The notes under the pieces: model-generated
The model's database searches: none
The model's input: only the letters and a program-made list of their open reading frames with translations
What the model was told of the DNA's origin: nothing
Origin: a virus
Lineage: Duplodnaviria > Heunggongvirae > Uroviricota > Caudoviricetes
IMG/VR virus record: IMGVR_UViG_3300029745_000175
Length of the DNA: 14,664 bases
Direction: 5' to 3' (one strand)
Part shown: positions 1-14,664 of the stretch, one piece after another
Position numbering within the stretch: the stretch's first letter is position 1
Layout of the letters: every line of letters begins with the position of its first letter
Program-made: the position numbers and the translations under genes

Positions 1-16
1 TAAGTCATTGATAAAG

Positions 17-78
17 TGGCGGAGAGAGGGGGATTTGAACCCCCGGTAGAGTTGCCCCTACTCCGGTTTTCGAGACCG
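17..78 (-). other. Partial tRNA-Ser(CGA), 3' 62 nt only (anticodon loop through CCA end); likely prophage att core duplicate, not an intact tRNA gene
   Basis: Reverse complement of 17-78 reads as anticodon stem-loop CGGTCTCGAAAACCGG (anticodon CGA), a long class II variable arm, T-arm GGGGGTTCAAATCCCCC and acceptor 3' strand TCTCTCCGCCA. Similarity stops abruptly at 79, so the D-arm and 5' acceptor strand are missing. Confidence 0.6.
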
Positions 79-570
79 ATGATACAGAGTCGAAAAATCA
101 AAGAGTTAAAAATTTTTCTTGGAATAAATGTCTTTAAATCGTACACGAAAAATCAATGAATTACATAACATTAAAGAAGAATATTCCAAGCCTTCTTGAG
201 GCTACCACCTGTTTTCAGGTGTCATTCAGACGTGATTTGCCCCAGATTGGGAAAGCACGCTTTTTTCTCAGCTATCGTCCTCTTATTTTGCCGTTACATT
301 TCTTTTTGCACTCTAATGATTAATTTACAATAATAATATCGGTAATTATTGAGTAATAATAAATTGATTATTGCAAATGTAATTTAATTCCATCTTAGCG
401 TTATATTCCAATCTTTAATCTCCGCATGGAACAAGTTGCATGCGTGACTATATTAAGACAACTTATAACCACCAAAACATTTGCTTTGCAAGCAAAAACA
501 GTGACCATTGACTCTAAGAAAATTCCGATCTATTGTTAGGGTCATCAAAGTTACTTAACAGTATTCCGAA

Positions 571-672
571 ATGAAAATACAAAGCAAGCTAATTGTCTTA
601 TTAAACATTATTATTGCATTTATATTATTTGAGCTTTTAGCTCAAAAATTTGGTTTGAGTACATTATTTTAA
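571..672 (+). CDS. Candidate small hydrophobic protein, 33 aa (MKIQSKLIVLLNIIIAFILFELLAQKFGLSTLF); could be a chance ORF in AT-rich DNA
   Basis: ATG at 571 and TAA at 670. Upstream sigma70-like promoter TTGACT (508-513), 17-bp spacer, TATTGT (531-536); canonical terminator downstream at 821-850. No clear Shine-Dalgarno. Confidence 0.2.
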   Translation: MKIQSKLIVLLNIIIAFILFELLAQKFGLSTLF

Positions 673-820
673 AGCAAGGTAAACAATATCGGGCACTCTA
701 GTTTTTATAATTAACAATTAAACGTCCATAAAATGTTATTTACTTTTCTTCGCTATTGTCACATCTTAATATAGTGGCTTACGCCACTCTACTTTCATCA
801 CATTTTGTACGTTTATGTAC

Positions 821-850
821 TCGCCATGAAGCTCTTTCATGGCGATTTTT
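821..850 (+). terminator. Rho-independent terminator, plus strand (10-bp perfect stem TCGCCATGAA/TTCATGGCGA, 5-nt loop, TTTTT tail)
   Basis: Stem 821-830 pairs with 836-845, followed by TTTTT at 846-850. On the minus strand the hairpin has no U-tract, so it is plus-oriented. Confidence 0.5.
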
Positions 851-936
851 ATTCTTAATCCAAGAACATACTCCCTATCTATAGCAAAATCACTTTTTGA
901 ACAAAAGAATAACGTATTTAGGTAATCATTACGAAT

Positions 937-1517
937 TTACCCTATAGGTGCTACTGGCCATTCAATATCCTGTGCAGTTGACGTATCAACACGGTTCAGC
1001 AATACCCGATACTTTTTCCAGGCTTCCAGCAACAAGGTTTCTTCCTCCGTTGCGATTTCCAGATCCACAGCATCCTGAAGCGGCGCTATATGCTCACTGG
1101 CTACCTGCATCAGGCTGTTTTTTGTTTCTTCCACCTCCCGGATCCGGAACAGTTTTTCTGCTTCCGTATCCTTCACCCAGGCTGTGCCGTTCCACTTCTG
1201 AAACTCCCCTTCCGGGGATAACCAGGTAACATTTTCCGGTAATGAGCCGAGTTCAGAAATAAATAACGCGTCCCCTGATGCCACGTCATAAACTGTTTTA
1301 CCCCGATGGTCTTCAACAAGATGCCACGATGACTCATCACTGTTGAAAACAGCCACGAAGCCAGCCGGAATATCTGGCGGTGCAATATCGGTACTGTTTG
1401 CTGGCAGACCTGTATGAGGCGGAATATATGCATCACCTTCACCAATAAATTCATTAGTTCCGGCCAGCAGATTATAAATTTTTATGGTCCGTGGTTGTTC
1501 ACTCATTCTGAATGCCA

Positions 1518-1518
<1 letters not shown>
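937..1518 (-). CDS. tfa: Tail fibre assembly protein Tfa (lambda Tfa-like, 193 aa)
   Basis: N-terminus [54 protein letters not shown] matches lambda Tfa as remembered over most of its length. Its ATG overlaps the stf stop. Confidence 0.93.
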
Positions 1519-4495
<2,977 letters not shown>

Positions 4496-4514
4496 TCATG
4501 CTCCATAAACGATA

Positions 4515-4534
4515 AAACCGCCCGGAGGCGGTTT
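4515..4534 (-). terminator. Hairpin with U-rich tail in the I-J intergenic gap (AAACCGCC tccg GGCGGTTT); possible attenuator just upstream of the J ribosome-binding site
   Basis: 8-bp perfect stem with 4-nt loop; on the minus strand it is followed by TATCGTTTATGGAGC and the J ATG at 4492. Confidence 0.35.
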
Positions 4535-4552
4535 CACATAAAACATTTTGCA

Positions 4553-5194
4553 TCAGCGACCAATCACCACAACCTGACCACCATCCCCTTCGTCTGCCGT
4601 GCTGATTTCCTGAGAAACCACACGTGACCCCACGCGCATTTCACCATACAGAACAGGCAGAACATTGCCCTGGGCAACCATGTTATCCAGTGAGGAGAAA
4701 TAGGTGTTCTGTTTGCCGTTATCCGTTGTCTGTGTACGGGGGGTTTTGGGTTTAGGAGCCAGCATCTGTGCAACACCACCAAGCGTCATCGCTGCCCCCA
4801 TAGAAAAGAGGATGTCACTGAAAGCGATACTGATTCCCGGCATCCAGATTGCCGTTGCAATCAGCGCCGCACCCAGCACCGCCTGAAACACACCACCACT
4901 TTTAGCACCCGCCAGACGCGGTACGATGTGGATCACGGCACCATTTGCCAGCGGCTCATTAAGACGGACTGATAATTCCGTTTCACCTGCATCACGCCCG
5001 GCAATGCGCACCTGATACCAGCCCTCATTCAGTTTCTGACGAAATGCGGGGATCTGCGTGGCCAGTGCCCGGATGGCTTCGGCCCCCGTTTTCACACGAA
5101 GGTCGATGCGGCGGCCAAATCGTTGTAAATCCCCGTAAAGGCAGATGCGTGCCATGCCCGGTGACGCCAGAGGGAGTGTGTGCGTCGCTGCCAT
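4553..5194 (-). CDS. I: Tail assembly protein I (lambda gpI-like, 213 aa)
   Basis: MAATHTLPLASPGMARICLYGDLQRFGRRIDLRVKTGAEAIRALATQ ... NGKQNTYFSSLDNMVAQGNVLPVLYGEMRVGSRVVSQEISTADEGDGGQVVVIGR matches lambda I. It overlaps the 3' end of K by 103 nt. Confidence 0.93.
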   Translation of the reverse strand: MAATHTLPLASPGMARICLYGDLQRFGRRIDLRVKTGAEAIRALATQIPAFRQKLNEGWYQVRIAGRDAGETELSVRLNEPLANGAVIHIVPRLAGAKSGGVFQAVLGAALIATAIWMPGISIAFSDILFSMGAAMTLGGVAQMLAPKPKTPRTQTTDNGKQNTYFSSLDNMVAQGNVLPVLYGEMRVGSRVVSQEISTADEGDGGQVVVIGR

Positions 5195-5844
5195 TTGTCG
5201 GTATACCTCTCTCGTTTGCTCAGTTGTTCAGGAATATGGTGCAGCAGCTCGCCGTCACCACAGTAAATGGCGGCATGATTCGGCACCGATGAACCAAAAC
5301 AGCACAGCAGCACATCGCCCGGTTGTGCTGATGACAACGGCACCTGATACAGCCCTGTGGCCTCCAGATTATCCAGATAGAGATTCTGACCGTTACGCCA
5401 CCAGTCATCCTCACGATGAAAATCCGGCATCTCAATCCCCGCCAGATGATAAGCATCCCGGAACAGCGTGTAACAGTCCGTCACCCCGTGCTCAAAGCGC
5501 CGCCCGGTGAGATGCGGCACACAGCGGAACTTATGAATCGCCCCCCGGCAGACCAGCCACCACGGCAAATCACTCTGCACCTGCAGCCGCCGGTCGGCCT
5601 CACTCAGCCAGGGCAGACCACCGGGGTGGCTGTGGACCAGCGCCACAATCTCACCCTGCATTTCTGCCTGCAGCCAGTCTTCCGGCGACATACGGAAATA
5701 CGCCTCCGGCTCACCGGAGATATTCACGCAGGGGAAATATCTTTCCCCCTCCGGCGTGCTTACCACGAAGCCGCACGACTCCGCTGGCGCACATCGCCGG
5801 GCGTGCGCCAGAATCGCTGATTCTGTCTCTGTCATGGGATTCAC
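5092..5844 (-). CDS. K: Tail assembly protein K (lambda gpK-like; HSHP metalloprotease-like motif and Cys/His peptidase-like motif); true start may be internal
   Basis: MTETESAILAHARRCAPAESCGFVVSTPEGERYFPC ... VHSHPGG ... matches lambda K. Its start overlaps the L stop by 4 nt (ATGA). Confidence 0.92.
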   Translation of the reverse strand: MNPMTETESAILAHARRCAPAESCGFVVSTPEGERYFPCVNISGEPEAYFRMSPEDWLQAEMQGEIVALVHSHPGGLPWLSEADRRLQVQSDLPWWLVCRGAIHKFRCVPHLTGRRFEHGVTDCYTLFRDAYHLAGIEMPDFHREDDWWRNGQNLYLDNLEATGLYQVPLSSAQPGDVLLCCFGSSVPNHAAIYCGDGELLHHIPEQLSKRERYTDKWQRRTHSLWRHRAWHASAFTGIYNDLAAASTFV

Positions 5845-6539
5845 TGCGAAAGTTTGTTAATGGAAAGGAAGCCGCCAAAGTTGCCGACGTTATTGCGAAA
5901 CTTACAGCCGCTCAGGCATTTGCTGCATTTATCCTTCGTGATATCGGACGTCGGCTGATCATATTCATCCGCGACCGCCGGACCGTGATAACCACACTCA
6001 TCACCGCGATAGGTCCAGGTGCAGGTGTTGGCCAGCATGATACGTCCCGGAAAAACAGCGCCATCCGTTTCCGTCGGCGTGGACAGTACAAAAGAGGCAC
6101 TCACCGCGCTCAGTTCGCTGCACTGCTCGATGCGCCAGCGGCTGATCACCTCCTGCTCCGGATCGGCGTCACTGTTTCCGTTGACGAAGTTCACCGCATC
6201 CAGAAAACGGGCGTAAACCTTACGCCGGACCACCGTTCCTCCGACCAGACTCTGCAGGTCTTCCGCCATCCCGGTGACCATGCCGTGCAGGTTAGAAACC
6301 GTCAGTGTCGGACGGGCAGCACTGCCCTTGCCGTTCAGTTCAAATCCCGTCCCCTGAATGGGATACGCCTGATACTGTCGCCCCTGCCAGGTGACCGGCT
6401 CACCTTTTTCGTTCTGCTCATTACAGAAAAAATAACGTTCTCCACCGACCACTGTCAGATCGATTTCCCAGAGCACCACCTGGGCTGACTGAGTGAGGCG
6501 TGTCGTCTCATGATGTGTTTCCTGTGGAATATCCTGCAT
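5841..6539 (-). CDS. L: Minor tail protein L (lambda gpL-like, 232 aa)
   Basis: 232-aa ORF with the lambda L length and N-terminus MQDIPQETHHETTRLTQSAQVVLWEIDLTVVGGERYFFCNEQNEKGEPVTWQGRQYQAYPIQGTGFELNGKG. Confidence 0.94.
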   Translation of the reverse strand: MQDIPQETHHETTRLTQSAQVVLWEIDLTVVGGERYFFCNEQNEKGEPVTWQGRQYQAYPIQGTGFELNGKGSAARPTLTVSNLHGMVTGMAEDLQSLVGGTVVRRKVYARFLDAVNFVNGNSDADPEQEVISRWRIEQCSELSAVSASFVLSTPTETDGAVFPGRIMLANTCTWTYRGDECGYHGPAVADEYDQPTSDITKDKCSKCLSGCKFRNNVGNFGGFLSINKLSQ

Positions 6540-6548
6540 CAGAGACTC

Positions 6549-6878
6549 CTATGCCACGACCTGTTCAAAATCTGCCGTTATGGTTACCCACAACGCCCCC
6601 ACGCTTGCCGACCATTTACGACAAACCACCCTGATCGGCTTCCAGTCATAAGGTGGCGTCCACTGAAATGCGCGGACGCCACCGTGCCGTTCCAGAAAGG
6701 CTTTTAAAGATGGGTGTTCACATTTACGAACACGTATCGTCACGCTGTAAATCGACAACTGGTTATTCAGTCCCGCCGCACGACGCTGTTCATAACCATC
6801 GCCCAGCTTCACTGTCACCACTTTCGGCTCTGATACCACATTCATATCCGGGCGCACTTTCCAGTGAAACGTCTCCAT
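6549..6878 (-). CDS. M: Minor tail protein M (lambda gpM-like, 109 aa)
   Basis: 109-aa ORF METFHWKV ... LGDGYEQR ... FLERHGG ... FEQVVA in the expected position upstream of L. Confidence 0.92.
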   Translation of the reverse strand: METFHWKVRPDMNVVSEPKVVTVKLGDGYEQRRAAGLNNQLSIYSVTIRVRKCEHPSLKAFLERHGGVRAFQWTPPYDWKPIRVVCRKWSASVGALWVTITADFEQVVA

Positions 6879-7078
6879 TACCGATATGCTCCACTTAACC
6901 GACCACCATCACGGGCCTGCTGTTGCATAAAGTCCGCTGCCGCTTTTTTCCCAAGGTCATAAACCACCTTCAGGGCAGCCGGACCTATCTGCCCGTTCGT
7001 GCCATCGTTATTGATCTCGATGTTGTACTGCGGGGCAAACATCGCCATACCTGAACCACCAATAAAGCCGCCAGTTGA
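6878..7078 (-). pseudogene. H: Tape measure protein H, C-terminal remnant (last 66 codons only); the rest of H and all head genes deleted
   Basis: Frame ending TAA at 6878-6880 (overlapping the M ATG) encodes STGGFIGGSGMAMFAPQYNIEINNDGTNGQIGPAALKVVYDLGKKAAADFMQQQARDGGRLSGAYR, which resembles the lambda H C-terminus (INNDGTNGQIGPAALK). An in-frame TAA lies at 7079-7081. Confidence 0.7.
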
Positions 7079-7285
7079 TTAATATTCAGCACCAGGTTTT
7101 TCAACTCATGATCCATATTTCCTCCGGAGAGCTTTAAACATGCATCGTGCGAACAACTTTAAGAAAACGCGTTCGATGTCGAACAAAAAACACTCAATTC
7201 GACATACAAAAAACAAACAACCATTAATAATCAATAAGATGCAAAGATGATGGTGGCCGATAAAAATGCAAAAACTAGCCTTTTT

Positions 7286-7305
7286 CCGCGACGCTCCCGC
7301 CCCGT
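7286..7305 (-). other. cos-like site (degenerate cosN), with putative terminase-binding repeats (cosB-like) between it and the ORF start at 7116
   Basis: Minus strand ACGGGGCGGGAGCGTCGCGG versus lambda ACGGGGCGGCGACCTCGCGG (core 12-mer 8/12 identical, flanks conserved). It lies about 175 nt upstream of a start codon, as cosN does for Nu1 in lambda. Inverted ATGTCGAA/TTCGACAT repeats occur at 7170-7210. Confidence 0.4.
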
Positions 7306-7668
7306 GGCAGGGCCCCCCACAGGGAGGACCCGACAGCCTGACAACCGTGACGAGCATCTGAAACAGAGCTTTACATAATGGCGTGGGGATAATTCAGAAG
7401 GACATCACAGCATGCCCACACAAATTAGTGTGAGTGTCCTGTTTCTTACTACGCGCAGGACTGACGAGCATGAGGGGAAAATACGCGAACCGAAATGCCT
7501 TATCTTCAGAAATGCAGCCGGCATCCGAACTGGACGATATTGTAAATTCACCTAAATACGAGGCATTGCTGTAGTTGAATTGCAGTACTGTATTAGCCTG
7601 ACAGTGACAGAATACGATATTGACTCTGTCACTTGTGAAATGGTCAGAATGGTTAGCAGTTATGGTGA

Positions 7669-7875
7669 TCAGTCAACCACCAGGGAATAATCCTTCGTAT
7701 TCTTATCGTGCTTTACTAACGCGGCCTCAATTGCCCTGAATGCTTCCAGAGATACTTGATGTTCTATACATGCAATTACAACATCCGGGTAACCCATCGA
7801 AATGGTGCTATTAAGCATAGTTTTTACACGAACCTGCTCCTGGGAGGGGGCATCAGTGTATTGATCTTTATGCAT
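7669..7875 (-). CDS. Hypothetical small protein, 68 aa (moron between gnsB and cos)
   Basis: ATG at 7875 preceded by GGAG 8 nt upstream; the translation [68 protein letters not shown] is protein-like. No family recognised. Confidence 0.5.
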
Positions 7876-8087
7876 TTTGTCGCTCCATGCGTTTGCTCTT
7901 CACTTGCGGCTAAAAATATAACGTCAAATCACTCAGCATGAAAGAGTGAAAGTTTCAGCGCGTTTCCCTTACATAATCTGTCGTTTGTATTCTCTTCAGG
8001 CATACCGGAAAGACTAGGTATTGTCACACAACCAATACCATCGACAATCGAGATTTATATCTATTCGGTAATGTTTAAATATAACAA

Positions 8088-8107
8088 AACCCCGTAAAAA
8101 CGAGGTT
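8088..8107 (-). terminator. Probable intrinsic terminator downstream of gnsB
   Basis: Minus-strand hairpin AACCTCG / CGGGGTT (one mismatch) with a 6-nt loop, followed by TTGTTATATTT; about 64 nt after the gnsB stop. Confidence 0.35.
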
Positions 8108-8170
8108 TATGGGTAATTTGTATTGTTGAATAGCATCTGATGAGAAATTGATGCTAATACTATAAACATA

Positions 8171-8344
8171 CTAGATTAAATCAATCTTGATATCATAGCT
8201 TTCAAGACCAGTCATTTTTTCCCGTGCAGTAAACTGGATACTGGTAACTTCTTTCCCGGTCTTTTTCTTAAGCTCAATGATTTTTTTTGTTATATATTCA
8301 GAAATATCTGCTTCTGTTTTTGTTTTTAACTCTTCAATGTTCAT
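8171..8344 (-). CDS. gnsB: GnsA/GnsB-family small protein, 57 aa
   Basis: MNIEELKTKTEADISEYITKKIIELKKKTGKEVTSIQFTAREKMTGLESYDIKIDLI carries the Gns signature. AAGAGGAA ribosome-binding site sits directly before tandem ATGs at 8347/8344; the longer ORF in the six-frame track (to 8437) is probably not translated. Confidence 0.82.
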   Translation of the reverse strand: MNIEELKTKTEADISEYITKKIIELKKKTGKEVTSIQFTAREKMTGLESYDIKIDLI

Positions 8345-8516
8345 CATTTCCTCTTTTAGTCTGTTATGACTTTCCTGGTACACAGTAGTGTCAATTATAT
8401 GGAGCAAACGTATAAAAGATAAGATGAAACATCGCAATAATCAACATACGACGGTCTAAATTTCACACAAACAGATAAAGATGATTATCATTTATTATCA
8501 ATACATTAGAATCAAA

Positions 8517-8747
8517 TCAATTCAAGAGTCTCATTGCTGCTTCCAGAATTTCTTCTGAAGTTACATGTCGATCCGCTGCTACATAAATGACTTTATGATC
8601 TCCGGTCAGAGATGGAAACCCTGCAGCCATTACAGTGAGGTGTGTTGTTTCGCCATTTGGATATTCACGCATGATGGTGTTAACTCCGGTCATCACTGGC
8701 ACTACCATTGCTGGTTCAGAGTTAAAAAAAACTATTATTTTTTTCAT
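8517..8747 (-). CDS. Hypothetical small protein, about 76 aa, in the position occupied by YnfN/YmcE-type genes next to gns and csp genes
   Basis: ORF MKKIIVFFNSEPAMVVPVMTGVNTIMREYPNGETTHLTVMAAGFPSLTGDHKVIYVAADRHVTSEEILEAAMRLLN. The ATG at 8747 is preferred over the GTG at 8786, which abuts a terminator hairpin. Family assignment is by synteny only. Confidence 0.5.
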   Translation of the reverse strand: MKKIIVFFNSEPAMVVPVMTGVNTIMREYPNGETTHLTVMAAGFPSLTGDHKVIYVAADRHVTSEEILEAAMRLLN

Positions 8748-8791
8748 AATGTTACCGTAATATGTGAGTATCCATCGACTAGACACTAAGC

Positions 8792-8811
8792 AAAAAAGCT
8801 CCCGAAGGAGC
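8792..8811 (-). terminator. Rho-independent terminator, minus strand (GCTCC ttcg GGAGC then TTTTTTG)
   Basis: 5-bp GC stem and tetraloop; plus strand shows AAAAAA before and CTTCATTTT after, so the U-tract is on the minus strand. Lies between cspI and the 76-aa ORF. Confidence 0.5.
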
Positions 8812-9018
8812 CTTCATTTTCACTTTCTTAAATCTAACGACAGACGGCTAACATTTAAGTATTGTGAAATATTATCAAATGTAATCATCATTGATTTACA
8901 AAAGATACATTTTGCCCCGAAAGGATTCCTGTCAGAAACATCAAAAGATGATGTTCTATACTGAGAACCATGGCAACACGGGCATCTAAAGTGAATATGG
9001 TTTGTAATATTTTCTACC

Positions 9019-9234
9019 TCAAAGTGCCACTACATGAACAGCCGCGGGGCCTTTAGGTCCGTTCTCAATACCAAATTCGACTTCCTGATTCTCAGTTAAC
9101 GTTTTGAAATCGTTGCTCTGAATAACTGAGAAATGGACAAACACATCTTTGCTACCATCTTTCGGCGTGATGAAACCAAAACCTTTTTCAGGGTTAAACC
9201 ATTTCACTAAACCAGTCATTTTGTTAGACATCAT
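9019..9234 (-). CDS. cspI: Cold shock protein, CspA family (CspI-like, 70-71 aa)
   Basis: [70 protein letters not shown] has the RNP1/RNP2 motifs (KGFGFI, VFVHF). Tandem ATGs at 9234 and 9231, with AAGG 6 nt upstream. The 360-nt upstream gap is consistent with a long csp 5' UTR. Confidence 0.9.
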
Positions 9235-9593
9235 TATTACCTTTTGAAGAAGTTAGCCCTTGGGCAGAATGGTCCGAAAAAAATATCAGAGAGAAAAACC
9301 AACAAGGAAATCTCAAGAGGTACAAATAATAAAATTATAACAATGACTGCTTCAGATAATTTTGTAACAAACCAGAACACCATTAACGCATGATTAACCA
9401 ACCATAGCAAGGATTACTTTTGTAAAGAAAAACACACGAATGAAACAATAGCTTTATTTATTAATAAAACGTGTCATTCTGTCTAATGACCTTTTATCTT
9501 ACCCTTAAGATTTCAAGGATTTTGACTCATGGAAGAGTCCTTTTTATTTAAATTTCACATTCAGCGCTAAAAATAATCCGATTTAATATTAAT

Positions 9594-10621
<1,028 letters not shown>

Positions 10622-10734
10622 GGATATTTATCAGGATTTATCGGCTTCAAATCCCCGGATATGTTAAATCTTACCTCACCAGTGATGGGCACTGGCGGGA
10701 GGAGGATGTCAATCTGATAAACACAGAGGTGACT

Positions 10735-10995
10735 ATGGATTACACAAATCTACCAAAACAAACTTTTGCTGATTTAATCGCACTCAGGCAAGCAGTCGTA
10801 GCTCTAATCAACTTGTTGCCGGAGAAGGAAAAGGAATTAGTTAAAGCGCTTCTTAACAGAACTGCCGCCGATTTTTCATCATATCCACTGACAGATGACC
10901 TTGCGGACCTTCCTGAATTAATTGCAGCGTCCGCCATTAAGCTTACTGAAGAGATTTACCCTCCTCAAAAATCTTCACAAAATTCCTGCGAGTAA
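10735..10995 (+). CDS. Hypothetical protein, 86 aa, on the opposite strand inside the lysis cassette; no family recognised
   Basis: ATG at 10735 with AGAGG 5 nt upstream; protein-like helical sequence MDYTNLPKQTFADLIALRQAVVALINLLPEKEKELVKALLNRTAADFSSYPLTDDLADLPELIAASAIKLTEEIYPPQKSSQNSCE; strong terminator 20 nt after the TAA. The six-frame track starts it at GTG 10729. Confidence 0.6.
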   Translation: MDYTNLPKQTFADLIALRQAVVALINLLPEKEKELVKALLNRTAADFSSYPLTDDLADLPELIAASAIKLTEEIYPPQKSSQNSCE

Positions 10996-11494
10996 CTTCA
11001 ATGCAATAATCGTAAAACGCCGCAAACTGCTCATCGCGGCGTTTTTTTTCATCTTCAGAAGGGATCAGCACCGACAATTTTTTATTCAGATCAGCGACGC
11101 TGCCCTCCAGTTTTTCAATGGGCGATTCAATATCATCTTTTTCTGACCGCAATGCCGTCGGTGGCGTCTTCAGAGAACCAGTAATTCTTCCCGGTAGCTT
11201 TCCTTTGTAGGTTATCCACACATTCTGCGCCTCTAAAATTATGGGGCGCTTTTCCGGCGACTGCTCATCCCCTACACATAACCCGGCAGCAACATCCAGG
11301 AATACCTGTCTGATTCTCATTCTGGCTGCTGCCTCATAAAACTCCAGCGCGGCACCTTCAACACGGTCCAGCGAGATGTCCAGGTCAAAAATTTCACCGT
11401 CAAAGCGTTTTTTGTCCCGTAAGGCTACAGTTACCGCCACTTTATTCTCAAAATTGCGGACTCCTTTCACAACCAGTTCATAGTCTTGTGTCAT
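10943..11494 (-). CDS. YdfR-like protein (DUF1327-type N-terminal region by recollection) with a C-terminal extension of about 115 aa; 183 aa from ATG 11494, or 190 aa from 11515
   Basis: MTQDYELVVKGVRNFENKVAVTVALRDKKRFDGEIFDLDISLDRVEGAALEFYEAAARMRIRQVF resembles the short YdfR found between holin and endolysin in Qin-type prophages. The ATG at 11494 follows the holin stop with a GAGAG-type ribosome-binding site. The last 17 codons overlap the plus-strand gene. Confidence 0.6.
   Translation of the reverse strand: MTQDYELVVKGVRNFENKVAVTVALRDKKRFDGEIFDLDISLDRVEGAALEFYEAAARMRIRQVFLDVAAGLCVGDEQSPEKRPIILEAQNVWITYKGKLPGRITGSLKTPPTALRSEKDDIESPIEKLEGSVADLNKKLSVLIPSEDEKKRRDEQFAAFYDYCIEVTRRNFVKIFEEGKSLQ
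11014..11049 (+). terminator. Rho-independent terminator for the 86-aa plus-strand gene (AAAACGCCGC, 12-nt loop, GCGGCGTTTTTTTT); lies inside the coding region of the minus-strand YdfR-like ORF
   Basis: Stem 11014-11023 pairs with 11036-11045 and is followed by a run of eight T ending at 11049. Confidence 0.6.
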
Positions 11495-11498
11495 TGGA

Positions 11499-11714
11499 TT
11501 ACTCTCTTCTCGCAACCTTACGCCTGTCTTCTTTAATCTTGAAATAAAGGTTTGTCAGATACGTCAGCAGGCCAAAAACCAGACTACCCAGCACACCGAT
11601 TGCAGCCCACTGTGACGGAGTTACTTTATCGAGTAACTGCAATGCCCAGAAACCAGCATTACCAGCCGATGTGCCATAGGCGATACCTGTTGTTAACTTA
11701 TCCATTGATTTCAT
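11499..11714 (-). CDS. S: Class II holin / pinholin (phage 21 S-like, 71 aa) with dual-start motif MKSM
   Basis: [71 protein letters not shown]: two transmembrane segments (the first weakly hydrophobic, SAR-like), a charged C-terminus, and start codons at codons 1 and 4 as in S21 71/68. Confidence 0.9.
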
Positions 11715-11932
11715 ATCCTCACCCCGATGTACACAGATGGTGCAATATGTTTGAAAAGATCGGAGTCTATGGGTTAGTTTTTATAGCAAACGTTGTTCTC
11801 AACGGCGCTAAAAAACAGACACATTAAAAATGTGGGTAATTATTTTAAAAGAAAATCATATATTAAATAATAATACGAGATATGTTTTCATATTTAGTGT
11901 ACTGTATACGGCCATTTATACAGGAAAAGCCT

Positions 11933-12103
11933 ATGTCAGAACGTAAAGACTCAAAATCACGCCGTAATTATCTCGTTAAATGTTCCTGCCCAAACTGCAC
12001 CCAAGAGTCAGAACACAGTTTTTCAAGAGTACAAAAAGGTGCCCTTTTGATCTGCCCTCATTGCAACAAAGTATTCCAGACAAATCTTAAAGCTGTAGCT
12101 TGA
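11933..12103 (+). CDS. Small zinc-ribbon protein, 56 aa (CxxC ... CxxC), moron between holin and cspB
   Basis: MSERKDSKSRRNYLVKCSCPNCTQESEHSFSRVQKGALLICPHCNKVFQTNLKAVA; AGGAAA upstream of ATG 11933. The six-frame track extends it upstream to 11882, but that N-terminus lacks a ribosome-binding site. Confidence 0.55.
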   Translation: MSERKDSKSRRNYLVKCSCPNCTQESEHSFSRVQKGALLICPHCNKVFQTNLKAVA

Positions 12104-12162
12104 TTGATTTTATTCGTAACAAGTATTTTTTATATTTTAATAACATATTTAAAGCAGATAAT

Positions 12163-12188
12163 AAAAAACCCGCCTGAGCGGGTTTAAT
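12163..12188. terminator. Bidirectional intrinsic terminator between the zinc-ribbon gene (+) and cspB (-)
   Basis: AAAAAACCCGC ctga GCGGGTTT: stem 12168-12173 / 12178-12183, with an A-tract before and a T-tract after, so it reads as a terminator in both orientations. Confidence 0.55.
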
Positions 12189-12466
12189 ATTGTGGTACTT
12201 TTTGTGGGAGTCATCCACTTACGCACTTTGTTTTGCTATGCCAGCAGTTAGCTTCTGCTGTAAAACTATTCATGCAGCAAACCTGCACTTCACCACAATG
12301 GTTAGCATACTTTTCCTGATTAAGTTATTGCCAAATATGCTGGCCATTGTTTCATGTATTGGACCTCCTTACTATTTATTAAAGAGATCCAATATTCACC
12401 ACTCTGTCTGTATCTCCACTCAGGCATCAGCCTTCTTCGTTATCGTATACAGACAAACTATGAATT

Positions 12467-12682
12467 TTAATCAGTAATTATGACATTTGCTGCTGCAGGA
12501 CCTTTAGCACCACTCTCTACAGAGAAGGTAACCTTTTGACCTTCAAATAAGGTTCGAAAATTATCATTCTGAATCGCAGAAAAATGCACAAACACATCTT
12601 TACTACCATCAACAGGAGAAATAAAGCCAAAACCTTTATCAGCGTTAAACCATTTTACTAAACCAGTCATTTTATTTGACAT
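12467..12682 (-). CDS. cspB: Cold shock protein, CspA family (CspB-like, 71 aa)
   Basis: [67 protein letters not shown]...; ATG at 12682; divergent from cspF with a 300-bp shared upstream region. Confidence 0.9.
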
Positions 12683-12982
12683 TCTACATTCCTTAACTTG
12701 AGCCTTTCGGCATAAATGGCTTGTATAACAGAAACGACTTCGTACTTAATTGGAGAGACTCAAAGAAGGAATAAGTGAATAACACCTGAAATGAGAACTG
12801 CTTTAGTAAACTACTTCGTATATCGTCTGTTCTTCAAACCGACGCAATCATTAACGCATAGTTGAACATATGAAGCAATGTTTATTTTAGACATCCAGCC
12901 ATCTTCAACCCCATCAAAAAACTATAGCTTTCTTCAGGAACGTGTGTATAGTGCGCCCAGTTATCAGTATTAAGGAATTTTT

Positions 12983-13195
12983 TTGTCCCGTAAAATGACA
13001 GGAATTGTCAAAACCTTTGACGGCAAAAGCGGCAAGGGTCTTATCACCCCATCCGATGGTCGTATCGATGTCCAGCTTCATGTTTCAGCGCTCAATCTCC
13101 GCGATGCAGAAGAAATTACCACCGGATTACGCGTGGAATTTTGCCGGATAAATGGTCTGCGTGGCCCTTCAGCTGCCAATGTTTACCTTTCATGA
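12983..13195 (+). CDS. cspF: Cold-shock-domain protein, CspF/CspH-like (70 aa; lacks the canonical aromatic RNP residues)
   Basis: [70 protein letters not shown]. Apparent TTG start at 12983 with AAGGA 6 nt upstream; an alternative ATG lies at 12995. Confidence 0.85.
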
Positions 13196-13249
13196 GCTAT
13201 ATTAAAGCTTTAATTTCAGGCCCCATCGAATCAAACATGGAGAGTTTTC

Positions 13250-13339
13250 ATGAATAACCCCGTCTGTCTTGATGACTGGTTGATTGGCTTTAAAAGCTTA
13301 TGCTGTACTTTGACCGTAATAGCTCTGCTAATAATGTAA
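13250..13339 (+). CDS. Candidate small protein, 29 aa ([29 protein letters not shown]), downstream of cspF
   Basis: Strong Shine-Dalgarno GGAGAG 5 nt before ATG 13250; TAA at 13337; lies between cspF and the terminator at 13476-13501. Confidence 0.3.
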
Positions 13340-13475
13340 TATGCAGACTCATTGTATCTAGGGACATAGTACTGGAAGAAAACATTTTAAACATCAGGCA
13401 AAGTCACCCGATAAATAATAAGTAAACAAACATGAATCCCGGAATGAGATTCAACATCTCTATTACCCTATTTAA

Positions 13476-13501
13476 AGCACAAAAACCCGCTCATCAGCGG
13501 G
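13476..13501 (-). terminator. tR'-like intrinsic terminator ending a short PR' transcript of about 65 nt (6S-RNA analogue); the hairpin is also terminator-like on the plus strand, downstream of cspF
   Basis: Minus strand CCCGC tgatga GCGGG followed by TTTTTGTGCTTT; the stem is extendable through flanking A/T pairs. Confidence 0.65.
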
Positions 13502-13538
13502 TTTTCTACTTTTTCTTAACGTCGGGTATATAAAGCCC

Positions 13539-13579
13539 ATCGTTGAAAAAATTTTATCCATATTTTTTGAAAAATGCAA
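13539..13579 (-). promoter_or_regulatory. Late promoter PR' with a promoter-proximal sigma70 pause element (qut-like region) directly downstream of Q
   Basis: Minus strand -35 TTGCAT (13579-13574), 17-bp spacer, -10 TAAAAT (13556-13551), predicted +1 A at 13544, then AACGATGGG (13544-13536), the same initial transcribed motif as lambda PR' (AACGATGGG), with a second -10-like TTTATATA about 15-25 nt downstream. Confidence 0.6.
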
Positions 13580-13610
13580 GCATTACGTCGCCATCTTCGG
13601 CGAAAATCAT

Positions 13611-14264
13611 TTATCTCGTCACTTTTCTTAATTGCACCTCAGCATATGCTTCTTCCTGCCAGCACTTTGTAACCAGTTTATCAATGACATCTGCATATCC
13701 TTTGTACCACTGATAATCAGTCAGGTCTGGTACCAGCTTCTGGACATGACACCGCGCCAGTGTCGTTGGTAAACGACTAAACCGGTTTCCATTGCAACGC
13801 CCACAAATCTTATAAACAGGCGCGCCATGAAGCCGGGTCCTTTTTTCATCCAGGACAATACCTTTACCCTTACACCCTCTGCACGCTGTGCTGACTTCTC
13901 CCTTACCATGACAATGCTGACATAGTTCCTTCACCCACTCTTCCTTGATAACAGACTCCCCGCTTCTGGAGTATTTCACCACTTCGCGCAATACATTATG
14001 AAATCCAGTACCAGCACAAGGCTCACAGCGAGCCTTACTTGCCGCAGACCTGGAATAATCAGCAAAGGCAAAACTCACAAGGTAAGGGATGATCTGTAAC
14101 CGGATTTCTTCACTCAATTTGTTCAATGTCGGGTTATCCAGTGCCATCGCGTAATTGAGCAGACCTTCAATCGCAAACTGAGGATCCTGAACGCCAGCTT
14201 TTGCCAGGAATAAGGCAAACCCAAGCGGTGCTTTCGACTGCACCATCCCCTGCGCAGCCATCAC
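13611..14264 (-). CDS. Late-gene antitermination protein Q-like (QuuQ-type, four CxxCxGxG zinc-finger-like repeats), 217 aa from GTG 14264 / ATG 14261; possibly N-terminally truncated
   Basis: CEPCAGTG, CQHCHGKG, CRGCKGKG and CGRCNGN motifs; position immediately upstream of PR'/tR' and the lysis cassette. No good ribosome-binding site; an in-frame TGA lies 31 codons upstream (14358-14360). Confidence 0.75.
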   Translation of the reverse strand: MMAAQGMVQSKAPLGFALFLAKAGVQDPQFAIEGLLNYAMALDNPTLNKLSEEIRLQIIPYLVSFAFADYSRSAASKARCEPCAGTGFHNVLREVVKYSRSGESVIKEEWVKELCQHCHGKGEVSTACRGCKGKGIVLDEKRTRLHGAPVYKICGRCNGNRFSRLPTTLARCHVQKLVPDLTDYQWYKGYADVIDKLVTKCWQEEAYAEVQLRKVTR

Positions 14265-14490
14265 ATCCGTAATCGTTAAACCACCTGACCAGGGTGCAAC
14301 GATGAGGGCATTTATGGAGCCGCGACAAAGTGTGGTGCCGTAACTGGCTAAGTGCTCTCAGCGTTGTGGTAATCCGCGAAATGGCGCGGCGGTAAGTATG
14401 GCGGGGTTACTCTTTCCCCGTTGAGGACACCGGATTGTCAGGTTGACCATACGCCTGAGTGACAACCCCACCACAACAGCCACTGCTTTG

Positions 14491-14625
14491 GCGGTACCAG
14501 TTTGTACCCTTGCTTCCAGCTGGTACCGCTCTTTTTACAAAACAGAGAAGAGCATCACCGGACGACGGGCTCATAACCCAATCCATCCGGGCGGCTGCCA
14601 CCGCAGGTGTTCTTCTCTGTTTTGT
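14491..14625. repeat. Two tandem long inverted repeats upstream of Q: 10-bp GCGGTACCAG/CTGGTACCGC (14491-14500 / 14520-14529) and 15-bp ACAAAACAGAGAAGA/TCTTCTCTGTTTTGT (14537-14551 / 14611-14625)
   Basis: Perfect reverse-complement arms read directly from the sequence; a T-rich run (TCTTTTTACAAAAC) follows the first hairpin on the plus strand. Confidence 0.45.
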
Positions 14626-14664
14626 GGAGAAACCAACCGACCTTGCAGGGTCGATATGATGAGG

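Follow-up and report, generated by a model that had tools for sequence, protein, structure and literature searches.

The spacer between the tail fibre assembly gene tfa and the att core of this E. coli prophage consists of an integration arm and a small self-contained gene cassette. The window, i.e. the whole 14,664-nucleotide stretch that was analysed, holds this 858-bp spacer at 79–936, and the spacer is a mosaic in which the att arm at 79–273 is unrelated to the cassette at 392–936 (Table 1). The reading that we prefer, with a probability of roughly 0.7, is that the cassette is a lambdoid moron placed between tfa, the last late gene, and the att arm, and that its expression from the prophage does not depend on phage late transcription.

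The sequence-only reading had treated 79–936 as one AT-rich spacer without a long ORF and had proposed in it a small independent transcription unit, for a membrane protein of type I toxin-like architecture or an sRNA. The GC content (30.9%) and the longest ORF (55 aa, at 156–323) agree with the first description, and the features listed are present, but the stretch has three parts, and the att arm had been missed as something distinct from the cassette. The small unit itself, with a putative promoter, a membrane-protein ORF and a terminator, holds up; the toxin-like architecture does not, as YncL is the only family matched and signs of an antitoxin are lacking.

Table 1. Features of the region from the chromosomal flank to tfa (positions in the window; a dot means that no strand is assigned)
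Feature	Position	Strand	Basis
Chromosomal flank, yodB-serU intergenic, adjoining the att core	1–16	.	Identical to K-12 just 3' of serU
att core, last 62 nt of tRNA-Ser(CGA) serU (tRNA fragment, not a gene)	17–78	-	Matches K-12 serU
att arm common to serU-integrating prophages and phages, whatever their tail genes	79–273	.	Comparison with ST131 prophage and SerU-LTIIb
att-arm hairpins	189–203 and 206–221	.	Folding
Weak hairpin, followed by T6 at 261–266	231–260	.	Folding
Mobile AT-rich cassette, ~545 bp	392–936	gene +	Genome comparisons
Upstream part of the cassette: conserved block 392–475, variable block 476–505	392–505	+	Haplotype comparison
Candidate promoter TTGACT-17-TATTGT, C directly upstream of the -10, predicted start ~543	508–536	+	Promoter scan
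33-codon gene (coordinates include the stop), predicted single-pass hydrophobic peptide, distant YncL paralogue	571–672	+	dN/dS, NCBIfam, BLASTP
Variable 3' UTR with TATAAT 706–711 and pyrimidine-rich unpaired 735–772	673–772	+	Divergence, centroid fold
Stem-loop 1, AGUGGC-UUAC-GCCACU	773–788	+	Fold and natural variants
U-rich unpaired 18-nt linker CUACUUUCAUCAYAUUUU, invariant save for one Y	789–806	+	ORF-anchored sample
Stem-loop 2, GUAC-GUUUAU-GUAC, weak	807–820	+	Fold; two singleton variants break the stem
Intrinsic terminator, 10–11 bp stem and U5	821–850	+	Scan and fold
tfa (tail fibre assembly), convergent with the cassette	937–1518	-	RefSeq annotation of identical DNA

Distribution and mobility of the cassette

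The cassette was found in 827 of 5,426 complete E. coli genomes (~15%); a natural carrier is IAI1 (NC_011741.1), which has it around 853,040–853,221. The tfa allele next to it varies: the cassette occurs at serU, in the Qin locus (ydfJ), next to sitABCD and in three phages of the att-lambda type (ev099, PhiR70_1 and mEp332), and all these contexts share sequence from position 392 rightwards. The Qin and Rac ends of K-12 and the serU prophage of ST131 do not carry it, and the searches detected it solely in genomes of E. coli, in phages of Escherichia and in viral or metagenome contigs without assignment. In base composition (31.6% GC over 392–850) it is unlike its neighbours, tfa having 47.6% GC and the stf region 57.7%. 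Presence and absence among related phages, varied contexts, deviating GC content and, as far as sequence can tell, a promoter and a terminator of its own around the ORF are what is expected of a moron.

Lambdoid morons include bor and lom of lambda and the superinfection-exclusion protein gp15 of HK97. Like the cassette, they are AT-rich inserts with their own promoter and terminator, patchily distributed among related phages, and they supply from the prophage a membrane protein encoded between late genes, which for the cassette is a prediction. The cassette differs in being much smaller (33 aa) and in having a terminator-proximal RNA segment that is more conserved than the coding sequence. 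Another point of comparison is YnfT/YnaM (37 aa; NF041477), a small hydrophobic peptide likewise encoded between the tail-fibre/tfa genes and the prophage end, at the Qin and Rac ends of K-12. There is no sequence relationship, however: these peptides and that of the cassette each match their own NCBIfam model only, and the K-12 loci also have ydfK/ynaE and pin genes, which are missing here.

A 33-codon gene distantly related to yncL

The comparisons within the cassette depend largely on one diverged set of sequences, the GF54 clade, which is only 78% identical; with only two sequence clades, both from E. coli and its phages, comparative power is limited. Upstream of the candidate promoter, divergence from this clade is 16.7% over 392–475 and 44.8%, with indels, over 476–505. 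Two small ORFs in this part, 426–539 (+) and 401–508 (-), one of which is annotated in PhiR70_1, were rejected because the indels of the GF54 clade break them.

The plus-strand promoter-like site is present where the sequence-only reading had placed it, yet the match alone is of chance frequency: 5 promoter-like sites were observed in 1–1600 vs. 4.9 ± 2.0 in shuffles (for terminator-like sites, 2 vs. 1.2 ± 1.0). Both the promoter and the ORF rise above chance because they are conserved in the diverged GF54 clade. CATTGACTCTAAGA varies in a single haplotype only, and the -35 box is conserved together with its flanks, although this sequence adjoins the block that is 45% diverged; the GF54 clade has TATCGT as its -10. 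The -10 context, CTATTGT here and CTATACA upstream of K-12 yncL, suggests a sigma-S flavour. The predicted leader is 28 nt long, and the centroid structure of 543–852 shows no pairing over the initial ~41 nt, in which the AUG lies. No Shine-Dalgarno motif precedes the ORF (UUCCGAAAUG), whereas K-12 yncL has AAGGUGG.

The hydrophobic ORF noted earlier begins with ATG and would encode MKIQSKLIVLLNIIIAFILFELLAQKFGLSTLF; the best 17-residue Kyte-Doolittle mean of this peptide is 2.94, starting at residue 7. The synonymous and non-synonymous pattern in homologues, which had been named in advance as a test, favours coding. Relative to the GF54 clade, frame, length and stop are all kept, and 16 of the 17 nucleotide differences lie at codon positions 1 and 3, with five conservative amino acid changes in total. 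The resulting dN/dS is 0.11, and the same substitutions placed at random rarely give so few changes and no stop (permutation P = 0.00045). The other two frames of the same stretch show 9 and 13 changes, with stops, and polymorphisms within the clades comprise 7 synonymous and 2 non-synonymous ones. Judged by these patterns, the ORF is a real gene under codon-level purifying selection and did not arise by accident within an RNA that codes for nothing.

This gene has been almost entirely overlooked. It has been called only twice among ~15 billion predicted proteins, none of the RefSeq records inspected has an annotation over it, and searches of the peptide against Pfam, PHROGs and PADLOC gave no matches. 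A search of 1.84 billion representative proteins returned only the ORF itself and one frameshift variant, so the link to YncL rests on one profile and a single pairwise alignment ~30 residues long.

YncL is the sole NCBIfam family, at E up to 10, matched by all three natural variants of the peptide, which score 25.0, 23.5 and 22.5 bits (E = 1.3e-5 to 7.5e-5). These scores lie below the 35-bit cutoff of the equivalog model (NF000537), against which K-12 YncL scores 68.6 bits. The reversed peptide, used as a control, gives no match, and YnfT matches its own family only. BLASTP aligns residues 1–28 (Met1–Gly28) with K-12 YncL without gaps, at 39% identity and 64% positives; the residues in common are S5, K/R6, V9-L10, N12, A16, L19-F20, L22 and K/R26-F27-G28. 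The two proteins are therefore collinear from the initial Met and of similar length, and in both the hydrophobic core starts at residue 7. Synteny is not shared, as the cassette adjoins tfa in prophages and yncL lies in the chromosomal order patD-yncL-ortT. Since YncL is the only family matched and the scores nevertheless stay under the cutoff, the peptide is, on the evidence of profile and alignment, a distant prophage paralogue of YncL and not an equivalog.

YncL, an inner-membrane protein of 31 aa, causes membrane depolarisation and nucleoid condensation when it is produced, and its overproduction lowers viability (PMC12542507). In Salmonella, the yncL transcript was originally listed among the sRNAs, as STnc1110, and it depends on sigma-S for expression (PMC5437024). 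The K-12 gene (b4598) and the cassette are alike in encoding ~31–33 residues with one transmembrane segment, in a short monocistronic RNA (predicted here) with a leader of ~25–28 nt and a CTAT-type -10 box. They differ in that the cassette is prophage-borne, has no Shine-Dalgarno and carries a 3' UTR of 178 nt with extra conserved hairpins, vs. ~55 nt in K-12 yncL, and there is no similarity between the two at the DNA level. In the host chromosome, the ydcSTUV-patD transport and putrescine-catabolism operon adjoins yncL.

Taken as a moron, the cassette would work as follows. Host RNA polymerase would start at the candidate promoter, perhaps assisted by sigma-S as for host yncL, judging by the -10, and would produce a monocistronic RNA of ~310 nt ending at the plus-strand terminator. 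That terminator would also keep antisense transcription out of tfa. From the unstructured leader without a Shine-Dalgarno, a peptide of 33 residues that spans the inner membrane once would be translated. The analogy with YncL suggests that this peptide may act in the membrane, either through mild depolarisation and modulation of the stress state or through superinfection exclusion like other small membrane proteins of prophages. The 3' block at 773–845 would at least stabilise and terminate the RNA, and might also be released as a small regulatory RNA. The att arm, separate from the cassette, belongs to the serU-specific integration module.

About 15% of the complete E. coli genomes carry the cassette, as do some temperate phages that have been isolated. 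Peptides of the YncL type have a depolarising effect on the membrane and move cells to a quiescent, stress-tolerant state. A YncL-like copy supplied by a prophage would be a simple route to altering the stress behaviour, persistence or superinfection susceptibility of the host. Small membrane-protein morons and "sRNAs" that turn out to be coding are already established, so the cassette extends known biology and does not overturn it.

The conserved 3' block and the rival readings

The 3' UTR begins with variable sequence, with divergence from the GF54 clade of 33.9%, including indels, over 673–734 and of 23.1% over 735–773. Over 774–845 it falls to ~4% (3/72), compared with 17% in the ORF, 23–34% upstream and 29% downstream; if the tail is included (774–850), the clades differ by 6.5%. 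Such conservation exceeds what a terminator needs, and a protein-only reading may thus be incomplete.

The terminator described in the sequence-only reading is present: the stem TCGCCATGAA/TTCATGGCGA at 821–845, followed by TTTTT, has a folding energy of −15.2 kcal/mol (z = −5.8) that none of 200 shuffles equals. As had been stated, it cannot serve tfa, because only the plus strand has the T-run and tfa is on the minus strand. Loci with the ORF also have the 3' block and vice versa, with two exceptions: one is truncated by the end of its contig, and the other diverges after stem-loop 1.

It is possible, albeit with the odds against it, that the RNA, besides encoding the peptide, has a 3' end (from ~735, or processed at ~773–790, to 850) that accumulates as a trans-acting Hfq-type sRNA. 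In this proposed dual-function variant, an sRNA derived from the 3' UTR, or started at the TATAAT box at 706–711, would regulate host genes by base pairing; the variant adds to the moron explanation rather than excluding it. The conserved block is non-coding and lies well below its surroundings in divergence, and the linker is nearly invariant in the ORF-anchored sample. The low divergence could, however, stem from recombination, as the L005 type combines a left half like that of the window with a GF54-like right half, joined near the block. The order of elements is of the Hfq type: after unpaired RNA at the 5' end come a GC-rich stem-loop, the U-rich linker, a small hairpin and lastly a terminator ending in U5–6. 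The tail is U5 in the window and U6 in most haplotypes, but the GF54 clade has a degraded one, UUUCUU. The fold of the 3' RNA (−27.2 kcal/mol) has a z of −5.3. None of its 21 predicted pairs shows a compensatory change, because the sequences are too similar; four one-sided changes are wobble-compatible and four singletons break a pair. In stem-loop 1 the variants are a C-to-U (G.U), an A-to-G (U.G) and a loop change, and one singleton turns the closing A-U into U.U. The box at 706–711 is a perfect TATAAT in the window and TACAAT in the GF54 clade, but a usable -35 is lacking.

A possible target emerged within 128 kb of the K-12 genome, where 735–766 is predicted to pair with the ydcT stop/ydcU start at −33.8 kcal/mol, a value reached by 0 of 40 shuffled seeds in the same 128 kb. 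The search covered only 3% of a genome, however, and the pairing weakens over natural variants to −31.9, −28.1, −26.1 and −17.8 kcal/mol. AzuCR and SgrS/SgrT are precedents for dual-function RNAs; like the cassette, they combine a short RNA, a peptide of ~30 aa, a conserved non-coding segment and an Hfq-type terminator. The conserved segment of the cassette lies 3' of the ORF and could be a mere UTR, and its base-pairing target and Hfq binding are putative. The STnc1110/yncL locus is a further precedent (PMC5437024).

No Rfam family matches the RNA at the gathering threshold, the only hint being MicC (RF00121) with 22.5 bits vs. a gathering threshold of 90 (E = 1.1). This identity was rejected because the predicted duplex with the ompC leader (−15.9 kcal/mol) is at background (−14.7 ± 3.3), with the real MicC giving −26.5 as a control; the match of UAUUGUCACA is also lost in other haplotypes. 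PasB of EPEC was considered because IS009 matches lie inside tfa here and the regions around PasB are rich in IS009 according to the Pas preprint. The window contains no complement of the published PasB Northern probe, even if three mismatches are allowed, and the position of PasB is different, between a tail assembly gene and gpJ at the E2348/69 locus. HnrS (EcOnc10-12), an RNA of 66 nt confined to LEE-positive strains (PMC13502914), is ruled out by size and strain distribution. What these RNAs share with that of the cassette is an E. coli location, in lambdoid prophages for PasB and HnrS and near one for MicC, and a terminator end. A long-range pairing of 434–458 with 764–788 is not conserved, and the 3' block has no complementarity to the rest of the phage window beyond its own antisense. 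The RNA pattern and the degenerate peptide pattern did not occur in the GTDB species representatives. A full-text literature search for the sequences returned no paper, and no published record of a stable short transcript, Hfq binding or targets was found for the 3' block.

The block may function as an sRNA or do no more than stabilise and terminate the transcript; as a possible new regulatory RNA of prophages it is a concrete candidate. A fuller version, which we regard as doubtful, is a two-in-one lysogenic-conversion element in which a YncL-like peptide is joined to a 3' UTR-derived Hfq-type sRNA (773/789–850, or from ~735) that reprograms host genes, e.g. ydcSTUV-patD. If true, ~15% of the complete E. 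coli genomes would contain a prophage sRNA not described before, and dual-function RNAs carried by phages would gain a new example.

Very unlikely, in our estimation, is a type I toxin-antitoxin system, with the 33-aa peptide as a membrane toxin checked by an antisense RNA in or next to the cassette. The ORF is as small and hydrophobic as such toxins (below 60 aa, one helix), it lies on a mobile element, and its relative YncL lowers viability and depolarises the membrane when overproduced (PMC12542507). In these respects the cassette is like Hok, Ldr, TisB, Ibs, ShoB and ZorO, as a small membrane peptide (predicted here) on a mobile element; unlike them, it has no detectable antitoxin RNA and no structured leader, and its peptide resembles no toxin family, with YncL as its sole family and no match in PADLOC. 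A promoter-like site on the minus strand, GTGACA-18-TAACAT at 762–733, could drive an antisense RNA, but its -35 varies freely among haplotypes (GTGACA, ATGACA, ATTACA, ATAACA, ATAGCA) and 1–1600 contains no terminator-like site on that strand. A divergent antitoxin of the istR/ohsC/orzO type would need a direct repeat joining the upstream region to the mRNA leader, and none is present. The 3' block is conserved, as are the antitoxin-overlapped regions of some families. The short leader does not fold back over the start, the duplex of the 3' region with the RNA's own translation start has −9.1 kcal/mol, a 12-nt inverted repeat (447–458/764–775) is lost in the GF54 clade, and the locus is single-copy without tandem repeats. 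As these results come from sequence, an antitoxin of an unconventional kind might exist.

That the stretch between tfa and att is non-functional AT-rich junk, with promoter, ORF and hairpins arisen by chance, is scarcely credible: the chance frequency of promoter-like matches, the lack of annotation among the RefSeq matches listed and the rarity of gene calls fit it, but codon-level purifying selection (judged to refute it for 508–850), the specific YncL profile match, the movement of an intact ~545-bp unit between phages and attachment sites, and the stability of the terminator all contradict it.

The attachment arm

Identity with K-12 serU and its 3' flank ends after position 78, and ARAGORN finds no complete tRNA in the att core. 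Over positions 1–273 the serU prophage of ST131 shows 97.8% identity; beyond them it diverges, with different tail genes and no cassette. The arm is also present in phage SerU-LTIIb. Adjoining a tRNA-derived core and common to phages that use the serU site, 79–273 is as an att arm should be. It contains an 18-nt direct repeat (91–108 and 146–163, 89% identical, 55 bp apart), the copies of which are, as repeats in sequence, candidate arm-type integrase sites only.

The two adjacent hairpins that had been placed at 188–221 are confirmed at 189–221, with −15.6 kcal/mol and z = −3.0, 2 of 200 shuffles being equally good. The first (AGCCT/AGGCT) has two pairs fewer in the ST131 copy, and the second (CACCTG/CAGGTG) is conserved. 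The hairpin at 231–266 is no better than chance (z = −0.6), and a sib/tI-like reading of 188–266, in which it would terminate or process int transcripts across attP, is speculation.

On the other side of the core, 340 bp of host DNA from the yodB-serU side is also carried by phages ev099 and PhiR70_1 and by the bio-locus prophage of RM10410. In phage SerU-LTIIb, the serU fragment is annotated as a pseudo tRNA-Ser.

The prophage junction and the mosaic spacer

The window covers the late-gene end of an E. coli lambdoid prophage, and 22 complete E. coli genomes match its positions 1-1000 at 100% identity. RefSeq annotation of identical DNA in this stretch contains tfa alone (937-1518, minus strand). 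Because K-12 identity covers positions 1-78 and stops at 79, and ARAGORN found no complete tRNA, the window edge is the prophage junction retaining the tRNA fragment, as the sequence-only reading had assumed.

That reading treated the spacer between tfa and the att core as one unit of about 850 bp. A search of 5,426 complete genomes with positions 85-930 resolved it instead into two independent blocks, 79-273 and 392-936. The GC content of the spacer is 30.9% vs. 47.6% for tfa. Best supported is a reading in two parts, 79-273 as an att arm and, after it, 392-936 as a moron (the cassette), which would express a YncL-like 33-aa inner-membrane peptide via its own promoter and terminator.

The serU prophage of ST131 shows 97.8% identity over 1-273 and unrelated sequence beyond; phage SerU-LTIIb also carries block 79-273. 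We read this block as an arm of the serU integration site, and its 18-nt repeats could be arm-type binding sites. The first of its two hairpins is disrupted in the ST131 copy, the second retained. An imperfect hairpin followed by T6 at 231-266 (plus strand), also inside the arm, is conserved in ST131, with a stability no better than that of shuffles (z = -0.6). It could block transcription coming in from yodB or, when the phage is circular, act like sib/tI on transcription from the direction of int. Elsewhere, 340 bp of E. coli chromosome (the yodB-serU intergenic region plus the 3' part of serU) is fused to the serU att arm in the free phages ev099 and PhiR70_1 and in the bio-locus prophage of strain RM10410. 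The final 78 bp of each segment correspond to window positions 1-78, the remainder lying to the left of the window. The segment sits in the b-region of its carriers, beside an AraC-family regulator and IS fragments, and looks like a fossil attR junction acquired via imprecise excision or recombination with a serU prophage.

The cassette moves separately from 79-273 and adjoins tfa at serU, at the Qin locus beside ydfJ, beside sitABCD, and in the isolated phages ev099, PhiR70_1, and mEp332. It was found in 827 of the 5,426 complete genomes, in 47 IMG/VR contigs and 24 metagenome contigs, and in none of the GTDB species representatives. The Qin and Rac ends of K-12 (Rac being the prophage that carries kilR) lack the cassette and encode at the equivalent place, the prophage end beyond tfa and pin, the 37-aa hydrophobic YnfT and YnaM. 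These are identical to each other and unrelated in sequence to the cassette ORF despite the same relative position; lambdoid prophages may repeatedly carry a small membrane peptide at this end. In strain GF54, two same-strand tfa fragments (locus L008, 2024-2123 and 2728-2886) flank the diverged cassette, which suggests that it moves when tfa 3' ends recombine. Taken together, the promoter and terminator signals, the ORF, the low GC, and the uneven presence among related phages fit the classical moron pattern.

Features of the window and of compared loci; divergence is between the two clades, window type vs. GF54 clade
Feature	Coordinates	Strand	Remarks
Chromosomal DNA immediately 3' of serU	1-16		K-12 identity
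Last 62 nt of tRNA-Ser(CGA) serU	17-78	minus	K-12 identity
att-arm block	79-273		adjoins att core in serU prophages with quite different tail-fibre genes
18-nt direct repeat	91-108 and 146-163		within 79-273
Two hairpins	189-221		z = -3.0
Segment	392-475		divergence 16.7%
Segment	476-505		divergence 44.8%
Promoter segment	506-542		divergence 16.2%
Promoter-like site TTGACT-17-TATTGT	508-536	plus
Leader	543-570		divergence 25%
33-aa ATG ORF	571-672	plus	divergence 17%
Segment	673-734		divergence 33.9%, with indels
Segment	735-773		divergence 23.1%
Segment	774-850		divergence 6.5%; 3/72 positions within 774-845
Stem-loop 1	773-788		part of conserved island
U-rich unpaired linker, 18 nt	789-806		one Y variable, otherwise invariant
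Stem-loop 2, weak	807-820		conserved island, upstream of terminator
Terminator, 10-11 bp stem then T5	821-845 (stem)	plus	-15.2 kcal/mol, z = -5.8
Segment	851-936		divergence 29.4%
Predicted 31-nt duplex with ydcU	735-766 vs. L009 (K-12 ydcT/ydcU region) 1798-1837		spans ydcU Shine-Dalgarno sequence and AUG
ynfT/ynaM (K-12 Qin and Rac ends)	L083 3891-4004, L084 7294-7407
340-bp chromosomal segment	L007 2155-2494, L006 2067-2406, L001 3739-4078

A 33-codon gene related to yncL

The GF54 clade (GF54 and relatives; L008, L030, L058, L063, L076) is 78% identical over 360-940 and keeps the start, frame, 33-codon length, and stop of the ORF throughout. Sixteen of the 17 nucleotide differences fall at codon positions 1 and 3 and together they cause five amino-acid changes, all conservative. 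When the same substitutions are placed randomly, 0.045% of trials give as few changes without a stop; the other two frames show 9 and 13 changes, with stops. Within clades, a count from the haplotypes gives 7 synonymous vs. 2 non-synonymous polymorphisms. The synonymous/non-synonymous comparison in homologues, named beforehand as a possible refutation of coding, thus favours it (dN/dS 0.11, Nei-Gojobori, vs. the GF54 clade) and argues that the ORF is a gene. A 43-aa frameshift variant in public data (P0002) shares the first 26 residues and then has a new tail, so some copies are decaying.

YncL is the sole NCBIfam profile matched by the peptide (E = 1.3e-5, 25 bits; cutoff 35). The remaining two natural variants match the model too, and the controls, the reversed peptide and YnfT, do not. 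In BLASTP, residues 1-28 of the peptide pair with residues 1-28 of K-12 YncL at 39% identity, with no gaps. Pfam, PHROGs, and PADLOC gave no matches, and HMMER against 1.84 billion representative proteins returned the ORF itself and the 43-aa frameshift variant. The exact peptide was called as a gene just twice among ~15 billion proteins, without a name, and no record inspected carries an annotation over the ORF. Judged by these similarities, the predicted peptide is a distant prophage-borne paralogue of YncL, not an equivalog.

YncL is a stress-induced 31-aa inner-membrane protein whose production leads to sublethal depolarisation and nucleoid condensation (PMC12542507), and it is an RseP substrate in vivo (PMC10470546). 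The Salmonella yncL transcript, which depends on sigma-S for expression, was originally catalogued as the sRNA STnc1110 (PMC5437024). yncL is also among the RIL-seq targets of KilS, an sRNA encoded within kilR (PMC8175672).

Transcription signals and the conserved 3' block

The promoter-like site, 33-aa ORF, terminator, and two hairpins described from the sequence alone are all present, and the T-run of the terminator is on the plus strand only. The promoter match alone is at chance (5 sites vs. 4.9 expected in shuffles); it gains credibility because it is conserved between haplotypes. The -35 box with its flanks, CATTGACTCTAAGA, is identical in all haplotypes but one and directly adjoins a block diverged by 45% with indels; the -10 box TATTGT is TATCGT in the GF54 clade. 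K-12 yncL has a -10 of CTATACA and a leader of ~25 nt, compared with CTATTGT and 28 nt here, so that use of sigma-S at the cassette promoter would be compatible with this resemblance. Unlike yncL, the cassette ORF lacks a Shine-Dalgarno sequence.

The 3' region may or may not also give rise to an Hfq-type or 3'UTR-derived sRNA, whose shape its island has. This conserved island is made up of stem-loop 1, the U-rich linker, stem-loop 2, and the terminator. Folding of the 118 nt from 735 to 852 gives -27.2 kcal/mol (z = -5.3). Among loci collected through the ORF and not through the island, every one has the island except L064, which diverges past stem-loop 1. The island is more conserved in sequence than a terminator requires. 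However, there are no compensatory changes among its predicted pairs, the region matches no Rfam family at threshold, and no usable -35 accompanies a perfect TATAAT at 706-711. The mosaic haplotype L005 shows recombination breakpoints near the block, and these are another possible cause of its low divergence. A 12-nt perfect inverted repeat links an upstream conserved block (447-458, ACTATATTAAGA) to the base of stem-loop 1 (764-775, TCTTAATATAGT); it is probably fortuitous, since it is absent from the GF54 clade.

A pairing scan covered 1,824 windows (128 kb, both strands) in two K-12 regions chosen on other grounds. The best predicted partner of the unpaired stretch 735-766 is the ydcT stop with the ydcU ribosome-binding site and AUG (-33.8 kcal/mol), 3.3 kb from the host yncL. 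Over the same 128 kb, the best of 40 shuffled seeds reaches only -31.4 kcal/mol. The duplex is G.U-rich and weakens across natural variants, to -17.8 in the GF54 clade; we regard the predicted pairing as a lead only.

For a type I toxin-antitoxin module, in line with the toxin-like architecture that had been suggested, we found no support; it keeps a small probability because YncL-type peptides are mildly toxic on overproduction. The minus strand has no terminator-like site in 1-1600, its lone promoter-like site (762-733) varies freely among haplotypes, no direct repeat is positioned for a divergent antitoxin, and the locus is single-copy. Nor is the leader occluded: in the centroid fold of 543-852 it is unpaired, as is the AUG. 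The proposal is partly supported: the coding constraint favours a small unit with a membrane-peptide ORF, and the toxin part is unlikely.

Known RNAs were rejected. The MicC match (22.5 bits, E = 1.1) is noise: the ompC-leader pairing of -15.9 kcal/mol is at background level (-14.7 +/- 3.3; real MicC -26.5), and the common stretch UAUUGUCACA is lost in other haplotypes. PasB was considered since its flanks are reportedly rich in IS009, which matches inside tfa here; the window does not contain the sequence complementary to its probe, and the PasB locus is between the tail assembly gene and gpJ. HnrS, an sRNA of 66 nt, belongs to LEE-positive strains. Full-text literature searches for the cassette sequences returned nothing.

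Other features of the window

The Rfam IS009 match (RF02111; 977-1175, minus strand, 218 bits) lies fully within the tfa CDS on its coding strand, and this "sRNA candidate" family is here a conserved piece of the tail-fibre assembly gene. The cspA thermoregulator matches at 8973-9388 and 12404-12843 (both minus; 116 and 156 bits) are two genes for cold-shock proteins, each with its 5' UTR, that lie among the genes for lysis and late regulation of the prophage, just as cspI adjoins lysis genes in K-12 Qin. The side tail-fibre region holds two minus-strand ORFs, 1518-2027 (169 aa) and 1838-4492 (884 aa), which overlap by 190 nt in different frames. The annotation of strain 789 has one long gene; here stf may be frameshifted, or the genes may be arranged differently.

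Follow-up and report, generated by a model that had tools for sequence, protein, structure and literature searches.

The window considered here is a 14,664-nucleotide stretch of DNA from a tailed virus (Caudoviricetes), filed in IMG/VR as record IMGVR_UViG_3300029745_000175. On its minus strand, between positions 7320 and 6878, a sequence resembling the cohesive-end site (cos) of phage lambda is followed by the start of a small terminase gene, and this start runs after a few codons into the end of a tail gene. The locus raises the question of which phage this cos belongs to, whether the site is whole or damaged, and how one end of the packaging genes came to lie against one end of the tail genes. 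It almost certainly belongs to a defective lambdoid prophage of Escherichia coli, Qin/Tritos-like, of which it is the packaging end, and in which one deletion of about 12.3 kb at a TAT microhomology joined the small terminase gene (terS) to the tape-measure gene (H) and left cos undamaged.

Read on the minus strand, the genes of the window follow in the order 'Q, cspB, S, ydfR, R, Rz, cspI, ynfN, gnsB, cos, terS'::'H, M, L, K, I, J'::'stf, tfa. Collinear counterparts of the window are the Qin prophage of E. coli K-12, phage Tritos, and an intact prophage that E. coli L1PEag1 carries at its Qin locus. Positions 7058-14288 are 99.86% identical to L1PEag1, and positions 2027-7064 resume 12,285 bp further along in the same genome. 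Over its tail half, the identity of the window to L1PEag1 is only 94.9%, and the true intact ancestor is therefore a mosaic relative, rather than L1PEag1 itself. Positions 1-960 may point to the right arm of a prophage residing at the lambda attachment locus. The element has the lambdoid gene order and has lost essential lytic genes through three deletions, as a Qin-like defective prophage. The deletions have taken the immunity and replication region with the 5' end of Q, the interval from terS through H, and the interval from the 3' end of J through the 5' end of stf.

The small terminase gene is marked by a Shine-Dalgarno sequence, GGAGG, at 7125-7121, read from the sequence and found alike in intact relatives, and by an ATG at 7116-7114, which opens MDHELKNLVLNI. 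The preliminary description had taken this pair of signals for the start of a small terminase gene, and the intact counterparts bear this out. In L1PEag1 the corresponding ATG starts a protein of 163 residues annotated as a member of the DUF1441 family (WP_089636108.1), encoded directly upstream of a 2.1-kb large terminase gene, which is followed by the W and portal genes. The protein matches Pfam DUF1441 (PF07278; 1.9e-44) and PHROG 141, 'terminase small subunit' (1.2e-76), and homologues in phi458, mEp460 and Ayreon are annotated as small terminases. A sequence search with the DUF1441 protein matched no solved structure. The segment of terS left in the window (terS', minus strand, 7062-7116) agrees at every base (100%) with the 5' ends of WP_089636108.1 and of its PhiR47_1 counterpart, and encodes the residues MDHELKNLVLNINQLAAL. 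By base-level comparison it comprises 18 codons, rather than the approximately 12 estimated at first. As 18 of 163 codons are left, and no large terminase gene (terL) is found in the window, terS' is a gene fragment, not a complete terS beside a gpA-like terL.

The tail side of the join is the end of the tape-measure gene. The remnant ('H, minus strand, 6878-7063) is 100% identical to bases 12368-12554 of phage Ayreon, and matches the extreme C-terminal end of the tape-measure PHROGs 6747, 1716 and 24. A full-length H, which measures about 1,000 codons and lies between G/T and M, is not found in the window, where only the last 61 codons and the stop codon are left. This remnant had been described as 66 codons in a frame other than that of terS; the frame stands, and the length is corrected. 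At the scar, this tail of H is untranslatable. Gene M, for a minor tail protein, is intact (minus strand, 6549-6878), its start overlapping the stop of H in the sequence TAATG. L, K and I are also intact downstream of M, and the region is collinear with Tritos and L1PEag1. The Pfam families Phage_min_tail, Phage_tail_L, NLPC_P60 and Lambda_tail_I were assigned to the identical genes of four other contigs (L006-L009).

Compared base by base with its two parents, the window is identical to intact terS up to and including position 7062, and to the 3' end of Ayreon H from position 7064 on; the two identities overlap in a 3-bp microhomology, TAT, present in both parents at 7062-7064 (minus strand). 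The parental sequences at the crossover read CTGGCGGCTTTAT|CTGG in terS and TGTGGCGGATAT|TGGTGG in H, and an imperfect TGGCGG repeat is common to both a few bases upstream. The junction had been placed near 7080, but identity to terS extends through 7062. H-like sequence is absent upstream of 7078, where its presence would have spoken against a scar, and H begins further downstream than had been supposed. Alignment to the intact relatives L1PEag1 and Ayreon defined the endpoints of the deletion. Relative to L1PEag1, the window is collinear up to a gap of 12,285 bp and again beyond it; relative to Ayreon, the gap is 12,290 bp. Both agree with the single loss of about 12 kb, from the body of terS through most of H, that had been proposed from the sequence of the window. 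The lost block carries codons 19-163 of terS, terL, W, the portal gene, the protease/capsid gene, the head-tail connector and head completion genes, Z/U/V-like tail and tail tube genes, G/T (tail chaperones), and 94% of H. Since both terminase subunits and the portal, capsid and tail tube genes are gone, the element is unable to package DNA or to build virions.

A single illegitimate-recombination event at TAT, adjoined by the imperfect TGGCGG repeat, most probably removed about 12.3 kb, from codon 19 of the DUF1441-type terS to codon -62 of H. The simplest account is a microhomology-mediated deletion in the integrated prophage. The join also created an ORF of 43 codons (minus strand, 6985-7116), made by 18 codons of terS and 25 out-of-frame codons of H, which is now headed by the intact ribosome-binding site of terS. 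The fusion ORF itself is presumably meaningless.

The junction is not confined to the window. Searches with the junction 33-mer CAACTGGCGGCTTTATTGGTGGTTCAGGTATGG or with the fusion ORF found the same join in six other public contigs from metagenomes and read archives (L005-L010), deriving from several samples. The 33-mer occurs in one JGI/ENA metagenome contig, in which 3,459 bp align to the window at 100% identity. The exact 43-residue fusion product has been called on 7 public contigs, again from several samples, and four of these are 99.97-100% identical to the window. Contig L006 represents a second haplotype, 98.4% identical, whose differences from the window flank the junction, the nearest lying at 6941 and 7319, and which features a different, larger deletion in J. 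Being carried by several contigs and by the diverged L006, the scar is a heritable allele, in at least one lineage older than later decay. The 33-mer was not found in GTDB species-representative genomes. It is extremely improbable that the join is an artefact of assembly or a chimera, with no biological deletion behind it: lambdoid prophages are repeat-rich and often misassembled, and no junction-spanning record was found by megablast among 5,426 complete RefSeq E. coli genomes, but the exact junction recurs in six contigs from separate samples, one of them a haplotype diverged on both sides, and a chimera between repeats would need long homology, whereas this join shares 3 bp only.

The element is a Qin/Tritos-like remnant that has been deleted more than once, and it bears two further scars of the same microhomology kind. 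The one at 14288/14287 has an overlap of 2 bp and lacks 6,824 bp relative to strain GPEC1222; the lost block comprises the repressor, cro and replication region and the first 75 nt of Q. At about 2033-2027, 822 codons of J are joined to the last 169 codons of the side tail fibre gene. The terS-H scar is likewise ordinary prophage decay.

The cosN region (minus strand, 7286-7305) lies between Rz/gnsB and terS, is oriented as terS, and occurs once in the window. The 20-mer reported at these positions in the preliminary description was found as described. On the minus strand, 7305-7286 reads ACGGGGCGGGAGCGTCGCGG and matches the cosN region of lambda, ACGGGGCGGCGACCTCGCGG, at 16 of 20 positions, all four differences falling inside the 12-nt core of the cohesive end; the expected number of equally good matches to lambda cosN in the window by chance is 0.01-0.04. 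The predicted 12-nt cohesive end, GGGCGGGAGCGT, spans 7302-7291. The 12-mer and the next 21 bases are identical to bases 1-33 of the records of phages cdtI (AB285204) and Tritos (OV696610), and both records end in CTGCCACG, as does the window upstream of 7302. The virion-derived assembly mEp460_4F5 begins 5 nt upstream of the cos site. Ayreon was opened arbitrarily at terS, according to the published note on its record, and the record ends are therefore uninformative on cos.

Of 5,426 complete E. coli genomes, 2,122 contain this cos type. At least 119 IMG/VR contigs have it as well; they are mostly prophage regions excised from isolate genomes, with cos in internal position, and hence do not tell the physical ends. 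A full-length terS lies downstream of the same 12-mer in 92 of about 106 IMG/VR loci. In about 13% of the IMG/VR loci with this cosN, terS is truncated or missing, and stubs beside cos are thus a common outcome of decay. As suggested by the record termini and by analogy with lambda, GGGCGGGAGCGT is likely to be the physical cohesive end of a very widespread group of lambdoid phages of E. coli. No paper with experimentally determined cohesive ends for this group was found in the accessible literature; a full-text search for the 12-mer returned unrelated eukaryotic papers only, and cos goes undiscussed in the Tritos paper.

Two explanations had been offered for the departure of the core from lambda, decay and a different specificity, and only the latter holds. 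That the site is a lambda cos which gained four substitutions after the death of the prophage would fit its location in a dead prophage and the 4 of 12 core positions that differ, yet this has hardly any probability left, given that the identical 12-mer and flanks open the cdtI and Tritos records, that the 12-mer precedes a full-length terS in most loci, and that the stretch from cos to the ATG aligns without differences to the intact L1PEag1 prophage, the whole 443-nt left flank being 99.8% identical, with one position differing. Judged from sequence, the site is the undamaged, normal cos of the large cdtI/Tritos/mEp460-type phage group, with the layout of lambda and another core.

Candidate accessory elements lie on either side of cosN. 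About 23 nt upstream of the predicted nick lies the heptamer GGGTCCT (minus strand, 7325-7331), which we take to be the cosQ of lambda. Lambda, cdtI, Tritos, phi458, mEp460 and PhiR47_1 all carry the heptamer in the corresponding position. When the IMG/VR loci with this cosN are sorted into their three groups, it does not vary at all in two of them and varies very little in the third. Downstream of cosN, at 7229-7241 (minus strand), a putative site for IHF reads AATCAATAAGATG on the plus strand, with one mismatch to the consensus WATCAANNNNTTR. In phi458, mEp460, cdtI and Tritos, a perfect IHF consensus lies equally far from the left end (+62 to +64), although the flanking sequences differ, and IHF would be expected to bind at 7229-7241.

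Further downstream, the inverted repeat ATGTCGAA/TTCGACAT (minus strand, 7176-7205) is a candidate cosB. Inverted repeats had been noticed after cosN from the start, and a perfect one is present, with 8-nt arms at 7205-7198 and 7183-7176 separated by 14 nt, though an equally good inverted repeat arises in about 4% of shuffles of the interval from cos to the ATG, so that alone it is only marginally non-random. A comparison of 113 IMG/VR loci that have this cosN distinguished three downstream modules, here called the window type (in 17), the mEp460 type (in 56) and the cdtI type (in 36), and each of the three cosB modules is paired with its own DUF1441 variant. All 17 loci of the window type have the inverted repeat unchanged, the mEp460 type preserves it only in part (half), and the cdtI type lacks it. 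This pattern fits, without proving, a subgroup-specific binding site for the small terminase. Between the inverted repeats of the window and mEp460 types one pair covaries and two break, which is too weak as evidence of compensatory change.

No Rfam family was found in 6878-7400, and promoter and terminator scans gave results at or below the chance level set by shuffles. A hairpin of terminator type, at 7185-7170, shares bases with the right arm of the inverted repeat, but the terminator scan as a whole yields no more than shuffles do. An ORF of 83 codons at 7106-7357 looks spurious, as it spans cos, has no Pfam or PHROG match, and falls where the subgroups differ by indels.

The cos region can be compared with that of lambda (NC_001416) module by module. 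In both, GGGTCCT lies about 23 nt upstream, the 12-nt core is preceded by ACG and followed by CGCGG, and an AT-rich region with an IHF-like site leads to a co-oriented small terminase gene. The start of the 12-mer is separated from the ATG by 186 nt, while the distance to nu1 in lambda is about 190 nt (190-191; the start is at +186 here and at about +191 in lambda). The large terminase of the intact relatives of the window is named 'terminase gpA endonuclease subunit' in RefSeq, and has been likened by depositors to lambda A/GpA. In contrast, the core differs at 4 of 12 positions (GGGCGGGAGCGT here, GGGCGGCGACCT in lambda), the cosB sequence is unrelated, and the small terminase is of the DUF1441/PHROG 141 type, to which the nu1 region of lambda has no alignment at the DNA level.

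Closer relatives are cdtI, Tritos, mEp460/Ayreon/phi458, PhiR47_1 and the L1PEag1 prophage, which share with the window cosN and about 33 identical left-end bases. PhiR47_1 and L1PEag1 have in common with the window also cosB and the 5' end of terS, and Ayreon and mEp460 are 99.5-100% identical to it in the H-M region. Unlike the window, all these retain the full block of about 12.3 kb from terS to H. Some are active phages: Tritos, a prophage of E. coli LF82, produces virions and plaques (PMC9928086), and spontaneous induction is known for phi458 (PMC9701743).

The join itself has a parallel in Qin of K-12, a lambdoid remnant in which the region of Q, lysis and moron genes and a packaging-gene stub are joined to late tail genes (the nohA-stfQ join). 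The sequences of cspB, essQ, rrrQ, rzpQ, cspI, ynfN, gnsB and stfQ/tfaQ are 91-95% identical in Qin and in the window, and ydfR is also among the collinear genes. The two differ in that Qin features a stub of the lambda Nu1 type (nohA) and has lost everything up to stf, whereas the window features a DUF1441-type stub and has lost terS through H only, retaining M, L, K, I and most of J. The DLP12-like remnant of FORC_081, at the lambda attachment locus, in which terL' is joined to a tail fibre gene, is an object of the same kind.

A cos without a terminase is found also in cos-type PICIs (SaPIbov5 and E. coli PICIs), which are non-autonomous, carry a cos of helper type and have no terminase of their own. 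Such satellites bring an integrase of their own, together with modules for regulation and replication, and are of a length that fits packaging. Unlike them, the window has no satellite integrase, regulation or replication modules, and is plainly a deleted prophage. No PICI-like organization was found within the window, which holds late-operon remnants and morons only, the ends of the element lying outside it, and every segment of the window aligns to late regions of ordinary prophages.

It may still be asked whether the remnant has been kept as something useful, the cos allowing helpers with the same terminase to move the chromosome or the remnant, or the 43-residue peptide hindering an incoming terminase. 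In favour, there is no damage to cos, to the sequences around it or to the terS ribosome-binding site, the reading frames of M, L, K and I are still open, the junction has persisted in two haplotypes, and E. coli very commonly harbours phages with this cosN. The remnant is, however, at most a few changes away from its intact relatives, so that recency alone explains its intactness; three independent deletions, the truncation of Q included, point to neutral decay, genes for an integrase, replication or capsid redirection typical of satellites are missing from the window, and packaging of lambda type requires a second cos to terminate, as textbooks have it. Selection for usefulness is accordingly improbable, and deletion followed by neutral decay of the prophage is preferred.

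A decayed prophage may nevertheless carry a working site. The stranded cos may be a substrate for E. coli phages with the same cosN (the Tritos, PhiR47_1 and mEp460 types), and hence a launch point for cos-initiated lateral transduction, though we regard this as unlikely. If a phage of the same type infected the cell or already resided in it, its terminase could cut the chromosomal cos, and packaging would then proceed from the cut in one direction, to the tail-gene side, as it does from a lambda prophage that has not been excised. From a single chromosomal cos, lambda packages in one direction without proper termination, as a second cos is needed to end packaging. If the site does work, infection or induction would lead to packaging from 7302 through the tail genes and into the flanking host DNA.

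Beyond annotation the locus matters little, and it touches no open question. It provides exact endpoints for one more deletion in prophage decay, and illustrates the combination of one cosN with three different cosB/small-terminase modules. For annotation, terS' and 'H are to be treated as pseudogenes, and neither the 43-codon fusion nor the ORF that spans cos should be taken for a real gene.

A second deletion scar in the window lies at 14287-14288, minus strand. By comparison with E. coli GPEC1222, 6,824 bp are absent at this point, and the join features a 2-bp overlap, TC. The genes lost encode a LexA-family repressor, an HTH protein, YmfL, Ash, PerC, RusA, KilA-N and DUF968 proteins. Also removed were 75 nt at the start of Q/ydfT, the antiterminator gene, and the residual Q ORF (13611-14264, minus strand) is therefore 5'-truncated.

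A third scar, on the same strand, joins J to the side tail fibre gene (stf) at about 2027-2033, with an overlap of about 1 bp. J ends here after about 822 codons, and is followed by the last 169 codons of stf, found as an ORF with a Phage_fiber repeat (1518-2027, minus strand), and next by tfa (937-1518, minus strand). In L006, a public contig representing a second, diverged haplotype of the element, J is retained for about 56 codons only, and precedes a longer stf than that of the window (L006 8187-9687). The junction between the small terminase gene terS and the tape-measure gene H is common to L006 and the window, though the J-stf joins differ; the deletions between J and stf must therefore have arisen independently of the terS::H deletion, and after it.

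The right end of the window, residues 1-960, is 100% identical to residues 16001-16960 of the E. coli FORC_081 locus (L025). In that strain a defective DLP12-like prophage occupies the lambda attachment locus on the bioA-ybhB side, and the matching residues belong to its right arm. The identity hints that the element of the window may occupy the same locus, despite its Qin-like late region. Part of the 1-960 segment is matched in 5,422 of 5,426 E. coli genomes, and 272 genomes cover at least 80% of the whole segment. The DLP12-like remnant of FORC_081 has a scar of its own, terL'::'tail-fibre.

Two Rfam cspA-thermoregulator matches (8973-9388 and 12404-12843, minus strand) and an IS009 match within the tail fibre assembly gene (977-1175, minus strand) are expected in Qin-like prophages. 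The former span leaders and genes of cspI-like and cspB-like cold-shock genes. Neither K-12 Qin nor Tritos gives a match to the stretch between the ydfR-like and lysozyme genes (about 10632-11288). E. coli L1PEag1 does contain the stretch, with an 86-aa hypothetical ORF on the opposite strand and a partial ydfR in its annotation. The ydfR-like ORF is long in the window (190 codons), and the identical gene in L006 is assigned to DUF1327.

An 83-codon ORF (7106-7357, minus strand) spans cosN. Its counterparts in PhiR47_1 and mEp460 are labelled as hypothetical proteins, searches of Pfam and PHROG gave no match, and indels separate subgroups within the stretch. This ORF is probably not a gene.

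Among about 106 IMG/VR prophage loci carrying the cosN of the window, the small terminase ORF is truncated (54-109 aa) or lacks a canonical start in about 14 (L044, L086, L087, L090, L093, L120, L121, L143 and six others). Independent scars immediately after cos are therefore frequent. Comparison of window residues 7117-7302 with IMG/VR loci L026-L143 revealed that a single cosN, along with about 33 bases, is paired with three unrelated cosB regions, the candidate binding sites of the small terminase, and that three diverged DUF1441 small terminases accompany these regions in 17, 56 and 36 loci, respectively. Measured from the left end, the mosaic boundary is about 33-35 nt inward. The pattern suggests that nicking specificity, residing in the large subunit, and cosB recognition, residing in the small subunit, have been swapped as separate modules.

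Follow-up and report, generated by a model that had tools for sequence, protein, structure and literature searches.

A probable mobile two-gene cassette with a convergent moron-type gene in the lysis region of lambdoid prophages

The interval between the holin and endolysin genes of a Qin-like Escherichia coli prophage probably holds a mobile two-gene cassette of the lambdoid late operon, in which a plus-strand gene for an 86-aa protein (gene B) converges on a conserved minus-strand coding module (A). On this reading, B is a genuine gene of the moron type whose transcription, antisense to the late operon, would be its own. The stretch of DNA analysed (the window, 14,664 nucleotides) is 100% identical to CFT073, S88 and APEC O1. 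Lysis cassettes are usually viewed as compact and co-directional. In the window, the minus-strand lysis genes are, in order, an S21-type holin, a 183-aa DUF1327/YdfR-like ORF, an endolysin and Rz, with B on the opposite strand between the holin and the endolysin (Table 1). The junctions of the cassette were taken from a comparison of locus L006 with the window. The cassette has a G+C content of 0.41–0.44 (0.435 over 10673–11153) as compared to 0.49–0.51 in the flanks. Gene B itself has a G+C content of 0.414 and a GC3 of 0.36, against 0.511 and 0.51 for the endolysin gene and a G+C content of 0.488 for the DUF1327 part of the ORF, a modest deviation in base composition from the surrounding phage genes.

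Table 1. Features of the holin–endolysin interval of the window.
Feature	Coordinates	Strand	Basis
essQ, S21-type (class II) holin, lysis cassette gene 1	11499..11714	-	Pfam PF04971, P21-type, E 7e-34; RefSeq essQ
DUF1327/YdfR-like N-terminal part, residues 1-112 of the 183-aa ORF	11159..11494	-	Pfam PF07041, E 1.8e-41
A module, helical C-terminal extension of ~70 aa, conserved; in-frame fusion with DUF1327	10943..11158	-	homologous standalone genes
A/B cassette (leader stem-loop, B, hairpin, A module)	10673..11153	.	missing from short-YdfR form of the locus
Hairpin and U run, candidate intrinsic terminator of B	11014..11049	+	fold -14.6 kcal/mol
Convergent 3' overlap of B and A module, 53 nt	10943..10995	.	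sequence; homologous pairs 59 nt
Gene B, 86 aa, acidic, pI 4.6, predicted three-helix	10735..10995	+	RefSeq WP_001306174.1, phrog_2572
Shine-Dalgarno AGAGG, 5-nt spacer to B ATG at 10735	10725..10729	+	sequence
Predicted 5' leader stem-loop, core CCAGTG-ATGGG-CACTGG	10668..10707	+	fold of 10668-10740
Candidate weak sigma-70 promoter, -35 TTTATC 10637-10642, 17-nt spacer, -10 TATGTT 10660-10665	10637..10665	+	inferred only
rrrQ, endolysin, downstream of A/B cassette in late operon	10088..10621	-	Pfam PF00959 phage lysozyme, E 3e-24; RefSeq rrrQ

The first-pass annotation had described B with its AGAGG motif, a 53-nt convergent overlap with the minus-strand ORF and a length of that ORF some 80 aa beyond YdfR. 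All of these, coordinates included, were borne out by the sequence check; the ORF encodes 183 aa as compared to 103 aa for YdfR of K-12. The database entry for B names it merely "hypothetical". Homologues at 41–57% identity (P0020, P0021, P0024 and P0025) occur in further lambdoid prophages of E. coli and Salmonella, with TAAGGA 7–8 nt upstream of their starts, and a Shine-Dalgarno sequence was present in every allele. Across six alleles with 58–67% nucleotide identity, the frame of B alone was free of stops, the five other frames containing 3–15, and the deep dN/dS was 0.22–0.34 with saturated dS. This deep comparison was needed because shallow clades held too few substitutions to decide, their dN/dS values of 0.3–0.95 being similar for the antisense frame. 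Indels between alleles were multiples of three (21, 12, 9 and 6 nt), and ~15% of near-identical copies were disrupted by loss of the start codon, a frameshift or a stop. As B is conserved in divergent relatives and its own frame alone is open, the allele comparisons identify it as a real protein-coding gene and not a chance reading frame.

The minus-strand ORF, counted from its ATG, extends over 10943–11494 and lies directly after the holin gene; the O157 form has 114 aa. Its match to PF07041 scored 140.7 bits against a cutoff of 25, covered profile positions 1–92 of 93 and spanned residues 8–119 when the ORF was counted from a TTG start. Identity to K-12 YdfR was 60/72 over the first residues. 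The window protein thus belongs to the same family as YdfR of Qin and occupies the same slot between essQ and rrrQ, but a 71-aa extension, the A module, replaces the C-terminal helix of the K-12 protein. The family as a whole is a mosaic, with forms of 103–329 aa (phrog_406, 2735, 2091, 34145 and 1085). The A module is marked by the sequence LRSEKDD...KKRRDEQFAAFYDYC...RNFVKIFEEGKSLQ. Homologous standalone genes of 73 aa follow Rz at four loci (L195, L199, L203 and L205), where their ATG overlaps the Rz stop (TAATG), i.e. they are translationally coupled, and PhiR12, PhiR5, L198 and L212 carry DUF1327-A fusions that differ in length. The dN/dS among standalone copies was 0.3–0.5, and of 67 IMG/VR copies with a locatable start, 55 have an undisrupted 183-aa ORF. 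Because A is also found as a separate gene, these comparisons identify the extension as a conserved module and not accidental read-through. An AlphaFold2 model of the 183-aa fusion had a pLDDT of 46 and was unusable.

These data leave scarcely any credence for a rival explanation in which B arose by chance as an ORF antisense to a once-longer YdfR-family gene, or in which the 71-aa extension is read-through that arose after an insertion. Such a history would be in keeping with the PGAP label on the YdfR stretch (a pseudogene, 'missing C-terminus'), with the broken copies of B and with false ORF calls at this locus in Stx phage records, where a long minus-strand ORF is annotated antisense through the plus-strand cargo. 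It does not fit the retention of B at the above identities with in-frame indels, a Shine-Dalgarno sequence and low deep dN/dS, the homology of the extension to coupled standalone genes with the dN/dS given above, or the predominance of intact 183-aa ORFs. The comparative data largely refute this explanation.

Neither protein could be assigned to a named family, as had been claimed at first pass. B, A and the fusion protein gave no above-threshold match in Pfam, NCBIfam, PADLOC or PDB sequences, fold searches were empty, and PHROGs of unknown function were the sole family-level matches. The AlphaFold2 model of B contained three helices (pLDDT 70), and Foldseek searches with it against PDB and BFVD returned no match with E < 0.5; an Rfam search found no significant family. 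An exhaustive HMMER search for relatives of B recovered two genuine distant homologues, while two further matches, P0019 (a TPR/CHAT repeat protein) and P0022 (a junk-like sequence), were discarded as spurious. Identity of B with the Bor lipoprotein was rejected, there being no Pfam or PHROG match to Bor, a polar N-terminus (MDYTNLPKQTFADL) and a sole cysteine at residue 85. Weak sub-threshold matches of these proteins to ABATE and DUF1823 were seen in the family searches, and the 'DUF1823' label in PhiR12 records probably stems from a similar weak match. Literature searches turned up no account of expression or function for the B ORF, for its PHROG or for 'YdfR family protein'.

The distribution of the cassette was patchy. 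It was carried by 294 of 5426 complete E. coli genomes and by 8 deposited phage genomes; at least 6 of the latter have a named propagation host, so the cassette is compatible with phage growth. Among the species-representative genomes searched, B was found in E. coli only, and neither K-12 Qin nor the O157 short form has the cassette at the same site. Two slots were occupied. Converging A and B lie between holin and endolysin (the S-R slot) in the window, PhiR12, PhiR5, 2H10, L198 and L210-L215, and between Rz and terminase, downstream of holin, endolysin and Rz, in Salmonella-type prophages (L195-L209). In every context examined, comprising these two slots and three sequence clades, B converged on A with an overlap of 53–59 nt and was never found without a convergent A. 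The A module was widely found without B, accompanied by other antisense cargo, by none or by same-strand C-terminal domains.

Variation in cargo was assessed for the 89 IMG/VR loci that share the endolysin-proximal spacer. Some 60% of these carried a plus-strand cargo ORF and 35 of the 89 had none. At least eight unrelated plus-strand ORFs occupied the S-R slot behind one shared leader, beginning 60–130 nt from the endolysin start. Neither phmmer nor hhalign detected significant similarity among the different cargo ORFs; the top-scoring pair was B and a 79-aa ORF of phage Perceval (P ~0.02–0.08). By these sequence comparisons, the DUF1327–endolysin interval is a site where accessory genes of the opposite strand have repeatedly been inserted, with different backwards genes in different phages, none of established function.

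The constancy of the A-B association could also reflect a functional pair, either effector and antagonist or toxin-antitoxin-like, whose overlap would keep the two genes from being expressed together. In the lysogen, B would then neutralise or regulate A/YdfR-type proteins, which may act on RNase E and on RNA decay during lysis. Besides the linkage across two slots and three clades, the geometry is fixed, with the overlap above and a hairpin 18–22 nt past the B stop. The N-terminal domain of K-12 YdfR (residues 1–72) binds the N-terminal (catalytic) half of RNase E and co-purifies RNA (PMC13232886), in the one study mentioning YdfR that a literature search returned. A strand-overlapping pair with exclusion by the lysogen-strand gene has a precedent in Pseudomonas phage Fc02, where a small lysogenic-strand gene overlaps an opposite-strand lytic gene and both exclusion activity and expression were measured (PMC9936078). 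Fc02 thereby offers a parallel for mutually exclusive expression and for a role in superinfection exclusion, but its phage type and proteins are unrelated, and its pair lies in the immunity region and not in a lysis cassette. An obligatory A-B pair is weakened by the frequency of A modules without B. Toxin-antitoxin and defence profiles (PADLOC, Pfam) gave zero matches to B, A or the fusion protein, and common descent of a single cassette could explain the linkage. Overall, a dedicated pair seems unlikely.

Signals for separate expression of B were sought on both sides of the gene. A strong terminator had been proposed downstream of B; a hairpin and U run are present there, although 'strong' is somewhat generous for a structure with a 12-nt loop. 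The GC-rich 10-bp stem has its left arm at 11014-11023 (AAAACGCCGC) and its right arm at 11036-11045, the U8 run extends to 11049, and its folding energy corresponds to z = -2.7 relative to shuffles. It begins after an 18-nt gap from the B stop, at a position where the minus strand encodes EKKRRDEQFAAF of the A module. With a canonical intrinsic terminator defined by a GC-rich stem, a loop of ~3–8 nt and a U tract, a simple terminator scan did not call this hairpin because its loop exceeds 8 nt. The hairpin keeps its position past the B stop in all alleles and includes one compensatory change (G-C to A-U, L198 type); this covariation was not significant, the single compensatory pair being equalled in 245 of 500 shuffles. 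Salmonella alleles and those of the L198 type have a weak U run, and the hairpin is missing from the L008 long form. As it also occurs in an A-like gene without antisense cargo (L219), the hairpin may be a by-product of encoding KKRRDE..AAF.

Upstream of B, the leader was predicted to fold with -24.9 kcal/mol (z = -2.9), and all alleles and cargo types have a stem-loop at this position, of partly different sequence. The candidate promoter matches 7 of 12 consensus positions, and a consensus scan found none with ≥9/12. Between the alleles of E. coli and those of Salmonella, the spacer differs in sequence but the hexamers and the distance between them are conserved. TATGTT is present in all cargo-bearing leader types listed and also in cargo-free leaders of the O157-type short form. 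Because the same spacer occurs in these short-form loci, its conservation may have another cause, either a requirement of endolysin translation or simply descent.

Under the favoured reading of B as a moron-type gene, B would be transcribed separately and against the late operon from the weak promoter in the endolysin-proximal spacer. The transcript would carry the 5' stem-loop leader and its own Shine-Dalgarno sequence and would end at the hairpin and U run. B would be made while late transcription is off, in the lysogen or early in infection, and silenced once Q-antiterminated late transcription reads through; A would be made late only. Our best guess is that B is a lysogen-expressed modulator, e.g. 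a superinfection-exclusion factor or a factor binding host or phage proteins. As B was never found without A, it may act on A/YdfR-type proteins.

The suggestion that the 86-aa protein is an uncharacterised moron gained support from its patchy presence, lower G+C content, own Shine-Dalgarno sequence, terminator-like hairpin and second slot. As quoted in PMC2629481, the moron concept was defined by Juhala, Hendrix and colleagues. Like lambda bor, the closest example, B is an extra gene of the late operon that is found in only some close relatives and lies in opposite orientation, and it shares with morons a ribosome-binding site of its own, a terminator-like hairpin and a G+C content below its surroundings. 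Lambda carries bor antisense to the late operon, in the interval from Rz to cos/Nu1, and the Salmonella-type A/B cassette fills the same Rz-terminase slot. B differs from bor in having no Bor similarity, signal peptide or lipobox, in its placement between holin and endolysin in the window, and in always overlapping a late-strand partner, A, whose coding sequence contains the putative terminator. For B, both the promoter and expression in the lysogen are predictions. In phage Perceval, a Bor gene adjoins Rz.

The antisense transcript, rather than the protein, might instead be what matters, with convergent transcription or an RNA duplex of ~107 nt (10943-11049) damping basal read-through into endolysin and Rz or tuning the timing of lysis. 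This explanation is improbable. It would suit a unit that sits between holin and endolysin, whose predicted transcript could base-pair with the YdfR-A mRNA at its 3' end and whose interchangeable cargo is flanked by a conserved leader and hairpin. However, the B protein is itself under purifying selection with its own frame alone open, and antisense cargo is missing from K-12 Qin, from O157 forms and from ~40% of the sampled loci. The first-pass annotation had suggested a gate on lysis timing through transcriptional interference; as a conserved role of the cassette, such a gate is not supported, given the Salmonella-type prophages, which carry the A/B pair downstream of all lysis genes, and the many lysis cassettes that lack the pair entirely. 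From what is established for lambda Q, late transcription of lambdoid phages is antiterminated and would read through terminators, which also speaks against this explanation.

The variety of cargo admits a broader and speculative reading, which we hold to be doubtful, in which the endolysin-proximal spacer of S21-type cassettes is a dedicated antisense expression platform with swapped cargo and B works with A/YdfR. The various cargoes would be expressed from one weak promoter through a common 5' stem-loop leader, with the adjoining late gene providing the terminator. At least eight unrelated proteins, all small and mostly acidic, would be exchanged behind this leader among lambdoid phages, and B would be the specific partner of the A module or of the RNase E-binding YdfR domain. 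If such a platform exists, the lysis cassette would contain a hitherto overlooked hotspot for genes that are expressed in the lysogen and serve exclusion, anti-defence or host modulation. If the cargo genes are expressed in lysogens, they would provide a small group of candidate genes for superinfection exclusion, anti-defence or host modulation in prophages of uropathogenic, avian-pathogenic and Shiga-toxin E. coli. The binding of YdfR to RNase E provides an experimental handle on the gene between holin and endolysin and on its partner B. Two corrections to annotation also follow: the YdfR-A fusion called a pseudogene by PGAP is intact, and Stx phage records list antisense ORFs in place of the plus-strand cargo.

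The plus-strand gene B is already annotated as a hypothetical protein in RefSeq (WP_001306174.1) and is present in PHROGs (phrog_2572, function unknown), so the gene itself is no discovery. What is new is the establishment of its coding status, its fixed partnership with a C-terminal module of the YdfR-like protein (the A module), the presence of this B/A pair in two late-operon slots and the recognition of the endolysin-proximal site as a recurrent slot for antisense cargo. Over the 1.1 kb around B, identity to CFT073, S88, APEC O1 and many other E. coli strains is 100%, and the region belongs to a Qin-like lambdoid prophage. In K-12 Qin, essQ-ydfR-rrrQ are tightly packed and the cassette (i.e. 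leader stem-loop, B, hairpin and A module) is absent; homology between the window and K-12 Qin ends at 10631 and 11289. Relative to the short-YdfR form of the locus, the window contains additional DNA at about 10673-11153; the insertion point coincides exactly with the stop codon of YdfR, turning ...LKTPPLA* into ...LKTPPTALRSEK.... The G+C content is 0.41-0.44 for the cassette versus 0.49-0.51 for its neighbours.

Features of the lysis region and plus-strand cargo ORFs of the slot
Feature	Locus	Position	Strand	Remarks
Holin essQ	window	11499-11714	-	Pfam P21 holin, E 7e-34
183-aa ORF	window	10943-11494	-	first ~112 residues DUF1327/YdfR, Pfam E 1.8e-41
Hairpin	window	11014-11049		AAAACGCCGC / 12-nt loop / GCGGCGUUUU + four more U
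B, 86 aa	window	10735-10995	+	between YdfR-like gene and endolysin
Endolysin rrrQ	window	10088-10621	-	
rzpQ	window	9594-10091	-	
211/233-aa ORF	L004 (Stx1_14040, LC567819)	1209-1910	+	eight Stx1a/Stx2a phages
orf6, 104 aa	L222 (Stx2 phage 86)	1929-2243	+	annotated; phrog_1853
79-aa ORF	L223 (phage Perceval, OV696612)	1935-2174	+	unannotated; phrog_21218
Further cargo ORFs, about 90, 87-91, 98 and about 105 aa			+	

A word-indexed search with B returned solely E. coli proteins of ≥85% identity and one truncated Salmonella match. Distant relatives were recovered once 1.8 billion representatives had been scanned exhaustively with HMMER, namely P0020 (93 aa, 57% identity to B across the matched stretch) and P0021 (89 aa, 41% identity); additional Salmonella members were P0023, P0024 and P0025. 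A codon alignment of six alleles with 58-67% nucleotide identity gave pS of 0.57-0.70 versus pN of 0.26-0.36 and dN/dS of 0.22-0.34, with no stops in the B frame and 3-15 in the other five frames; protein guidance of the alignment flatters the B frame, and the stop-codon count is independent of it. Length differences between alleles (21, 12, 9 and 6 nt) were all multiples of three, and each allele had a Shine-Dalgarno sequence ahead of B, which in the window is the AGAGG noted in the first-pass annotation (10725-10729, 5 nt ahead of the ATG). Within shallow clades dN/dS was higher (0.3-0.95), and 80 near-identical IMG/VR copies included 65 intact genes, seven with ATG changed to ACG, four frameshifts and one premature stop. 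Together, the conserved frame, the shallow-clade dN/dS and the disrupted copies indicate, at the level of sequence, that B is a real gene that is fast-evolving and dispensable.

The B protein is acidic throughout its clades (pI 4.6, charge -5.5) and is predicted to form three helices and a disordered tail (pLDDT 70). Nothing like B was found in PDB, BFVD, Pfam, NCBIfam or PADLOC, in keeping with the earlier failure to recognise a family. Two natural knock-outs were observed. In L007 (E. coli GF66.2, 236-1449), an IS3-family insertion has removed ~175 nt from the start of the cassette region, and in the Salmonella protein P0018 a deletion joined the first 25 B codons to sequence past the hairpin.

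The minus-strand ORF is, as first suggested, about 80 aa longer than YdfR (183 versus 103 aa in K-12), and exceeds the O157 form (114 aa) by 69 aa. Variants of 183 (2H10), 169 (PhiR12_1), 211 (PhiR5_1), 263 (Stx1_14040) and 296 aa (strain MCJCHV-1) have one segment in common, SEKDDIESRIEKLE...(KKRRDE)QFAAFYDYC...RN (i.e. the A module). In loci encoding distant B homologues, A was read both as a standalone 73-aa gene, with its ATG and the Rz stop codon overlapping as TAATG (L195, L199, L201, L203, L205-L209), and as a fusion to a K-12-like YdfR (L198, L210-L216); the standalone copies exhibited dN/dS of 0.3-0.5. A profile search confined the module to Escherichia, Shigella and Salmonella. On these comparisons, the YdfR extension is a module and not read-through. 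PGAP labels 11159-11494 in CFT073 as 'pseudogene, missing C-terminus', though the 183-aa ORF is intact, and places the identical label on the intact 296-aa form in MCJCHV-1 (L008 1641-1976). Longer YdfR-family forms are conserved (phrog_2091 and phrog_1085), and the label probably arose artefactually when short YdfR proteins served as the references. In another locus (L219 2501-3130), the holin-endolysin slot contained a 116-aa A-like protein with no DUF1327 domain, followed by a separate 62-aa ORF (phrog_26186) that equals the C-terminal end of the 296-aa form, an arrangement indicating that the gene between holin and endolysin is a mosaic in which at least four segments are exchangeable. Residues 1-72 of K-12 YdfR bind the catalytic half of RNase E and YdfR co-purifies RNA (2026 report, PMC13232886); the window protein matches K-12 YdfR at 60 of these 72 residues, and this report is the sole experimental handle on the late-strand partner.

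Every occurrence of B faces an A module convergently, the 3' overlap being 53 nt in the E. coli clade (10943-10995 in the window, the overlap initially described) and 59 nt in other clades, and the hairpin starts 18-22 nt past the B stop wherever B is found. The pair occupies either the DUF1327-endolysin interval (window and L198 type) or, in Salmonella-type prophages, a slot that follows Rz and precedes the gene for the terminase small subunit (DUF1441 or Nu1). Given this strict linkage of B with A, the two may possibly form a functional pair. The Rz-terminase slot is occupied in lambda by bor, on the opposite strand, and a Bor gene adjoins Rz in phage Perceval; bor is the closest positional analogue of B but B is not a Bor homologue.

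Gating of lysis timing or an uncharacterised moron had been proposed for this arrangement. As the cassette in its Salmonella slot comes after every lysis gene, and cargo is missing from many lysis cassettes, a gate on lysis timing is unlikely as a conserved function. The best-supported reading is that B would be an accessory gene of the moron type whose transcript runs counter to the late operon and stops at the hairpin within A. While late transcription is off in a lysogen, B could be made; upon induction, Q-antiterminated late transcription would override B and yield YdfR-A, Q-modified polymerase being known from lambda to ignore terminators. The lambdoid moron is the closest concept (definition quoted in PMC2629481). 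B exhibits patchy distribution among relatives and its cassette a distinct base composition; a promoter and a terminator of its own are candidates. In Pseudomonas phage Fc02, a lysogenic and a lytic gene overlap on opposite strands and the pair has exclusion activity (PMC9936078), a loose mechanistic precedent for B/A. Deposited phage genomes with B include 2H10, PhiR63_1, PhiR12_1, PhiR12_2, PhiR12_2_star, PhiR12_5 and PhiR5_1, all with a named propagation host except 2H10.

Of the strong terminator originally assigned downstream of B, the hairpin is present (-14.6 kcal/mol, z = -2.7); its 12-nt loop exceeds that of typical terminators, so it went unreported in a simple scan. The minus strand encodes EKKRRDEQFAAF here, the arms being RR (CGCCGC) and AA (GCGGCG) codons. 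In the L198 type both arms are altered jointly (RR to RHH and AA to VA), with CGC CAC CAC pairing with GTG GCG; this retained pairing amounts to one compensatory G-C to A-U change, counted in favour of selection on structure, and a covariation test on only seven distinct sequences was not significant. The U run is weak in Salmonella and L198 alleles. As the hairpin, with U8, also occurs in the A-like gene of L219 without antisense cargo and is absent from the 296-aa form, where KRRDE is deleted, it belongs to the A module and could be used by B as a putative terminator. The best terminator-like site from the scan was at 12166-12185 (-; 8-bp stem, 4-nt loop and T run), between a ynfU-like ORF (11882-12103, +) and cspB (12467-12682); cold-shock genes (cspI, cspB, cspF and ynfQ) are abundant in this prophage region.

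Plus-strand ORFs behind the shared leader differ from phage to phage. The 211/233-aa ORF is 100% conserved across its eight phages, gave no match in Pfam, PHROGs, PADLOC or NCBIfam and has a small hairpin of its own, with T7, that precedes the shared one; deposited Stx records omit it, calling the 263-aa minus-strand ORF antisense through it. In an arbitrary sample of 89 IMG/VR loci listed with the shared spacer and an S21-type holin, 35 contained short YdfR only and about 54 a plus-strand cargo ORF, most commonly of a 90-aa type (25 loci). The majority of cargo ORFs are small and acidic. No similarity was detectable between cargo types compared with one another, and a weak alignment of the Perceval 79-aa ORF to B helices 1-2 was not significant (P about 0.02-0.08). 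The slot is a hotspot of antisense cargo ORFs. The 90-aa acidic ORF (MDNNTISLQELLDSISRLREDV...), found in L224 and 24 other IMG/VR loci listed with a slot length of 691-692 nt, has a GAGGA ribosome-binding site, overlaps a 114-aa YdfR by 35 nt and is unrelated to B.

Beside the endolysin start, ~76 nt comprising a spacer (ATATTTATCAGGATTTATC...GGATATGTT) and then a stem-loop recur in many phages. TATGTT lies exactly 17 nt after TTTATC in every cargo-bearing leader type listed; two leader types without TATGTT (26 of the loci listed) have no cargo, and the O157-type short form has no cargo, yet TATGTT is present. A stem-loop of partly different sequence follows the -10-like hexamer by about 5-15 nt in every leader type. 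The candidate promoter matches 7 of 12 consensus positions, and we infer that the pattern is as expected of a weak promoter followed by a stabilising hairpin at the 5' end. Conservation of the spacer could instead reflect endolysin translation or descent. B in the Salmonella slot, where no endolysin gene follows, is preceded by the same hexamers and spacing, in a diverged spacer sequence. A tandem pair of 10-nt direct repeats (ATTTATCAGG and ATTTATCGGC, 10625-10644) stands directly upstream of the endolysin start codon and is kept even in Salmonella cassette copies without a following endolysin; the pair could serve to bind a protein, act as an UP-like element or mark a recombination boundary. 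Additionally, a second hairpin predicted in the B leader (10708-10733) pairs CAGA of CAGAGG (i.e. the Shine-Dalgarno sequence) with an upstream UCUG, which hints at translational control of B.
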